Virus record (IMG/VR): IMGVR_UViG_3300040809_000188
Location: 8,031 to 72,030 of that record
Length of the DNA stretch: 64,000 bases
Direction: 5' to 3' (one strand)
DNA from: a virus
A program made the position numbers and the translations under genes. This document shows, piece after piece, positions 1 through 64,000 of the stretch (within the stretch, counting starts at the first letter, position 1; each line of letters begins with the position of its first letter). A model generated the notes under the pieces. It was not told the origin of the DNA, made no database searches, and worked only from the letters and a program-made list of their open reading frames with translations.

Positions 1-2
1 AT

Positions 3-125
3 CTTAAATTCATCACTGGCGATTACGATGTGAAAATATCTAAAGCTGGTATCTCTCATTTTAAAAATATCTCAGGCTATATCGAGTACTGGGTCGCAAC
101 AGAAACAAATTCGGAGTATAACTAA
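3..125 (+). CDS. gp45: sliding clamp gp45, C-terminal fragment (runs off window start)
   Basis: Frame from nt 3 reads LKFITGDYDVKISKAGISHF...EYWVATE..*, a typical gp45 C-terminus; lies just upstream of gp44. Confidence 0.85.
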   Translation, partial: LKFITGDYDVKISKAGISHFKNISGYIEYWVATETNSEYN

Positions 126-126
126 A

Positions 127-333
127 ATGGCACAAGTAGAACCTCAAATGATGGCAAATATGGTACAAATCATTGATGTTTGTACAAAACGTGGCGCCTT
201 TGAAGGGCAAGAACTAGCTGGTGTAGCAACAGTAAGACAGTTCTTGATCGAAAAAATTCAAGAAGATCAACCTGCACAAGACCCAGTTGGTCAATCTGTA
301 GCTGATCTTCCAGCGGAAGCCACAGAACAATAA
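127..333 (+). CDS. hypothetical protein
   Basis: 68-aa ORF filling the gap between gp45 and gp44. Confidence 0.7.
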   Translation: MAQVEPQMMANMVQIIDVCTKRGAFEGQELAGVATVRQFLIEKIQEDQPAQDPVGQSVADLPAEATEQ

Positions 334-360
334 GTCAAACTTTTATATTATGGGAATGTA

Positions 361-1302
361 ATGCGTGATAATTTTTTATGGGTAGAAAAGTATCGTCCTA
401 AGATGGTAAAGGATGCTGTTCTGCCACCCTCTCTGAAAGAAACCTTTCAGACCTTTGTGAACAACAAAAACATTCCAAACCTCCTTCTAACTGGCTCTGC
501 TGGTGTTGGTAAGACAACTATCGCTAGAGCCATGTTGGAAGAGTTGGACTGCGACTATATCGTAATCAACGGTTCTGATGAAGGACGTTCTATTGACGTT
601 CTGAGAAATGAACTGAGAAACTTTGCGTCATCTGTATCTTTTTCAGGTGGACGTAAGTATGTGATTCTAGATGAAGCAGACTATCTCAATGCTAACTCTG
701 TACAACCAGCACTGAGAAACTTCATGGAAGAGTATAGCAACAACTGTGGATTCATTCTTACTTGTAACTTTGTCAACAAGATTATTGCACCGCTACAAAG
801 TCGATGTTCTGTGATTGAGTTCAAGATTAGCAATGCTGACAAACCACAGATGGCTAAAGAGTTCTTTCAGAGAATACAAAAGATTCTATTGCTAGAACAA
901 GTCACATATGACAATAAGGTTGTAGCAGAAGTTGTCAAGAAATATTTTCCAGACAATCGTAGAGTACTCAATGAACTACAAAGATACTCTGCTACTGGTA
1001 CTATCGATACTGGTATTCTGTCTACTTTCTCCGACAAGAATCTAAACTCTCTCATCGAGGCTTTGAGAAACAAAGAGTTCAGCACGGTTCGTAAATGGGT
1101 TGCACAGAATGTTGATGGTGATGTAGCACCACTCTTTCGTAAAATCTATGAAGGTATGAATGAATACATTCAGCCTCAGAGCATACCACAGACAGTTGTG
1201 ACAATCGCTGACTATCAATACAAGTCTGCTTTTGTTGCTGATCAAGAGATCAATATCATGGCTTGTCTAACTGAACTGATGGTAGAGGTTGAGTGGAAAT
1301 GA
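361..1302 (+). CDS. gp44: clamp loader large subunit (AAA+)
   Basis: LWVEKYRP, Walker A GSAGVGKT, Walker B ILDEAD, SRC motif. Confidence 0.97.
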   Translation: MRDNFLWVEKYRPKMVKDAVLPPSLKETFQTFVNNKNIPNLLLTGSAGVGKTTIARAMLEELDCDYIVINGSDEGRSIDVLRNELRNFASSVSFSGGRKYVILDEADYLNANSVQPALRNFMEEYSNNCGFILTCNFVNKIIAPLQSRCSVIEFKISNADKPQMAKEFFQRIQKILLLEQVTYDNKVVAEVVKKYFPDNRRVLNELQRYSATGTIDTGILSTFSDKNLNSLIEALRNKEFSTVRKWVAQNVDGDVAPLFRKIYEGMNEYIQPQSIPQTVVTIADYQYKSAFVADQEINIMACLTELMVEVEWK

Positions 1303-1847
1303 TTACAGGTGTGAACGTAGATCAAATATTCTATACCGAAATGATTACCATGTCCGTATCTCAAGACACGGCTCAAGAAGTTCTACAAGAGGTTCATGCT
1401 AACAAGGATAAAATCAAACTTGTAAGTGATGCTACAAGAGAAGAGAATCCAGAGACATATGCAACAGACTGGTCCAGTCCAGTAAAAATCAAATCCTTTG
1501 AAAATCTTTTTGAGAATGGGATTGTAAGCGTATTCAAAGAAAATGGGCTGAACGTCAACCTAAAAACATACTGGACTGCTATTTACAATCAGAATGCAGT
1601 TCATTCTATGCATAATCATGCAGATGTAATTTATGATAATAATCTCTTGTCTGGAATATTGTATCTGACAAGCATAGGTGAGACTGATTTTTTTGCTAAT
1701 AGTATGTCTGCTAAATACACGCATTATAGACAAAATAGTGAGTTTGGAAGGATTGTCATCTTTCCCTCAACGCTTTTACACAGTGTAAACTATCATCATA
1801 GTGATAAAGATAGGTATATTATTGCTTTTAATATGGGAGTTGAATAA
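1299..1847 (+). CDS. 2OG-Fe(II) oxygenase superfamily protein
   Basis: HNH..LSGILYL..IFPSTLLHSV..RYIIAFN double-stranded beta-helix pattern. Confidence 0.75.
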   Translation: MITGVNVDQIFYTEMITMSVSQDTAQEVLQEVHANKDKIKLVSDATREENPETYATDWSSPVKIKSFENLFENGIVSVFKENGLNVNLKTYWTAIYNQNAVHSMHNHADVIYDNNLLSGILYLTSIGETDFFANSMSAKYTHYRQNSEFGRIVIFPSTLLHSVNYHHSDKDRYIIAFNMGVE

Positions 1848-2428
1848 TGCAAACTAAAGTATTTGATAATAACTTTACACCAGATTTTCTAGTCAAACTT
1901 TATATTGCTAGTGTTCAAATACCATGGGAATACACAAACACTTCAAACAGAGTGACATATCCACACAAATCAAAACTGTCAGTTGGTAATCTACCCTTTT
2001 TCTTTGGAAATAGATTATTTAATAAAGAAAACAGTTTAAGAGTAACAAACTGTGATGTTGATGATGTTTTTTGGGAAGTATTAGAGCATTTCTGTTTCAA
2101 TCTTTATACAGAAGAAAAACTTGAGTTGATCGCTATTGACGCAAACTTACAACTACAGGGTATGGATGGTGACTGGCATTCAGACGTTATGATTAGTCCT
2201 GATGATGGTTCAAGCAGAACGATTATGTTTTATCCAATGTATGAATGGTTTGATGATTGGGGTGGACAACTAGAGATTCAGAATGATGATGGTGGTATTG
2301 ATAGTCTTCTACCAAAGCCAGGTCGCTTCATATATTTCAACTCTAAGGAACTTCATAGAGGATTAGCGCCAAAGATACCAAACAAACCTAGAATGTCGAT
2401 TGCTTATCGCATGAGAGTTGTGGGTTGA
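1847..2428 (+). CDS. 2OG-Fe(II) oxygenase (prolyl-hydroxylase-like)
   Basis: WHSD..WGGQL..PKPGRFIYF..HRG..RMSIAY. Confidence 0.8.
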   Translation: MQTKVFDNNFTPDFLVKLYIASVQIPWEYTNTSNRVTYPHKSKLSVGNLPFFFGNRLFNKENSLRVTNCDVDDVFWEVLEHFCFNLYTEEKLELIAIDANLQLQGMDGDWHSDVMISPDDGSSRTIMFYPMYEWFDDWGGQLEIQNDDGGIDSLLPKPGRFIYFNSKELHRGLAPKIPNKPRMSIAYRMRVVG

Positions 2429-2453
2429 CATTTTGATCAAAGAGTGATATATT
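2425..2453 (+). promoter_or_regulatory. sigma70-type promoter, probably leaderless transcript for gp62-regA
   Basis: TTGACA-17-TATATT, ATG 6 nt after the -10 box, no SD. Confidence 0.75.
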
Positions 2454-2459
2454 ATTGTA

Positions 2460-2858
2460 ATGACAAATCCATTCGATTATGTAAACGCCATCAATACGAC
2501 TAAGAAGAATATCATGCGAGGTACAGAGAACGATTATCTTGCTGAAAAGTCTTACTCTGTCTTTATGACAAATCGTGCATTGTCCTATCATATGGACACT
2601 ATAGGCGCCGCTAACGAGATGAACAAGCGGTGGGAAACAGACAATCTCCTTCAGTTCGAGTATTTACTAAATACTGTTAGACCCAAAAAAAGGTTTGCTA
2701 AATGGGTGAAGAAAGATGATGAAGGCGATCTGTCTATGGTGAAGCAATATTATGGTTACAATGATGCTAAAGCACTTCAAGCCTTATCTATCCTTTCTTC
2801 AGAACAGTTGACAATAATAAGAAACACACTGGAAAAAGGTGGGAGTAATGACGGTTGA
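2460..2858 (+). CDS. gp62: clamp loader small subunit
   Basis: PFDYVNAIN..NRALSY..KKRFAKWVK..YYGYN; located before regA. Confidence 0.92.
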   Translation: MTNPFDYVNAINTTKKNIMRGTENDYLAEKSYSVFMTNRALSYHMDTIGAANEMNKRWETDNLLQFEYLLNTVRPKKRFAKWVKKDDEGDLSMVKQYYGYNDAKALQALSILSSEQLTIIRNTLEKGGSNDG

Positions 2859-3246
2859 TATTAGTAATCTCGTAGAGGTGACACTAAAAGAAGACGATGA
2901 TTTTCTAAAGATTAGAGAAACACTAACTCGTATCGGTGTCGCATCACGCAAAGACAAGACAATCTATCAGTCTTGTCATATTCTTCACAAACAAGGTAAG
3001 TATTATATCGTACACTTCAAAGAGTTGTTTGCGCTTGACGGAAAGCCTAGCAACTTTACTGAAGACGATATTGCAAGACGTAACACGATTGCTAACCTGC
3101 TTGCTGAGTGGGGATTGATTGGATTGGTAGACGACACTAAGTCTTCTGATCCTGTAGCACCACTATCACAAATCAAGGTGCTACCTTACAAAGAAAAAGA
3201 CGAATGGATTCTGACAGCAAAGTATAATATTGGGAAGAAAAAATAG
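2848..3246 (+). CDS. regA: translational repressor RegA
   Basis: DDFLKIRETLTRIGVAS..QSCHILHKQGKYYIVHFKELF. Confidence 0.97.
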   Translation: MTVDISNLVEVTLKEDDDFLKIRETLTRIGVASRKDKTIYQSCHILHKQGKYYIVHFKELFALDGKPSNFTEDDIARRNTIANLLAEWGLIGLVDDTKSSDPVAPLSQIKVLPYKEKDEWILTAKYNIGKKK

Positions 3247-3249
3247 ATT

Positions 3250-3684
3250 ATGGAAAAAAGATTGATATACTCTAACTTTCGTAGTGTAGAGGACTTTATG
3301 AATGCATTTGGGCAAGAGGTAAAAGAAGAGCCTGAGTTTCCAGATGAATCCACACAGCAGTTGAGGATTGAGTTGATTGAAGAGGAACTTGATGAACTTA
3401 AAGAAGCCATTGAAGCCAAGAATATCGTGGCGGTTGCTGATGCTCTCACTGATATTCTATATGTCACTTATGGGGCTGGTCACGCTTTTGGCCTCGATTT
3501 AGACAGATGTTTTGCTGAAGTGCAAAGAAGTAATATGAGTAAACTTGGTGCAGACGGTAAGCCAATCTACCGTGAAGATGGTAAGGTGCTGAAAGGGCCT
3601 GACTATTCTGAACCAAATCTTTACGAAATCTTGTTCTCAACATATCTTGATAAAAGAGCAAAAAAGATATCAGAGAACTCTTGA
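3250..3684 (+). CDS. MazG-like/all-alpha nucleotide pyrophosphohydrolase
   Basis: LIEEELDEL..ADALTDILYVTYG..EVQRSNMSK..REDGKVLKGP. Confidence 0.85.
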   Translation: MEKRLIYSNFRSVEDFMNAFGQEVKEEPEFPDESTQQLRIELIEEELDELKEAIEAKNIVAVADALTDILYVTYGAGHAFGLDLDRCFAEVQRSNMSKLGADGKPIYREDGKVLKGPDYSEPNLYEILFSTYLDKRAKKISENS

Positions 3685-3709
3685 AATATATGCTAATGAT
3701 GCATATATA
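3680..3709 (+). promoter_or_regulatory. promoter of hsp20 (RpoH-like or sigma70)
   Basis: CTTGAA-N16-CATATA resembles alphaproteobacterial RpoH promoters; also readable as TTGAAA-17-TATATA. Confidence 0.55.
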
Positions 3710-3714
3710 AGTCG

Positions 3715-3773
3715 TAAGCGCCTTTATGGGCTTATTTACAAAACAATCTTGCTTAATAGGAGATTAGCAAATG
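3715..3773 (+). promoter_or_regulatory. ROSE-like RNA thermometer
   Basis: Hairpin AATCTT(G)CT-TAAT-AGGAGATT (3745-3765) pairs UUGCU with the SD with a bulged G; additional upstream hairpin 3715-3734. Confidence 0.75.
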
Positions 3774-4199
3774 ACACATTTAACTACTTTCGATATTAAT
3801 CGACTCACCCCATATGCCGTTGGTTTTGACAGAATGTTCGACAATCTACAGAGATATGCTGAACACCAAAAACAATCAACAGGCTTTCCACCATACAACA
3901 TTCGTAAAGAATCAGAGACAGACTTCTACATTGACATGGCAGTAGCAGGCCTGAGCAAAGAAGATGTTGAAGTGGAGTATAAACAAGGTGAAGTCACAGT
4001 TCGCTCTACATACGATAAACTTGATGAAACTAGCGAAATGATTCACAGAGGTATCTCTATGAAGAAGTTTGACCGTAAGTTTACACTTGCTGATGATATC
4101 GTAGTGAAAGATGCTGAACTGACAAACGGTATGCTCACCATTCAACTTGAGCGTATTATTCCAGAAGAAAAGAAGCCTCGGCTGATTGAAATCAAATAG
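3771..4199 (+). CDS. hsp20: small heat shock protein (Hsp20/IbpA-like)
   Basis: GFDRMF..FPPYNI..AVAG..HRGIS..F.RKFTLAD..A.L.NGML. Confidence 0.95.
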   Translation: MTHLTTFDINRLTPYAVGFDRMFDNLQRYAEHQKQSTGFPPYNIRKESETDFYIDMAVAGLSKEDVEVEYKQGEVTVRSTYDKLDETSEMIHRGISMKKFDRKFTLADDIVVKDAELTNGMLTIQLERIIPEEKKPRLIEIK

Positions 4200-4203
4200 T
4201 TCT

Positions 4204-4234
4204 AAATAGGGGGTGTAAGGCCCCCTATTTTTTT
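4204..4234 (+). terminator. rho-independent terminator overlapping a late-promoter-like TCTAAATA
   Basis: AAATAGGGGG..CCCCCTATTT followed by a T-tract. Confidence 0.8.
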
Positions 4235-4250
4235 ATAAGGAGAATGTATA

Positions 4251-4766
4251 ATGGCGGCAGAAAACTGGCAGAAATGTTTAGAGACTATCCTTCATCACGA
4301 AGGTGGTTATGTTAATCACCCTGACGACCCAGGCGGTGAAACCAATCTTGGTGTCACGAAAAGAGTTTGGGAAGAATGGGGTGGAACTAAAGATATGAAA
4401 GACTTGACAGTAGAAGATGTCGAGCCTATCTACAAGAAGAACTATTGGGATAGAGTGAAAGGTGATGACTTGCCTTCTGGTCTAGACCTTTGTGTATTTG
4501 ATTTTGGTATCAATGCTGGAACAGGTCGTGCGGCGAAGTATCTACAAGGACTAGTTGGTGCTGGACAAGACGGCGCAATCGGACCAGGCACACTAGGTAA
4601 ACTTGCTGAGTATCTAGAGGAAAACAGTGTTGAAGTAGCAATCGGCGAATATCAACATCGTAGACAAACTTACTATGAAGGTCTGAAAACTTTCGCCACA
4701 TTTGGTAGAGGTTGGACACGGCGTGTGACTGAAACTACTGAACTTGCACTTGAGATGATGGATTAA
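4251..4766 (+). CDS. glycoside hydrolase family 108 lysozyme (endolysin) with PG-binding domain
   Basis: HEGGYVNHPDDPGGETNLGVT, DGAIGPGT, FGRGWTRR. Confidence 0.92.
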   Translation: MAAENWQKCLETILHHEGGYVNHPDDPGGETNLGVTKRVWEEWGGTKDMKDLTVEDVEPIYKKNYWDRVKGDDLPSGLDLCVFDFGINAGTGRAAKYLQGLVGAGQDGAIGPGTLGKLAEYLEENSVEVAIGEYQHRRQTYYEGLKTFATFGRGWTRRVTETTELALEMMD

Positions 4767-4873
4767 CTTTTGTAACATTTGTGCAAAAAAAGTCTAAGTT
4801 CTAAATACGAAAAGAGACACCAAAGTGCGAAGATGGGTGCCTCTTTTCTTGTCTTAACAATAGGAGAACGATT

Positions 4874-5902
4874 ATGCGTAAATCGCTCGTAGTATTATTT
4901 AGTATGATGATGCTTTCAACTGCCGCTCATGCTAGAGATTATATCAGCATTGCTGGCTCATCAACAGTCCTTCCATTTGCAACAATCATTGCTGAAAAAC
5001 TAGGTAACAACCCTGCAATCAAAACACCAGTAGTAGAATCTGGTGGATCATCTGTAGGTAAGAAGAATGTATGTCAAGGTGTTGGCACTCAATACATCGA
5101 CATTGGAAATGCTTCATCTCGTATGAAGGTAAAAGAACTAGAATACTGCAACGCACAAGGCGTTGATTTGACAGAAATCAAAGTTGGTTACGATGGTATC
5201 GTTGTTGCTAACTCAAGAAAAGCACCACAACTTGTAATCAGTCGTGCAGACTTGGGTAAAGCACTAACTGCTAAGATTCCACAAGAAGACGGCACTTGGA
5301 TCGATAATCCATACACACATTGGAATCAAGTCAATCCAGACTTGCCAAATATTCCAATCAAAGTCATGGGTCCGCCAACGACCTCTGGAACAAGAGCATC
5401 TTTTGTAGAGATGATTAATGAGAAGGCTTACTGCGGAAAAGATGAACTTGCTAAGAAAGCATTGAAGATTGCTGGCGAGAAAGCAAAAGTTTGTCGTGCT
5501 ATGAGAACAGATGGTGCATACATCGAGGCTGGTGAGCAAGACAATCTGATTGTTCAGAAACTACAAGACGATCCAGAAGCGTTTGGTATTTTCGGCTTCT
5601 CATATCTGGATCAAAACTCTGACACAATACAAGGTGCTGTGCTAGATGGTGTTGAGCCTTCTTTCGACTCTATTGCTGACGGACAATACAAAGCAAGTCG
5701 TGCGCTTTACTTCTATGTCAAGCACAATCATATTGGTGTAGTGCCAGGCATTGAAGAATACATGAAAGAGTGGACGAAGCATTGGACAGATGATGGTGTT
5801 CTTGCTGATGCTGGTATGATTCCTTTGCCAGAAGAAGAGATGTCTGAGATGAAGTCTCGTATCTCATCGCTACCAAAACTAACTGTTGAAGACTTGAAAT
5901 AA
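4874..5902 (+). CDS. pstS: phosphate ABC transporter substrate-binding protein
   Basis: Signal peptide; IAGSSTVLPF, ESGGSS, NASSR, GYDGIV, GPPTTSGT, SRALYFY. Confidence 0.93.
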   Translation: MRKSLVVLFSMMMLSTAAHARDYISIAGSSTVLPFATIIAEKLGNNPAIKTPVVESGGSSVGKKNVCQGVGTQYIDIGNASSRMKVKELEYCNAQGVDLTEIKVGYDGIVVANSRKAPQLVISRADLGKALTAKIPQEDGTWIDNPYTHWNQVNPDLPNIPIKVMGPPTTSGTRASFVEMINEKAYCGKDELAKKALKIAGEKAKVCRAMRTDGAYIEAGEQDNLIVQKLQDDPEAFGIFGFSYLDQNSDTIQGAVLDGVEPSFDSIADGQYKASRALYFYVKHNHIGVVPGIEEYMKEWTKHWTDDGVLADAGMIPLPEEEMSEMKSRISSLPKLTVEDLK

Positions 5903-5906
5903 TGTC

Positions 5907-5935
5907 TTGACATTTCGTATGGATTTTGATATAAC
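5907..5935 (+). promoter_or_regulatory. sigma70-type promoter, probably leaderless transcript for gp43
   Basis: TTGACA-17-TATAAC, ATG 6 nt downstream. Confidence 0.75.
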
Positions 5936-5941
5936 TACAGC

Positions 5942-8443
5942 ATGAGATTCTATACAAACACATACACTCGTGGCAATCTTGTCTACATCCGAGGCTATGA
6001 TAATGGTCGGCGCTTTGTAGACAAGATTCCATACTCTCCCACATTCTATCTTGCAAGCAAGCGAGACAGTGATTGGAAGACTGTCAATGGTACGCCTGTT
6101 GAACCAGTTGTCCAAGGCTCTATTCGTGAAGCAAGAGATTTCGTCAAGCGATATGCTGATGTCGATGGGTTTACCGTCTATGGTTCAAACCTGTACGAGT
6201 ATGCTTGTCTGAATGAGGAGTATGGTAACGATTACGATATCGAACACATTCGTGTTGCTAACATTGACATTGAGGTTGGTTCTGAGGAAGGATTTCCAGA
6301 GCCGTCTGATGCTAAACAACCTATCACTGCTATCACTGTAAAGATGAATGGTAAGGTGTTCGTGCTTGGTGTTGGTGAGTATCACAATACCAGAGATGAT
6401 GTTCGCTATCTCAACTGTCTGACTGAAGGCAGATTGATTATGAAGTTTCTCGACTTGTGGGAAAAACTTGATGCTGATATCGTCACTGGTTGGAATGTTC
6501 GCTTCTTTGATATTCCCTACCTTGTCAATCGTATCACTCGTCTGTTCGATGAGAAGATGGCTCAAAGGATGTCTCCACATCGTAGTCTGAACTATCGACA
6601 TATACAGCAATGGAACAGACAACAAGAGTGCTATGAACTCGCTGGTGTCTCTATCCTCGACTATCTTGAACTCTATCGTAAGTTCACATACTCACAGCAA
6701 GAATCTTATCGACTTGACCATATCGCTCATATAGAGATTGGTGAGAAGAAACTCGACTACTCTGAGGTTGGAACACTGCATGAGTTGTATCGAACTGACT
6801 ATCAGAAGTTCATTGACTATAACATCAAGGATGTGGAACTTGTCGAGCGTATTGATGACAAGATGAAACTGATTGAGATGGCTCTCGCTATCGCATACGA
6901 TGCAAAGGTGAACTACAACGATGTGTTCACACAGGTGCGTCTGTGGGATGTTCTCATTCACAACTATCTTCTAAAGAAGAAGATGGTGATACCACCAAAG
7001 AAGTCTAGCATCAAGACGCAAGCGTATGCTGGTGCTTATGTCAAAGACCCGCAAGTTGGACAACACAAATGGGTGGTGTCGTTTGACTTGAACTCGCTGT
7101 ATCCACACCTGATTATGCAATACAATATCTCGCCTGACACTTTCGTTGAGGGTAAGTTTGCACAGACATCTGTTGACAAACTGATTGCTAGTGAGACACC
7201 AGAGTGTCCAAAAGACATGGTGTTGACTGCAAATGGACACTATTATAACCGAACCTTCCAAGGCTTCCTTCCTGAGATGATGCAGACAATGTATGATGAG
7301 CGTTCTCTCTATAAGAAACAGATGATTGAAGCGGAGAAAGAACTTCAGAAATCTAAATCGAATGAACTGGTGAAGAAGATATCCAAGTATAAGAACTTGC
7401 AAATGGCCAAGAAGGTTCAGTTGAACTCTGCTTATGGTGCGCTTGGTAATCAATACTTTCGGTTCTTTGATGTACGACAAGCGGAATCTATCACACTATC
7501 TGGTCAGTTGTCTATTCGGTGGATTGAGAAACGCTTGAATGAATATTTGAACAAACTGTTGGATACGGAGGATGAAGACTATGTTATTGCGTCAGATACG
7601 GATTCAGTATACATTACTTTTGACAGGTTGGTTGATAAGGTGCTACGAGAGCGAGAGGAGGAGTCGAAGGACAGTTACTGTGGGAGGGTGGTTGACTTCC
7701 TCGACAGAGTTGCTACAGAGAAGGTTGAACCTTTTATTGATAAGGCTTATCAAGACCTTGCTGATATGATGAATGCTTATGAACAGAAGATGTTCATGAA
7801 GCGTGAGGTGATTGCTGACAAGGGTATATGGACTGCTAAGAAGCGATATATGCTGAATGTTCACGATAGTGAGGGTGTTCGTTTCTCCACACCTAAACTA
7901 AAGATGATGGGTATCGAAACTGTCAAGTCTTCAACGCCTGCGTCTTGTCGTGACGCTCTGAAGGAAGCGATTGAGATTACTCTGAACAAGGATGAAGAGA
8001 CTGTTCAGAAGTTCATCGCCGACTTCAAAGAGCAGTTCAAGTCTCTACCGTTTGAGGACATTGCTTTCCCTCGCTCACTGTCTGATTTGAATAAATATGA
8101 TAGTAAGGATAAAGACAACCTCGTCCTAGCAAAAGGAACACCTATCCATGTAAGAGGTGGACTGCTATACAATCATCTCATTCGTCAGAACGGATTGGAG
8201 AAGAAGTATCCGACTATCAAAGATGGTGAGAAGATTAAGTTCTGTTATCTCAAAGAGCCGAATGGCACTGGACAGAATGTCATCTCAATCATCAACAATC
8301 TTCCATCTGAGTTTGGACTTGAAAAGTTCATTGACTACGAACTACAGTTCGCTAAAGCGTTCACTGAGCCTTTGAAGGTTATCCTTGATGTCATCGGATG
8401 GAGTACCGAAAAGAAATCAACACTGGAGAATTTTTTTACATGA
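5942..8443 (+). CDS. gp43: family B DNA polymerase
   Basis: Exonuclease motifs DIEV, GWNVRFFD, YNIKDV; polymerase motifs SFDLNSLYP, KVQLNSAYG, ASDTDS; uninterrupted. Confidence 0.98.
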   Translation: MRFYTNTYTRGNLVYIRGYDNGRRFVDKIPYSPTFYLASKRDSDWKTVNGTPVEPVVQGSIREARDFVKRYADVDGFTVYGSNLYEYACLNEEYGNDYDIEHIRVANIDIEVGSEEGFPEPSDAKQPITAITVKMNGKVFVLGVGEYHNTRDDVRYLNCLTEGRLIMKFLDLWEKLDADIVTGWNVRFFDIPYLVNRITRLFDEKMAQRMSPHRSLNYRHIQQWNRQQECYELAGVSILDYLELYRKFTYSQQESYRLDHIAHIEIGEKKLDYSEVGTLHELYRTDYQKFIDYNIKDVELVERIDDKMKLIEMALAIAYDAKVNYNDVFTQVRLWDVLIHNYLLKKKMVIPPKKSSIKTQAYAGAYVKDPQVGQHKWVVSFDLNSLYPHLIMQYNISPDTFVEGKFAQTSVDKLIASETPECPKDMVLTANGHYYNRTFQGFLPEMMQTMYDERSLYKKQMIEAEKELQKSKSNELVKKISKYKNLQMAKKVQLNSAYGALGNQYFRFFDVRQAESITLSGQLSIRWIEKRLNEYLNKLLDTEDEDYVIASDTDSVYITFDRLVDKVLREREEESKDSYCGRVVDFLDRVATEKVEPFIDKAYQDLADMMNAYEQKMFMKREVIADKGIWTAKKRYMLNVHDSEGVRFSTPKLKMMGIETVKSSTPASCRDALKEAIEITLNKDEETVQKFIADFKEQFKSLPFEDIAFPRSLSDLNKYDSKDKDNLVLAKGTPIHVRGGLLYNHLIRQNGLEKKYPTIKDGEKIKFCYLKEPNGTGQNVISIINNLPSEFGLEKFIDYELQFAKAFTEPLKVILDVIGWSTEKKSTLENFFT

Positions 8444-9114
8444 TTTGCCATAGAATGACTAAGGGAGTATATTTTTTTGAAAATGTGTTTTCTCCTACTA
8501 CACATATGTTCTTAGAGAACTATACCAGCGATGGAATAAAATATAAATTGGATGGTAGAATGGGGTCATTAGACACACAGACGTTTAATGAAAGTCCTGA
8601 TCCCACACTGTTTCCTCTTTTTCTTGATGCTAGAGACAGAATGGTTCAACATATGTTTTATGATTCGCCAGAGTTTATGGAGATGTTTACATTTGATATA
8701 CGCATAATGGATTGGATAAATTGTTTAGCAAAAGCGCCAAACACTTTTAGCGAGACAGAGCCTCATTATCATGTCGATAATGATGGGGTTAATTTAAGCA
8801 TTGTATATTATCCACATACAACATGGGATGACTCTTGGGGTGGAAAGTTGGCAATGGGGTCTTCTTTGAAGATAAGTCCTGTTCCTAATGGTGCTGTGAT
8901 GTTTATGTCTCACATCCCCCATAAAATAGAATCCATAACTACCAAAGCACAGTCATGGAGAAAAACAATATTCGTCAGAACTAAATTGCATTGTGATATA
9001 ACAAAACTTGGTGATTTCATGAGTGATGTAGTGAAAGAAACTATGGATACAAAATATATTAAACCAAAAAAAGTCACTTTACCACAGGGTCAAAGTGTAT
9101 TAAATTTCGAGTAA
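8440..9114 (+). CDS. 2OG-Fe(II) oxygenase
   Basis: HVD..VYYPH..WGGKL..PNGAVMF..HKI..RKTI; AT-richer than flanking genes. Confidence 0.75.
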   Translation: MICHRMTKGVYFFENVFSPTTHMFLENYTSDGIKYKLDGRMGSLDTQTFNESPDPTLFPLFLDARDRMVQHMFYDSPEFMEMFTFDIRIMDWINCLAKAPNTFSETEPHYHVDNDGVNLSIVYYPHTTWDDSWGGKLAMGSSLKISPVPNGAVMFMSHIPHKIESITTKAQSWRKTIFVRTKLHCDITKLGDFMSDVVKETMDTKYIKPKKVTLPQGQSVLNFE

Positions 9115-9127
9115 CTTGGAGAAGGAT

Positions 9128-9391
9128 ATGTCTGATTTCGATTTCGGTTTCACAGCCGTCACAGAAGAAGAACTTGCAGTTGTACAACAAGCAAAAGAAA
9201 CTGTCGCATCGACCACAGAAGGGCTTGACAAACTGCAAGAAAAATGCGATACTCTGTATAACATGATAAAGCCATTGCTAAACAATCTAGCCGCAAATCC
9301 TGACAAGGATTACATCTACTGGCCGGGGGATTTACGCATGACAAAGATCGAAGAATTTAGTGACAAACTTGATGGAGTTTATAAAGGATGA
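9128..9391 (+). CDS. hypothetical phage protein
   Basis: SD AAGGA then MSDFDFGFTAVTEEEL; coiled-coil. Confidence 0.7.
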   Translation: MSDFDFGFTAVTEEELAVVQQAKETVASTTEGLDKLQEKCDTLYNMIKPLLNNLAANPDKDYIYWPGDLRMTKIEEFSDKLDGVYKG

Positions 9392-10437
9392 GTTTTCTTA
9401 ATAATGTGATTGCTGGTATTGATAATACACATGTAGCCAGCAGTGGTGAGAATAGTTCAGAGTTTTCTGGAACTATTGATACAGGTTCATACATTCTCAA
9501 TGCGGCTATGTCTGGTAGTCTGTATGGGGGTGTGCCTAATAATAAGATAGTAGCATTCGCTGGTGAAAGTGCAACTGGTAAGACCTTTTTCGTTCTAGGT
9601 GTTATCAAGCAGTTTCTTGATGATAATCCTGATGGTGGTGTTATCTACTTTGATACAGAAGCCGCTGTTACTAAGAACATGATGACCACTAGAGGCATTG
9701 ATGTAGATAGAGTTGTTATCAGTGAGCCACAATCTATTGAAGAGTTTCGGACAAATGCTGTTCGTATGCTTGATTCATACAATGATAGTAGCGAACAACC
9801 ACCTATGATGATGGTGCTTGATTCACTTGGTATGTTATCATCTGTAAAAGAACTGGAAGATACTGCTTCTGGTAAGCAAGCAAGAGACATGACAAAGGCT
9901 CAACTATTGCGTGGTACTTTCCGTGTTCTATCTCTGAAACTTGCAAAAGCGAATGTGCCTCTGCTTGTAACTAATCATGTCTATGATGTGGTCGGTGCTT
10001 ACATACCTACTAAAGAAATCTCTGGTGGTAGTGGATTGAAATACGCCGCTTCATCCATTGCTATGCTTAGTAAGAAAAAGGACAAAGATGGTACTGATGT
10101 TGTTGGTAATATCATCAAGGTCACTATGCACAAGTCTCGCTTCACTAAAGAGAACAAGAAAGTGGAAGTGAAACTGTCCTATGATACTGGTCTAGACAGA
10201 TACTATGGCTTGCTAGAACTTGCAGAGAAGTATGATATCATCAAAAAGGTATCAACTCGTTACGAACTACCTGATGGTACAAAGGTGTTTGGTAAGAACA
10301 TCAATGAAGACCCTGAGAAGTACTTCACAGAAGAAGTAATGGCTCAACTAGAAGAAGCGGCTCATAAAGAGTTTATGTATGGTCGTGATGAAGATGAAGA
10401 AGTAGTAGAAAATGATGAAGAGGTAGTTGTGCAATGA
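9388..10437 (+). CDS. uvsX: RecA-like recombinase
   Basis: AGESATGKT, YFDTE, LDSLGML, GGSGLKYAAS, KSRF. Confidence 0.96.
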   Translation: MSFLNNVIAGIDNTHVASSGENSSEFSGTIDTGSYILNAAMSGSLYGGVPNNKIVAFAGESATGKTFFVLGVIKQFLDDNPDGGVIYFDTEAAVTKNMMTTRGIDVDRVVISEPQSIEEFRTNAVRMLDSYNDSSEQPPMMMVLDSLGMLSSVKELEDTASGKQARDMTKAQLLRGTFRVLSLKLAKANVPLLVTNHVYDVVGAYIPTKEISGGSGLKYAASSIAMLSKKKDKDGTDVVGNIIKVTMHKSRFTKENKKVEVKLSYDTGLDRYYGLLELAEKYDIIKKVSTRYELPDGTKVFGKNINEDPEKYFTEEVMAQLEEAAHKEFMYGRDEDEEVVENDEEVVVQ

Positions 10438-10685
10438 CGATAACTTTTTTGAAAAAACTTGGTAAAAATCTATTCACACTTCTCGCATTGTGTGGATTGA
10501 TATACTCTTTCCTTGTTGTTAGCGACAAGTATTTCGGTGAAGCACTATATGGTCTCATTGCTTTTGTTGTACTATTCACTGCGTATTGGATAACAGAGCG
10601 CAGTTGGGATGAAGCAAAGGAAGATCATAAAGAAGTTAGATATGTAAACTATTTGGGTGGAAAGAAGAACGATGACTCAGTATAA
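10434..10685 (+). CDS. small membrane protein
   Basis: Two hydrophobic helices; coupled start/stop overlaps. Confidence 0.6.
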   Translation: MTITFLKKLGKNLFTLLALCGLIYSFLVVSDKYFGEALYGLIAFVVLFTAYWITERSWDEAKEDHKEVRYVNYLGGKKNDDSV

Positions 10686-10968
10686 TATCATTCAACATAA
10701 AGATGCGTTTCATGAAGACTTGATGTGTATTGAAGTTGAAGACGGCCCATATAAAGGAGTTGTCTTTCAATATGACAATCTAAGATTGGATGAGGATGAA
10801 GACGATGACGCAAAGGTTAGTTTCAACTTTATCACTGTCAAAAACGAACAAGGTCTTGACTTGACATCTGAAGACTTTATTGATATACTTGGCGAGATAC
10901 TAAACGAACTACTAAGGGATTTTGTTGATGCGAATCGAACTGATGGTGCTGAAGCACCTTCTGAATGA
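10672..10968 (+). CDS. gp40-like protein
   Basis: Position between uvsX and gp41 as in T4; GPYKGVVFQY..ILGEILNELL. Confidence 0.55.
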   Translation: MTQYNIIQHKDAFHEDLMCIEVEDGPYKGVVFQYDNLRLDEDEDDDAKVSFNFITVKNEQGLDLTSEDFIDILGEILNELLRDFVDANRTDGAEAPSE

Positions 10969-12340
10969 TGAAGGTTATGCTAGACGTACATTGCCATATC
11001 TCAAGTCAGATTATTTTCAAGAACGACATGAGAAGACTATCTATCAAGAGATTGACAAGTACATTTCACAGTACAATGCTTTGCCTACTAGAGAAGCACT
11101 TGTCATTGAACTAGATAATAATGGTAAGATTTCTGATGAAGATTTTACTGAATGTAGTTCGATTATTGGTGAACTAACAATCACAGAAGAAGTCGATAAA
11201 GAATGGCTTATTGAAAAGACTGAGAAGTTCTGTCAAGAGAAGGCTATCTACAATGCAATCATGCAGTCGATATCAATCATTGAAGGCGATACAAAAAGCG
11301 AGAAAGGAGAAATCCCTGAACTCCTATCTGATGCGCTTTCTGTGTCTTTTGACCCTAGCATCGGTCACGACTTTTTGGATGACAGTGATGATCGGTGGGA
11401 TTTTTATCATCGCATTGAAGAGCGCATTCCATTCGACATTGACTACCTTAACAAGATTACTAAAGGTGGTCTTCCGAAGAAGTCATTGAATATTATTCTT
11501 GCTGGCACAGGCGTAGGTAAATCACTTGCGATGTGTCATATGGCTAGTGCGAATCTTCTAAACGGTAAGAATGTTCTCTATATCACAATGGAAATGGCAG
11601 AAGAGAAGATTGCAGAACGTATTGATGCTAATCTATTGAATGTATCACTAGATGATTTGCAATCACTGTCAAAAGAGATGTATGACAAAAAGATTACCAG
11701 AGTAAAAGGTAAGACATCTGGTAAACTGATTGTCAAAGAGTATCCAACTGCATCTGCACACACTGGACACTTTCGTCACTTATTGAATGAACTGCGACTA
11801 AAGAGATCGTTTATTCCAGATATTATTTACGTTGATTATCTAAATATCTGCATGTCATCACGAATCAAGTCTGGTGCTAATGTCAACTCATACACCCTCA
11901 TAAAAGCGATTGCAGAGGAACTGAGAGGACTTGCGGTGGAAAGAGTGGTTCCTATTGTGTCTGCAACACAGACAACTCGTAGCGGCTACACAAGTTCAGA
12001 CATTGGACTTGAGGACACATCTGAATCATTTGGTTTGCCTGCTACTGCCGACTTTATGTTTGCTCTTATCTCTACTGAAGAACTTGAAGAGTTGAATCAG
12101 ATTATGGTAAAGCAGTTGAAGAATAGATACAATGATCCTACACTCTACAAAAGATTTGTGGTGGGTGTAGACAGAGCAAAGATGCGTCTGTATGATGTAG
12201 AACAAGAAGCCCAAGGTGATGTTCTTGACGGCCCAGTCATGGACAACTCAGAGTTTGGACAAAGAGACAACGAAGAACAAATGATGAAATGGGCAACAAA
12301 AACGATGGGTAGAAAGGACTTTAGTGGACTAAAGGTATGA
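10928..12340 (+). CDS. gp41: replicative DNA helicase
   Basis: LAGTGVGKSL, YITMEM, VDYLNI, SATQTTR, SESFGLPATAD, KNRY. Confidence 0.97.
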   Translation: MRIELMVLKHLLNDEGYARRTLPYLKSDYFQERHEKTIYQEIDKYISQYNALPTREALVIELDNNGKISDEDFTECSSIIGELTITEEVDKEWLIEKTEKFCQEKAIYNAIMQSISIIEGDTKSEKGEIPELLSDALSVSFDPSIGHDFLDDSDDRWDFYHRIEERIPFDIDYLNKITKGGLPKKSLNIILAGTGVGKSLAMCHMASANLLNGKNVLYITMEMAEEKIAERIDANLLNVSLDDLQSLSKEMYDKKITRVKGKTSGKLIVKEYPTASAHTGHFRHLLNELRLKRSFIPDIIYVDYLNICMSSRIKSGANVNSYTLIKAIAEELRGLAVERVVPIVSATQTTRSGYTSSDIGLEDTSESFGLPATADFMFALISTEELEELNQIMVKQLKNRYNDPTLYKRFVVGVDRAKMRLYDVEQEAQGDVLDGPVMDNSEFGQRDNEEQMMKWATKTMGRKDFSGLKV

Positions 12341-12531
12341 TAGAACTTGCATATGCTGGAATGGTAATATGTAAACTTGTATCACAAGATATCGATGAGA
12401 ACAGTACTGACAAAGATAGATTATGTGAGTACAAATGTCAGGACAAAAGAAAGAATGAAGTGGTGTACACACCTAACATTTACAACTGTCCTACAGTATT
12501 ATATGTTGACAAACTAAAGGATGATTCATGA
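12337..12531 (+). CDS. small Cys-containing hypothetical protein
   Basis: 64 aa with 4 Cys; ATGA overlaps with both neighbours. Confidence 0.55.
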   Translation: MIELAYAGMVICKLVSQDIDENSTDKDRLCEYKCQDKRKNEVVYTPNIYNCPTVLYVDKLKDDS

Positions 12532-12728
12532 ACTACGAAGTACGAAGACACGGCGAAAACTACAAGATTTACGAAATACCAACACAACAATACATCTATA
12601 AAGATAGTCAGCGAATCACCGCCGAATCACTTTGCGATTCGCTGAATAAGGGTTCAGGATTTGATGGAGAAACTCCTCGATTTTTCAACAACTTAGCAAG
12701 TGGGGTTGACATCAGTGAGTTTACTTGA
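12528..12728 (+). CDS. hypothetical protein
   Basis: SD AAGGA; LNKGSGFDGETPRFF. Confidence 0.6.
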   Translation: MNYEVRRHGENYKIYEIPTQQYIYKDSQRITAESLCDSLNKGSGFDGETPRFFNNLASGVDISEFT

Positions 12729-12734
12729 TATATT
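12706..12734 (+). promoter_or_regulatory. sigma70-type promoter, probably leaderless
   Basis: TTGACA-17-TATATT, ATG 6 nt downstream. Confidence 0.75.
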
Positions 12735-12740
12735 ACAACC

Positions 12741-13109
12741 ATGCTGATGATTGAGGTACATGGTGCTAGAAAGACTAAAGCGGCTCTCGCAAGGGATGCC
12801 GCTATCTTTGCTTTTGAATACTTGATGCCTAGAATGAGAAAGCAAGTAGACGTTGAGATTACCTTCACTAGAATGTATGATGTCTATGGTTATCAAGCAG
12901 AGGTCGGTGATCGTGAGTTTGAGATTGAGTTAGACAACAGATTAAAGGGTGATGATCTTTTGACTGCTATCTTTCATGAGGTAACTCACTGTGTTCAAGA
13001 CTTGAGAGGTCAGAAGGGTGGTTGGGAACTGCCTTATGAAGAGCGTCCTTTTGAGATTGAAGCGTATGCTATGCAAGAAGAAATCTTAGAAAAGTGGAAA
13101 AAAAGATAA
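12741..13109 (+). CDS. zincin-like metallopeptidase
   Basis: HEVTH plus PYEERPFEIEAY. Confidence 0.75.
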   Translation: MLMIEVHGARKTKAALARDAAIFAFEYLMPRMRKQVDVEITFTRMYDVYGYQAEVGDREFEIELDNRLKGDDLLTAIFHEVTHCVQDLRGQKGGWELPYEERPFEIEAYAMQEEILEKWKKR

Positions 13110-13117
13110 AAAAGACC

Positions 13118-13185
13118 TTGACATTTTCCGAAAATATGGTATAAATGTAAAGTAAGTTAGTTAAGTGATTCGCAATGAGAGAGGT
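13118..13185 (+). promoter_or_regulatory. early promoter with conserved leader (TGATTCG box, GAGAGAGGT RBS)
   Basis: TTGACA-16-TATAAA, then GTAAGTTAGTTAAG-TGATTCGC-AATGAGAGAGGT. Confidence 0.8.
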
Positions 13186-13191
13186 TTGATT

Positions 13192-13545
13192 ATGGCTTAT
13201 ATTTCACAAGAACAGAAGAAAGAACTTGCCCCTGCTATTAAAGCGGTTCTCAAGAAGTACAATATGAAGGGTAGCATCGGCATTGACAATCACAGTAGTC
13301 TGCGTGTTCGTGTTACTGAAGGCCCTTTGAAGTTTGATGATTATGAGCAAGTCAACACTTACCACATTGAAAAGTTCTACGGTAAAGACACTAAAGAAAC
13401 TGCTTTTCTGACTGAACTTGTCGCCGCTATGAAAGGCACTAAGTGGTACAACAACAGCGACTACATGACTGACTATTTTGATGTCGCTTATTGGATTGAT
13501 GTTCATGTTGGTCGGTGGGATAAAGCCTACCAGCAGACTGTTTAA
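13192..13545 (+). CDS. early hypothetical protein
   Basis: MAYISQE start after strong RBS. Confidence 0.75.
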   Translation: MAYISQEQKKELAPAIKAVLKKYNMKGSIGIDNHSSLRVRVTEGPLKFDDYEQVNTYHIEKFYGKDTKETAFLTELVAAMKGTKWYNNSDYMTDYFDVAYWIDVHVGRWDKAYQQTV

Positions 13546-13559
13546 GAAGAGAGGTTATT

Positions 13560-13757
13560 ATGAAAGAACTTTGGATTGAAGCGGAAAATCGGGTCTATTA
13601 TGCACTCGCTGATGCTATTGTCACTGGTTGTGAACATGTCACTGAGATGGTTGAAAAGGCCGAAATCCTTGAAACTGATATTGAGTTTCTTGGTGAGGAT
13701 ATGGTTCAAGATATCGCAACTGAAGTTTGGAACGAATATTGGACACAGTTTGAATAA
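13560..13757 (+). CDS. early hypothetical protein (acidic)
   Basis: RBS AGAGAGGT. Confidence 0.7.
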   Translation: MKELWIEAENRVYYALADAIVTGCEHVTEMVEKAEILETDIEFLGEDMVQDIATEVWNEYWTQFE

Positions 13758-13762
13758 AGCCC

Positions 13763-13817
13763 TTGACAAATTCTGTAGTTGTGGTAATATATCAGTATAG
13801 TGATTCGCAAGAGAGGT
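13763..13817 (+). promoter_or_regulatory. early promoter with TGATTCG leader
   Basis: TTGACA-16-TAATAT, GTATAG-TGATTCGC-AAGAGAGGT. Confidence 0.8.
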
Positions 13818-13823
13818 GAAAAT

Positions 13824-14012
13824 ATGTGGGTAGCAAAACCAAATTTGAATAACAACACAGGTCTCAAAGAGTTTGAGAATGTGAAAGAAGCAGTTGCATA
13901 CTTGGAAGAGTACACTGGTATTGAAATGGCTTATGAGCGCAATCGCAAGACAAAAAAGATCACTTACGATTGGGAACTGATTGGTAAACTTTGGGAGACT
14001 GCTAATGTCTAA
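13824..14012 (+). CDS. early hypothetical protein
   Basis: ATG after GAGAGGT RBS. Confidence 0.7.
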   Translation: MWVAKPNLNNNTGLKEFENVKEAVAYLEEYTGIEMAYERNRKTKKITYDWELIGKLWETANV

Positions 14013-14352
14013 GATGTGGAAACTTCATCAGATTGTTCTGACCAATGATATTGTTGACTTGATCAACCAAGAGGGTTTTCAAGCCCATGTAAAAGGTGTT
14101 GCTTACACTGAAGCATTGATGAAGGGTGATCCTAAGATTGGTTTGATGCACAAGTGTTATGATCATGTCGCCAACATTATTGCTGATGATTTAGAGCATT
14201 GCTTTGAGGTTGGTAACATCGGTCCTGAAGATCGGATTGAGAAGTTGGATAAGATGCACTCGATTTCTGTTGGTGACATTCTTGAGGATGACACGGGCAA
14301 GAAGTTTGTTTGTGCGAAGTCTGGTTGGGAAGAAGTGAAAGAGGTGGCATGA
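14005..14352 (+). CDS. early hypothetical protein
   Basis: SD GGAG; MHSISVGDI motif. Confidence 0.7.
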   Translation: MSKMWKLHQIVLTNDIVDLINQEGFQAHVKGVAYTEALMKGDPKIGLMHKCYDHVANIIADDLEHCFEVGNIGPEDRIEKLDKMHSISVGDILEDDTGKKFVCAKSGWEEVKEVA

Positions 14353-14570
14353 TGAGTAATCAACGAGGTTTGAAACGCAACAAAGCGGTTTTTAATGACG
14401 GTGGTTCTATGCTCCGACAGATCATCAACTTTGCGGAAGAGGCAGAAGAACTGCTAGAGAAGCAAGGTGAGGAAGACGCCGCTTTTTACTTTGGACAGTT
14501 GAAGGATTGGTTGCGTGATAATCCGGCTAAAGGTTTTTCTGTTCCAACTCATACTATTTTGGGTTTGTAG
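14349..14570 (+). CDS. early hypothetical protein
   Basis: SD GAGGT, ATGA overlap. Confidence 0.65.
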   Translation: MMSNQRGLKRNKAVFNDGGSMLRQIINFAEEAEELLEKQGEEDAAFYFGQLKDWLRDNPAKGFSVPTHTILGL

Positions 14571-14581
14571 TAAAAAAGGCC

Positions 14582-14640
14582 TTGACAAACTAGTCAACAT
14601 TTGCTATAAAGTAAGTATAGTGATTCGCAAAGAGAGAGGT
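14582..14640 (+). promoter_or_regulatory. early promoter with TGATTCG leader
   Basis: TTGACA-17-TATAAA, GTAAGTATAG-TGATTCGC-AAAGAGAGAGGT; TTGAC-N6-GTCAA palindrome over the -35 box. Confidence 0.82.
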
Positions 14641-14646
14641 GAAGAA

Positions 14647-14991
14647 ATGAACGAAGTAATGACCCAGAAAATCGAAAAGTTGTTTGACGCTATTACTAAA
14701 GATTACGAAGATTGGGCCCGCCGTGCAAACATTAAACGCCGAACCGCTCAAGATTTTCGTGACAGCCTTGGTGTGATCGTAGGTAATAAATACATCAAAG
14801 TTACAGAGAACGGTAATCAGATGCGTGTTTGGGGTTTTGTTGTCAACACCGAAACTGATAAGAAGTTCAAGTTTGGTGACATTCTCATGGCGGCTGGTTG
14901 GAAAGCGCCTGCTCGTAACACTGCCCGTGGCAATGTTATGACTGAAGAGTTCAGTGCGGTTCAGTGGACTGGACCTGCTTACTTGCGCTAG
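14647..14991 (+). CDS. early hypothetical phage protein
   Basis: GNKYIKV..VWGFV..GDILMAAGWKAPARN..RGN. Confidence 0.75.
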   Translation: MNEVMTQKIEKLFDAITKDYEDWARRANIKRRTAQDFRDSLGVIVGNKYIKVTENGNQMRVWGFVVNTETDKKFKFGDILMAAGWKAPARNTARGNVMTEEFSAVQWTGPAYLR

Positions 14992-15155
14992 TCGCAAGCG
15001 TGATACGAGGCGGTCGGTCACGAAAATAGAATCAAAAAGCCCTGCCTAGGAAGTGGGTTGCCGTCTAAGTTTCAGAGTTTGGTTTGCCCGGCTACCTCTC
15101 TCTCATTAACTTACAAGCCGGGCGGTGGGCAGTTTATAAAACGTAAGACCCACCA
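14982..15155 (+). ncRNA. candidate structured sRNA with an anti-early-leader loop
   Basis: GC-rich intergenic region with several hairpins; GCCCGGCT/AGCCGGGC stem (15086-15123) presents loop ACCTCTCTCTCATTAACTTACA, complementary to early leaders. Confidence 0.65.
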
Positions 15156-15172
15156 TTTCATAAGAGGTAAAG

Positions 15173-15577
15173 ATGAAAAAGATTGTATTTGGATTGCTTG
15201 GTGTATGCGCTTTTGCTACAACAGCATATGCAGAAACCGTCACCGATCATTATAAAACGGTTATCAATCGCACACCATATCAAGTTGAAGTATGCACAGA
15301 TAAGCAAGTTTCTGGTGATAAGACTGGTGACATGCTCAAAGGAGCAATCATTGGTGGTATCATAGGAAACAATATCAAAGGAGAAGAAAATGGCGGTGCT
15401 ATGGGCGCTATTCTCGGCGGCATGCTTGGTCATTCAAATAGCACTGCTACTGGCGGCACTGCAAGGCAATGCGAAGTAGTAACACGCTATAATGAAGAAG
15501 CGATTCAAGTTTATTCGCATTCTACAGTGACATTTTATGATGATGGTAAACAATATACAGTGAGGTTTCAGAAATGA
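15173..15577 (+). CDS. glycine-zipper envelope protein
   Basis: Signal peptide; GAIIGGIIGN..GAMGAILGGMLG. Confidence 0.8.
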   Translation: MKKIVFGLLGVCAFATTAYAETVTDHYKTVINRTPYQVEVCTDKQVSGDKTGDMLKGAIIGGIIGNNIKGEENGGAMGAILGGMLGHSNSTATGGTARQCEVVTRYNEEAIQVYSHSTVTFYDDGKQYTVRFQK

Positions 15578-15819
15578 GTTTTGATTGGCCAAGAATACAT
15601 AAATGGGAAGAACGCATTGAGTCAGATGTAACAGATTCAGTTTATGAATATGTTATGGAACACTATGGTGTCGATGAAATCGTAGAGTTGACAGAAGAAC
15701 AAATCAAAGAAGTTGAAAACTTCAGAGATGAACTAAATGAATATAGTCCAATGCAATGGGGCTTCTCTAACCTGATTAATCATTGGGAAAGTGAAACTTG
15801 GGAAGCAGAGAATGAATAG
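15574..15819 (+). CDS. hypothetical protein
   Basis: ATGA overlap, SD GAGGT. Confidence 0.65.
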   Translation: MSFDWPRIHKWEERIESDVTDSVYEYVMEHYGVDEIVELTEEQIKEVENFRDELNEYSPMQWGFSNLINHWESETWEAENE

Positions 15820-16036
15820 ACGATATAGAATCTTTGGTGCTAGATATGAGTTGTCTGAAAAACTGATGGAGAATGACGATCAGTCATGGCCAGAAGAGAT
15901 TACAGCGAAACCAAAAGTGTTTCATGTGGAAATCACTGAAGACAAAAAGAGAGTTGCTTTTCTAACTCGTAATACATATGATGAAGCGAGAGCGATTGCA
16001 GAGGATTTTTGTAGTTATGGCAAGACGACTGTTTAA
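15812..16036 (+). CDS. hypothetical protein
   Basis: Tiled ORF in operon. Confidence 0.55.
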   Translation: MNRRYRIFGARYELSEKLMENDDQSWPEEITAKPKVFHVEITEDKKRVAFLTRNTYDEARAIAEDFCSYGKTTV

Positions 16037-16277
16037 GAATCGACATGGTGACACACAGTCATTTGAGTGGACAGAAGATAGAAACATTCTCTGGCGTGGT
16101 TCTCGCAGTCATGAAAGGATTACTTGGGACCCTCATGCTGATATCATTACAATGGTTGATCCCGCTGGTGGCCCCTATCTCGCAAAAGGTGATGTCATTG
16201 ACTTTCCAGAAGAGTTTGCTGGATATACGATTAAACACTTTGAGCAACACGATGAGGGCTATATAATACATGTGTGA
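16017..16277 (+). CDS. hypothetical protein
   Basis: KNRHGD..MVDPAGGPYL. Confidence 0.6.
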   Translation: MARRLFKNRHGDTQSFEWTEDRNILWRGSRSHERITWDPHADIITMVDPAGGPYLAKGDVIDFPEEFAGYTIKHFEQHDEGYIIHV

Positions 16278-16283
16278 TAGTTT

Positions 16284-16366
16284 GCGCCTATGGTGAAATT
16301 GGTAGACACGCTAGATTTAGGTTCTAGTGCGAAAGCGTGGGAGTTCGAGTCTCTCTAGGCGCACCA
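16284..16366 (+). tRNA. tRNA-Leu(TAG)
   Basis: GCGCCTA/TAGGCGC acceptor stem, long variable arm, TTCGA loop, encoded CCA. Confidence 0.95.
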
Positions 16367-16372
16367 AATTAT

Positions 16373-16448
16373 TCCCTGTTAGTTCAGTTGGTAGAACGGT
16401 GGACTGTTAATCCATATGTCGTTGGTTCGAGTCCAGCACAGGGAGCCA
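16373..16448 (+). tRNA. tRNA-Asn(GTT)
   Basis: TCCCTGT/ACAGGGA, anticodon loop CTGTTAA, CCA. Confidence 0.95.
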
Positions 16449-16451
16449 TTT

Positions 16452-16527
16452 GCTGAAGTAGCACAGTTGGTAGTGCAGTTGATTTGTAATCATCAGGTCG
16501 GGAGTTCGAGCCTCTCCTTCAGCACCA
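16452..16527 (+). tRNA. tRNA-Thr(TGT)
   Basis: GCTGAAG/CTTCAGC, anticodon loop TTTGTAA, CCA. Confidence 0.93.
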
Positions 16528-16528
16528 T

Positions 16529-16602
16529 GCGGTTATGATGTAAGGGTAGCCTATCTCGTTGCCAACGAGAATGTGAGAGTTCGATTCTCTCTAACCGCTC
16601 CA
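16529..16602 (+). tRNA. tRNA-Gly(GCC)
   Basis: GCGGTTA/TAACCGC, anticodon loop TTGCCAA, U73-CCA; weak D-stem. Confidence 0.88.
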
Positions 16603-16653
16603 TAAAGTAGTGTCATTCCTACTTAATAATCGAATGACTGGTGCCACCTGGGC

Positions 16654-16682
16654 AAAAGGGTTGACTTTGTTCAGCCCTTTTT
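16654..16682 (+). terminator. rho-independent terminator after tRNA cluster
   Basis: AAAAGGGTTGA..TCAGCCCTTTTT. Confidence 0.8.
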
Positions 16683-16688
16683 CTATTT

Positions 16689-16696
16689 TATAAATA
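16689..16696 (+). promoter_or_regulatory. T4-type late promoter
   Basis: TATAAATA; also found at 18755, 23220, 50503, 52223, 56275 and 60619. Confidence 0.8.
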
Positions 16697-16724
16697 GTGA
16701 GTAAATAAAACATACGAGGGTATC

Positions 16725-17522
16725 ATGCTTACATTTACTGAGCATCAAAATCTACAAGAGACAATCGGGCAGGCTGGACTTGACTATGAAATAAAGGTTC
16801 ACTCTGCTATGAAAGCGGCGAACATTGCAGGTCTAAATGCTGGTGACAAGCCAGGCGCTGGGTTTTCTAATGTTGGTGCTGGAGATATTGAAGCATCCTA
16901 TAATGGTAAACCTTTCAACATCGAAATCAAAGCAGGCGCCAAGGATCAAATGGGTGGTGGTTCTTTTCGTTATGACATGGCTACTGGAACATTTACACCA
17001 GCAAAAGAGATGGACCCAGAAGACTTGGACTTGTTGTTAGCGGCGGCTAAAGAAAAGACTGACGATATTAACAACTACATCAAGGCCGCTAGAAAGATTG
17101 AACCAGTTCAGTTTCACAAAAACATTTCTGGTATCCCTCTAAAAATATCTGTTGATGGTCGTGCAGAACTAAAGAAAAGAGGACTGCTTGCCAAAATCAA
17201 CAAGAACATCAAATCATCAACCGCATTTATCATTAAACACTACAACAAAAAGGGTGTGTATTACATCAATGTGGGTGGTGCTGGACTGTTCTATATGGGT
17301 AAAAATCCATTGAAACTTGATGTGCCAGAACTAAAAGGTGAGATTCAGATTGAAATGAGACTTGGTTTTGGTGGTGGTAAACTATCATTCCCTACACAAC
17401 CAGAGCCTACATCCGCTCGTTCTGCTGGACTAAGACTTCAAGGAAGACTCTTGACAAGAGGTAAATCTCCGTATAGTCTAGACAATGTAGAAGATATTAA
17501 GAAACTGTTTGGTGTGAAATGA
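16725..17522 (+). CDS. late protein with PD-(D/E)XK-like motif and capsid-targeting-like N-terminus
   Basis: MLTFTEHQNLQE start; GDIEAS..NIEIK. Confidence 0.55.
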   Translation: MLTFTEHQNLQETIGQAGLDYEIKVHSAMKAANIAGLNAGDKPGAGFSNVGAGDIEASYNGKPFNIEIKAGAKDQMGGGSFRYDMATGTFTPAKEMDPEDLDLLLAAAKEKTDDINNYIKAARKIEPVQFHKNISGIPLKISVDGRAELKKRGLLAKINKNIKSSTAFIIKHYNKKGVYYINVGGAGLFYMGKNPLKLDVPELKGEIQIEMRLGFGGGKLSFPTQPEPTSARSAGLRLQGRLLTRGKSPYSLDNVEDIKKLFGVK

Positions 17523-18748
17523 AAAAGTTTTCGTCCTATCTAATCGAAGAAAAAAACACACACATGGAGCATATTGAAGACAATGTGCTAAATGGTGGTG
17601 TGCAAGGTGCTAGAGAAAGCATCAACTTTCTTAGAGGCATCAGAGATATGCTTGCTGGTAGTAGCGATGCATCAGTCAGTGCTAGTGTCAAGTGGGATGG
17701 TGCGCCTGCAATCTTTGCTGGAACCGATCCTTCTGATGGACAGTTCTTTGTAGCAAAGAAGGGTGTATTCAATAAGAATCCTAAAGTCTACAAAACAGAT
17801 GCAGACATTGATGCTGATACTTCTGGTGATTTGAACACCAAACTCAAACTTGCACTGAAGTATCTACCAGACTTGAATATCAAAGGTGTGATTCAAGGTG
17901 ACTTTTTGTTTGCTAAGAGAGACTTGAAGAAGCAGAAGGTTCAAGGCAAATCATACATCACGTTTCATCCTAACACCATTGTCTATGCAGTTCCTACTGA
18001 TGTGCCACTTGCTAGAGAGATATCTAAAGCAAAGATAGGTATTGTCTGGCACACCAAATACACAGGCAACTCTTTTGAGACAATGAAGTCATCATTTGGT
18101 GAAAACATTGCTAACAGTCTGACATCATCAAATGCAGTCTGGTCAGTTGATGCTGAATACAAAGATGTGTCTGGTAATGCTACACTTACAAAGAAACAGA
18201 CAAAAGAGATTACAGATATTCTCTCAAATGCTGGTAAAGTATTCAATAAGATTGATGCGGCTGGTCTAAATGGTATTTCAGATAACAGCGAACTACTAAT
18301 GCGTATGAAGACTTTTCTGAATACTAAAGTAAGAAAACAAGAAAAGGTTACAAATGTGAAAAAAGCAGTCACAGATATGATTGACTATTTTCACAACTAC
18401 TATCAGATTGAAACAGAAAAGCGTAAATCTGAAAAAGGTAAAGCGGCTGTTGATGAAAGAAAAAGAGAAGTAATGAAATACTTTTCAGATACAAACAGAG
18501 CAAACCTAGAGAACATTCTCACTCTAATGAATCTTATGGTTGATGCAAAAGAAATACTTATCAAGCAGATGAACAAAGTAAAATCTCTTGATACCTTCTT
18601 GCTTACAGATAAAGGTTTCAAAGCAACAGGACAAGAAGGTTTTGTTGCTATTGACAGAGTGGGTAAGAATGCTGTAAAACTAGTTGATAGAATGAACTTC
18701 AGTTATGCTAACTTTAGTCCTAATGTCAAAAAGGGATGGCAAAGATAA
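17519..18748 (+). CDS. ligase/nucleotidyltransferase-fold late protein
   Basis: MKKFSSYLIEE start; SVKWDGAP (KxDG), IQGD, EGFV, VKLVDR. Confidence 0.6.
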   Translation: MKKFSSYLIEEKNTHMEHIEDNVLNGGVQGARESINFLRGIRDMLAGSSDASVSASVKWDGAPAIFAGTDPSDGQFFVAKKGVFNKNPKVYKTDADIDADTSGDLNTKLKLALKYLPDLNIKGVIQGDFLFAKRDLKKQKVQGKSYITFHPNTIVYAVPTDVPLAREISKAKIGIVWHTKYTGNSFETMKSSFGENIANSLTSSNAVWSVDAEYKDVSGNATLTKKQTKEITDILSNAGKVFNKIDAAGLNGISDNSELLMRMKTFLNTKVRKQEKVTNVKKAVTDMIDYFHNYYQIETEKRKSEKGKAAVDERKREVMKYFSDTNRANLENILTLMNLMVDAKEILIKQMNKVKSLDTFLLTDKGFKATGQEGFVAIDRVGKNAVKLVDRMNFSYANFSPNVKKGWQR

Positions 18749-18835
18749 AGTTATTATAAATACTGTAAAGATAACAGAATCATTCTACACTGATTCGCAG
18801 TATATGTCAAGCGTTAAGTCTAAGGAAAACACGCA

Positions 18836-21310
18836 ATGAAAAAACTAGTATTTACATTCGGGCGTATGAACCCACCTACTATTGGTCATGAGAAACTGGC
18901 GAATAAGATTAAGTCAGTAGCGAAACAGGAGAAAGCCGATGCTCGTATCTATCTCTCCCATACACAGAACCCAACTAAAGACCCGTTATCCTACAAGCAA
19001 AAACTTGCTTTTGCTAAAAAGGCATTTGGAATTGCACACCAATCAAACGCAAAGCAAATCTTCCAAATCCTCAAAGAAATCTACGCCGACAAATACACAG
19101 ACATCGTTATGGTGGTCGGTTCTGATAGGGTAAAAGAGTTTAGCACACTTCTAAACAAATATAACGGCAAAGGTGACTATGAGTTCGATAGCATCAAAGT
19201 CATTTCTGCTGGTGAGCGTGATCCTGATGCACAGGGTGTCGAAGGTATGTCTGGCACCAAACTCAGAGCAATCGCAAAGGCTGGTGACTTTGATACATTC
19301 AAACAAGCCGCCGCATCTAAACTGTCTGACAGAGACAAGAAGAAGATGATGGACATGGTGCAGAAAGCACTATCAGAAGAAGTCCTAGAAGACTGGTCAG
19401 ACGATGACACTGCTCTATATGAAGAACTAGAACTACTAGACATCAATGAAGCACCGTTGACACCACAGCAAAGACGCAAGAGAGCAATGATTATGAAGCG
19501 TCTTGCTCCTAAACTTGCTAGACAGCGTAAGATTAAAGCAAAGCAAAAGGCTGGCGGTGAGAAACTTCAGCAAAGAGCAAAGAAGCAGGCTATTCAGATA
19601 GCGAGAGAAAGAATCGCTGGTGAAAAGGGTGCAAAGTACAAAGACTTGTCACCATCTGCTAAACAGGCTATCGACAAGAGAGTTCAGAAGCAGTCTGGTA
19701 TTGTCAACAAACTTGCAAAGAAACTATTACCGTCAGTAAAGAAGAAAGAGATGGAAAGAGTAAAGCAAGCAAGAACACAGTCAGAAGATTTTGATGCACT
19801 AGTAGAATCAGCACTAAAAACTATCAAGGTTGGTGAAGATGCGATTGGTGCAAAAGACACACAATATGCTCTAGTCAAAGAACGCAAGGTTATTGCTATT
19901 GGTTTGAAAAGCGAAATGCAGAGACTTTCTATGAAAGAAGGCGGCAGAGTTTGGAAAGTCAGTGCTGAAAATAAAGTTGGTGATTTGGTAGAAGCAAAGA
20001 CTAGACAAGACCCTGAGATTAAAGATATTGAAGGCACACAGCCAGCAAAGTATTATACTGGTGATATGTCTAAGTCTACTAAAGAAAAGAGAGCGGCTTA
20101 CTTTAAGAAGCAAGCAAAGAAAGACGATGATAGCAAAGCGGCATATAAACCAGCGCCCGGCGATGCTGATGCAAAGACTAAGCCATCTAAACACACTCTA
20201 AAATATAAGAAGATGTTTGGTGAAGAGATTGAAGGTCTAAAGAAGAAAGCAGAGAAGTCTGGCATCTCTTACGGCATTCTAAAGAAAGTCTACGACAGAG
20301 GCATGGCGGCATGGAAGTCTGGTCATCGCCCAGGCACAACACCACAACAGTGGGCGTTTGCAAGAGTAAACTCATTTATCACTGGTGGTAAAACTCGCAC
20401 AACTGCTGATGCAGACTTATGGGCGAAGCATAGCGGCAAGTCTGAAGCAGTGTCTCCAGCACAGCAAGCGGCTATTGCTATCGCTAAGAAGAAGTCTGGC
20501 AAGTATGATAAAGACGGCAAACGTATTGATGAAGCATATGAGTTCGGAACAGATGAATATGCAAATCATACAAAAGATATGACGCCCGGTCAGACAGATG
20601 AGATGACTGTCAAAGACAAGAAGTTGCCTAATCTAAAGATTGCGACAGGTAAGTCTGCAAGACAAGCAAAGCAAACTCTTGCAAGAAACAAAGCAAGAGC
20701 AGAGCGCAAGAAGGGAACTGGACTAGCGGCGGCATACAATCCTGATGATGATTTTAGTGGTAAGCCAGTGAAGAAGTTTAAAGACTTTAAAAAAAAGAAT
20801 CAAATAAGTGAGGGTATACAGTATCATTTAGACACAGGTGTGCCGTTTGCTGATAATATTTTTCGTCATGACTCACCATCGTTCTATATGTTCTTTCAAG
20901 AAGCAAGAGTAAGATGGAGAAATGGTGAACTAGAACCAGATGCTACAGACAAGCAAATACTGATGACTGACATTGGTTTGTTTGGTATCTATGAGGGCAA
21001 AGAAGTTCCACTTGATTGTCCTCTAATGGAAGCAGATAAAGATGTAGAACTCAACTCACCAAAACGAGGTGGTTCTAAGAAGTTCTATGTGTATGTGAAG
21101 AACGATAAGGGTAATGTGGTAAAAGTGGAGTTTGGTGATACTTCTGGATTGAAAGCAAAAATCAATGACAGAGAAGCGGCACGAAACTTTGCAAGTCGTC
21201 ATCAGTGTGATACAAAGAATGATAAGACAAAGCCTGGATACTGGGCGTGTAGATTGCCTTGGTATGCAAAGTCACTAGGACTAGAAGGCGGAGGTAAATA
21301 CTTTTGGTAA
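18836..21310 (+). CDS. cytidyltransferase-like (HIGH) multidomain protein
   Basis: N-terminal TFGRMNPPTIGHEKL, VVGSDRV, AGERDPDA..MSGTKLR; several basic C-terminal modules. Confidence 0.75.
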   Translation: MKKLVFTFGRMNPPTIGHEKLANKIKSVAKQEKADARIYLSHTQNPTKDPLSYKQKLAFAKKAFGIAHQSNAKQIFQILKEIYADKYTDIVMVVGSDRVKEFSTLLNKYNGKGDYEFDSIKVISAGERDPDAQGVEGMSGTKLRAIAKAGDFDTFKQAAASKLSDRDKKKMMDMVQKALSEEVLEDWSDDDTALYEELELLDINEAPLTPQQRRKRAMIMKRLAPKLARQRKIKAKQKAGGEKLQQRAKKQAIQIARERIAGEKGAKYKDLSPSAKQAIDKRVQKQSGIVNKLAKKLLPSVKKKEMERVKQARTQSEDFDALVESALKTIKVGEDAIGAKDTQYALVKERKVIAIGLKSEMQRLSMKEGGRVWKVSAENKVGDLVEAKTRQDPEIKDIEGTQPAKYYTGDMSKSTKEKRAAYFKKQAKKDDDSKAAYKPAPGDADAKTKPSKHTLKYKKMFGEEIEGLKKKAEKSGISYGILKKVYDRGMAAWKSGHRPGTTPQQWAFARVNSFITGGKTRTTADADLWAKHSGKSEAVSPAQQAAIAIAKKKSGKYDKDGKRIDEAYEFGTDEYANHTKDMTPGQTDEMTVKDKKLPNLKIATGKSARQAKQTLARNKARAERKKGTGLAAAYNPDDDFSGKPVKKFKDFKKKNQISEGIQYHLDTGVPFADNIFRHDSPSFYMFFQEARVRWRNGELEPDATDKQILMTDIGLFGIYEGKEVPLDCPLMEADKDVELNSPKRGGSKKFYVYVKNDKGNVVKVEFGDTSGLKAKINDREAARNFASRHQCDTKNDKTKPGYWACRLPWYAKSLGLEGGGKYFW

Positions 21311-21582
21311 AACCATATAAAGACATACATTTAGCACCAAATGTCTTTGTTCGTGAGTTTGATCCAGAAATAGATAGTGATGAACTAGTATGGCACAGAG
21401 ACAAAAAGAATAGACACTTTGCAGTGTTAGAAGGTAAAGACTGGTGGTTTCAAGAAGACGATAAGATGCCAGTCGAACTAGAAAAAGGTAAGATTTACGA
21501 AATAGAGAAGGGTGAATATCACAGACTTCTCAAAGGAACAAAAGCAACTCAACTTAGAATAAAGATATGGGAAGAAGAGTAA
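21304..21582 (+). CDS. cupin-like protein
   Basis: ELVWHRD..EGKDWWFQ..EYHRL. Confidence 0.6.
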   Translation: MVKPYKDIHLAPNVFVREFDPEIDSDELVWHRDKKNRHFAVLEGKDWWFQEDDKMPVELEKGKIYEIEKGEYHRLLKGTKATQLRIKIWEEE

Positions 21583-21583
21583 A

Positions 21584-22789
21584 ATGTCACTAGAAAGCAC
21601 AATAAGAATGATGACTGAAAGTAAAGTCGTCAAAGAAGATGGACACACAGATGTCGCTTCTGCTAAGAGACAGTGCAAAACCGCTATGGAAGATGCTCAA
21701 GCCATCATAGGTGTTCTAGATGGCATGAACGATGAAGATGCGCTACCTACTTGGTGGACAAACAAACTTGCGATTGCGGCCAATAGCATGAACAAGTTGA
21801 ACGACTATCTGTCAAATCCAACAGAGCAAAAAGAAGAAGTTACAGAGGAAGTAGAAATGACTGACATAAATGAAGGACGCATGAAAGAACTTCATGGATA
21901 CATGGAAAAAGGTATGTCTGCAAAAGAGATTGCCAAGAAAATGAAACTCGATGTTAAGACTATCAAAGCACTTATCGGTGAAGAAGTCGAAATCGAAGAA
22001 GAGTTTATTGACGACCTAATCGAAGCAGTTGAACTTGATGAAGCGCCAAAGATGAAGTATGCTCTTGTCGGCAAAGATATGAAAATCTATTCAATGGGTA
22101 GTGATGAGCGAGACTTGAGATTGGACAGGCGTTCTCTTGAAAAAAGATTCAAAGATGTTGCACCACTAAAAATGGCAAGACTTAAAACTGCACAAACTAT
22201 TGGTGACAAAGTAGATAAATCCCAACTAAAGGAGGAGACAGTGAACGAACATACACACTATAAGATGGAGCCGTTTGGTGTTTCCAGAAGTCTAGTTGAC
22301 TCTGTAAAAGCAGTTCTTGCCGGTAAACCAAGCAGAGAAAACATCCCAGAAGAGATTCTAGACGATGATGTTGCTGACTTTATCGGAGCGGCTTCTAAAG
22401 CGGCTGCCGCTGGTAAGAAGAAGTTCAAGTTTGGTGACAAAGAATATCCAGTAACAATCAAAAAGTCTACTGCTGATAAAGTTTCTAAGAAGATGGAAGA
22501 ATCAGTAAAGAAAGAAGAAGAAGGCGAAGAAGATGCACCTTCTGACGACAAGAAAGCAAAGGAGAAGAAGGACGAGAAGAACGGCAAGAAAGAGCCTATT
22601 GAAATCGATCCTGAAATCAAAGAAGAAGCAGAAGGCGAAATGACTGATGCTCAAATGAAGAAGCGTGAAGAGATTGTCAAGTCAATGAAAAAGCGTGAGC
22701 AAGAGTTCAAAGACAAATATGGCGACAGATGGAAAGAAGTCATGTATGCTACTGCTACTAAGATGGCAATGAAAGAAGCAAAGAAGTAA
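21584..22789 (+). CDS. probable internal head polyprotein
   Basis: E/K-rich, with short modules separated by (I/L/V)xE sites. Confidence 0.55.
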   Translation: MSLESTIRMMTESKVVKEDGHTDVASAKRQCKTAMEDAQAIIGVLDGMNDEDALPTWWTNKLAIAANSMNKLNDYLSNPTEQKEEVTEEVEMTDINEGRMKELHGYMEKGMSAKEIAKKMKLDVKTIKALIGEEVEIEEEFIDDLIEAVELDEAPKMKYALVGKDMKIYSMGSDERDLRLDRRSLEKRFKDVAPLKMARLKTAQTIGDKVDKSQLKEETVNEHTHYKMEPFGVSRSLVDSVKAVLAGKPSRENIPEEILDDDVADFIGAASKAAAAGKKKFKFGDKEYPVTIKKSTADKVSKKMEESVKKEEEGEEDAPSDDKKAKEKKDEKNGKKEPIEIDPEIKEEAEGEMTDAQMKKREEIVKSMKKREQEFKDKYGDRWKEVMYATATKMAMKEAKK

Positions 22790-23268
22790 TGAAAATATAC
22801 TGCGACATGGATATGGTTCTATGTAACTTTCTCAAAGGAGCAGAGAAGGTTGCTGGTGAACCATTTCCAGAGAAAAATGGAAAATATTCTAAAGACGAAA
22901 AGAAAGCCATGATTGCGGCTACGAAAGGTTTTTGGGATAATCTTGAGTGGATGCCTGGGGGTAAAGACTTGTGGAACTATCTAAACAGCATCGAAGGTGC
23001 TGAAGTCAATATTCTATCAGCATACGCATCGTGGGACCCAAGTTGTAAGAGGGGTAAAAGAGTTTGGATTGCAAAGAATCTAAAACCAAAGCCCAATAAA
23101 ATCCATTTGGTTCGCAGAGAAGACAAACAGAATTACGCTGATGCAGATAGCATCCTCGTAGATGACCATGGGAAGAATACAAGTGAGTTCAAAAGAGCAG
23201 GCGGACAGGCTGTCACGCATATAAATACTAGTAAAACAATATCCGAATTAAAGCGGATACTCAAATAA
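22789..23268 (+). CDS. HAD-family 5'(3')-nucleotidase-like phosphatase
   Basis: IYCDMDMVL, FWDNLEWMP, ILSA, LVDD..N. Confidence 0.8.
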   Translation: MKIYCDMDMVLCNFLKGAEKVAGEPFPEKNGKYSKDEKKAMIAATKGFWDNLEWMPGGKDLWNYLNSIEGAEVNILSAYASWDPSCKRGKRVWIAKNLKPKPNKIHLVRREDKQNYADADSILVDDHGKNTSEFKRAGGQAVTHINTSKTISELKRILK

Positions 23269-23284
23269 GACAAGGAGAATAGAA

Positions 23285-23776
23285 ATGTCACTTTGGGGAA
23301 TGAATGACGGAAAGGCCACCGCTGGCAGTATTGTTGTAACAGCGGCGAACAGCACAGTGGTTGGTACTTCCACAACTTTCACTAACTTTGCGGTTGGTGA
23401 TTTTCTAAACGTAGGTAAGAACGACTATGTGATTACTGCTATTGCGAATGCAACAGTAATGACAGTTCGTGCTGGCGAAACTGGTGGAACTCTTGTAGGC
23501 GCACAATCAAACAGCACCTACTATGTTCAAGAGAAGCCTCTTTATGTTGCTTACTCTTCAGTTGGACTAGATGCTAACAACGTCTACGGTGTATCAACAT
23601 CTGAAATGAACTTTGCAAACACCGCTGGTACAGAGTCAGACAATGTACCTCACGCTGGTTGGAATCTAAGAACTGAAGGTTCTGGTGGTCGTGCTGGTCG
23701 TGTGTTCTATGAGACACTCGTAGCCGCATCATCTATCACTGGTGACGCTGGTGACGATAGCAAACTTCCAGAATAA
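23285..23776 (+). CDS. virion structural protein
   Basis: Late promoter; MSLWG..HAGWN..GRAGRVFYETLVA; T/S/N-rich. Confidence 0.7.
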   Translation: MSLWGMNDGKATAGSIVVTAANSTVVGTSTTFTNFAVGDFLNVGKNDYVITAIANATVMTVRAGETGGTLVGAQSNSTYYVQEKPLYVAYSSVGLDANNVYGVSTSEMNFANTAGTESDNVPHAGWNLRTEGSGGRAGRVFYETLVAASSITGDAGDDSKLPE

Positions 23777-23800
23777 GTTCTGATTGATTAGGAGTAGAAA

Positions 23801-24832
23801 ATGGCAGACAAGAAGGTCAGCGCATTAACAGCCATTACAAATATGTCTAGTGACGATTTGCTAATGGTTGTAAATGATCCTTCTGGCACACCAGCCAGTA
23901 GGAAAATAACACATGCAAACTTCTTTGCAAATGTGCATACGGTTTCTGATTTCACATCGAATGTTACTATTAGTAGCACGACAGCAACCGTGTCTGCCAA
24001 TACTACTTTTAACGGTAGTGTAACTTATAACGGTGGTATTACCTTTAGCAGTGGTGTGACGTTTGCAAATAGTACAATCAACGTACTTGGAGCGAATACC
24101 ATTGTCAATGGTAACTTGACTGCAAATGGCGCATTGGTTCTAAGAAGTTCAGTATCATCTAGTGGTTTAAATATCATTGGAAGCAACGGTAAAATCAATG
24201 CTAACAATGCTATCACCGCTGGAACTATTACTGAAGCAATGATGCAGACAAAGCCTATTGCTAATACAACAGCAAGAACTTTGATTTCAGATCGTATGCA
24301 AGTTGCTAATACAACAGCACTTGTCAATGATCGTATGCAAGTTGCTAATACGACAACTAACTTTTTAAGCAAGACATCGCTAGATACACAGATTACGTCT
24401 GCAAATGTTGTCATCGATGCTGGTCCAACAGTATCAAATACTGGTGTTCATATCTCAAATGGTGCTATTAATATCTTCAGTGATAGCGGCCGATCTTCAT
24501 TGGTTGATTTTTACTGTGAAGTTGCAAATCAGCACAAGGTAAGACTACAAGGACCAGCACACGCTAACTTCAGCGGTGATGTTGTGGTTACTCTGCCAGT
24601 TAAGTCTGGTAATGTTGCTACAACAAACAGTGAAGTGTTCACTGGAACCACATCAGCAGAAAATCTGACAGTCAATAGTCTTTTCAGACTTACAAATAAA
24701 GTTTCAGACTTTGCTACATCTAATGCTGTGACTGAATCTGTCACCGCAGGCTCTGTATATTACAGTAATACATATTTGTATGTCGTTACTGACAGCAACA
24801 CAATAAAAAGGGTTCTATTGAGTACTTGGTAA
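23801..24832 (+). CDS. virion fibre-like structural protein
   Basis: MADKKVSALT N-terminal module; T/S/N/A-rich with DRMQVANTT repeats. Confidence 0.7.
   Translation: MADKKVSALTAITNMSSDDLLMVVNDPSGTPASRKITHANFFANVHTVSDFTSNVTISSTTATVSANTTFNGSVTYNGGITFSSGVTFANSTINVLGANTIVNGNLTANGALVLRSSVSSSGLNIIGSNGKINANNAITAGTITEAMMQTKPIANTTARTLISDRMQVANTTALVNDRMQVANTTTNFLSKTSLDTQITSANVVIDAGPTVSNTGVHISNGAINIFSDSGRSSLVDFYCEVANQHKVRLQGPAHANFSGDVVVTLPVKSGNVATTNSEVFTGTTSAENLTVNSLFRLTNKVSDFATSNAVTESVTAGSVYYSNTYLYVVTDSNTIKRVLLSTW
24290..24351 (+). repeat. in-frame tandem repeat, 39-nt period
   Basis: GATCGTATGCAAGTTGCTAATAC at 24290 and 24329. Confidence 0.9.
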
Positions 24833-25228
24833 ATGTTTGAAAACTTGAATGATGATAACTATATGTTATTTGCCGCAAAATATTATGAAAATGCACACTG
24901 CACAGATTTATTAGAGTTTCATGATGATTTGAAAAGAATAAGATATATTAAGAGACTATTTAAAAAGTATGAACAAACTGGTGAGTTGAAAGATAGGTTG
25001 ATATTCAATCATCTAATCGTTTTGTATAATGTATTTGAACACAGAGCAATGACACGAATGCTTTGTTATAAGTTATATGATCAGTTACAATACTTGAAAC
25101 CATTTCTGATATTCCTGAACTATTGGAGAACAGATGTTGGTTTACTTGATGGAAAAAGAATAAGAGATAGTGATATTCCCATTGATATGGGTATTGTCAA
25201 GAGATTAAGAGAGTTAAATGGCCAGTAA
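24833..25228 (+). CDS. conserved T4-like phage hypothetical protein
   Basis: FAAKYYEN..C..EFHDDLKRIRYIKRL..NHLIVLYNVF. Confidence 0.75.
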   Translation: MFENLNDDNYMLFAAKYYENAHCTDLLEFHDDLKRIRYIKRLFKKYEQTGELKDRLIFNHLIVLYNVFEHRAMTRMLCYKLYDQLQYLKPFLIFLNYWRTDVGLLDGKRIRDSDIPIDMGIVKRLRELNGQ

Positions 25229-25793
25229 GTTTGGAGACCTATTATTAGCGTATAACTTTATCAAGAGGTTAGTCACACCTTTTGATGAAACTGATGCGTT
25301 CAAACTAGGTATCATCGATGAGCGTGGTAAGAAGATTAAGGACCCGAAGACTTCTGAAGAAGAACTTTCGTTCTCGACTTTCAATCGTCTTGTCTTCAAT
25401 ATCAAAAAAATCATCGAAAGACTTCCAGGCGGTAAATCAAAACTTGCATCATATGGTGCCGCTTTGTTTTTGATTAAAGAAAGCGCAAATCCAAAAGAAC
25501 ATTACACAGACGAAGAAATCATGCAAGCGTTGGAGGAGAACATGGACTACCTTGCAAAGCACGATAAAATGACATACAAGAAACTTTTCGAGGATGCTCC
25601 AGCAACTTCAACTGCTGGTGTAGCAGGCACAGGCGATGATGCTGATACTGTTCCAGTAAAGAAGAAAAAGCAAATCGAAAAAGATGGTCGTAAGAAAGAA
25701 ATGAAAGCATATCTCAAAGCATATCTTGAGCGTAGAGCAAAGCGTGAAGAACTTGCTAAGAAAGAAGAAATGAGAAAGCGTTTAGGATTGTAA
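25218..25793 (+). CDS. conserved T4-like phage hypothetical protein
   Basis: FIKRLVTPF..AFKLGIID..AALFLIKE. Confidence 0.75.
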   Translation: MASKFGDLLLAYNFIKRLVTPFDETDAFKLGIIDERGKKIKDPKTSEEELSFSTFNRLVFNIKKIIERLPGGKSKLASYGAALFLIKESANPKEHYTDEEIMQALEENMDYLAKHDKMTYKKLFEDAPATSTAGVAGTGDDADTVPVKKKKQIEKDGRKKEMKAYLKAYLERRAKREELAKKEEMRKRLGL

Positions 25794-25794
25794 A

Positions 25795-27093
25795 ATGGCA
25801 CAGTATCGCAGAGACAGACACGAATATCTTCCGAATGGTAACACTATCTTTGAGGTAGTGATGCTTGCTGATGAATATGGTAATCGTATTGGTCCTGCGA
25901 ATCCATCTGGCATGGCAGTAGATGCTTTTGGTAGAGCAAGAGTGTCACAGCCATTTACACTTTTTGATTCTTCACATCGTTTTGATGATAACGAAGCGTT
26001 TGCAACATCCAATACAGCAACAGCAACTTATGAACATTTCGCTAATAATGGTCTTGTTGTATTAGATGTTGATACAACAGATGGTGCTGAAGTTGTTCGT
26101 GAAACCAAGAGAGTATTCTCTTACCAACCGGGCAAGTCTCTGCAAGTATTAAATACTTTTGTTATGGATACAGCAAAGACTGGTCTAAGACAAAGAGTTG
26201 GATACTTTGGTGCTAATAATGGTATCTTCATAGAGCAATCAAACTCTGACATCTACTTTGTAAAGAGGGCAATAAACTCTGGCACTGTTGCTGAAACAAG
26301 AGTTTCTAAAGCAAACTGGAATCTTGATACACTTGATGGAACAGGTCCATCTCGTAAGACACTAGATTTAACAAAAGCACAGATTCAGTTTATTGATGTC
26401 GAATGGCTTGGTGTAGGAACAGTAAGAACAGGTTTTGTTATTGATGGACAGTTTATTCACTGTCACTCTTTCCATCACGCAAATGAAATCACTGATACCT
26501 ATATGCAGACTGCATCTTTGCCTATTAGATATGAAATCAAAAATACTGCCGCAACTGCTAGTGCAAGTCGAATGAAACAGATTTGCTCTTCTGTTATTTC
26601 AGAAGGCGGTTATGAGTTGCGTGGAGAAAAACACGCTGTAGCAACACCAATCGCAACACCAAGAAATCTTACACCTGCCGCAACATATCTTCCAATCATT
26701 TCACTTAGATTAAAAGCAAGTGAGTTGGATGCTGTTGTCATTCCTGTCGGTGGTGCTTTGTCTGGTGTTGGTAATAATGCTTACTTCTCTTGGAGACTTG
26801 TTCGTGGTGGAACGACAAGTGGTGGTAGTTGGTCTTCAAATGGAAACTCTAGTGTTGAATACAATACTTCAGGAACATCATTTAGTGGAGGAAAAGTAGT
26901 TCGCTCTGGATTTGTAACATCGACAACACAGTCTGTTGGAGCAACAGATTTGATTGGTGAGAACTTCTTTAATCTCCAGTTGAGAAGAGATGGACTAGCA
27001 GATACAGCAGAAGAGTTTACACTTTTGGTAGCATCAAAGGTTGATAACGATGACATTTATGCATCTCTTGAGTGGGAAGAGATTACACGCTAA
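25795..27093 (+). CDS. virion structural protein
   Basis: DAFGRARVS.PFTLFDS..YQPGKS..EWLGVG..CSSVISEGG; beta-rich. Confidence 0.7.
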   Translation: MAQYRRDRHEYLPNGNTIFEVVMLADEYGNRIGPANPSGMAVDAFGRARVSQPFTLFDSSHRFDDNEAFATSNTATATYEHFANNGLVVLDVDTTDGAEVVRETKRVFSYQPGKSLQVLNTFVMDTAKTGLRQRVGYFGANNGIFIEQSNSDIYFVKRAINSGTVAETRVSKANWNLDTLDGTGPSRKTLDLTKAQIQFIDVEWLGVGTVRTGFVIDGQFIHCHSFHHANEITDTYMQTASLPIRYEIKNTAATASASRMKQICSSVISEGGYELRGEKHAVATPIATPRNLTPAATYLPIISLRLKASELDAVVIPVGGALSGVGNNAYFSWRLVRGGTTSGGSWSSNGNSSVEYNTSGTSFSGGKVVRSGFVTSTTQSVGATDLIGENFFNLQLRRDGLADTAEEFTLLVASKVDNDDIYASLEWEEITR

Positions 27094-27638
27094 TGTATAT
27101 GACAGAGAAAACAATCACTCGCTCAGACTTGGCGCAGATAGAAAAGTATGCTGACAAGTTGTTTGCGAAAGTAGGGATTGATGTGGAATTTACAAAACAT
27201 TTCTTGGATCGTGTAAACGATGAAAGAAATAAGAAGCAGATAACAACTGCTGAACTAACTCGTATCTTTAAACAGGTCTTCAGTAAGCACGGCAAACCGA
27301 TTGCAAGACTAGGACCTGATGCAGAAGCAGTAATGAAAGATATGAGAACTGACATCAACATGCCTTTTGTTCTGAAGTTGTCTGGAAACGAACTTGAACT
27401 TGTCGCTAAGACAGTCATGCGTAAGAAGGACTTTAAGACCTCTAATAAGACATTTGCAGTAGAAGAAACTCTGCAAATCTTACATAGAGAGTCAAACAAA
27501 CAAGGTAAAAAGACTTTTAAGGAGTTTACCGATGTTAAAACGATGGATACAAAAAAGAGTATCAGAGAGGACATCATGGGATGGCGGAATGCTCATCGCA
27601 CTTGGCCTTCTCGTACTATTCCTCTCACCTCTCGCTAA
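27093..27638 (+). CDS. hypothetical protein, possible RNase-toxin-like fold
   Basis: VEFTKHFLDRVND.R..NMPFVL..AKTVMRK. Confidence 0.55.
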   Translation: MYMTEKTITRSDLAQIEKYADKLFAKVGIDVEFTKHFLDRVNDERNKKQITTAELTRIFKQVFSKHGKPIARLGPDAEAVMKDMRTDINMPFVLKLSGNELELVAKTVMRKKDFKTSNKTFAVEETLQILHRESNKQGKKTFKEFTDVKTMDTKKSIREDIMGWRNAHRTWPSRTIPLTSR

Positions 27639-27696
27639 GATTGCGGCTGGTATTGCAATAGCATACGGTCTATGGACAATCTTTAAGAGCGAGTAA
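27532..27696 (+). CDS. small two-TM membrane protein (absent from ORF track)
   Basis: SD AAGGAG; MLKRWIQKRVSERTSWDGGMLIALGLLVLFLSPLAKIAAGIAIAYGLWTIFKSE. Confidence 0.7.
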   Translation: MLKRWIQKRVSERTSWDGGMLIALGLLVLFLSPLAKIAAGIAIAYGLWTIFKSE

Positions 27697-27794
27697 GGAC
27701 TACTCTACCCACATAGTATTTTAGACTACTACAACTCACATGCGATTTTGTATGCGTGGTGGGCTTTTGTGTCCTATTTCCAAAGGAGAAAAAA

Positions 27795-28028
27795 ATGGAA
27801 GTACTAAATAACATTAAAGGATGGGCTGGATCACTTGCTGACGTAGGTGTAAGTCTAGCCGCATTAGCAATCGTTGCTGAAGTTCTAGGTCTAGGCAATA
27901 TGCCTTTCATGCCTGAAGGACTTAGCGTGGTTGATAATGTATCTGCAATGATTAGCAATCTTGGCGCACAAGGTGTGATGGGCTTGATTGCTATTTGGGT
28001 ACTTTATAGCATCTGGCAAAGGAAGTAA
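27795..28028 (+). CDS. small membrane protein, holin candidate
   Basis: SD AAGGAG; two hydrophobic segments, basic C-terminus; directly before spanin pair. Confidence 0.55.
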   Translation: MEVLNNIKGWAGSLADVGVSLAALAIVAEVLGLGNMPFMPEGLSVVDNVSAMISNLGAQGVMGLIAIWVLYSIWQRK

Positions 28029-28029
28029 A

Positions 28030-28533
28030 ATGTTGAAACTCTATATTATGGTTGCTTTAATTGCGGTACTTGGCGCTGTTGGATACGGCGCCAAGTATTA
28101 CTATGATACAACGCAAGCGACCATTGGAACATTGAGAGAAAATAATGCTCAACTTGAAGTAGCAGTTCAGACTGCAAATGAAAGCGTTGAGTCATTGCAA
28201 CAGGATATGGTAAAACTAGGTGAACTAAATAATAAACTTCAAGGCGATTTGCAAAAAGCAGAAGCGTATGGTGATAATCTAAGAAACAAACTTAGACAAA
28301 TGGACTTGGTTGCAGACGCAATCAGAGATGCGGAAAATTTGGAAGGAAGAATGAATGGTGCTACAGCAAAAATATGGCGTGAACTTGAGCGTGACACTGG
28401 CGGTGCTGGTGACAAGCCTCTTCCTAGTTGGTTGCAGCCTCCCTCAACCAGAACCACAGATCAAAGTGGTGACGAAGGTGGAGAAGACGCAGATTCCAGT
28501 GGTAGCCAGACCGAAACCGATACAACTAACTGA
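28030..28533 (+). CDS. i-spanin (Rz-like)
   Basis: N-terminal TM followed by long coiled coil; overlapped by a lipoprotein gene. Confidence 0.7.
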   Translation: MLKLYIMVALIAVLGAVGYGAKYYYDTTQATIGTLRENNAQLEVAVQTANESVESLQQDMVKLGELNNKLQGDLQKAEAYGDNLRNKLRQMDLVADAIRDAENLEGRMNGATAKIWRELERDTGGAGDKPLPSWLQPPSTRTTDQSGDEGGEDADSSGSQTETDTTN

Positions 28534-28795
28534 TACAAAGATATACGTTGTAAACAAAGATAACTTAGATAAGTTTGTAGAAGAGTTTAAAGAGGTCAAT
28601 GGTGATCTCGCATTCGTAGCACTGAGCATTCGTGATTACGAAAATCTAGCATTAAATGTCGCAGAGTTGCGCCGTTTTATAAATCAACAAACACAAATAA
28701 TCCTTTATTATGAACAAGCCGTGACACCAGACGGAGAGGAAAATAAAGGAAATGCTGAATCTACAGATAGCCAGTCGGATGGCAAAAGCGAGTGA
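28355..28795 (+). CDS. o-spanin (Rz1-like lipoprotein)
   Basis: Lipobox LVGC, Pro-rich linker, overlaps i-spanin 3' end. Confidence 0.7.
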   Translation: MVLQQKYGVNLSVTLAVLVTSLFLVGCSLPQPEPQIKVVTKVEKTQIPVVARPKPIQLTDTKIYVVNKDNLDKFVEEFKEVNGDLAFVALSIRDYENLALNVAELRRFINQQTQIILYYEQAVTPDGEENKGNAESTDSQSDGKSE

Positions 28796-29489
28796 GATAG
28801 CATATTTGGATGATGCAGAAAAGCAATATGTTGAACTAGGATATTATGGACACACATTCTTTGATATTGATGGCGCACAATGTCATGCAGTATGGAATGA
28901 CACAGAATATGCATTATGCTTCAGAGGAACAGAACCATCAGAGATTGGTGACATTCTTGCTGATCTAAATGCTATACCAAGAGGTGCAATGACACATGGT
29001 CTTGTTCATTCTGGTTTCATGGGTGAACTGGACAAACTATGGCAAAACGTAGTAGAGCATCAAGCAAAACATCAAGATAAAACATTCTACATTACAGGAC
29101 ATTCTCTAGGCGCCGCAATGGCGACTATTGCTACATCTCGTTTTGAAGAGTTCACAAAGGTTCATGAACTGTACACGTTTGGATCACCAAGAGCAGGCAC
29201 CAGAAGTTTCGTGAAGAATATCACTACACCACATTATCGTTTTGTGAATAACAATGACATTGTGACAGCAGTTCCACCAAGACTTATGTTCTATCGTCAT
29301 CATGGAAACTTGACATACATCAATCATTATGGTAATATACGAAAACTAACACCATGGCAAAGAATGAAAGACAAGTGGAGAGGTCGCTGGAGAGCATTCA
29401 GAAAAGGCATGCCTTTCGATGGTGCATTCGATCACTCAATGACATTGTATAGAGAAAAGGTTGTTAAGAATGCAGAGGAAGATAAATAA
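28752..29489 (+). CDS. class 3 lipase
   Basis: FRGTE, VHSGF, ITGHSLGAA, TFGSPR, NNNDIVT, DH. Confidence 0.9.
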   Translation: MLNLQIASRMAKASEIAYLDDAEKQYVELGYYGHTFFDIDGAQCHAVWNDTEYALCFRGTEPSEIGDILADLNAIPRGAMTHGLVHSGFMGELDKLWQNVVEHQAKHQDKTFYITGHSLGAAMATIATSRFEEFTKVHELYTFGSPRAGTRSFVKNITTPHYRFVNNNDIVTAVPPRLMFYRHHGNLTYINHYGNIRKLTPWQRMKDKWRGRWRAFRKGMPFDGAFDHSMTLYREKVVKNAEEDK

Positions 29490-29875
29490 TGCTTGAGAGA
29501 ATGTTTGAAGATACGCTGTGGATTTACACAGCAATAGGAGGTTCTCTCATTGGTGCGGCTTTTCTCGCATACTTCAAAGAGACTAGAGCCGGACTATGGT
29601 GTTATGCCAAGTTAGATCAGTTTCTCGATTATCTTGTAGAGAAGTACGGACTGACTTGGTTTGAACAACCAACAGACGCATGGAGAAAGAAGTATCCATA
29701 TGTCACAAAGAAGATAGACGAACTAGAAGCAAGGATAGCCGCTATGGAAGCACCAACTAAAAAATGTGAGTGTGGACATGACTGTCATTGTGGTAATGAA
29801 TGTCAAGAGTGTGTAAACGATGTTTGCACAGAGTGTAAGTGTGAGGATAGTCGTGGACAATCAGCAGATTTTTGA
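29489..29875 (+). CDS. membrane protein with Cys/His-rich metallothionein-like tail
   Basis: N-terminal TM; C-terminal CECGHDCHCGNECQECVNDVCTECKC. Confidence 0.6.
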   Translation: MLERMFEDTLWIYTAIGGSLIGAAFLAYFKETRAGLWCYAKLDQFLDYLVEKYGLTWFEQPTDAWRKKYPYVTKKIDELEARIAAMEAPTKKCECGHDCHCGNECQECVNDVCTECKCEDSRGQSADF

Positions 29876-30125
29876 TTACATCAACGACTTGAGAAAAGAG
29901 TCAAAAAAGGAACACGAGTTGTTGCATAAGCGTATATCTGACATGAAGGACGAACTTCTTGCAGAAATGAAAGAAATTCGTAATGAGCAAGCGGCTGTAA
30001 ACAGACGCATGGACAATCGTGTGACTGCACTTGAGCGTTGGAAGTGGACTATCGTTGGTGGTGCTATCGTTCTAGGCTTTGTCTTATCTGGTGGAGTCGA
30101 AGCAATACGGAATCTTTTGTCTTGA
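29853..30125 (+). CDS. coiled-coil protein with C-terminal TM
   Basis: SD GAGGA plus GTG; RVTALERWKWTIVGGAIVLGF. Confidence 0.6.
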   Translation: MDNQQIFDYINDLRKESKKEHELLHKRISDMKDELLAEMKEIRNEQAAVNRRMDNRVTALERWKWTIVGGAIVLGFVLSGGVEAIRNLLS

Positions 30126-30150
30126 CATCATAACAGTTTTACCATATAAT
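30122..30150 (+). promoter_or_regulatory. sigma70 consensus promoter for primase
   Basis: TTGACA-17-TATAAT; ATG 10 nt downstream, no SD. Confidence 0.85.
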
Positions 30151-30160
30151 CTTTTACATT

Positions 30161-31168
30161 ATGAGCAACTATATTGACTTGAAATACCTGAATCAACTTT
30201 CAGGGCAACTTTCGCAGTTCAAGCGGAAGGATAACAATCTATTCAACTTTCGCTGTCCATTCTGCGGCGATAGCGAAAAGAACAAACTCAAAGCAAGAGG
30301 CTATGTGTTTCTTGTTGAGGGTGCTTATTTGTACAAGTGTCATAACTGTGGTGTATCAGCAAATATTGACAAACTTATCAGTCATGTAAGTCCTGATATG
30401 TACAAAGAATACCGCACAGAGCGGTTCATAGACAAGCGTAGAGAGCCTGTGACACCGGCTAAGACTTCAACAGGTATAAAGTTCCGCAACCGAAATTATC
30501 ATCTAAAGACCCCCCTCAAATCGTTGAAGAAGATTTCGCAGTTAGAGCATAATCATCCAGCGAAGCAATATGTAGAGAAGAGAATGATACCAAAGGAGTA
30601 TCATCGTAAGTTGTTCTATGCTCCAAAGTTTGCAAAGTGGGTGAACACAATCATTCCAAACAAACTGGATGAGAAGTATGATGAACCTCGTTTGATCATA
30701 CCGTTCTTTGATGAGCAAGAAAGGTTGTTTGGTTTTCAGGGTAGAGCGTTTGGTAAAAGTGCTGTCAAGTATATCACCATCATGCTTGACGAGGGTGCTA
30801 TTAAGGTGTTTGGACTAGAAGATGTGGATAAGACAAAGCGCATCTACATCACTGAAGGGCCTATAGATAGTATGTTCCTACCAAATAGTCTCGCAATGGC
30901 TGGTGCAGATATGAAATCTCTGAACCTACCAGATGTTGTATACATATATGACAATGAACCAAGAAGTAGTGAAATACTGAAGAAGATTGAAAAAAATATT
31001 TCCGCTGGTGCCTCTGTATGCGTCTGGCCAAGTTTTTTGAAAGAAAAAGATATTAATGATATGATACTAGCCGGATTGAGCATTTCAGAGATTCTAGGAA
31101 TTATAAATGATAACACATTTTCTAAATTAAGAGCGAAAGTAAAACTTGCAGAGTGGAGAAAAGTATAG
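30161..31168 (+). CDS. gp61: DNA primase
   Basis: CPFCGD..CHNC zinc finger, TEGPIDS and YDNE TOPRIM motifs, KDINDM. Confidence 0.96.
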   Translation: MSNYIDLKYLNQLSGQLSQFKRKDNNLFNFRCPFCGDSEKNKLKARGYVFLVEGAYLYKCHNCGVSANIDKLISHVSPDMYKEYRTERFIDKRREPVTPAKTSTGIKFRNRNYHLKTPLKSLKKISQLEHNHPAKQYVEKRMIPKEYHRKLFYAPKFAKWVNTIIPNKLDEKYDEPRLIIPFFDEQERLFGFQGRAFGKSAVKYITIMLDEGAIKVFGLEDVDKTKRIYITEGPIDSMFLPNSLAMAGADMKSLNLPDVVYIYDNEPRSSEILKKIEKNISAGASVCVWPSFLKEKDINDMILAGLSISEILGIINDNTFSKLRAKVKLAEWRKV

Positions 31169-31169
31169 T

Positions 31170-31829
31170 ATGGAAGTGACTTTGATTGATAGTATGGGAA
31201 CTGACTTGACTGTTGTGAATGCCGCAAGAGTTTCATTCTCTAAAACGTCTACATGGGCTAGAAACATTCCTCAATCTGAGACATATGAACTTTCAGATAG
31301 GGATAAGAAACTGATTCGATATCTAGCAGAACACAATCATTGGTCGCCTTTTGGACATGCATCATTGCAGTTCCATATCAAAGCACCTGTGTTTGTTGCA
31401 AGACAACTTGTAAAGCATCAAGTGGGTCTTGTGTGGAATGAAGTAAGTCGTAGATACGTTGATGATGAGCCAGAGTTTTACATTCCTAAAGAATGGCGCT
31501 TGAAAGCAGAAGATAAGAAACAGGGTAGTAGTAACGAGACAGTGGAATACAGCATCGATTCAACGATGATGTGGTGTAAAGAGACTTATCAGAATCTACT
31601 CAATAAGAACATTGCGCCAGAGATGGCACGAATGGTACTACCACAAAACATGATGACTGAATGGTATTGGAGTGGTACACTATTCGCATTTGCGAGAGTA
31701 TGTAACCTTAGATGTAAGGAGGATACACAAGCAGAGACAAGAGTTATAGCAAATCAAATAAGCGAACTAGCAAAGAAAAAGTTTCCAGTTTCGTGGGAAC
31801 ATCTAACAGACGGAGAAATCGATGAATAA
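31170..31829 (+). CDS. thyX: flavin-dependent thymidylate synthase
   Basis: HWSPF, ARQLVKH, NEVSRRY, PEMARMVLP. Confidence 0.95.
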   Translation: MEVTLIDSMGTDLTVVNAARVSFSKTSTWARNIPQSETYELSDRDKKLIRYLAEHNHWSPFGHASLQFHIKAPVFVARQLVKHQVGLVWNEVSRRYVDDEPEFYIPKEWRLKAEDKKQGSSNETVEYSIDSTMMWCKETYQNLLNKNIAPEMARMVLPQNMMTEWYWSGTLFAFARVCNLRCKEDTQAETRVIANQISELAKKKFPVSWEHLTDGEIDE

Positions 31830-33732
31830 CTATCTACCAACAGAATATCAATCCTTTATTCACCTATCAAGGTATTCACGCTGGCAACCAGAACTAGGTC
31901 GCAGAGAAACTTGGGATGAAACTGTTAGTAGATATTTTGACTTCTTTACTGAGCATTTGAAAGAGCAGTGTGACTTTGATCTTGATCCAAAAGACAGAAA
32001 GCGTCTTGAAGAGTCTGTACTATCATTGAACACAATGCCTTCTATGCGTTGTCTGATGACTGCTGGTGAAGCACTAAAGCGTGAAAATATCGCAGGCTAT
32101 AACTGTTCTTATATTGCTGTGGATTCACCAAGAGCATTTGATGAAATCCTATACATTCTTATGAACGGAACTGGTGTCGGTTTCTCTGTTGAGCGTCAAG
32201 ATGTAGCAAAACTTCCAGTAGTAGCAGATGAACTTCATCCTACAGATACAACGATTATTGTGCCAGACAGCAAACTAGGATGGGCGAAATCTTTGAAAGA
32301 ACTCATTCATCTTCTATACTCTGGTCAGATTCCAAAATGGGATTTGAGCAAGGTTCGTCCAGCAGGCGCTCCATTGAAAACATTTGGTGGTAGAGCATCT
32401 GGTCCAGAACCACTAGATCAACTGTTTCGTTTTGCAGTAAATATCTTTACACACGCACAAGGACGCAAACTCTCTTCACTAGAGTGTCATGACTTGGTGT
32501 GTAAGATCGCTGAGATTGTTGTTGTCGGTGGTGTTCGCCGTTCAGCACTTATCTCTCTTTCAAATCTAAGCGATGATCGTATGAGAGTTGCTAAATCAGG
32601 ACAATGGTGGGAAGACAATGCACAAAGAGCCCTTGCGAATAACTCGGCCTGTTACACGGAAAAGCCAGAAATCGGCATCTTCATGGACGAATGGAAATCC
32701 CTTTACGACTCGAAATCTGGAGAGCGGGGCATCTTCAACCGTCAGTCTGCCAAGCAACAGGCTGAACGTAACGGTAGACGAGAATCTGAATGGGATTTCG
32801 GTACGAACCCCTGTTCAGAAATCATCCTAAGAAGCAAGCAGTTTTGTAATCTTTCAGAGGTTGTTGTTCGTGCATCAGATAGCATGAACACATTGAAGAA
32901 GAAAGTTGAGATTGCTACAATCCTTGGTACATTTCAGTCTACACTAACTAACTTCAAGTATCTGTCAAGTTCATGGACAAACAATACGAGAGAAGAGAGA
33001 CTACTTGGTGTATCTCTGACTGGTATTATGGATAGCACACTTACCAATGGTAAAGAAGATGGACTTGAGAAGAGACTAGATGAACTAAAGAAAATCGCTG
33101 TGAAGACAAACGAAGAATGGTCAGAGAAACTTGGTATTCCACAGTCTGCGGCTATCACTTGTGTAAAGCCATCAGGCACAGTATCACAGTTGGTTGATTC
33201 TGCGTCTGGCATTCATGCTCGTCATAATCCTTATTACATTCGTACTGTTCGTGCAGACAAGAAAGACCCTCTTGCACAGTTCATGCGTGATGCAGGGTTC
33301 CCTGTAGAGGATGATGTAATGAAGCCTGAGCATACCTATGTGTTCTCTTTTCCAATGAAAGCACCAGAACATGCTGTAATGCGTACTGACATGACTGCAC
33401 TGGAGCAACTAGAACTATGGTTGCAGTATCAGAAGCATTGGTGTGAGCATAAGCCATCTGTGACAATCTCTGTCAAAGAGCATGAGTGGATGGAAGTTGG
33501 TGCATGGGTTTACAAACACTTTGATTGGATGAGTGGTGTATCATTCCTACCATTCTCTGAGCATGTATACAAGCAAGCACCATATCAAGACTGTGACGAA
33601 GCAACTTATGAAGCAGAACTTGAGAAGATGCCTAAGAATGTTGACTGGTCAGCACTAACTCTATACGAGCAGTCAGACATGACAGAAGGCGCACAAGAAC
33701 TTGCTTGTGTAGCAGGCGCTTGCGAAATCTAA
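31822..33732 (+). CDS. nrdJ: class II (adenosylcobalamin-dependent) ribonucleotide reductase
   Basis: GYNC, GGVRRSA, GTNPCSEI, CNLSE, TCVKPSGT, C-terminal CVAGAC; no adjacent beta subunit. Confidence 0.85.
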   Translation: MNNYLPTEYQSFIHLSRYSRWQPELGRRETWDETVSRYFDFFTEHLKEQCDFDLDPKDRKRLEESVLSLNTMPSMRCLMTAGEALKRENIAGYNCSYIAVDSPRAFDEILYILMNGTGVGFSVERQDVAKLPVVADELHPTDTTIIVPDSKLGWAKSLKELIHLLYSGQIPKWDLSKVRPAGAPLKTFGGRASGPEPLDQLFRFAVNIFTHAQGRKLSSLECHDLVCKIAEIVVVGGVRRSALISLSNLSDDRMRVAKSGQWWEDNAQRALANNSACYTEKPEIGIFMDEWKSLYDSKSGERGIFNRQSAKQQAERNGRRESEWDFGTNPCSEIILRSKQFCNLSEVVVRASDSMNTLKKKVEIATILGTFQSTLTNFKYLSSSWTNNTREERLLGVSLTGIMDSTLTNGKEDGLEKRLDELKKIAVKTNEEWSEKLGIPQSAAITCVKPSGTVSQLVDSASGIHARHNPYYIRTVRADKKDPLAQFMRDAGFPVEDDVMKPEHTYVFSFPMKAPEHAVMRTDMTALEQLELWLQYQKHWCEHKPSVTISVKEHEWMEVGAWVYKHFDWMSGVSFLPFSEHVYKQAPYQDCDEATYEAELEKMPKNVDWSALTLYEQSDMTEGAQELACVAGACEI

Positions 33733-33986
33733 GTCCTTGTATTAGGATTTGTACACTTGAGAAATCAAACGAAGACATCTCATATTGCGTGGGATGTTTT
33801 CGTACTCAAGATGAAATTCGTGATTGGCTCATAATAACAGATGAATCAAAGATTGACATCATGAACGATTGTCAGAAACGAAGGAAATCTTATGAAGAAA
33901 GTTTTACATTCAGTCCTGAAAACAGGACAGATTATAAAATCAAAGTCGGGCGAGAAAGAATGGGTGGTAGTAGAAACAGGAGATGA
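33720..33986 (+). CDS. DUF1289-like Cys-rich protein (start uncertain)
   Basis: SPCIRIC..CVGCFRTQDEI.DW. Confidence 0.65.
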   Translation: MRNLSPCIRICTLEKSNEDISYCVGCFRTQDEIRDWLIITDESKIDIMNDCQKRRKSYEESFTFSPENRTDYKIKVGRERMGGSRNRR

Positions 33987-34086
33987 AGAAGTTCTACTAG
34001 CCGCTATTTCGTCTTACAAGAAACTGTCAACAAAAGATGCCATGGATTGGAATCTGCTTGAAGAAGAAGATTTAAAGCATCTATAA
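33892..34086 (+). CDS. hypothetical protein
   Basis: SD AAGGA; overlaps previous ORF. Confidence 0.45.
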   Translation: MKKVLHSVLKTGQIIKSKSGEKEWVVVETGDEEVLLAAISSYKKLSTKDAMDWNLLEEEDLKHL

Positions 34087-34144
34087 GTGTCAAAAATTTG
34101 AATCACTAAATACTCACGAATCTTTAACGGAAAAGGGTGTCAAT

Positions 34145-34357
34145 ATGCGTCAAGTCGATGAAATGGTATACGAACTAGAGTGTGACTCTTGTGGTGTATC
34201 ATACGAACTTATTGTAGATGGTGCTGAGAAGAACGAACCAGTTTACTGTGCGTTCTGTGGCGCTGATATCGATATTGAACCTGACGAAGATGAAGATTTC
34301 ATACATGATATTGATGATGAGTATGATGAGTTAGATTTTGACGATTATAGAGACTGA
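34145..34357 (+). CDS. zinc-ribbon protein with acidic tail
   Basis: CDSC..CAFCG. Confidence 0.7.
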   Translation: MRQVDEMVYELECDSCGVSYELIVDGAEKNEPVYCAFCGADIDIEPDEDEDFIHDIDDEYDELDFDDYRD

Positions 34358-34793
34358 TTACGAAAATCCTTGGACATTTAACGGAAAACCATTTACTTCA
34401 GAAGACATAGGAAAATATGTAGGGTTCGTTTATGTCATTATTCACAAAGATAGTGGCCGACAATATATCGGCCGAAAGTATTTCCACACATTACGCAAAA
34501 CAAAGGGCAAGACGAAACGAGTTCGCAAAGAGTCGGACTGGAAGAAGTATTACGGCTCTTCAGGAGACTTGTTGTCTGATGTTCAGACGTTGGGAAAAGA
34601 AAACTTTCAAAGAATAATTTTGTCTTTACATACGACAAAAGGTGATGTAAACTATGAGGAAGTAAAACAACAGTTTAAGTACGATGTCTTAGAAGACACT
34701 AAATATTACAATGATAACATTAATGGAAAGTGGTATCGCAAAGCGGATCACATAGTTGAAGGAAGACTATACAATGAAGATTTCAGACTTTGA
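34338..34793 (+). CDS. GIY-YIG-like nuclease
   Basis: GFVYVI..YIGRK..WKKYYGSS..E..YYN. Confidence 0.75.
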   Translation: MTIIETDYENPWTFNGKPFTSEDIGKYVGFVYVIIHKDSGRQYIGRKYFHTLRKTKGKTKRVRKESDWKKYYGSSGDLLSDVQTLGKENFQRIILSLHTTKGDVNYEEVKQQFKYDVLEDTKYYNDNINGKWYRKADHIVEGRLYNEDFRL

Positions 34794-35466
34794 AAAAGTA
34801 AAAAAGTTCCCATATCTATCAGACGACAAAGACACAATGCAGGCTAGGTTCAGAGAACTAGACTGGCTTGCACCTATGATCAATGACAAAGGTTGGAATC
34901 TTGAGTTTGGTGTACACACTGGACAAACCATTAACTGTATTGCTACCATGCGACCTGACTTGGAGTTCGTAGGATTTGATTCCTTTGAAGGACTTCCAGA
35001 AGATTGGGATATGGGTCAGAAGATGGTAAAGAAGGAAGCATTTGACAGAGGTGGCGAACTACCAGAAGTCGCAGATAATGTGTCTCTTGTCAAAGGATAC
35101 TTTGATGCTACACTTCCACAATGGCTAAGAGAACAAGCGGAGGATGGATATGAACGGCCCAAACCAGAAAGTCAGAGCATATCTTACCTACACATTGATA
35201 GCGATATTTATTCTTCTTGCGTCACAATCTTTGAGCATCTAAACGACTATATCAAGCCTGGCTGTATCATTCGATTTGATGAACTGTCATGCTGGCGTTA
35301 TGTATTCCAAGAGGCATCACCCAAAAGTTTGCAACGAGTTTTCTATACAACATGGAAAGAGCATGAGTGGAAAGCACTGCATGAGTGGATGTCTAAATGT
35401 GACAGAAAAGTAGCACCTTTGTGTCGAAACTGGTTTCAGTCTGGTACGGTGATTGTTACACAATGA
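34774..35466 (+). CDS. TylF/MycF-like SAM-dependent O-methyltransferase
   Basis: LEFGV..GFDSFEGLP..KGYF..HIDSDIYSS..FDE. Confidence 0.85.
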   Translation: MKISDFEKVKKFPYLSDDKDTMQARFRELDWLAPMINDKGWNLEFGVHTGQTINCIATMRPDLEFVGFDSFEGLPEDWDMGQKMVKKEAFDRGGELPEVADNVSLVKGYFDATLPQWLREQAEDGYERPKPESQSISYLHIDSDIYSSCVTIFEHLNDYIKPGCIIRFDELSCWRYVFQEASPKSLQRVFYTTWKEHEWKALHEWMSKCDRKVAPLCRNWFQSGTVIVTQ

Positions 35467-36074
35467 TTATCTCACACAAATACAAGTTTATCTTTGTAAA
35501 GACCCGTAAAACTGCTGGCTCAACATTTGAGAAGTTGGTGTCTCCGTACTTGGGTGAAGATGATATTTGCACTGGTTCAAGTAGAGATGGAACTCCAGCA
35601 CTTAACTGTGCGCCAGATACAAATGGTCATATTCCTCTTAGAGATATTATGTCTAAGTATTTTCCATCAGGCACCAACTACGATATCATCACAATCGAAA
35701 GAAATCCATACGATAAGGTAGTAAGCAGTTACTACTGGCATCAACACATCAAACCCCATCAGTTCGGTGATATGTCTTTTGGTGTCTACATGAAGACTTG
35801 CAACTTGCTTCCACGAGATTGGAAACTCTACACGATTAATGGATCACTGCAATATAAAACCAAAGTTTTCAAATACGAGAATATGAACGACATATATGTT
35901 TGGTTAAAAAAGATGCGTGGACTTCATATTCCACTTGACAAACTGGGTCAAACTAAGTTAAAATCAGGCATTAGAAAAGTAAAAGATTATAGAGAACTAC
36001 ACAATGACAATACGAAGAAAATTGTATTAGACTTGTTTCCAGATGAAATAAAGGAGTTTCGTTATGAGTTCTGA
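35463..36074 (+). CDS. sulfotransferase family protein
   Basis: IISHKYKFIFVKTRKTAGST (PAPS loop), RNPYDKVVSSY. Confidence 0.85.
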   Translation: MIISHKYKFIFVKTRKTAGSTFEKLVSPYLGEDDICTGSSRDGTPALNCAPDTNGHIPLRDIMSKYFPSGTNYDIITIERNPYDKVVSSYYWHQHIKPHQFGDMSFGVYMKTCNLLPRDWKLYTINGSLQYKTKVFKYENMNDIYVWLKKMRGLHIPLDKLGQTKLKSGIRKVKDYRELHNDNTKKIVLDLFPDEIKEFRYEF

Positions 36075-36792
36075 TCCTATCAGACTATTCATCGGCACAT
36101 CAGCAAACGGCGAAGATGCTAAGATTGAGATGGCTTATGAGTATTCGCTGAGAAAGAATACAGATAGAGATATTGAGATTGTTTGGATGCGTCAGACAAA
36201 TGACACTGAATCATACTGGCATGGCTGGGAAGACAAACGCTGGTCAACGCCTTTCAGTGGCTATCGTTGGGGCATTCCAGAATACTGCAACTTTGAAGGT
36301 CGTGCAATCTACACAGACTGTGATATGATCAATCTACGAGACATTGGTGAACTATTCGATATGGATATTGCTGATGACAAATGGATGCTTGCAAGAGACG
36401 GCAAGCGTTTTGGTGGTAAAGAGTTCTGTGTTATTCTATTTGACAATGCAAAGTTCAAAGGAAACATGCCTCCTGTAAATGAATGGAAGAAAGTAGATTC
36501 AGCACATCATCAGTTTATGCAGTTGTTCATTCAGAACAATCTAGTTGGTGACTTAGACCCTCGTTGGAACAGTCATGATGGTGATGCAGAACCTATCTAT
36601 CATCTACACTACACACATATGCCTACACAGCCTTGGAAGCCTGCTTGGTTTACTGGTACACCAGAAGAGCATCCAAGACAAGACTTGGTAGAACTGTATC
36701 ATAACACATATGAAGAAGCACTTGCAAATGGATACAAACTTGAAGACTATCAAGTCAATCGTGGTGTGAACTATGGGATTATCGGCAAATGA
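36064..36792 (+). CDS. GT-A glycosyltransferase (GT8-like)
   Basis: TPFS..RW.IP..AIYTDCDM..WN..HYT..PW. Confidence 0.8.
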   Translation: MSSDPIRLFIGTSANGEDAKIEMAYEYSLRKNTDRDIEIVWMRQTNDTESYWHGWEDKRWSTPFSGYRWGIPEYCNFEGRAIYTDCDMINLRDIGELFDMDIADDKWMLARDGKRFGGKEFCVILFDNAKFKGNMPPVNEWKKVDSAHHQFMQLFIQNNLVGDLDPRWNSHDGDAEPIYHLHYTHMPTQPWKPAWFTGTPEEHPRQDLVELYHNTYEEALANGYKLEDYQVNRGVNYGIIGK

Positions 36793-37517
36793 GCATTTAT
36801 GGTGAAGTGCCAACACATCCTGTGGTGTTTGCGGCATGTGATAAACACTACTTCAAAGAACACGGACCATCTTTTATCTACTCCTGTAATGATGCTGGCA
36901 AAGACGTTCATGTTCATGTCACAGAAGCAGAACAAGAAACATATAACATTGCAAACATTCTGAACACAGATACAGATGTAAAATGCACCTTCTCATACAA
37001 CGAGTTTGAGAATATGGGAAGAGGACAGCGCACATACTACGCTTGTCTGAGGTTTCTTGTTCTACCAATCATTCTACAACACGCAAAGAAAGTCATGACA
37101 CTTGACATTGACTGTATGGTTATGAAAGACTTTGACTGGCCTGATAAGCCTGCTGGTTACTTTCCAAGAGAGCCTATTGCTGGAACAACGGGCTGGGAAA
37201 ATCAAGGAACAAGAGTAGCCGCTGGTGCTGTGTATATGGATGACAGAGCATTGCCTCTTGCTCAAGCAGTTGTTGAGCGTATTCAACAAGGACCATGGCA
37301 ATGGTTTCTAGATCAGATTGCATTGTCTGAATCTTTCGCTAGAGTAAGTGAAGACGATGTGGTAAAGTTTGATGCTGAGTTTATGGATTGGGAGTTCAAA
37401 GAAGGCACAACTATCTGGACTGGTAAGGGTCCAAGAAAGTTTGAAAATCCAATATATGTAGCAAAGAAGAATGAGTTCAATCGTCTTCCTACAGCAACGA
37501 CAAGGTGTTGGGCATGA
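36789..37517 (+). CDS. GT-A glycosyltransferase-like protein
   Basis: YYACLRF..LDID..AAGAV..WFLDQ. Confidence 0.65.
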   Translation: MSIYGEVPTHPVVFAACDKHYFKEHGPSFIYSCNDAGKDVHVHVTEAEQETYNIANILNTDTDVKCTFSYNEFENMGRGQRTYYACLRFLVLPIILQHAKKVMTLDIDCMVMKDFDWPDKPAGYFPREPIAGTTGWENQGTRVAAGAVYMDDRALPLAQAVVERIQQGPWQWFLDQIALSESFARVSEDDVVKFDAEFMDWEFKEGTTIWTGKGPRKFENPIYVAKKNEFNRLPTATTRCWA

Positions 37518-38488
37518 GTAAAGTATTGATTTTAAGACCTCGTTTAGACTTACCTTTCAAGAAGTTTGGACTAGAGATTGCTAATAAGAATCTACCAGAC
37601 ATTCGTGTGTGGTGGGATAAGTTTATAACTGCACTTGAAGTACATCACGAAATGAAAGGTGATGATGTTGTAGTTGTAGAAGCCCAGAGATTCCAGTTTC
37701 ACAACAGTCTTGTTGAGCAATACAAGCCAGATGTTGCATATGTACCACACGTTGAAAAACACAACTTTGGTGGTGGTGATGAGTGTCGTTACTATATGCA
37801 GACTGTTGTTCCTTGGCTCTTTACAATCGATCACAAAGGCTGGGCTGGTGGTGGTTCATTTGTCGGTGAAGCATACGATACTCTGCCTGATGACAATGGT
37901 GCTACTTTTGCAAAGTTTCAAGAACGCATGAAGCGTGGTGAAAGCAAGTATGAACAACCAAATCATGATTCTTTCAACTGCACTGAAGACTTTATCTTCT
38001 GTCCACTTCAGATTCCACATGATGAGACTATCAAATGGCACAGCAAAGTAAAGATGGAAGAACTTGTAGAAAAACTCTGTCACTGGTCAAACACAAGTGA
38101 TCACGCAGTTGTATTCAAAAGCCATCCTATGAATCCAAAGAGTATGGAAGAGATGAAGAAGATTGCATCTGGTCACAATAAGGTAATGTGGATCGATCAT
38201 GCAAACATTCACAATGTCATACCAAAAGCAAAAGCAGTCTATGTTATTAACTCTGGTACAGGTATGGAATCAATGTGTCATGAAGTTCCTGTTGTACGCT
38301 TTGGTGATGCTGAATACAATGATGCTGTAATCGCTGGTAACATCAATGATTTGAACGAAACCTTCAAAAAAGTTGAAAAAATTGATAAAAAAATAATGAC
38401 TGAAAAATACAAGCAATTTTATAACTGGTTTGTCAATAAGATTTGTTATGATGCTACTGATATGGGAACCTTTATGAAAATAAAATAA
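37514..38488 (+). CDS. KpsS/KpsC-like capsule polysaccharide biosynthesis protein
   Basis: PLQIPHD, KSHP, VINSGTGMES. Confidence 0.75.
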   Translation: MSKVLILRPRLDLPFKKFGLEIANKNLPDIRVWWDKFITALEVHHEMKGDDVVVVEAQRFQFHNSLVEQYKPDVAYVPHVEKHNFGGGDECRYYMQTVVPWLFTIDHKGWAGGGSFVGEAYDTLPDDNGATFAKFQERMKRGESKYEQPNHDSFNCTEDFIFCPLQIPHDETIKWHSKVKMEELVEKLCHWSNTSDHAVVFKSHPMNPKSMEEMKKIASGHNKVMWIDHANIHNVIPKAKAVYVINSGTGMESMCHEVPVVRFGDAEYNDAVIAGNINDLNETFKKVEKIDKKIMTEKYKQFYNWFVNKICYDATDMGTFMKIK

Positions 38489-38599
38489 TGTCCGATATGA
38501 TACTACTAGGTCAGCAATACTGACGGATTATATATACAGGTGTCAGCGAACTAGTTGACACCTTTTTTTCACAAACAAAACCTTTTTAGGGAGACTACG

Positions 38600-38770
38600 A
38601 TGGCAGCCAGATTTTTTGGTGCCCTAGTAGATATGTTCGGTCGTCATCGTATGACAGGTAACCGGCAAATCGATATCTGGGCAGAGACAGAATTTAAACA
38701 CAACGCACAATGGGCTAAAAACTTTTATTACAGAACAGGGAGATTTCCAAGTGGCAAAGATGTTTGCTAA
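38600..38770 (+). CDS. small protein
   Basis: SD GGAG; WAETEFKH. Confidence 0.6.
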   Translation: MAARFFGALVDMFGRHRMTGNRQIDIWAETEFKHNAQWAKNFYYRTGRFPSGKDVC

Positions 38771-38888
38771 AGCAATGAATATTTTTGAACGTATCGGAAC
38801 AGCAAGAGCGGCGCATCATCTAGCGACAATGGGTCGTTACGAAGAAGCAAGAAAACTCATGACGGAGTTTAAAAAAAATGATTATTAA
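38760..38888 (+). CDS. small protein (42 aa)
   Basis: FERIGTARAAHHLATMGRYEEARKLM; tiled overlap. Confidence 0.6.
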   Translation: MFAKAMNIFERIGTARAAHHLATMGRYEEARKLMTEFKKNDY

Positions 38889-39045
38889 TTTCTTTAGAAT
38901 ACTTACAAATGATTACTTCAAGGATATTGAAAGAAGAAGAGAAGAGGCTTGGCTCGCTAGGTCTACTGATCTTGTTGACTTGGAACGCCGTCAGAGAGAA
39001 CTCACTTACGGGTCGGGCAATTACAAGTTCTTTAATGAAAGGTGA
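38878..39045 (+). CDS. small protein, DUF3563-like (55 aa)
   Basis: SD GGAG; EEAWLARSTDLVDLERRQREL. Confidence 0.6.
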   Translation: MIINFFRILTNDYFKDIERRREEAWLARSTDLVDLERRQRELTYGSGNYKFFNER

Positions 39046-39113
39046 GGATTGAACAATGTGGCCATACACAGATGAAGAAAATGACTTTTTGTCATAAAAA
39101 AAGAAAAGAGGTC

Positions 39114-39148
39114 TTGACACGGGCCTCTTTTTTTGATATAGTGATTCG
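39114..39148 (+). promoter_or_regulatory. sigma70 promoter with TGATTCG box, embedded in a terminator hairpin
   Basis: TTGACA-17-TATAGT, overlapping TGATTCG. Confidence 0.75.
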
Positions 39149-39151
39149 TAA

Positions 39152-39232
39152 ATCGGAGAGGGCATTAAGGTTGGTTGGCCCACGGTGAAAGTTCCATGAT
39201 GATGGTGTGGGATTGAAGTTGTCCTCTCCGAT
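39152..39232 (+). ncRNA. candidate small structured RNA
   Basis: 13-bp closing stem ATCGGAGAGGGCA/TGTCCTCTCCGAT, inner CCCAC/GTGGG and CCAT/ATGG helices; begins near the predicted +1. Confidence 0.55.
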
Positions 39233-39252
39233 ACAATATTTTGGAGAAACCG

Positions 39253-39327
39253 ATGCTTTGGTTTTTATTTGGTATATTAGCAGGCATTGCTGGATATAAC
39301 TTCTGGCTTGCTACTTGTATGCTCTAG
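39253..39327 (+). CDS. 24-aa hydrophobic peptide
   Basis: SD GGAG; MLWFLFGILAGIAGYNFWLATCML. Confidence 0.45.
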   Translation: MLWFLFGILAGIAGYNFWLATCML

Positions 39328-39331
39328 TTAT

Positions 39332-39408
39332 GGCCTCGTAACTCAACTGGATAGAGTAACGGCCTTCTAAGCCGTAAGTTGCAAGTTCGAGTCTTGCCGA
39401 GGTCGCCA
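39332..39408 (+). tRNA. tRNA-Arg(TCT)
   Basis: GGCCTCG/CGAGGTC, anticodon loop CTTCTAA, CCA. Confidence 0.95.
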
Positions 39409-39410
39409 AT

Positions 39411-39484
39411 AGAGGTATGGTGTAGTGGAAACACGACAGTCTCCAAAACTGTAAACTGAGGTTCGATTCCTTGTACCTCTGCCA
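39411..39484 (+). tRNA. tRNA-Trp(CCA)
   Basis: AGAGGTA/TACCTCT, anticodon loop CTCCAAA, CCA. Confidence 0.95.
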
Positions 39485-39504
39485 TTTTTATTAAGGAGTT
39501 TAGT

Positions 39505-40128
39505 ATGGCAAATCATGTAACGAGTGGTATTGAAATCGTAGAAGGTAATGATGCGGTGAAAGAGTGGTTTGCATCTCTTTCAGAAAAACTTACCGTTCCA
39601 GCAGATGAGCGTGAAGGCTCTTTTGGTGGGGTGTATCGACCTGTATATGAAATGTTTGATGAATGGCCCGAATCAGAACATGATATGGACACCTATAGTT
39701 GGTTTCATGAAAACATCGGTCCTAAGTGGTGTCATGTATATGATGCTGATAGTGACAGACTTATGTTTGAATCTGCTTGGTCCTTTCCAGAAGCATTATT
39801 CTTGCGTATTCACCAAGAGGCTTGCAAGATCGATCCTCTAGTAATCATGTCAGCGCATTATGATGATGAGATGCCCAACTTCTTTGGTTCATGCGTGTAT
39901 GCTGACGGTGAACTATACGATGAAGAATATTGGGATGAAAGCAACTATCATCATATCGAAGTAAAGTTCTGGTGGGATGAAGAAGAGGATGGTCCAGAAC
40001 CAGATGACTTTGATTCTTCAGAAGCATATGAAAAAATGTGGGAAGTCATTCAAGACGACATTGATGGTATGGTTCAGGGTGTAAAGGAATATCGTGCAGA
40101 AATGGCAGAAGAAGATGCATCCGATTGA
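39505..40128 (+). CDS. acidic hypothetical protein (DUF1281/YubB-like)
   Basis: MANH..W..NIGPKW..FESAWSFP. Confidence 0.55.
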   Translation: MANHVTSGIEIVEGNDAVKEWFASLSEKLTVPADEREGSFGGVYRPVYEMFDEWPESEHDMDTYSWFHENIGPKWCHVYDADSDRLMFESAWSFPEALFLRIHQEACKIDPLVIMSAHYDDEMPNFFGSCVYADGELYDEEYWDESNYHHIEVKFWWDEEEDGPEPDDFDSSEAYEKMWEVIQDDIDGMVQGVKEYRAEMAEEDASD

Positions 40129-40306
40129 ACTTACAGAAAGACGCATAGATAATGTTATGAAAATGATGAGCCACTTTGAAGAGGGTTCATGGGGATATAA
40201 CTATTGGGGTAGTGTACTTGGCTATCTCTTGAGAAAACTAAATGGAGAAGTAAATGAGAGAACTACTGTTAGATGCAGTGATCAAACACGCTATCGGACA
40301 CATTGA
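40115..40306 (+). CDS. hypothetical protein
   Basis: SWGYNYWGSV; tiled ORF. Confidence 0.5.
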   Translation: MHPIELTERRIDNVMKMMSHFEEGSWGYNYWGSVLGYLLRKLNGEVNERTTVRCSDQTRYRTH

Positions 40307-40460
40307 GAAGCATAAGGTAAACATTGAAGTTTATCTCAATCAGTCTGTTGGTATTGGTGAACACTCTGATATCATCGAAGCAATCGAAGTCGAACTTGAA
40401 GAGATTGCAAAATATGAAGATCAGTTGGATGTAGTCCGTAAGCACTTTGGTCGAGGCTAA
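40254..40460 (+). CDS. conserved phage hypothetical protein
   Basis: HKVNIEVYL..GIGEHSDIIEAIE. Confidence 0.7.
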   Translation: MRELLLDAVIKHAIGHIEKHKVNIEVYLNQSVGIGEHSDIIEAIEVELEEIAKYEDQLDVVRKHFGRG

Positions 40461-40461
40461 A

Positions 40462-40704
40462 ATGTCATATGTAGTCTATGGTCGACAAGACTGTAACTGG
40501 TGCTATCGTGCTAAGAAGTTCTTAGAGCAAAAGCAAGAAGATTTCAGGTACATCGATATTGACGATGATGCTAGAACAAAAGCATTTCTTGTTAGTAAAG
40601 GTTTTAAGACAGTGCCTCAGATTTATCTTGACAATGAGCATATTGGTGGTTATACTGAACTAGTTGCATATTTTGAAGAGGGCTCTTATGGAGACAACAC
40701 CTAA
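40462..40704 (+). CDS. glutaredoxin
   Basis: CNWC, TVPQI, IGGYTEL. Confidence 0.92.
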   Translation: MSYVVYGRQDCNWCYRAKKFLEQKQEDFRYIDIDDDARTKAFLVSKGFKTVPQIYLDNEHIGGYTELVAYFEEGSYGDNT

Positions 40705-41374
40705 AAATCAAATGATGATATATCCAATCACGGAAGGTGGATTGGATTTTCTTCATATTAAAAATATACCTGATAGTTTGCTTGATGATGTCAGAAAAGA
40801 ATTTGAAGTTGCTAAAAACTTCATGTATTTTGATGATAAAAAAGGTGGCGCCGCTCACAATGATACTGGAGGGTACAAAAGAACTGGTGGTGCTATACTA
40901 GCACACGATATATTTCATCCTCACTTTGTTGAACACACTGCATCAGTACAGTATACAGTAAAGATGAGAAAAATCATTCTGAGCAATCTATGGCCAGTTC
41001 CACCCTTTAGTCACATAAACTATTTTAGATATCCAGAACAAGTTATTATAAACTATGCTGGATATCGTAATGGTGAAGAGTATAAAGCGCATTGGGACCT
41101 AGGAACTCTAACACTGATTACTTGGCTGAGTGATCACAATGAGTTTAGTGGTGGAGAGATTGTCTTTCCTGAGTTTGACAACTATACAATAAAACCAGAA
41201 AAGAATAGTGCTATTTTGTTTCCATCACACTATCAGCATGAAGTAAGAAAGGTTATAACAGACAGTGACGAACTTGTTCGTTATACATTTTCAGCTTTTT
41301 TTCATACATTAGACCCTAGAGAAGCGGTTAAGCAGAGACCAATTAAAAAGAGACCAACAAATGATGAATGTTGA
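40688..41374 (+). CDS. 2OG-Fe(II) oxygenase
   Basis: YKAHWD..FSGGEIVF..FPS..HEV..RY. Confidence 0.8.
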   Translation: METTPKNQMMIYPITEGGLDFLHIKNIPDSLLDDVRKEFEVAKNFMYFDDKKGGAAHNDTGGYKRTGGAILAHDIFHPHFVEHTASVQYTVKMRKIILSNLWPVPPFSHINYFRYPEQVIINYAGYRNGEEYKAHWDLGTLTLITWLSDHNEFSGGEIVFPEFDNYTIKPEKNSAILFPSHYQHEVRKVITDSDELVRYTFSAFFHTLDPREAVKQRPIKKRPTNDEC

Positions 41375-42020
41375 AGGGTGGTTTTCAGCACCAGTGTTTT
41401 ATGGAATACCTGATAATGTAGATATGTCCAAACTAGAAAGATTTTACAATTTTGCAAAAGAAGAAGACCCGTACGGCCGAAAGATTAGTAATGTTGGTGG
41501 TTGGCAATCTAGGGTCTATGAAAGACATGAAAACGAAGACTTTTTAGAATTTTCTAAAATAGTTGAAAAATATGCAGATTATTGTCTACAAGAATACTAT
41601 GCTGTAAATATAGAAAAATATGGTACATATATGAAAGGCGGATGGTTTTCAACAAATGTAAATACTGATCATAATAGTATCCACATTCATGGAAATTGTT
41701 TTTTGTCTGGCACGTTTTATGTTAAAGTTCCTGAAAAAATAAGTGGGAATGAAGATTATGATAACCATGATGGTTGTATTACATTTCATAGAGACTTTGG
41801 AGAAAAGCATTTTATGGAAGCAATAGAAATAGAAAAAAACACTTCATGGAATATCACCACAGTATCATATAAACCCAAAAAGGGTCAGTTGATTATTTTT
41901 CCATCAATACTTCCTCATAGTGTTATGCCAAGTTTAACAAATGAAGAAAGAATTAGTTTGAGTTTTAATTTAGTAGTGGGGATTCGAGATACTAGGAGTG
42001 AACAATATGAATCTTACTGA
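41361..42020 (+). CDS. 2OG-Fe(II) oxygenase (TIGR02466-like)
   Basis: SNVGGWQS..HIH..LSGTFYVKVP..IFPS.LPHSV..RISLSFN. Confidence 0.85.
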   Translation: MMNVEGWFSAPVFYGIPDNVDMSKLERFYNFAKEEDPYGRKISNVGGWQSRVYERHENEDFLEFSKIVEKYADYCLQEYYAVNIEKYGTYMKGGWFSTNVNTDHNSIHIHGNCFLSGTFYVKVPEKISGNEDYDNHDGCITFHRDFGEKHFMEAIEIEKNTSWNITTVSYKPKKGQLIIFPSILPHSVMPSLTNEERISLSFNLVVGIRDTRSEQYESY

Positions 42021-42318
42021 AAAAGAAAATGCAAAAGCAGAAGAGTTTGAAGAGCAAATCAGACAGAAGCAGACTATTATGTCTGGACTTCATGCTGGTG
42101 TAGTGAAGGTTGAGTTTATAAAGAAAGATGGCACAAGTCGCACAATGGTTTGTACTCTAAATAAACAATATCTACCAGAACAGACAGATATTGAAGAGAC
42201 AACTAAAACAAAGTCTTCAGAAGCGGTTGCTGTTTGGGATTTAGAGAAAGATGCATGGCGTTCCTTTAGATGGGACTCTGTGAAGTCATACACCACTGGA
42301 GTTAGTTATGAAACTTAA
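42007..42318 (+). CDS. small SH3-like beta-barrel protein
   Basis: VEFIKKDG..R.MVCTL..VWDLEK.AWRSF. Confidence 0.7.
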   Translation: MNLTEKENAKAEEFEEQIRQKQTIMSGLHAGVVKVEFIKKDGTSRTMVCTLNKQYLPEQTDIEETTKTKSSEAVAVWDLEKDAWRSFRWDSVKSYTTGVSYET

Positions 42319-43291
42319 CATTGTTGACAATAGAGAAGATAAGGATGAGTTCTCCATGGGTCCATCACTAGATGGAACCTACACCGAAGCAAAAGGTGGA
42401 ACAGAACTGATGAACAAAGCACTGTACGAGCGAGTTGACAATGACTTGCTTGATCAGTTCTACATCATCAAATCAAGAGTTCGTTGGACTGATCCTAAGA
42501 AAAAAAATATCCTATGGCTACATGATACTTGGGATGATCCTGAGTCTCAACATCTGAAAGATGAAGAAAAGCGAAAGCGTTTTGCTAAACTTGTGTTTGT
42601 GTCAAACTATCAGTTGCAAACATACAATCTAGCACTTGGTGTACCATATGCTGAATCGTTTGTCTTGCGTAATGCGATTGATCCTATTCCATATAAAGAT
42701 AAGCCAAAGGATCAGATTCGTCTGATTTATCATACGACACCGCATCGTGGACTTAACATTGCATACGCCGCTATTGAAGAACTTGCTAAGATACATGGTG
42801 ATAAGATTCACTTTGATGTGTTCTCATCATTCCAAGCATATGGTTGGGAAGATGCGGATAAGCCATACTTAGAGTTGTTTGATAACATTCGTAATCATCC
42901 ACAGATGACGTATCATGGTTTCCAAGAGAACTCTGTGGTTCGTGAAGCACTACAGCAAGCACACATCTATGCTTATCCTAACATCTGGCCTGAGACTTCT
43001 TGTATCAGTGTTATCGAAGCAATGTCTGCTGGCTGTCAGATTGTGTGTCCAAACTTTGCGGCGCTACCAGAAACCACAGGTCACTTTGCAACGATGTATC
43101 AGTTCTCTGAAGATATGGGTTTCCATGCTAATGTCTTTGCGAACATGCTACACGCCGCTATCGAAAATCACAACACAGAAGATATGCAGAGAAAGATGAT
43201 GTTCCAAAAGAACTGGACTGATAACTTCTATAACTGGGATTTGCGAGCCGCTGAGTGGACAGGGTTCTTGCAGGGATTGTTGAAATCATGA
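42308..43291 (+). CDS. GT-B glycosyltransferase (GT4-like)
   Basis: GGTE, WLHD, TPHRGL, WPETSCISVIEAM (EX7E). Confidence 0.85.
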   Translation: MKLNIVDNREDKDEFSMGPSLDGTYTEAKGGTELMNKALYERVDNDLLDQFYIIKSRVRWTDPKKKNILWLHDTWDDPESQHLKDEEKRKRFAKLVFVSNYQLQTYNLALGVPYAESFVLRNAIDPIPYKDKPKDQIRLIYHTTPHRGLNIAYAAIEELAKIHGDKIHFDVFSSFQAYGWEDADKPYLELFDNIRNHPQMTYHGFQENSVVREALQQAHIYAYPNIWPETSCISVIEAMSAGCQIVCPNFAALPETTGHFATMYQFSEDMGFHANVFANMLHAAIENHNTEDMQRKMMFQKNWTDNFYNWDLRAAEWTGFLQGLLKS

Positions 43292-43827
43292 TCTATGATA
43301 TCATAGATGATTTACTTCCAAAGGAGTTCAATGCCATCTGTGAAAACAAGTTGATGAACTCACACAGATGGCATTTTCCTCCAAACGAGATGGGAGATGA
43401 TAATCCTCATGGTTGGGAAAATAATGGGTTGGTTATCAGATCATATCCATCACAAGATGATAATCTCTTTGAGATAAATGTTCTAGGTTCTGTCATACTA
43501 GAGACATGTATCGCAAAACACGCCGGCACATTTTCTAATATATGTCTAGAAAGACTTGTATGGAATAGATATGATAGAAAATCGGGTTGTTCATTTCATC
43601 AAGATTCTGGATCAGGAATCCAAAGCACTGACGTACTTATGAGCATGATATACAATCTAAATGACAATGATGGTCATAATATAATAGGTGAAGAAAAAAT
43701 TCCTAGCAAAAATGGAAGATGTATTCTGTTTCAAAGCACAGACTGGCACAATGCAATGCCGCCGGTTGAGTATCCAACTAGACTTACATTAAACGCAGTA
43801 TTCAGTTATTCTCATTATATCAAATAG
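43288..43827 (+). CDS. 2OG-Fe(II) oxygenase
   Basis: FHQD..YNLNDNDG..F..WHNA..RLTLN. Confidence 0.75.
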   Translation: MIYDIIDDLLPKEFNAICENKLMNSHRWHFPPNEMGDDNPHGWENNGLVIRSYPSQDDNLFEINVLGSVILETCIAKHAGTFSNICLERLVWNRYDRKSGCSFHQDSGSGIQSTDVLMSMIYNLNDNDGHNIIGEEKIPSKNGRCILFQSTDWHNAMPPVEYPTRLTLNAVFSYSHYIK

Positions 43828-43835
43828 GAGTAGAT

Positions 43836-44030
43836 ATGTATCCAGGCCACGACATGCGTGAAGGACACGAAGATTATATGAAACGCCGAATCAAAGAGAT
43901 GGAAAAGACTACGATTCGGCGTTTAGCGACTTCTGACACACCAAACAGAAGTCCAGAAGCAGATTCTATCACGCAAATACTTGAAAGGATTGAGAAAAAA
44001 ATCGACAAATTAATTGAAAAAGGGGGTTGA
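43836..44030 (+). CDS. hypothetical protein
   Basis: SD AGGAG. Confidence 0.6.
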   Translation: MYPGHDMREGHEDYMKRRIKEMEKTTIRRLATSDTPNRSPEADSITQILERIEKKIDKLIEKGG

Positions 44031-44083
44031 CATCAATCCCTTTTCTGCTATGATGTAACAGTAACAAAGAGAGGTGATTCGCA
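44027..44083 (+). promoter_or_regulatory. early promoter with GAGAGG-TGATTCGC leader
   Basis: TTGACA-16-TATGAT inside an inverted repeat; AGAGAGGTGATTCGCA before ATG. Confidence 0.75.
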
Positions 44084-44164
44084 ATGTTGACTGCTTTGAA
44101 AATAATGATTGGTACTGTCGGTTTTACGATGGTTGTCGCACTTCCTATTTTGCTTGTTTGGTAA
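44084..44164 (+). CDS. 26-aa hydrophobic peptide
   Basis: Strong RBS; single TM. Confidence 0.5.
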   Translation: MLTALKIMIGTVGFTMVVALPILLVW

Positions 44165-44174
44165 GGAGTAAGAG

Positions 44175-44324
44175 ATGAAAAAGTTTGTTATTACAGCCCA
44201 TATGAAAAATGGTGATGCTTGGGAAACTACACGCCATACCAAAGAAGGTTTGGACAGTGTTATTTCAGACATTCTTAAAGATGATGCTGTAGCACGTTTT
44301 ACGGTTGAGGAAAAAAATGCTTAG
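44175..44324 (+). CDS. small early protein (49 aa)
   Basis: SD AAGGAG. Confidence 0.6.
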   Translation: MKKFVITAHMKNGDAWETTRHTKEGLDSVISDILKDDAVARFTVEEKNA

Positions 44325-44571
44325 AGATAATCTAACGCCTGCTGAAATGCTTGAAAAAGAGTTCATGGATTGGATTTGGTCGCAAGAGACAATCAAAGGT
44401 AAAAAGGTTGTGAATCGTCATCTTGGTTTTGGTTCTTGGCCAGACATAAAACTCACACTGGAGGGTGGTTCTTTTGTGAGTGCTAAGAAACTCTTCAATG
44501 AAATTCTGGAAGAGATGGCTGGAGAAAATGAAGCAACGAGGATTATGGAAAATGGACAAAAACCGTTTTAA
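44317..44571 (+). CDS. hypothetical protein
   Basis: SD GAGG; tiled. Confidence 0.55.
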   Translation: MLRDNLTPAEMLEKEFMDWIWSQETIKGKKVVNRHLGFGSWPDIKLTLEGGSFVSAKKLFNEILEEMAGENEATRIMENGQKPF

Positions 44572-44824
44572 CTGGAGAGCAATCTGCATTGGTGACTTTG
44601 TTCGCTTGAGGGGTAAAACTCGTCATGGTAAGAATCGTATCAATCAACATGGCGATGTATGGGAAGTTGTCGATGAACAACTGACAAAGATTCTCTTGCA
44701 GTCTCTTCAGAACACGTTCAAAGACACACCCAATCGTGTCGCAGAAAAAGACTGGAGATGGATTTCTTCAGTTGATGACAAAAACTTTGAAATCGTTGAG
44801 CATCTTAAAGGAGAAGCCGCATGA
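44552..44824 (+). CDS. hypothetical protein
   Basis: LRGKTRHGKNRINQHG..WRWI..DDKNFE. Confidence 0.6.
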   Translation: MDKNRFNWRAICIGDFVRLRGKTRHGKNRINQHGDVWEVVDEQLTKILLQSLQNTFKDTPNRVAEKDWRWISSVDDKNFEIVEHLKGEAA

Positions 44825-45279
44825 ATAAAAAGGCTATCAAAAAGCAACTCATGAAAGAACTTGCACCAAAGCGCACTAAAGTAAAGCGCAGACGCAAGCC
44901 TATGACTGAGGAGCAGAAGAAAGCGGCGGCTGAACGCCTTGCTAAGGCTCGTGAGAAGCGTCAGAAGACAAATCCACCGAAGTATGCAAACATTCATCCT
45001 AGTGTGCTTGCAAAAGATGATGAGGATACGTTCTCACGAAAGAATGTGACTGCTTGGATCAAACATCAGAAAGAACTGCTGTCAGAGTATCGAAGACAGG
45101 AACGAATGAAGATGAAGGGTGCGCCTATGAAGGTTGCTGATTGTGTTGCATACATTCGACACTGTGAGTGGTATCTCAAGAATGGTGATTGGATCGATGG
45201 TTACTATGGTAAAGATGCGGATAAGAAAATCAAAATGCGAACTGTTGTGCCATCTGAAACAACTAAATACTCTGAGTAG
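44821..45279 (+). CDS. conserved basic phage protein
   Basis: RKPMTEEQKKAAAERLAKAR..YLKNGDW. Confidence 0.7.
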   Translation: MNKKAIKKQLMKELAPKRTKVKRRRKPMTEEQKKAAAERLAKAREKRQKTNPPKYANIHPSVLAKDDEDTFSRKNVTAWIKHQKELLSEYRRQERMKMKGAPMKVADCVAYIRHCEWYLKNGDWIDGYYGKDADKKIKMRTVVPSETTKYSE

Positions 45280-45292
45280 TAAGGAGTTTTGA

Positions 45293-45652
45293 ATGAATGT
45301 AATCAAGTTTCCTAAGACTAATCCTCGTATATCCGCCGAAGCATCTCTGAGTGAAGTGCAAGAGAAAATCGAAAAGGCAAAGCAGAAGTATGTCAATGCT
45401 CTTGTCGATCATCACTCAAGTCAACTATTAGCAAACATCATGCTGTCTGGTATTGAAGTCGAAACAGATGACTTTATGAAGGACTTTGCTTTCACTGTCG
45501 AAACACTTAGATCATCGATGTATCGAAGCATGGGTATTGAACATCCACTACAAGAACAAATCGATGAAGCGGTGTCTTTAGTAGAGAAAGAAGAAGACGA
45601 AGACTTCAGCGATGAGGCTCTTATGCAGTGGGATGACGATGACGATGAGTAA
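45293..45652 (+). CDS. hypothetical protein
   Basis: MNVIKFPK; ACTAAATA late-like box upstream. Confidence 0.7.
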   Translation: MNVIKFPKTNPRISAEASLSEVQEKIEKAKQKYVNALVDHHSSQLLANIMLSGIEVETDDFMKDFAFTVETLRSSMYRSMGIEHPLQEQIDEAVSLVEKEEDEDFSDEALMQWDDDDDE

Positions 45653-45869
45653 CACTTACACTCAACGTCAATGGGATAGAGAAGTGGGGTATGGTGTGGT
45701 GCCTAAGGAGTATAGAATGTCAAGTGAGGATTTATTGATTGAACGTATTTTGACAAATGAGTTGTTGCGAATGGAATCATTACAGAAAGGTCTGTATACT
45801 GATCAGGATGTGGTTGTTCGCAACTGGATGGAAAAACGCATAAAAGACTTGACAAAAGGTTCAGAATAG
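45645..45869 (+). CDS. hypothetical protein
   Basis: YTQRQWDREVGYG. Confidence 0.5.
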   Translation: MSNTYTQRQWDREVGYGVVPKEYRMSSEDLLIERILTNELLRMESLQKGLYTDQDVVVRNWMEKRIKDLTKGSE

Positions 45870-45908
45870 TTTATATATAATATAGGATGAAAAACGTGAG
45901 TAAGGATT

Positions 45909-46775
45909 ATGATACTCTTGGACTTGAATCAGGTGATGATTTCAAACCTGATGATGCAGATTGGAAACAATCGTAATAATGAAATCGATGAAGACCTTGT
46001 ACGACACATGGTGCTAAACAGCATCAGATTGTACAAAGGCAAGTTTGGTAAGAAGTTTGGTGAACTCGTCATCTGTTGTGACGACAAGAACTACTGGCGC
46101 AAACAAATATTTCCCTATTATAAAGCACACAGAAAAAGTGACAGAGAGAAGTCACCATTAGATTGGAACAAAATCTTTACAGTTCTGAACACCATTCGTG
46201 ATGAACTGAAAGAGTCTTTTCCATGGCGTGTACTACAAGTAGAAACCGCAGAGGCCGATGATATCATTGGTACTCTGTGTCATCGTTTTGGTAAAATACT
46301 CAAGGCAGATGATGATGAACCTATTTTAATTTTGTCTGGTGACAAAGACTTTGGACAGTTACAGAAATACTCAAATGTCGAACAGTTCTCACCGATAACA
46401 AAGAAGTGGATTCGGATTAACAATCCAGAAGCATTCTTGCGTGAACATATTATGAAAGGTGATAGAGGAGATGGTATTCCTAACTTTCTGTCTGGTGACA
46501 ACTGTATTGTCGTTGGTCAGCGTCAGAAGCCACTTATGTCGAAGAAACTCGACACTTGGATTAGTCTTGATCCAGTAGACTTTTGTAATGAAGTTATGCT
46601 AAGAAACTACAAGCGTAACGAGGCTCTAGTAAATCTTGATATGATTCCTGATGAGATTCAATCACAGATAAATAATCAGTACGATGAATATCAGATACCT
46701 GATAGAAAAGGTCTACTGAACTATTTTATCAAAAAGCGATTGAAAAACCTTATGGAACATATTGGAGAGTTTTAA
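45909..46775 (+). CDS. rnh: T4 RNase H (5'-3' exonuclease/FEN)
   Basis: ILLDLNQ, YWRK..YYKA.R, EADD, SGDKDF.QL, GDRGDGIPN; promoter TTGACA-17-TATATA at 45849. Confidence 0.95.
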   Translation: MILLDLNQVMISNLMMQIGNNRNNEIDEDLVRHMVLNSIRLYKGKFGKKFGELVICCDDKNYWRKQIFPYYKAHRKSDREKSPLDWNKIFTVLNTIRDELKESFPWRVLQVETAEADDIIGTLCHRFGKILKADDDEPILILSGDKDFGQLQKYSNVEQFSPITKKWIRINNPEAFLREHIMKGDRGDGIPNFLSGDNCIVVGQRQKPLMSKKLDTWISLDPVDFCNEVMLRNYKRNEALVNLDMIPDEIQSQINNQYDEYQIPDRKGLLNYFIKKRLKNLMEHIGEF

Positions 46776-47206
46776 TGAGACAGACCTTCTACGAGATTTT
46801 TACAGAAGTAGAGAAATGTAAAACCAAGAAAGAAAAGATTGCTAAGTTGCGTGAACATAGTGGCGCACCAATGAAGCAAGTTCTTGGTTGGACTTACGAT
46901 CCAAACGTAAAGTGGTTACTACCAGAAGGTGATCCGCCTTACAAGCCTCTTGCAACAGGTATTGAAGCAGAAGGCAGACTTGTATCAGAGTTGAGAAGAT
47001 TATATTTGTTTATCGATGGTTCTACAGATACACAAAAGAATTTAAAACAGGTTCGCAGGGAACAACTATTCATTGAGTTGTTGGAATCTGTTGATCCAGG
47101 CGATGCTAAAGTACTACTTGGTATGAAAGATGGTAAGTTGCCGTTCAAGGGTATTACCAAGAAACTAGTAGCAGAAGCATTTCCTAATCTTGCTAAGAAC
47201 TGGTGA
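46775..47206 (+). CDS. conserved T4-like hypothetical protein
   Basis: LPEGDPPY..RREQLFIELLE..AFP. Confidence 0.75.
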   Translation: MRQTFYEIFTEVEKCKTKKEKIAKLREHSGAPMKQVLGWTYDPNVKWLLPEGDPPYKPLATGIEAEGRLVSELRRLYLFIDGSTDTQKNLKQVRREQLFIELLESVDPGDAKVLLGMKDGKLPFKGITKKLVAEAFPNLAKNW

Positions 47207-47226
47207 AAGGACGATAGGTCGCTACT

Positions 47227-47403
47227 ATGGCTAAAAGTAAAAGGTCTTCCCAAACAGAAGACGAAAGAGATTTCAAGCGGATTAAAGAACAGCGTAAGCC
47301 GATTAAAAACTTTAAGACGCACTTGAACGATCTAGCACAAGCATACTTAGATGATGAAGAGTTTGATGATGAAAACAGCATTTATCATAGGGAACGGCGT
47401 TAG
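47227..47403 (+). CDS. small charged protein
   Basis: 58-aa ORF filling the gap. Confidence 0.5.
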   Translation: MAKSKRSSQTEDERDFKRIKEQRKPIKNFKTHLNDLAQAYLDDEEFDDENSIYHRERR

Positions 47404-47950
47404 TCGAAAACCTATTGACTTAAACACTCTTGTTGGTAAAGGAACCATTTTTGGTTGCAATGCTCTTTACCGTGAGTTCAACAAATACGACTATCTGGTC
47501 TCAATCGATAAATCTTTTCAAACTATCATTGAAGCCAATGATGAAGTGTTTGGTACAGATGATCGAATCATCTTTCCACCAGACAATGAGTGTTGGGAAG
47601 ATGCTGAGTACAGTCCGAATCGAAGACGCAGTAATGCTGGTATGAATGCAATGCTTGAAGCGATTCGCAGAGGCCATGATAAACTGTACTGCTTGGGTTT
47701 TGATTTTTTATTGAAAGACAATGAGTTATCTGAAGATAATCTGTTTAAGAATCAGGCAGGATATGGACCCGAAACTCATGCGAATCACCAAGATAATGTT
47801 CATCGAATCGCATATTTAGAGTGGTTTATGCGTAAACACCACAAAACAAAGTTTACTTTTGTTCTACCAGATAATGAACAATTTCAAACACTTACTGCCC
47901 CAAATGTGACAGGCATATTTATTTCAAAATTTATTGAAAAAAAGTGTTGA
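47369..47950 (+). CDS. Maf/MptE-like (DUF115-type) putative glycosyltransferase
   Basis: AFIIGNGVSR..GCNALYRE..D..NAG..LGFD. Confidence 0.55.
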   Translation: MKTAFIIGNGVSRKPIDLNTLVGKGTIFGCNALYREFNKYDYLVSIDKSFQTIIEANDEVFGTDDRIIFPPDNECWEDAEYSPNRRRSNAGMNAMLEAIRRGHDKLYCLGFDFLLKDNELSEDNLFKNQAGYGPETHANHQDNVHRIAYLEWFMRKHHKTKFTFVLPDNEQFQTLTAPNVTGIFISKFIEKKC

Positions 47951-48016
47951 CATATATCTCTCCAGTTGCTATAAAGTATATGTAAGTTAGTTAGTGATTC
48001 GCAAAGAGAGAGAGAC
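47947..48016 (+). promoter_or_regulatory. early promoter with TGATTCG leader
   Basis: TTGACA-17-TATAAA; TGTAAGTTAGTTAG-TGATTCGC-AAAGAGAGAGAGAC-ATG. Confidence 0.82.
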
Positions 48017-48271
48017 ATGACAAAAGAAACGATTTTCCTTGACGCTCAAAACGGTGCTGTTGCTGTCTACAAAGGTGTAGCAAATCTTGTCGGTCTTGCT
48101 AAGAACGGTAAGACACTCAAGTACATCTTTGACACTTACAACATTGACTACATGAATGACACTGTGTTCTTTCAGAGTAGCATGGACTTTGCTGATGAAA
48201 ACGGCTTTGCTACCGCTGACGGTGCTGTACAGATTGTCAATGAAATGATCAACGAACTGGAGACTGTATAA
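48017..48271 (+). CDS. early hypothetical protein
   Basis: FQSSMDFADENGF. Confidence 0.7.
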   Translation: MTKETIFLDAQNGAVAVYKGVANLVGLAKNGKTLKYIFDTYNIDYMNDTVFFQSSMDFADENGFATADGAVQIVNEMINELETV

Positions 48272-48744
48272 TGACTGCATTTGCTGTGAAAACTTCTGTT
48301 CTCGAAAACTATGCGGCTCATGATGATGATTGGGATGGTGTGACTACTCGCTGGAAAGCAAAGCCTGGCTCTACTTACATTGTTGAGACTGCTTGTATGC
48401 CAGATGTTCGTGAGGTTATGTCTCTCATCTGTGAAGAGAACAATGCTCTGATTGAGCGTATTGAGTCGATTGATATGGTAGAAGATTCTAATCATGAATC
48501 TGAGTTTGTCAAATCACAGAAAGAGTATGATCCTGATGGCTGGGATACTCTCTATCTTGATCCTGTCATTCGCCGTGGTAAGAATGCTCATTGGTTCATG
48601 AAGCGTGGTTACATTGCTGGAACTCGCTTGAAGCATGAAGAAAAATATGCTCATCTCGCAGGCAAGTTCGTAGGTTGGGTTGACAATCTGAATACTGGCA
48701 AGTGTGTCGTCAAGATTGAGGGCGACACTAGGGAGACATTATAA
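48271..48744 (+). CDS. early hypothetical protein
   Basis: ENYAAHD..WKAKPGSTY. Confidence 0.7.
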   Translation: MTAFAVKTSVLENYAAHDDDWDGVTTRWKAKPGSTYIVETACMPDVREVMSLICEENNALIERIESIDMVEDSNHESEFVKSQKEYDPDGWDTLYLDPVIRRGKNAHWFMKRGYIAGTRLKHEEKYAHLAGKFVGWVDNLNTGKCVVKIEGDTRETL

Positions 48745-48914
48745 TGAATGGTGATATTGGTTTAGCATGGGAGTTGTTACAGCCCTTGATAATCATGAGT
48801 GTAACAATCGGTGTGGTGCTTGCAGTTCTGTTTGGTTTTATCAGAATTGGTTTCAAGTTAGCACCATGGATTGTGGTAGCGGCACTAGCAGTTTGGTTTT
48901 TTGGAGGCGTCTAA
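48744..48914 (+). CDS. small two-TM protein (absent from ORF track)
   Basis: SD GGGAG; 56 aa, TAATG coupling at both ends. Confidence 0.65.
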   Translation: MNGDIGLAWELLQPLIIMSVTIGVVLAVLFGFIRIGFKLAPWIVVAALAVWFFGGV

Positions 48915-49093
48915 TGGGATACAAAGCAAAAGTTTCTTGGGATGAGTTGAAAACAGAAGGCGTTCTGAAAGGACTCTATGTTCCCAAATCAATCAAGTGT
49001 GTCTCTTTGAAAGAGGCTTTTACACTTGCTTCAGAGTTGAAGAAAGAAAACGCACAGAGCATTAAGATTGAGAGGTACAAAAATGCTGTTTAA
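48914..49093 (+). CDS. hypothetical protein
   Basis: SD GGAGG, TAATG coupling. Confidence 0.6.
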   Translation: MGYKAKVSWDELKTEGVLKGLYVPKSIKCVSLKEAFTLASELKKENAQSIKIERYKNAV

Positions 49094-49373
49094 ATCATAT
49101 ATCGATTTCGATCCAGTTTGCGATTATCAAGGCTTCACCCTTGGTCGTTTTAGTCATGATGATTCTGATGGATTTGAAAAGTATGATTACGATGTCTATC
49201 AGATTGCAGAGCATATCACCTATGATGATGGTCCTGAGATAGAGACATACTTTCATATCAAATCGTTGGATATCAGTCCATACGAAAAATCTGTTGAAAC
49301 GATTAAAAAAGTCTTTAAAGAGTATATCGATGATTTTCTTAAACTAAATCACGGATTGGAAAAATCTCTATGA
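49083..49373 (+). CDS. hypothetical protein
   Basis: SD GAGGT. Confidence 0.6.
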   Translation: MLFKSYIDFDPVCDYQGFTLGRFSHDDSDGFEKYDYDVYQIAEHITYDDGPEIETYFHIKSLDISPYEKSVETIKKVFKEYIDDFLKLNHGLEKSL

Positions 49374-49543
49374 TAGAAATAGGACTTCTTTTGTTTATAG
49401 CATTGTGTTCATACGCATCCTATAAGCATGGTTTCAATGATGGTGTCCTCACTGGAGTTGATGGCACCATAAAGCATTTTGCAAGACACGGTCTTTTTTT
49501 GAATGATGAAATGAAAAAAGCCCTTGACAAACTAGAGGAATAG
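49370..49543 (+). CDS. small protein with N-terminal TM
   Basis: ATGA overlap; 57 aa. Confidence 0.5.
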   Translation: MIEIGLLLFIALCSYASYKHGFNDGVLTGVDGTIKHFARHGLFLNDEMKKALDKLEE

Positions 49544-49580
49544 TGCTACTAATAGAAGTAAAAAGAAGGAGTAATTCGTT

Positions 49581-49760
49581 ATGGGAAAAGTAAGTGATCT
49601 AATGATCGAAGCGCAAGAGTTTGTTCTAGGATATATGGATAATGAAGGTGCTTTGTTTATAACAGAGCCTGAACTATATACTCTAGCACATCAGTATCAT
49701 GGAATCTTCTTTGCTGATTGTGTAAAGCAAGCATATAAGGATATGATGGAAGGTTGGTAA
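49581..49760 (+). CDS. small hypothetical protein
   Basis: SD AAGGAG; promoter TTGACA-17-TACTAA at 49524. Confidence 0.6.
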   Translation: MGKVSDLMIEAQEFVLGYMDNEGALFITEPELYTLAHQYHGIFFADCVKQAYKDMMEGW

Positions 49761-49761
49761 T

Positions 49762-49956
49762 ATGGAAGGTGTTGGTGAAGGGCCCTTTAAACAGGGTTTA
49801 CAATCTGACAAGACTGGTATTCAACGAGAGACTTATTCTCGTATCATTGAACGTGATGGCATGATGTTTGAAGAACGCTGGACACGACAGTGGTTTGGTG
49901 ATGGAAACTATGTTGATCATTTCACTTCAATGCCTATTAGTAGGACTTGTTGGTAA
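49762..49956 (+). CDS. hypothetical protein
   Basis: Tiled ORF. Confidence 0.6.
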   Translation: MEGVGEGPFKQGLQSDKTGIQRETYSRIIERDGMMFEERWTRQWFGDGNYVDHFTSMPISRTCW

Positions 49957-50507
49957 TGAATATTTTCTATCTACATGAAGAAGCAAAGACTTGTGCAATG
50001 ATGCACAATGATAAGCACTGCGTAAAGATGATTGTTGAGTATGCTCAACTACTGTCAACAGCACATCGTGTTCTTGATGGTGAAGAGTACTATGACAAGA
50101 CTGCAAACGGTAGACGTATCAAACGCTGGCGTATGAGCAATGCTATCATGGAAAAGGGTTTGATGAAAGCCTCTCATGTCAATCACCCATCAAACCAGTG
50201 GTTGCGTAAATCAAAAGCAAACTATGAATGGTTGTTTGAGATGTGGTGTCATCTACTTGATGAGTATTCTCATCGGTATGGTAAGATTCACAAATGTATT
50301 GAGCGGTATGAGTATCTCAAAAATCCACCAAAGAATATTCCAGTGAAGTCTTTTGAGTTCTCTTACGAAGACTTAGCAATGTATGACGATGTGAAGTCAA
50401 ATGATCCTGTAAAAGCGTATCGTGATTATTACAATAAATACAAAACACATTTTGCGGTGTGGACAAAGCGTCACATTCCAGAATGGTGGAATCCTGTTTC
50501 CGTATAA
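49956..50507 (+). CDS. pyrimidine-dimer DNA glycosylase-like protein
   Basis: MNIFYL..HNDKHCVKMI.EYAQLLSTAH..NHPS..YRDYY. Confidence 0.75.
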   Translation: MNIFYLHEEAKTCAMMHNDKHCVKMIVEYAQLLSTAHRVLDGEEYYDKTANGRRIKRWRMSNAIMEKGLMKASHVNHPSNQWLRKSKANYEWLFEMWCHLLDEYSHRYGKIHKCIERYEYLKNPPKNIPVKSFEFSYEDLAMYDDVKSNDPVKAYRDYYNKYKTHFAVWTKRHIPEWWNPVSV

Positions 50508-50533
50508 ATACTCGTGAACAGTCAGGAGATATT

Positions 50534-50842
50534 ATGCCTACTTATGATTTTATGAATCGTGATACTGGTGAGCAATTCACCGAAATAATGAGTAATAGTG
50601 AACGAGTGAAGTTTCTGACTGAGAACCCTCACATTCAACAACTTATTACCCAAATGAACATGATTTCTGGTATACCTAAAAATGACGATGGATGGAAAGA
50701 AAATCTATCTCGTATAGCAGAAGCACATCCAACTTCAACTCTAGCAGAACGACACGGTAAACGCTCCTCTAAAGAAGCGAAGATATCTGGTATTCTGGAG
50801 AAGCATGGTGTGAGAAAGGGTAAATATTCAATGGACCTATAA
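50534..50842 (+). CDS. FmdB-like late protein
   Basis: Late promoter at 50503; MPTYDF. Confidence 0.6.
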   Translation: MPTYDFMNRDTGEQFTEIMSNSERVKFLTENPHIQQLITQMNMISGIPKNDDGWKENLSRIAEAHPTSTLAERHGKRSSKEAKISGILEKHGVRKGKYSMDL

Positions 50843-50852
50843 AGGAGCGCCC

Positions 50853-51602
50853 ATGCCTGACAGTCTCTCACTCGACTACGAAGATAACATTTATCCCATT
50901 TCAAAAAGACAGAGAAGACGACTACAAAGAAAGAAACAGCAAAACGGTTTACGATTACAAGATATCGAACCTATTACTGATACACAAGAAAAGGTATTTG
51001 ACTCATATCTAAGCGGTCAAAACATCATGTGTCACGGTGTTGCTGGTACAGGCAAAACATTCATATCATCCTATCTAGCGATTAGAGACATCATAGATAA
51101 GTATGATGATAAAGAAACACTACAGATTGTTCGTAGTGTTGTTCCTACAAGAGACATGGGATTTCTGCCCGGCTCTCAAAAAGAAAAAACAAAGGTTTAT
51201 GAAGCACCTTACTATGCAATATTCAGTGAACTGTTTGGTAGAGGTGATGCATACGAAGTACTGAAAGCAAGAGGTCAAGTCCAGTTTACAACAACTTCTT
51301 TTGTAAGAGGCTTGACATTTAACGACAGTATTGTTATAGTAGATGAATGTCAGAACATGACATATCATGAGTTAGATTCAGTTATTACCAGACTGGGTGA
51401 TAACTGTCGTGTTATATTTTGTGGAGATTTTAGACAGTCAGATTTCAAATGGGCTGATGAGCGCAAGGGAATCATGGACTTCATGAAGATTATAAATAGC
51501 ATGAAATCATTCGACTTTGTGGAGTTCCACAAGGAAGATATTGTTCGTAGTGAACTGGTTAAAGAGTACATAATAAATAAATTAGAGTTAGGACTACTTT
51601 GA
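50853..51602 (+). CDS. phoH: PhoH-family ATPase
   Basis: GVAGTGKT, GFLPG, RGLTF, VDECQN, GDFRQSD. Confidence 0.95.
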   Translation: MPDSLSLDYEDNIYPISKRQRRRLQRKKQQNGLRLQDIEPITDTQEKVFDSYLSGQNIMCHGVAGTGKTFISSYLAIRDIIDKYDDKETLQIVRSVVPTRDMGFLPGSQKEKTKVYEAPYYAIFSELFGRGDAYEVLKARGQVQFTTTSFVRGLTFNDSIVIVDECQNMTYHELDSVITRLGDNCRVIFCGDFRQSDFKWADERKGIMDFMKIINSMKSFDFVEFHKEDIVRSELVKEYIINKLELGLL

Positions 51603-51617
51603 AATGGAGAATAGATA

Positions 51618-52262
51618 ATGAGTTTTGGACCGCATATTGATCATTATATTGGGGTTTATGACAACGTATTTTCTGAACAGGAATGTAAATCGATAATTGA
51701 AAAGTTTGAGCATATTAATGGTGTTAGTGGTTATATAAACAATCCACAACATGATTATGCTAAACAAAGTGGTGACACTCAGTTTAATGAGGGTAAACTA
51801 GGTAGAAGTGATACTTCTCTATTTTTTGAAGAAGTGTCACAACAATATTCAAAGTGGATTCACGAGGGAATCGTGAAGTGTGTTGATGAATACAAGAAGA
51901 CTTACTTGGGTCTAGATGGATTACCTCTTGTATCAACAACATGTAAAATTCAAAGAACTGGATATGCTGGTGGTTATCATGTATGGCACTCTGAACATGG
52001 TGGCGATGAAACCTCTATGAGAAGAGTTCTAGTTTGGATGCTGTACTTAACAACACATGAAGAGAGTGGTGAAACTGAGTTTCTTCAACAGGGTATTAGA
52101 ATTAAACCTCAGGCTGGAAGAGTTGTAATCTGGCCAGCATCGTTTACTCATCCTCATCGTGGAAATCCAGTGTATGATCACCATAAATATATTGCTACTG
52201 GTTGGTTTAATCATTACTACAATATAAATAGAGTTGATGCACAAACCCCAACAAGTCCATAA
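51618..52262 (+). CDS. 2OG-Fe(II) oxygenase (prolyl 4-hydroxylase-like)
   Basis: GGYHVWHSE..WMLYL..GETEF..WPASFTHPHRG..KYIATGW. Confidence 0.85.
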   Translation: MSFGPHIDHYIGVYDNVFSEQECKSIIEKFEHINGVSGYINNPQHDYAKQSGDTQFNEGKLGRSDTSLFFEEVSQQYSKWIHEGIVKCVDEYKKTYLGLDGLPLVSTTCKIQRTGYAGGYHVWHSEHGGDETSMRRVLVWMLYLTTHEESGETEFLQQGIRIKPQAGRVVIWPASFTHPHRGNPVYDHHKYIATGWFNHYYNINRVDAQTPTSP

Positions 52263-52296
52263 CTGTGGATTCGGGGAGATAGCCAAGGAGTAATTA

Positions 52297-52716
52297 ATGG
52301 CACAATATGCAGTTTTAGATGACAACAACAAAGTCATAAACATCGTGGAGTCGGATGCTGACAATGCGGAAGAGTCTTGGATTCTTTTGGACTATTCTGA
52401 ACAAGAAGCCATAAGAGATGCGGCTACGACTCTTGAAGAAGCGGCTAATGCACATTTTGAAGTTGCAACTATTGGGTCTACATACAATCCTGATGATGAA
52501 ACGTGGTCAGCACCAGTTGCTACCGCTGATGAAAATAAACTACAAGCGCAAATATCATTAGTTAGTACTGATTGGACACAACTTCCTGATTGCGGATTGA
52601 CTGATGCATGTGTCGCTTTGTTTGCAACATATAGAGCATCTCTAAGAACGATCAGACAAAGTGACGTTGATGAAAACGTAACTTGGCCGGAAAAACCAGC
52701 AGAGGAGTGGGCATAA
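52297..52716 (+). CDS. tail fibre assembly chaperone-like protein
   Basis: Late promoter at 52223; TDWTQLPD..YRASLR..WPEKP. Confidence 0.75.
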   Translation: MAQYAVLDDNNKVINIVESDADNAEESWILLDYSEQEAIRDAATTLEEAANAHFEVATIGSTYNPDDETWSAPVATADENKLQAQISLVSTDWTQLPDCGLTDACVALFATYRASLRTIRQSDVDENVTWPEKPAEEWA

Positions 52717-52717
52717 A

Positions 52718-53356
52718 ATGGCTTACATTATAGGAAACACAACTGTTATTACAAATAATGCGGCACTAGGTTCTGTCAGTGGTAACAGTCTTAATCTTGC
52801 GAACAATAACAACATTCCAGCAGGCGGTGCTACAATCAATCGCTTTACAAGTACAACCAACACATCAGTCGCAGGCTCAACAAATGGTTTTGTTATAGCA
52901 CAAGCCGGCGGCGGCGGTGGCGGCTGGAATCAAAACTCGTATGGTGAGGGACCCGGCGGAAGTGGCTGGGGAGCGGCTGGTGCTGGTGGTATTGCTGTTG
53001 GTGATGTTTCTGGTGGGGGTAACGCTACTTTCACAGTCGGTGCTGGCGGACAGAGAGCAAACTCTCGAAATGCTAGAGGCCAGTCTGGTGGAGCATCAAA
53101 CTTCTCATACAACTTCAACATGCAATGTAATGGTGGAGGTGGTGGAGCGGCGGGTCAGAACGTCTATGGACCTGGTAGTCCACCATCTGGCGCTGGTTTT
53201 GGTGGTACAAGAATGGAAACAACTAGTGGAAATTCTGGCCAAGCAAATGCTCAGAACTCAAACATTTTTGATGGTTTTGGGAGAGGTGGTCGAGATGGTG
53301 GTATCCAAACGCAACCTCAGGCCGGTCAAGCAGGCATTATGTTTATGGTAGGATAA
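52718..53356 (+). CDS. glycine-rich fibre/virion protein
   Basis: AGGGGGG, TVGAGG, GGGGG motifs; follows the chaperone. Confidence 0.7.
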   Translation: MAYIIGNTTVITNNAALGSVSGNSLNLANNNNIPAGGATINRFTSTTNTSVAGSTNGFVIAQAGGGGGGWNQNSYGEGPGGSGWGAAGAGGIAVGDVSGGGNATFTVGAGGQRANSRNARGQSGGASNFSYNFNMQCNGGGGGAAGQNVYGPGSPPSGAGFGGTRMETTSGNSGQANAQNSNIFDGFGRGGRDGGIQTQPQAGQAGIMFMVG

Positions 53357-53892
53357 TGTTCAAAAATTTGATAAAGGCTCCTAGAGTCATAAAGTATGAT
53401 GATAGAGATGGTGAAAGAACTGGTTATAATAAAAACTTTGGAATGTTTCAAGAAGAAATTATTCCAAGAGTTTTGCCTACCTTTCGCTGGTTAAGAGGTA
53501 TTATTGATATCCATAACACCGCAGGTCTTTTTGATAATGCAGAAGATGATCCATATAGAAATGGCGTTGACTACCATGCAACATGGGAAGACGCCTTTCT
53601 CTTCCAAGGATATGAGAACGGAGAAAAATCATTTCTGACAGCACTCGTTTGTCAGAACATCGATGCTCATGGCTTCATCACCACAACAACAAATCATTGG
53701 CCTGAAAAGAAGAATCCAAAACTAGGAAAGAATGAAGTAATCGTTAGATTGCAGTTCAAAGGACAAGAATGCATTCCAAGTCTTGACATTCAGGGAAATC
53801 CTGTTATAATAGGTAAAACTCATCCTAGACTGTATTTACCTAGAGAAGTGCAAAAACTGTTAGATAATGTCTTTGGATATGATTTAGATTGA
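53356..53892 (+). CDS. hypothetical protein, weakly carbamoyltransferase C-terminal-like
   Basis: PSLDIQGNPVI loosely resembles TSFN..GEPIV. Confidence 0.4.
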   Translation: MFKNLIKAPRVIKYDDRDGERTGYNKNFGMFQEEIIPRVLPTFRWLRGIIDIHNTAGLFDNAEDDPYRNGVDYHATWEDAFLFQGYENGEKSFLTALVCQNIDAHGFITTTTNHWPEKKNPKLGKNEVIVRLQFKGQECIPSLDIQGNPVIIGKTHPRLYLPREVQKLLDNVFGYDLD

Positions 53893-53910
53893 TAACAAAG
53901 CAGATATATT

Positions 53911-54657
53911 ATGAAAATTCTTTTGACTACGCCGAACGAGATAATGAAGGAACGTCTTCATGAGTTCTTTGATCCAGCCTTAAAAAATCTTCCAGATTGG
54001 TACAAAAATCTTTCAGACAAGAAGTTATCAACAGTAAACAAATGTCCAGCATTCATATGGACGTTTAAGACTAGTTATTTGATCAGAACACCATGTGATA
54101 TTATGATTAAAAAAACTGGTGATCAGATTTTATTTGAACCTTTAAATCGTGCTGTAATGAAAATAGATTTTCATGATATTGAATATCAAATGAGTAAGGA
54201 ACAATATGGTGATTACTTTGCAGTAAAAGTTGAATATAGAATGTCTATTAAAACTTCAGAACCAGTTAAGGCGTTATTCTTATCACCATTTCAGATGTAT
54301 CCAGAGAACAATAAACTTTTTACATCTGCTTCTGGTGTTATACCTTATGTTCACAAAAATACACCACTAAACATATTTCTATTCTTTCATAAGCAAACTA
54401 TTATTGATCTTCTTCAAAAGTATGATAATGAGTTTGTTATATACAAAGGTACACCAATAGCACTGTTGTACTTTCCAACCGAAACTTTACCAAAAATAGA
54501 AGTGAAGATCGGAGATCACGGTGAAAATATGCTTCATGAAGAGCATCTTACATTAAAGGAGCCTAGCATAAAACATTTATCTAGATACTTTGATAAATGG
54601 AAAGAAAGAAATGTATTAGGAAAACTGATTTGGAGATATTTACTATGGCGCAGATAA
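53911..54657 (+). CDS. hypothetical protein of oxygenase-associated type
   Basis: PDWYK..KCPAF..TPCD..KGTPIA; promoter TTGACA-16-TATAAT at 53783. Confidence 0.6.
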   Translation: MKILLTTPNEIMKERLHEFFDPALKNLPDWYKNLSDKKLSTVNKCPAFIWTFKTSYLIRTPCDIMIKKTGDQILFEPLNRAVMKIDFHDIEYQMSKEQYGDYFAVKVEYRMSIKTSEPVKALFLSPFQMYPENNKLFTSASGVIPYVHKNTPLNIFLFFHKQTIIDLLQKYDNEFVIYKGTPIALLYFPTETLPKIEVKIGDHGENMLHEEHLTLKEPSIKHLSRYFDKWKERNVLGKLIWRYLLWRR

Positions 54658-55244
54658 ATGCACTTTTTCCTACACCACTGTATACAGAACAACTTGAAGT
54701 TAGACAAGATGAGGTAGATTTCATCGATGGACTTGAGTACAATGATGATGGTAGAATTACTAAGAACGCCTACATTTTGAATCTACCTGAACTAAAGACA
54801 TTGAGAGATGAGATAGATTCACACGTTAAAAACTTCTTTTTTGAGATATATAAACCAAGGACTGAAGTAGATATTTACATAACACAGTCTTGGGGATCAA
54901 AGTGTAAGGTTGGTTCTGGACATCACACACATTCTCATTCAAATAGTATCTTTAGTGGAGTGTATTATCCATGCGCTGATGCTGAAGTAGATGAGATTGG
55001 ATTTGCTAGAAATCGGCATGTACCATGGAAAGTATATAGTGATGAGTATACTATTTGGAATAGTGAAACATGGTCATTTCCTGTTGGTACAGGAACACTG
55101 ATTATCTTTCCTAGTCATCTTTATCACTACGTTAATCATGTTAGTCCAAGTGTAAACAGAGATGTTAGAATGAGTCTAGCATTCAATACCTTCCTAAAGG
55201 GTAGAATTGGTGATTATGAAGGACTAGTAGAGTTGGATTTGTGA
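54645..55244 (+). CDS. 2OG-Fe(II) oxygenase (TIGR02466-like)
   Basis: LFPTP..QSW..HSHSNS..SGVYY..IFPSHLYHYV..RMSLAFN. Confidence 0.85.
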   Translation: MAQINALFPTPLYTEQLEVRQDEVDFIDGLEYNDDGRITKNAYILNLPELKTLRDEIDSHVKNFFFEIYKPRTEVDIYITQSWGSKCKVGSGHHTHSHSNSIFSGVYYPCADAEVDEIGFARNRHVPWKVYSDEYTIWNSETWSFPVGTGTLIIFPSHLYHYVNHVSPSVNRDVRMSLAFNTFLKGRIGDYEGLVELDL

Positions 55245-55936
55245 TGTTCAATCATATGAACGTAGAAATACCAGAAATCAAAACAGAGACAATCAACGGT
55301 GGGCGTTATTATGTAACGCCTACTGGAGAAAAATATCCATCTATTACAACAGTTCTGTCAATACTCTCCAAGAAAGCAATCATGGAGTGGCGTAAACGTG
55401 TAGGCGCAGAAGAAGCAAATAAAATCTCCACACAAGCGGCTCGTAGAGGCACCAATGTTCATCAGATGTGTGAGGATTATCTTAACAATAAAACTTACAT
55501 AACAGAGAAAACAATGCCAGTTGACAAAGAAATGTTTGCAACTTTGAAGCCGATTTTAGATGAACGCATAAATAATATACATACTCAAGAGGCGACACTT
55601 TATTCTGATTATCTTGGTGTTGCTGGAAGAGTTGACTGTATCGCAGAGTTTGATGGTCGACTGTCTGTAATAGACTTCAAAACCTCTCGCAAACTAAAGA
55701 AGAAAGAGTGGATTTCAAATTACTTTCAACAAGCATCTGCGTATTGTGTAATGTACGAAGAACGTACAGGAATACCTATAGACCAGATTGTCATTCTCAT
55801 AGCAGTAGATGACGAACAACCACAGGTATTCATAGAAAAAAGAGACAATCACATACATGACTGTATAGAAACGATTGCTCTTTATAAGGAACAATACAAT
55901 GAAAAAACTACTAATCGCAATGGGGGTGCTTCTTAG
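55244..55936 (+). CDS. PD-(D/E)XK exonuclease
   Basis: YPSITTVL, RGT.VH, AGRVDC, IDFKTS, Q..AY. Confidence 0.88.
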   Translation: MFNHMNVEIPEIKTETINGGRYYVTPTGEKYPSITTVLSILSKKAIMEWRKRVGAEEANKISTQAARRGTNVHQMCEDYLNNKTYITEKTMPVDKEMFATLKPILDERINNIHTQEATLYSDYLGVAGRVDCIAEFDGRLSVIDFKTSRKLKKKEWISNYFQQASAYCVMYEERTGIPIDQIVILIAVDDEQPQVFIEKRDNHIHDCIETIALYKEQYNEKTTNRNGGAS

Positions 55937-56255
55937 TTTTACAGTTACAGCGAATGCTAAACCAGAATGGCAAAGCAAGCCTGTTCAGTGTTCAGAAATA
56001 CAAGAAATCTATCAAGCATATGTTTATAAACACAAACTCAAGCCACTCTTTATTGGTGTAACAACAGCCGCAACTCACGATATGAAAAAGATTGCAGTTC
56101 CTATCATCTTCTATATGAATGATGTAGGACAGTGGTTGATGCTGGAAGTTGGCGATGACAAATGGACTTGTGTAATAGGTCTTGGTGATGGATTTGATTC
56201 TTCAATAACAGAAGAAGTTCTCAATGAAATACTTTTGGGTGCAAAAGGTACTTGA
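55899..56255 (+). CDS. secreted hypothetical protein
   Basis: Signal peptide; KPVQC..TCVIG.G. Confidence 0.65.
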   Translation: MKKLLIAMGVLLSFTVTANAKPEWQSKPVQCSEIQEIYQAYVYKHKLKPLFIGVTTAATHDMKKIAVPIIFYMNDVGQWLMLEVGDDKWTCVIGLGDGFDSSITEEVLNEILLGAKGT

Positions 56256-56282
56256 CAACAGAAGTCTTTTATAGTATAAATA
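56252..56282 (+). promoter_or_regulatory. dual sigma70/late promoter of tmRNA
   Basis: TTGACA-17-TATAAA, where the -10 box is also TATAAATA. Confidence 0.75.
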
Positions 56283-56287
56283 AAGAT

Positions 56288-56566
56288 GTTCGATGAAGCG
56301 ATTCGGACGCTGGACAGGACCCGGGGGCGGTACCCGGCGCCTCCACCATAAGCACTTGATGATGAGATTAAGGTAGTCAGGTGTTTTTCAAGTTCTTATG
56401 TGGGGGCGAAATAGGATCGACTGACAGTTAGTAGGAAAGTGGAGAACAGGTGTGGAAACAACCTTAATCGTAACAACACTTCAAACGCAAACGATAACTT
56501 TGCACCTGAGATGCGCCTAGCGGCATAATCTCTGGGCTGGCCACTTGCCTCGAAACAGAAAAGTGG
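56288..56566 (+). ncRNA. ssrA: circularly permuted two-piece tmRNA (alphaproteobacterial type)
   Basis: Acceptor piece ends CGCCTCC-A-CCA (56348); intervening hairpin; coding piece starts GGGGGCG (56402), giving G3:U70; tag 56487-56528 reads ANDNFAPEMRLAA*. Confidence 0.92.
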
Positions 56567-56596
56567 TAACAAATAAAAAAAAGAAGGAATAAACAA

Positions 56597-56968
56597 ATGA
56601 AAACCATTCTAACTACAGCCGCTTTTGCTGTAGCACTATCGACTACTGCTTATGCTGAAGGTAGCATGATGCCGTCAATGCCACAGATGCCAGAAATCAC
56701 ATGGCCAGAGGTAGAAGTCTCTGTTGGCGCTGAGAGAGAACTAGAAGCAGAAGTAAATACATTGTACTCACAAGTTGGTATTGGTGCTATTACACTCGGC
56801 ACAACAATGAAAGACACCGCTAAAGATACTGGTGCTTTTGAGATTAACAAATATGAGTTTGATGTGGAACAGCCACTAGGTCCTTTTGTTTCACTCTATG
56901 TAAAGAATGATTTCACTGATGAACTAAAGCATTCAGAAACTGTTGTTGGTGGCAAAGTCACCTTCTAA
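56597..56968 (+). CDS. small outer-membrane beta-strand protein
   Basis: Signal peptide, amphipathic strands, C-terminal GGKVTF. Confidence 0.6.
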   Translation: MKTILTTAAFAVALSTTAYAEGSMMPSMPQMPEITWPEVEVSVGAERELEAEVNTLYSQVGIGAITLGTTMKDTAKDTGAFEINKYEFDVEQPLGPFVSLYVKNDFTDELKHSETVVGGKVTF

Positions 56969-56974
56969 ATAGTG

Positions 56975-57150
56975 ATAGGTTGGTCGCTCAATAGACCCGC
57001 ACAGGCCAACGGTTAGTCTGTCACAACAAAGGAGATCGTGGATATTCTCATCTAACCGTTCCAATGGAGTTTAGCGTAGGAGTTACTCTCTAAGAGCCTA
57101 TTGTAGAGATTATTCACAACCGCATCCAGTCCATATAATCTGGCTCTGCT
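56975..57150 (+). ncRNA. candidate structured RNA
   Basis: Non-coding region with several helices, including AACGGTTAG/CTAACCGTT, between a TCTAAATA box and a strong terminator. Confidence 0.45.
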
Positions 57151-57161
57151 TATTAGTAAAC

Positions 57162-57211
57162 AATGACTAGGGTGTGTCGTAATAGTGACATATACCCTAG
57201 TCATTTTTTTT
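57162..57211 (+). terminator. long-stem rho-independent terminator
   Basis: AATGACTAGGGTGTGTC..GACATATACCCTAGTCATT followed by a T-tract. Confidence 0.85.
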
Positions 57212-57292
57212 ACTGTGTCAAAATCTTGACTCGACATAAATAATAGAAAGAATATATAGTGTGTATCAACGAATCACACAGAGAGAAAAATC

Positions 57293-57841
57293 ATGATGAA
57301 TAGAATATTTTTTGCCTTGAGTATGATTGTAGTTAGCATGAACCTTGCATATGCACAGACAGTTGTGACTGAATCGACTAGCAATAGTACTATCAGAACA
57401 GATGGAGAGATGACTACGACTGTGAAATCACCACCGCCTTCTGCTATCTCACCACAGTTTAGTAGTGGCAACAATAGCGACTTGTGTACAGTTGGTGTTG
57501 CTGGTGCTGTACAGACACAGATTCTAGGTATCTCAGCAGGCACCACATTCACAGAAGAGAACTGTGTAAGATTGAAGAAAGCAAAGACGCTTTATGATAT
57601 GGGCATGAAAGTAGCCGCTGTATCTGTTATGTGTCAAGACAAGGGTGTATTTGATGCAATGATGATGGCAGGAACACCATGTCCTTATAATGGTATGATT
57701 GGTGAAGCGGCTAAGATTGGCTGGGAATCGCATGTAGATGATGACAAACACGAACTGAGTGGTAAAGACGAGGGATTAAATGTTGAGAAATCTACTACTT
57801 ACGGTGGTCTTGGTTTGCTTACCTTCTTACTCTTACTCTGA
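57293..57841 (+). CDS. secreted Cys-containing protein with C-terminal anchor (cassette gene 1)
   Basis: Signal peptide; PPPSAISP..DLC..NC.RLK..MC..AGTPCP; hydrophobic C-terminus. Confidence 0.75.
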   Translation: MMNRIFFALSMIVVSMNLAYAQTVVTESTSNSTIRTDGEMTTTVKSPPPSAISPQFSSGNNSDLCTVGVAGAVQTQILGISAGTTFTEENCVRLKKAKTLYDMGMKVAAVSVMCQDKGVFDAMMMAGTPCPYNGMIGEAAKIGWESHVDDDKHELSGKDEGLNVEKSTTYGGLGLLTFLLLL

Positions 57842-58661
57842 GAGTATCACTCCCTACTTCGGTACGACAGGTAATGCCGCTTCTGTTGGAAATACATGGA
57901 GCATGGACAATGTTTTACCAACACCGCCTGGTCTTGATATAAATGGTGTGTTCTACAAATACACACCACAGAAAGAGACAGAAGCGGATATGAAAGTTCA
58001 CATTGGTAATGAAAATGCTAATGGTGTTGGATATCTTTGGAGAGAAACAGACGACTGGTCAGGCGCACAAGGTGGCATTGAGATAAGAAAAGTTATAGGC
58101 ATTGCAAATGTTCCTAGAGAGTTATGGGGTGATGGTTCTATAGAAGTAGAAGGTGAAGGAACAGTAGAAGATGCTACAGTAATCTATAGTTATAAAGTTG
58201 ATCCTTGTTATGATCCACAGTTTAGTCCAAGTTGTCCTGGCTATCAGTTGCAACTACCAGATACTGAAACTGTCGATATAGATTTGTATGATGCAACTGC
58301 TGATGATGCTGTCACCATTGCAACCGCAGAAACAGATAGTGACATATATGAAGATGAAGAAGAATCAGAACAGGATGAAGAAAGTGAAGAAGAGAAAGAG
58401 ATGCGATTAGAAAAAGCGTTAGCGGCGGTTGATGAGTTAGCACTTTTCAATGATGCATTTGCTCAAAATCTTTTACTTGATGCAATGAATAATGCAATAC
58501 AAATGAATGCTTACTATGCGGCTCAACTAAGAGGCGGCGAATACAAAGAGACTGTCGCTCTAGTTGACAAAGAACTACCCGAAAATAAAAAGGGTCTAAG
58601 AAACGGTTTAGCACAACAAATACTGCATGAAGAAATGATATCTATGCAGTATAACAAATAG
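57780..58661 (+). CDS. secreted protein (cassette gene 2)
   Basis: Signal peptide; beta-rich domain, DPCYDPQFSPSCPGY, acidic linker. Confidence 0.75.
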   Translation: MLRNLLLTVVLVCLPSYSYSESITPYFGTTGNAASVGNTWSMDNVLPTPPGLDINGVFYKYTPQKETEADMKVHIGNENANGVGYLWRETDDWSGAQGGIEIRKVIGIANVPRELWGDGSIEVEGEGTVEDATVIYSYKVDPCYDPQFSPSCPGYQLQLPDTETVDIDLYDATADDAVTIATAETDSDIYEDEEESEQDEESEEEKEMRLEKALAAVDELALFNDAFAQNLLLDAMNNAIQMNAYYAAQLRGGEYKETVALVDKELPENKKGLRNGLAQQILHEEMISMQYNK

Positions 58662-58670
58662 GAGAAACCT

Positions 58671-59174
58671 ATGCTCAAAAAAGCAATAACAATCTTTGCT
58701 ATGAGTTTATTTTCGCTATCAGCATATGCTGTGGATGTTCCGATTGAAGGAACAGTACAGTCTCGTTGCGTAATCACAACTGACACGCCTGGTGTGTATG
58801 GAAACCCAAATGCATACACACTGACAACTACACCAGCAGACGGCGGTGTAAAGCCTATTGTTCGTTTTGATGTTACTCTTGCTGATGCATACTATGCACA
58901 GATTACTACACCAACATCATTCGATACAAGTCCATCTCTAGGTGACACAGTGACTTGGACAGGATCAACGTCTGTCAGTGCAGTAAGTGATGCAACAAAC
59001 ATGGCAGATTATGAAACCAACAAAGTAACATTCGGTCAGACAACTCAATATGATTTGACTGCAACTGGTTCTACTTGGTTTACATCTTCGTCTACTGCTA
59101 CATATGGTGGAAGTAAAGCATTCCCCGGCGGAACATATACTGCAACTGTTGAGGCTGTGTGTATCGCTCAGTAA
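58671..59174 (+). CDS. fimbrial/pilin-like secreted protein (cassette gene 3)
   Basis: Signal peptide; VPIEGTVQSRC..GTYTATVEAVC pilin-like termini. Confidence 0.6.
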   Translation: MLKKAITIFAMSLFSLSAYAVDVPIEGTVQSRCVITTDTPGVYGNPNAYTLTTTPADGGVKPIVRFDVTLADAYYAQITTPTSFDTSPSLGDTVTWTGSTSVSAVSDATNMADYETNKVTFGQTTQYDLTATGSTWFTSSSTATYGGSKAFPGGTYTATVEAVCIAQ

Positions 59175-59179
59175 AAGCA

Positions 59180-59566
59180 ATGAATAAATATATTACTATA
59201 TTATTGTTATGTTTGTTTTCGTCTGTCTCATATGCACATGAGATGACGCCGACATATCCTGAGTTGAGACAATCTTATTTGGATGACTTGATGGTCACTG
59301 AAATGGAGTTGTTCAACTTCAGGAATGATGTGGAATATTATGAGATTGCTGTATTCGATAAAGATATGAAACCCATACCCTTTGTATCCAGTTACAAAGT
59401 ATTTAAGTTAGAGTATTTGTCTCGTATTAAGTTTGAAGTTTACATCAGAGAAAGTGATAGATATAGAGTAGAGTATATTTGCTCTAGGTCTAAAGCAAGG
59501 CCAAATATTTTAGAAGAGCGGCCTACAATATCATCGATGATTTGTTCTAAAGTTAAACGAGAGTAG
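59180..59566 (+). CDS. pilus-chaperone-like secreted protein (cassette gene 4)
   Basis: Signal peptide; HEMTPTY..LFN..YYEI.V; Ig-like strand pattern, two Cys. Confidence 0.5.
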   Translation: MNKYITILLLCLFSSVSYAHEMTPTYPELRQSYLDDLMVTEMELFNFRNDVEYYEIAVFDKDMKPIPFVSSYKVFKLEYLSRIKFEVYIRESDRYRVEYICSRSKARPNILEERPTISSMICSKVKRE

Positions 59567-59570
59567 ATTC

Positions 59571-59981
59571 ATGAAAAAGATTATGTATATTATAATGATA
59601 CTGTTTTCGGCGAATGCTTATGCTGAAAGTAGTTCTTTGAATCTACAGTTGCCCAACAGTCAACAGAACTTTGCAAATGATAAGTTTAGAGCGGGCGACT
59701 TAGATTGTTCTAATGCGATTGGTGGTGCTACAAACTTTGAGTTTGGTGTTACTGGAATCATTGATAATCATGTAGGAATCTTAGGTGAGAAAGACCCGAA
59801 TGTAAATGGCTCTACTAAAGATATTGGTGTGTATGCAAGAGTTATCATACCACTAGACAAGCCAAGAGAGAGAATCAACTGCAATACGCTATATCAACTT
59901 GAACTAAAGAAAAAAAGACTAGAAGTTTTAAAACTTGAACAAGAACTAGCAAGACTAAAAGCATTGCAAGACGAGGAATAA
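59571..59981 (+). CDS. secreted protein with beta-hairpin and coiled coil (cassette gene 5)
   Basis: Signal peptide; DCSNAIG..EFGVTG..GVYARVIIPL..INC..LEVLKLEQEL. Confidence 0.7.
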   Translation: MKKIMYIIMILFSANAYAESSSLNLQLPNSQQNFANDKFRAGDLDCSNAIGGATNFEFGVTGIIDNHVGILGEKDPNVNGSTKDIGVYARVIIPLDKPRERINCNTLYQLELKKKRLEVLKLEQELARLKALQDEE

Positions 59982-59982
59982 A

Positions 59983-60615
59983 ATGGACAAGGACTTAGGT
60001 CAAGAACTTGAGAACATGGAAGAAGGTATTGAGAATCTAAAGAACAAAGAGTTCCGTATTCTTGGTATCAAAGTGTCATTTATGAGCGTAAGTGCGCTCC
60101 TTGCTGTTCTAGGCTCTGTTATTGGTGCTTTATATGCTGGTTTTCTCATGTATCAAAAGGTTGAGCAAGCAATCGAGTTCGTAGATCAACAGCAAGAGTA
60201 TGAAGAAAAGATTGCTGGATTTGAACAGAGAATGGAAGTCATTGAGACAAAACTAGAAGAAGCAGTTGACTACACAAGAGACATTAAATCTGGTTTGCGT
60301 GATGACATTCTTGGTATTGAAAAACAAGTCGATAGAATGGAAGACAAACTCAGAGAATCAGAAGCAGAGACTCGTGCAATCATTCAGAGTGCTGAAGAGC
60401 GTTTTGAAAATAAAAGAGATGCGCTACAGAACGACTATGATGAGAAAGCAAACCGTCTATCAGAGACAAGCACTTCTCGCATGGATGAGTTGAACGAAAA
60501 GGTTGACAGAAACATCGATGAGATGGAAAATAAGATTGAGCGTGAGATGTCAGACCTTGAAAATAGACTTACCACCAAACTTCAAAGAGCGTTAGACAAT
60601 CCTCTAGCGAACTAA
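59983..60615 (+). CDS. membrane-anchored coiled-coil protein (cassette gene 6)
   Basis: One TM followed by a long heptad region, ends LDNPLAN. Confidence 0.75.
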   Translation: MDKDLGQELENMEEGIENLKNKEFRILGIKVSFMSVSALLAVLGSVIGALYAGFLMYQKVEQAIEFVDQQQEYEEKIAGFEQRMEVIETKLEEAVDYTRDIKSGLRDDILGIEKQVDRMEDKLRESEAETRAIIQSAEERFENKRDALQNDYDEKANRLSETSTSRMDELNEKVDRNIDEMENKIEREMSDLENRLTTKLQRALDNPLAN

Positions 60616-60690
60616 TACTATAAATAGACGAGTTATATTATTTACTCTGTGATTATATTATATTGAATAGTATTATCATAGGGGAAAGAT

Positions 60691-61176
60691 ATGATAGACC
60701 CGATTTCGGCTGCCGCCGCCGCATCAAGCGCATTTGCCGCCGTGAAAAAAGGATTTGAAATCGGTAGAGATATTGAATCCATGGTCGGCGACCTCAGTAG
60801 ATGGATGTCTGCAATATCCGATATCTCAGAGGCTGAGAAGCAAGCCCAAAATCCACCAATCTTCAAAAAACTCATGTTCTCTGGCTCTGTAGAGGAAGAG
60901 GCTGTTGCTCTGTTCGCCGCTAAGAAGAAGGCTGAACAGCAAAGAGAAGACCTTAAAGTTTTCATACAATATTCTATGGGTCAGTCTGCTTGGGATGAGT
61001 TGATCAAGATGGAGGGTCAGATTAGAAAAGACCGTCAAGAGACAATCTATAAACAGGCGCAACGTAGGCGAAAGTTTATGGAGATTCTTGGTATCATTCT
61101 TGGTCTTGGATTATTCATTCTTGCAGTCCTTCTTTTAGTATGGTTCGTATACGCCGCTAAAAATGGACTTCTTTAA
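60691..61176 (+). CDS. late membrane protein
   Basis: Late promoter at 60619; MIDPISAAAAA; C-terminal TM. Confidence 0.7.
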   Translation: MIDPISAAAAASSAFAAVKKGFEIGRDIESMVGDLSRWMSAISDISEAEKQAQNPPIFKKLMFSGSVEEEAVALFAAKKKAEQQREDLKVFIQYSMGQSAWDELIKMEGQIRKDRQETIYKQAQRRRKFMEILGIILGLGLFILAVLLLVWFVYAAKNGLL

Positions 61177-61421
61177 TGGAACTCATTCATGTATTTCTTC
61201 TAATGATGTACCTTGGCACAGGTGACGATAGACGCTTGATGTCACAAGATATGTACTTCTATAACATTGATGATTGCAACTACTTTGCAAATCGTCTGGT
61301 AAAAAGATATGGCAACTATGGTGTCATAGAGTGGATGGACCCAAAAGACAGAGCAACTGCTTACTGTGTTCCCAAGACAGTTTCTAAAGATATCGTAGGA
61401 AAAAAGATAACTGTGTATTGA
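61176..61421 (+). CDS. hypothetical protein
   Basis: HVFLL..DCNYFA..AYCVP. Confidence 0.6.
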   Translation: MELIHVFLLMMYLGTGDDRRLMSQDMYFYNIDDCNYFANRLVKRYGNYGVIEWMDPKDRATAYCVPKTVSKDIVGKKITVY

Positions 61422-61446
61422 CAAACACATTGCTTTTGTGTATATT
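61418..61446 (+). promoter_or_regulatory. sigma70 promoter, probably leaderless
   Basis: TTGACA-17-TATATT, ATG 6 nt downstream (61453). Confidence 0.75.
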
Positions 61447-61452
61447 AACAGC

Positions 61453-61950
61453 ATGAGAAAGTTACTTATCGCACTAAGCGTTCTGTTGTCTTTTCCAGCA
61501 CATGCGGATGAGGCAACTTGTCTTGCTGATAACATTTATTGGGAAGCACGAAATCAGACGAGAGTGGCACATCTTGCTATTGCTCATGTCGTAATGAATC
61601 GTGTAAAGGATAGTCGATTTCCAAACACTGTATGTGAAGTTGTCTATGAGGGTCCTACAAGACGCAGTTGGAAAAATCCTCTTGCGTCATTTCCAGTAAA
61701 GCATCGTTGTCAGTTCTCTTGGTATTGTGATGGAAAGTCTGATGAGATACCAGAACAAGACGCTAAAGTGTATGATGATATCATGTGGCTTGCAAGAGCA
61801 TTTCTTGTTAAGTATGATTACATGATTGACTACACAGACGGTGCTACACATTATCATGCTTATTATGTAACACCAGCATGGGCGCAGACAAAAACACGAA
61901 CTGCACGAATTGAAGATCATATTTTCTATAGGTGGGAAGATGCAAATTGA
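61453..61950 (+). CDS. SleB-like cell wall hydrolase
   Basis: Signal peptide; [32 protein letters not shown]. Confidence 0.92.
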
Positions 61951-63034
61951 AAATGATATTAAACTTGATTATAGTGATGTTTTAATCAAACCAAAACGCT
62001 CTACACTCAAGTCTCGTAGACATGTGGACTTGAAAAGATCGTTGGGATATAGAAACCATTATAATCCAATTTTTCCAGATAATGTAAGACCTGTTGGTTA
62101 TACTGGTATTCCCATCATAGCGGCTAACATGGACGGTGTTGGCACATTTGAAATGGCTGATGCTTTAATCGAACACAATATGATGACTTGTCTGAAGAAG
62201 ACTTATTCGGTTAAAGAACTTGTAGCGTTCTTTGATCCAGATGAACGAAACTATAGCAGAATGAATCGTGTTGCTATGTCTATTGGTTCTACAGATATTG
62301 ATTATGAAAAGTTTTGTAATGTACAAGAACTGACTGATGGCAATATACGCATTCTATGTGTAGATGTAGCAAATGGATACACAGAAGCATTCAGTAACTT
62401 TATCTATCAGTTACGTCTAAATCATCCAGAACTCGTCATTATTGCTGGTAATGTTGTAACTGGAGACATGACACAGGAGTTGATTCTCAATGGTGCTGAC
62501 ATCGTTAAAGTTGGTATTGGGCCTGGTTCTGTCTGTACGACTCGCATTAAGACTGGTATCGGTATGCCACAACTCTCAGCAGTCATCGAGTGTGCAGACG
62601 CCGCACACGGTCTTGGTGGACATATTATTGCTGATGGTGGCTGTACTACTTCTGGTGATGTAGCAAAAGCATTTGGTGGTGGTGCAGACTTTGTAATGCT
62701 TGGTGGTATGCTTGCTGGACATGATGAAGGCGGTGGAGAAGAAGTATTTGAAGACGACAATCCAAAACCCATAGGCATGAAGTTCTATGGTATGAGTTCG
62801 GAGACTGCAAATGACAAACACTTTGGTGGACTTAAAGACTACAGAGCCGCAGAAGGAAAAGAAGTCGTTGTTCCCTACAGAGGAAGCGTTACTAATACTG
62901 TGCATGATATTCTCGGCGGTCTCAGATCGGCGTGTACATATGTCGGAGCATCAAAAATAAAAGACTTGACAAAGTGTACAACTTTTGTTAGAGTAAACAA
63001 CACACATAACAAGGTATTTGGTAATGGCACTTGA
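61940..63034 (+). CDS. guaC: GMP reductase
   Basis: [42 protein letters not shown]. Confidence 0.93.
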
Positions 63035-63248
63035 AGTAATGACGACACAGAAGTTCTCTCAAATGATTGAAGAGATAGCATTTGAAAAGCGTATTCCATA
63101 CATGGATGCTGTCGTATGGTATTGCGAAAAAGAAAATGTAGAAGTTGAAGTCGCCGCTAAACTGATTAGTGCTGTACTCAAATCAAAGATTGAAGCAGAA
63201 GCGCAAGACTTGAACTTCTTGCCTAAGACTGCTAGATTGCCCATATGA
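63024..63248 (+). CDS. gp33: late transcription coactivator
   Basis: [25 protein letters not shown]; located before gp59. Confidence 0.9.
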
Positions 63249-63844
63249 ATGGATTTGAAGCATATCAAACTTATCTAGCAGTCACCAATCACTTTCGTCA
63301 GAAGTCGTATGACTACTTTCGTTATAACGGAAAGATGAAGGTGAACGAAAGTTCTTATCAGTCTCGTAAAGATAAATGGACTTTTGAAAAGGTTGCTAAA
63401 AGGTTTGATAGAGAAGACTTTGTAAAGTATCTCATATCTAACATTATTGCTGATTCAGAGAACACTTGGATTGGTAATATGATGAACGGAAAAGGAGAGA
63501 TTATATATAAGAAGTATGTAAAGAATCTTGAATCTCTTACATACAACTACAAAGAAGACTTAGAGACTATCTATGACTTTGAGTCTGATTTCGATAAAAT
63601 ATTCATATCTGAGAAAGGACATCCACTACTCTATAGACTATATCTGAGAAATAAAGTACACATAAATACATGTGTCATTCTCAATGATTTGGTGAACTAT
63701 TCAAAACTCTGGCGCAAGCAAGATGATATGATGTTGAATGATTTCCTGAATTTGCTTGACAAGTATCCAAGGTTTCTGTATAGTTATGCCAATATCGACA
63801 AGGCAAAATATAAGAAACTAACATTGGAGGTTTTCAATGAATAA
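63245..63844 (+). CDS. gp59: helicase loader
   Basis: YQTYLAV.NHF..YDYF.YNGK..RKDK; follows gp33. Confidence 0.88.
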   Translation: MNGFEAYQTYLAVTNHFRQKSYDYFRYNGKMKVNESSYQSRKDKWTFEKVAKRFDREDFVKYLISNIIADSENTWIGNMMNGKGEIIYKKYVKNLESLTYNYKEDLETIYDFESDFDKIFISEKGHPLLYRLYLRNKVHINTCVILNDLVNYSKLWRKQDDMMLNDFLNLLDKYPRFLYSYANIDKAKYKKLTLEVFNE

Positions 63845-64000
63845 CGAAGTTGAAGCATATGTCGGTGAACTTAGGGAACTTAGAGAGGAGAATGCAGTTC
63901 TAAAAGAACGATTAAAAGAATATGAAATAGAGATTGCTTGGACACAACAATACCAAGCATTACCTAGTGACAAGCATTATGATGTACAGTGGTTTCTACA
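63837..64000 (+). CDS. hypothetical protein, truncated by window end
   Basis: SD GGAGG and open frame. Confidence 0.5.
   Translation, partial: MNNEVEAYVGELRELREENAVLKERLKEYEIEIAWTQQYQALPSDKHYDVQWFL

What the first reader, a model, noticed from the sequence alone, without database searches (positions are those of the whole stretch)
14982..15155. Candidate phage sRNA whose hairpin loop is antisense to the shared early-gene leader
Seen: an 8-bp GC stem (15086-15093/15116-15123) displays the loop ACCTCTCTCTCATTAACTTACA, whose reverse complement is TGTAAGTTAATGAGAGAGAGGT. This is the early leader with the TGATTCGC box removed. Compare GTAAGTTA..AATGAGAGAGGT (13152-13185), GTAAGT..AGAGAGAGGT (14611-14640), TGTAAGTTA..GAGAGAGAG (47981-48014) and the AGAGAGGT RBSs near 13548, 13810 and 44068. 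The element sits in a GC-rich multi-hairpin spacer (CTTGCG/CGCAAG, CGTGA/TCACG, AGCCC/GGGTT, GGTGGG/CCCACC, possible AGGCGGT/GCCGTCT pseudoknot) downstream of an early promoter. Established: alphaproteobacterial sRNAs such as AbcR and cuckoo use CU-rich anti-SD loops. Inference: a bipartite seed clamps both the 5' end and the unusual GA-repeat RBS of early mRNAs, giving negative feedback that shuts off the early regulon while sparing AGGAG-type and leaderless mRNAs. With the GcrA-type boxes this would be an on/off circuit that I do not recognise as described.
Basis: partly seen in the sequence, partly recalled or inferred. Interest (0 to 1): 0.92.

Follow-up and report, generated by a model that had tools for sequence, protein, structure and literature searches.

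The report
Conserved anti-ribosome-site hairpin in marine phage
A small RNA hairpin behind an early gene of an uncultured marine T4-like phage is conserved in related phages and carries a loop that mirrors the phage's own early-gene leader, so it may dampen early protein synthesis, but nobody has yet shown that it is made or active.

Summary
An 8-bp stem (15086-15093/15116-15123) displays a 22-nt loop. Its three best predicted partners, out of about 12,800 windows of the + strand, are the three early leaders.

The hairpin belongs to a family. It sits downstream of a DUF7717-like early gene in many marine T4-like phage contigs. Across 18 distinct variants, 96% of stem cells pair and 6 of 7 pairs show double changes. 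Internal G.U pairs favour the mRNA-sense strand.

The conserved part of the loop is a pyrimidine tract, CCUCUCUCUC, which is antisense to the GA-rich ribosome-binding sites. The second half, antisense to GTAAGT, is lineage-specific. Phages with the same leaders carry loops without it, so the "bipartite clamp" is not a conserved feature.

No lineage shows a promoter for the hairpin itself, and I obtained no RNA evidence.

The loop looks like an inverted copy of the phage's PeSL-type promoter-leader cassette. My best reading (about 0.4) is an icaR-like 3'-UTR or intercistronic anti-SD element, acting first on its own mRNA leader and possibly on sister leaders. A structural or protein-binding hairpin, or a recombination relic, remain serious rivals.

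Still unexplained: the 106 nt before the hairpin are 98% identical between phages whose flanking genes are 64-72% identical.

The scan noted this same stretch before, in this genome only.

The parts
14582..14610 (+). sigma-70-type early promoter of the DUF7717-like gene (TTGACA 14582-14587, 17-nt spacer, TGn-TATAAA 14605-14610)
   Evidence: part of a repeated PeSL-like promoter-leader cassette
14611..14646 (+). own leader: GTAAGT (14611-16), TAGTGA, TGATTCGC box (14621-28), GA-rich SD AAAGAGAGAGGT (14629-40). It is the best predicted partner of the loop.
   Evidence: -25.2 kcal/mol, rank 1; 21 of 22 loop nt paired to it in the full-length fold
14647..14991 (+). early gene P0002, 114 aa, weak DUF7717 match; the family anchor of the hairpin
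   Evidence: (PF24835, E 4e-05, below cut-off)
14980..15085 (+). 106-nt ultra-conserved, GC-rich spacer with two small hairpins; function unknown
   Evidence: (98.1% and 97.2% identity against 64% in the gene); no Rfam hit
15086..15123 (+). the conserved stem-loop (arms 15086-15093 / 15116-15123, loop 15094-15115)
15095..15104 (+). CCTCTCTCTC pyrimidine tract: the anti-SD and the conserved core of the loop
   Evidence: TCTCTC invariant in 18 of 18; pyrimidine run of 8-16 nt in all 18; members found without using the motif
15105..15115 (+). lineage-specific 3' half of the loop (ATTAACTTACA), antisense to TAGTGA/GTAAGT(TA) of the leaders
   Evidence: absent in L259, L264, G002 and L262
15124..15154 (+). 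second hairpin GGTGGG...CCCACC with a sense GTAAGA and a TATAAA (15135-15140) in its loop; possibly a weak terminator or a decayed promoter-leader
   Evidence: shared with L258 and L262; followed by ATCTTTTT in L262
15173..15577 (+). downstream gene P0001, 134 aa, signal peptide, glycine-zipper (Rick_17kDa_Anti-like)
13118..13191 (+). sister early promoter and leader (GTAAGTTAGTTAAG-TGATTCGC-AATGAGAGAGGT), third-best predicted partner
   Evidence: -22.7
47947..48016 (+). sister early promoter and leader (TGTAAGTTAGTTAG-TGATTCGC-AAAGAGAGAGAG), second-best predicted partner
   Evidence: -24.4

Best explanation
The element at 15086-15123 is a conserved RNA stem-loop read on the mRNA-sense strand. 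It lies in the untranslated stretch behind an early DUF7717-like gene and is transcribed from that gene's sigma-70-type promoter, 504 nt upstream.

By descent, its loop is an inverted copy of the phage's own PeSL-type early leader, running from the region after the -10 box to the SD, with UUCGCAAA of the TGATTCGC box missing. What selection has kept across lineages is the stem and a single-stranded CCUCUCUCUC tract.

Proposed mechanism (inferred, not shown). As with the 3'-UTR of S. aureus icaR mRNA, the CU tract pairs with the GAGAGAGG(U) Shine-Dalgarno of early leaders. It would act first on the leader of its own mRNA, in cis or between molecules, and possibly on the two sister leaders. This would lower ribosome loading and perhaps create a nuclease substrate. 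In this phage and its closest relatives the pairing can extend over the whole loop. Elsewhere only the anti-SD can pair.
For: Structure.
- In 18 distinct variants, 96% of stem cells pair and 6 of 7 pairs changed on both sides. None of 500 shuffles reached this, and slid controls gave 7-41%.
- Internal non-Watson-Crick positions are G.U on the + strand in 8 cases and A.C in 1. That is about 3 independent events against 1.

Distribution.
- A covariance model finds one copy per fragment, always on the + strand and downstream of the DUF7717-like gene.
- It matched 8 of 65 sources and 25 of 80 metagenome loci at E <= 0.001.

Loop.
- TCTCTC is invariant in 18 of 18 variants, and all 18 have a pyrimidine run of 8-16 nt.
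- This includes 4 variants (L337, L364, L387, L403) found through a downstream motif rather than through the CU tract.

Complementarity.
- The three leaders are the top 3 of about 12,800 windows.
- Folding the full mRNA pairs 21 of 22 loop nt with the gene's own leader, in both the MFE and the ensemble.
- The same is predicted for L258 (20/22), G001 (17/23), L264 (16/22) and L259 (10/22).
- The one loop difference between the window and L258 (U to C at the position matching 15106) turns a G.U into a G-C with the unchanged leader.
- Lineages whose leader SD reads AGAGAAAGG have loops reading CCUUUCUCU or CCUUUUCUC.

No own promoter. I saw no TTGACA-type promoter between the upstream ORF and the hairpin in any lineage inspected.

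Precedent. The icaR 3'-UTR UCCCCUG motif pairs with its own SD, blocks ribosome loading and gives an RNase III substrate (PMC3868564, passages read).
Against: - There is no evidence that the RNA exists or has defined ends. No metatranscriptome contig covered the hairpin, which is uninformative either way.
- In 11 of 16 lineages the full-length fold keeps the hairpin closed, with no leader pairing.
- Cognate loop-leader energies barely beat non-cognate ones, and the cognate leader ranks first for 1 of 17 loops. Because the SDs hardly vary, the anti-SD hypothesis is almost untested by co-variation.
- A CU-only loop also hits GA-rich coding sites. The best G002 site is internal to a gene, at -30.4 kcal/mol.
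- Complementarity to the leader follows automatically from an inverted-copy origin.
- Quasi-palindrome repair at the DNA level could mimic compensatory stem changes.
- Neither the spacer nor the full mRNA folds better than shuffles (z = -0.84; z = -1.15).
- The transcription start is unknown. GTAAGT may not be part of the gene's own transcript.
Confidence: 0.4

Rival explanations
1. The element is a free-standing, trans-acting phage sRNA. Its bipartite seed clamps the 5' end and the GA-repeat RBS of all early mRNAs and shuts off the early regulon.
For: In this window the loop pairs in two or three blocks with exactly the three GTAAGT..TGATTCGC..GAGAGAGG leaders. The 3'-half match is unlikely by chance. 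A second hairpin follows that could end or stabilise a short RNA.
Against: I found no strong (exact TTGACA) sigma-70 promoter between the upstream ORF and the hairpin in the lineages scanned. The anti-GTAAGT half is missing in L259, L264, G002 and L262, although L259 and L264 have the same leaders. There is no clear U-tract terminator in the window. No RNA data were obtained. The window's loop binds G001 leaders as well as G001's own loop does.
Confidence: 0.12
2. The hairpin is a structural or protein-binding RNA element of the early transcript. Candidates are a 3'-end or processing signal, an attenuator, a stabiliser, or a site for a pyrimidine-binding factor such as ribosomal protein S1, Rho or a phage translational repressor. 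Its likeness to the leader would reflect origin only.
For: The stem is conserved with compensatory changes, and the tract stays pyrimidine-only while C and U interchange. In distant lineages the hairpin lies in a roughly 150-nt untranslated module that ends at a terminator-promoter (PeSL) hairpin. There the 3' half of the loop pairs 8-10 bp with a segment about 23 nt downstream, not with leaders. In 11 of 16 lineages the fold keeps the hairpin closed.
Against: Loops of 20-31 nt are unusual for terminators or stabilisers. The scan found no U-tract after the window's hairpin. No candidate protein was identified. C-to-U changes are also what pairing to GA via G.U would tolerate.
Confidence: 0.25
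3. The hairpin is a non-functional relic. It would be an inverted fragment of a promoter-leader (PeSL) cassette left by recombination in a hyperplastic early region and kept palindromic by DNA-level quasi-palindrome repair.
For: The loop reads as an inverted leader. In distant lineages the arms contain TTGAC and the TGATTCG/CGAATCA box of the local promoters, and sense leader-like pieces lie just downstream. PeSL cassettes are described as recombination substrates in T4-type phages (PMC4122927, passages read; PMC2839356, search listing only). L259 is a mosaic with a breakpoint in this spacer.
Against: The element persists in lineages whose DUF7717-like proteins are only 40-55% identical. The tract contains no purine in 18 of 18 variants. 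The position and strand are fixed, with one copy per fragment. Internal wobble pairs are strand-asymmetric.
Confidence: 0.13
4. The element acts at the DNA level, as a cruciform or a protein-binding inverted repeat. It could, for example, be tied to the GANTC/TGATTCG boxes or to recombination, rather than functioning as RNA.
For: In L298, L318, L292, L193 and L203 the outer stem is TGATTCG.../...CGAATCA, which gives two inverted GANTC sites. All-Watson-Crick stems in the window clade are compatible with DNA.
Against: The window-clade stems carry no GANTC. G.U-type positions outnumber A.C positions 8 to 1 on the sense strand. The conserved part is the loop, which would be unpaired only in a cruciform.
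Confidence: 0.05

Closest known systems
icaR mRNA 3'-UTR anti-SD (Staphylococcus aureus; PMC3868564, passages read). A related case is the hbs 5'/3'-UTR interaction in B. subtilis (PMC5737220, search listing only).
   Same: A pyrimidine-rich motif in the untranslated 3' part of an mRNA is complementary to the SD in the 5' leader of the same mRNA. It could act in cis or in trans. Sister targets with the same SD are conceivable.
   Different: The host here is a virulent T4-like phage. The motif is CCUCUCUCUC, displayed in a hairpin loop with a covarying stem. The element may be intercistronic rather than terminal. Nothing has been tested experimentally. In this lineage the complementarity covers the whole loop.
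PeSL (promoter-early stem-loop) cassettes of T4-type phages (PMC4122927, passages read; PMC2839356, search listing only)
   Same: The shared early leader of this finding is a cassette of this kind: a stem-loop at or before the -35, a sigma-70 promoter, an SD and a start codon, repeated through the early region. The hairpin loop appears to derive from one.
   Different: The element studied is an inverted, promoter-less fragment held in a hairpin loop. The passages I read do not describe such an orientation (0 occurrences of 'inverted' in PMC4122927).
Anti-SD sRNAs of Alphaproteobacteria (AbcR1: PMC4152367, search listing only; cuckoo RNAs: recalled, not checked)
   Same: A single-stranded C/U-rich motif in a hairpin loop is aimed at ribosome-binding sites.
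   Different: There is no Rfam match to any family, no promoter or terminator of its own, and a different motif. It is encoded by a phage and aimed at the phage's own leaders.
Intramolecular CU-rich anti-SD hairpins in the H. pylori aapA3 toxin mRNA (PMC6733600, search listing only), and the hairpins that sequester the SD in early transcripts of T4 e, soc and 49 (recalled, not checked)
   Same: An anti-SD sequence within the same transcript limits translation.
   Different: Those act locally, next to the SD. Here the anti-SD lies about 450 nt downstream of its best partner. Pairing with the SD of the next gene (P0001) is only 6 bp.

Membership tests
Rfam sRNA families (AbcR, cuckoo, any other) | Covariance-model match at or near the gathering score | tested here: not met
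   (whole window at gathering thresholds) found only tmRNA and tRNAs. One search (14900-15250, E up to 10) gave two snoRNA chance hits at E 2.2 and 9.6.
Free-standing trans-acting sRNA gene | Own promoter directly upstream | tested here: not met
   No sigma-70-like promoter was found between the P0002 stop codon and the hairpin. In other lineages the hairpin starts 2-110 nt after an ORF stop with no TTGACA promoter. Non-sigma-70 promoters were not covered.
Free-standing trans-acting sRNA gene | Intrinsic terminator defining a short RNA | tested here: inconclusive
   The scan calls no terminator at 15086-15172. A second hairpin follows, with AUUUCAU in the window and AUCUUUUU in L262. Distant lineages end at a G5..C5-U5 hairpin about 110 nt further on.
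Free-standing trans-acting sRNA gene | Detected as a discrete transcript | not testable with these tools
   Only assembled metatranscriptome contigs were available, and none covers 15086-15123.
icaR-type 3'-UTR anti-SD element | Motif downstream of the stop codon is complementary to the SD of the same mRNA | tested here: met
   Loop 15094-15104 pairs with the SD at 14631-14640. Rank 1 of about 12,800 windows. Paired in the MFE and centroid of the full mRNA.
icaR-type 3'-UTR anti-SD element | The pairing represses translation or triggers cleavage | not testable with these tools
   Needs reporter assays, toeprinting and RNase assays.
icaR-type 3'-UTR anti-SD element | Complementarity is maintained in relatives | tested here: inconclusive
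   All 18 variants keep a CU tract, and all own leaders keep a GA-rich SD. However, the cognate leader ranks first for 1 of 17 loops, and leader pairing is predicted in 5 of 16 full-length folds.
PeSL cassette (T4-type phages) | Stem-loop, then sigma-70 early promoter, SD and start codon, in sense orientation before a gene | tested here: not met
   The leaders at 13118, 14582 and 47947 fit this definition. The hairpin itself holds only an inverted leader fragment. The TATAAA at 15135-15140 has no good -35 and is not conserved in L258 or L262.
Intrinsic (rho-independent) terminator | GC-rich stem, short loop, U-tract | tested here: not met
   The loop is 22 nt and is followed by GGUGGGC with no U-tract. 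The scan did not call it.

The most novel reading that the evidence does not exclude
A virulent T4-like phage made an antisense regulator out of its own promoter-leader cassette. An inverted PeSL leader, fixed in a hairpin loop behind an early gene, yields an RNA that base-pairs with the 5' leaders of the early regulon and turns their translation down. This would be an RNA counterpart of the protein-based early shut-off of T4 (RegA/RegB; recalled, not checked). It would also be a bacterial-virus parallel to regulators born by inverted duplication of their targets.
Probability: 0.2. Interest if true: 0.8.

Novelty: new variant of a known kind. Interest (0 to 1): 0.55.

Why it matters
Few regulatory RNAs are known from virulent phages. 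A 2016 paper (PMC4933390, passage read) names only T4 band C and D RNAs, whose function is unknown.

Here is a compact, well-covarying RNA motif with an obvious candidate target, the phage's own early ribosome-binding sites. It is found in many uncultured marine T4-like phages. If it works as proposed, three things would follow:
- Early-gene dosage in these phages is set partly by an mRNA 3'-5' interaction.
- The recombinogenic PeSL cassettes can be a source of new regulators.
- The system would be simple to test, because loop and SD compensatory mutants are easy to design.

If it does not work this way, the family is still a clean marker of a hyperplastic early region. The neighbouring 106-nt island of near-identity still needs an explanation.

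Tried and rejected
- Public phage records. blastn of 14500-15600 found no match.
- RNA evidence. 16 RNA runs hold small shares of 13000-17000. I laid four of them. Depth was dominated by the tRNA cluster at 16284-16602, and a few low-depth contigs lie on the early genes, for example 14811-15041 in X2. None covers the hairpin, so this gives no information on expression, ends or strand.
- 14-mer scan for CTACCTCTCTCTCA. It returned at least 118 stretches, mostly chance. Of the 15 hairpin-flanked hits among the 170 loci then held, 12 were the window and the two lineages already known. L117, L119 and L122 look unrelated; L119 looks like an AT-stem terminator.
- Downstream-motif scan. It returned at least 116 stretches. 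Only 14 had TTGACA nearby, and 9 of those were true relatives.
- Hairpin as a promoter. TTGACA at the arm/loop junction of L298, or TTGCCC..TAACTT in the window, was considered. Spacing and the -10 are poor and not conserved, so I rejected it.
- Sequestration of the P0001 SD, T4 e/soc style, with TATAAA at 15135-15140 as an internal promoter. The pairing is only 6 bp, and the TATAAA is absent in L258 and L262. Rejected as a general model.
- Loop-to-downstream pseudoknot. It is convincing in the distant group (8-10 bp at a fixed distance; cognate best in L337, L364 and L292). In the window it is only 5 bp and ranks 8 of 18.
- Minus-strand reading. I saw no nearby start codon after the SD-like loop on the minus strand, by eye from the reverse complement. 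All long ORFs in the window are on the + strand.
- Host origin of the spacer. There were 0 exact matches in 185,579 species genomes for two spacer words. In viral contigs only the G002 lineage matched.
- Association with P0001. Of 48 loci with a P0001 relative, only 5 (two lineages) have the hairpin upstream.
- Not tested: whether AGGAG-type or leaderless mRNAs are spared, and any link to GcrA/CcrM.
- Paper supplements were not consulted.
Full report
**What the window is.** The 64-kb window is part of a 72-kb IMG/VR virus record estimated to be 40% complete. It has 39% G+C, and all long ORFs lie on the + strand. It encodes a family-B DNA polymerase, a DnaB-like helicase and a ribonucleotide reductase. 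It also carries six tRNAs and an alphaproteobacterial-type permuted tmRNA. I read it as an uncultured marine T4-like myovirus, probably of an alphaproteobacterium. The host assignment is inferred from the tmRNA type only. The public phage collection holds nothing similar at the DNA level.

**The observation.** The stem and loop are exactly as described, and the hairpin is in both the MFE and the centroid fold. The "shared early leader" is a repeated cassette: TTGACA, 16-17 nt, TATAAA, then (GTAAGT..)TGATTCGC..GAGAGAGG(T)..ATG. It occurs at 13118, 13763, 14582, 44027 and 47947, with more copies in the 8 kb before the window. Several copies have a terminator-like hairpin around the -35 box. This matches the PeSL cassettes described for T4-type phages (PMC4122927, passages read).

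The complementarity is not chance. Sliding the loop along the whole + strand, the three GTAAGT-type leaders come first at -25.2, -24.4 and -22.7 kcal/mol, and the next site scores -19.1. A 9-nt complement of the loop's 3' half in a leader 5' part is reached by 0.075% of random 10-mers. Ungapped mismatch searches did not show this.

**Relatives.** The two flanking proteins served as anchors. P0001 is a signal-peptide, glycine-zipper protein. It gave 48 loci, of which 5 (two lineages, G001 and G002) have the same gene order and a hairpin. P0002 is weakly DUF7717-like. Searched as a 4-sequence alignment, it gave 152 relatives in viral contigs and 157 in metagenome contigs, and the best 80 of each were fetched.

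Scanning these loci for CCTCTCT inside a hairpin loop, together with the alignment, gave 18 distinct variants. Four of them (L337, L364, L387, L403) came from a scan with a downstream motif that does not involve the loop.

A covariance model built from the 18 variants matched as follows:
- 8 of 65 sources: the window, G001, G002 and 5 of 58 other viral loci.
- 25 of 80 metagenome loci at E <= 0.001.

Every match is on the + strand, 0-750 nt downstream of the DUF7717-like gene. There is one copy per fragment, including the 72-, 35- and 48-kb records. Most relatives of the gene therefore lack the hairpin.

**Is it a structure, and on which strand?** Over the seven shared stem pairs, 96% of cells pair and 6 of 7 pairs have double changes (38 cells). 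None of 500 shuffles reached the observed values, and sliding the partner by 1-3 columns drops pairing to 7-41%. One row, L254, is misaligned in that alignment and contributes some of the unpaired cells; I kept it in.

With a strand-neutral stem definition, the internal non-Watson-Crick positions are G.U on the + strand 8 times, A.C once, and other once. The 8 trace to about 3 independent events, so this is modest support for an RNA read in the mRNA sense.

In the upstream spacer, 4 of the 5 variable paired positions keep pairing through G.U on the + strand. That is not significant on its own.

**What is conserved in the loop.** TCTCTC is invariant in 18 of 18 variants. All 18 have an uninterrupted pyrimidine run of 8-16 nt at the 5' side of the loop. 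The run drifts between C and U (CCUCUCUCUC, CCUUUUCUCUC, UCUUUCUCUCUCUUUC).

The 3' half comes in several types:
- ..ACUUACA(A) in the window, L257/L258 and G001.
- CUCUCU(CU)AAAU or CUCUAAA in G002, L259/L263/L264 and L262.
- (A)AUCAUCAUA(W) in the L215/L298/L318/L337/L364/L387 group.
- A-rich in L292, L193 and L203.

L259 carries a P0002 that is 96% identical to the window's, with an identical leader. L264 has a GTAAGTTAGTTAG-TGATTCGC leader. Both have the CUCUCUAAAU loop. The anti-GTAAGT half is therefore not required in phages with these leaders.

Across 17 loop/own-leader pairs, the cognate energy averages -16.5 against -15.3 kcal/mol for non-cognate pairs (permutation p = 0.010, not corrected for relatedness). 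The cognate leader is the best partner for only 1 of 17 loops. The window's loop binds G001 leaders as well as G001's own loop does, and the best site for the G002 loop is inside a gene.

On the positive side:
- The single loop difference between the window and L258 improves pairing with the unchanged UAGUGA of the leader.
- G001's loop matches its own leader segment TAAGTGATT.
- The three lineages whose leader SD reads AGAGAAAGG have CCUUUC-type loops. These may reflect a single evolutionary event.

Co-variation is therefore weak, and for the SD itself it is almost untestable because the SD hardly varies.

**Cis pairing.** Folding the whole predicted mRNA (14611-15160) pairs the loop with the gene's own leader in three blocks: 10 bp at the SD, 6 bp at UAGUGA and 6 bp at GUAAGU. 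UUCGCAAA is looped out and the local stem opens. This holds in both the MFE and the centroid.

The same calculation on 16 lineages predicts leader-loop pairing in 5: the window (21/22 nt), L258 (20/22), G001 (17/23), L264 (16/22) and L259 (10/22). It predicts a closed hairpin in the other 11, which have 9-14-bp stems.

Two caveats apply:
- The full-length fold is not more stable than shuffles: z = -1.15, with 18 of 100 shuffles as good.
- The usual spacing from the -10 puts the start of the gene's own transcript near 14617, which would remove the GUAAGU block. In the 13118 and 47947 promoters, GTAAGT sits at about +1 to +6. Both points are inferred.

**Origin.** On the opposite strand the loop reads as a leader from just after the -10 to the SD. 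In the distant lineages the arms are TGATTCG-(G)TTGAC / GTCAA-CGAATCA. These are the -35 and the GANTC-containing spacer box of the local promoters, plus their inverted copy. Sense leader-like pieces follow within 20-45 nt.

That explains the complementarity but not its persistence. The element keeps its position, strand and purine-free tract in phages whose DUF7717-like proteins are 40-55% identical.

**Mechanism.** I commit, at about 0.4, to an icaR-like anti-SD element in the 3'-UTR or intercistronic RNA of the early transcript (PMC3868564, passages read). The shown steps are structure, strand preference, conservation and complementarity. The inferred steps are transcription through the element, pairing in vivo and an effect on translation or decay.

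The free-standing bipartite sRNA gets 0.12, a structural or protein-binding hairpin 0.25, a relic 0.13 and a DNA-level element 0.05.

**Unexplained.** The 106 nt from the last four codons of P0002 to the base of the hairpin are 98.1% (104/106) identical to G002 and 97.2% identical to L264. In the G002 comparison, the gene before is 64% identical, the hairpin 70%, the next spacer 41% and P0001 71.5%. G001 lacks about 70 nt of this island, and L262 lacks all of it. It has no Rfam match. It has no copy in other viral contexts or in bacterial genomes. Either extreme constraint or recent recombination could explain it; L259 shows a breakpoint here.

**Novelty and score.** Anti-SD regulators and PeSL cassettes are both known. 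A covarying hairpin family that holds an inverted early leader in a virulent phage is not described in the papers I searched or read in part (PMC4122927, PMC4933390, PMC3868564). These searches cover open-access text only. I rate it a new variant of a known kind, with interest 0.55. The motif is real and testable, but its function is unproven and the most striking claim, the bipartite clamp, is lineage-specific.

Noticed in passing
window 14980-15085: A 106-nt GC-rich spacer is 97-98% identical between phages whose flanking genes are 64-72% identical. It is absent or shortened in G001 and L262. It has no Rfam hit and no copy in bacterial genomes or other viral contexts.
   Followed up: partly
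L298:1760-1808, L318:997-1042, L292:1175-1225, L193:3693-3743, L203:3640-3700: In distant relatives the outer stem of the hairpin is TGATTCG.../...CGAATCA, giving two inverted GANTC sites. Further TGATTCGC copies lie just downstream. The promoters of the DUF7717-like gene in these phages carry CGAATCATG between the -35 and -10 boxes.
   Followed up: partly
L298:1809-1900 and the same region in L215, L209, L318, L337, L364, L387, L403: The hairpin is followed by a conserved untranslated module of about 110 nt. It includes UAUGAUGA (complementary to the 3' half of the loop; also readable as a 4-codon ATG-ATG mini-ORF), a CAGUC/GACUG hairpin and CUCAAUGAU/AUCAUUGAG. It ends at a G5-TTGACA-C5-T5 terminator-promoter hairpin.
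   Followed up: partly
L259 versus window and L264: L259 is a mosaic. Its P0002 and leader are window-like (96% aa identity), but its hairpin and downstream sequence are identical to L264, whose P0002 is 52% identical. A recombination breakpoint therefore lies in or next to the conserved spacer.
   Followed up: partly
window 56229-56570; L025-L032, L038, L039 (upstream of P0001 relatives): The window has a permuted alphaproteobacterial-type tmRNA (tag ANDNFAPEMRLAA). In other phages the P0001 relative sits directly after what looks by eye like a tmRNA-like sequence. That reading was not run through any tool.
   Followed up: no
L250, L253, L255, L274, L277, L280 (downstream of DUF7717-like genes): Instead of the CU-loop hairpin, these loci have long GC-rich, apparently structured non-coding stretches after the gene. 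They were not identified.
   Followed up: no
window 16284-16602: The tRNA cluster (Leu, Asn, Thr, Gly) attracts very deep metatranscriptome contigs with many mismatches and loose ends. These are most likely host or other organisms' tRNAs rather than phage expression.
   Followed up: no
window 15135-15154: The loop and 3' arm of the second hairpin hold TATAAA followed by ACGTAAGA. This resembles the -10 and start region of the early promoters but lacks a -35. The TATAAA is not conserved in L258 or L262.
   Followed up: partly
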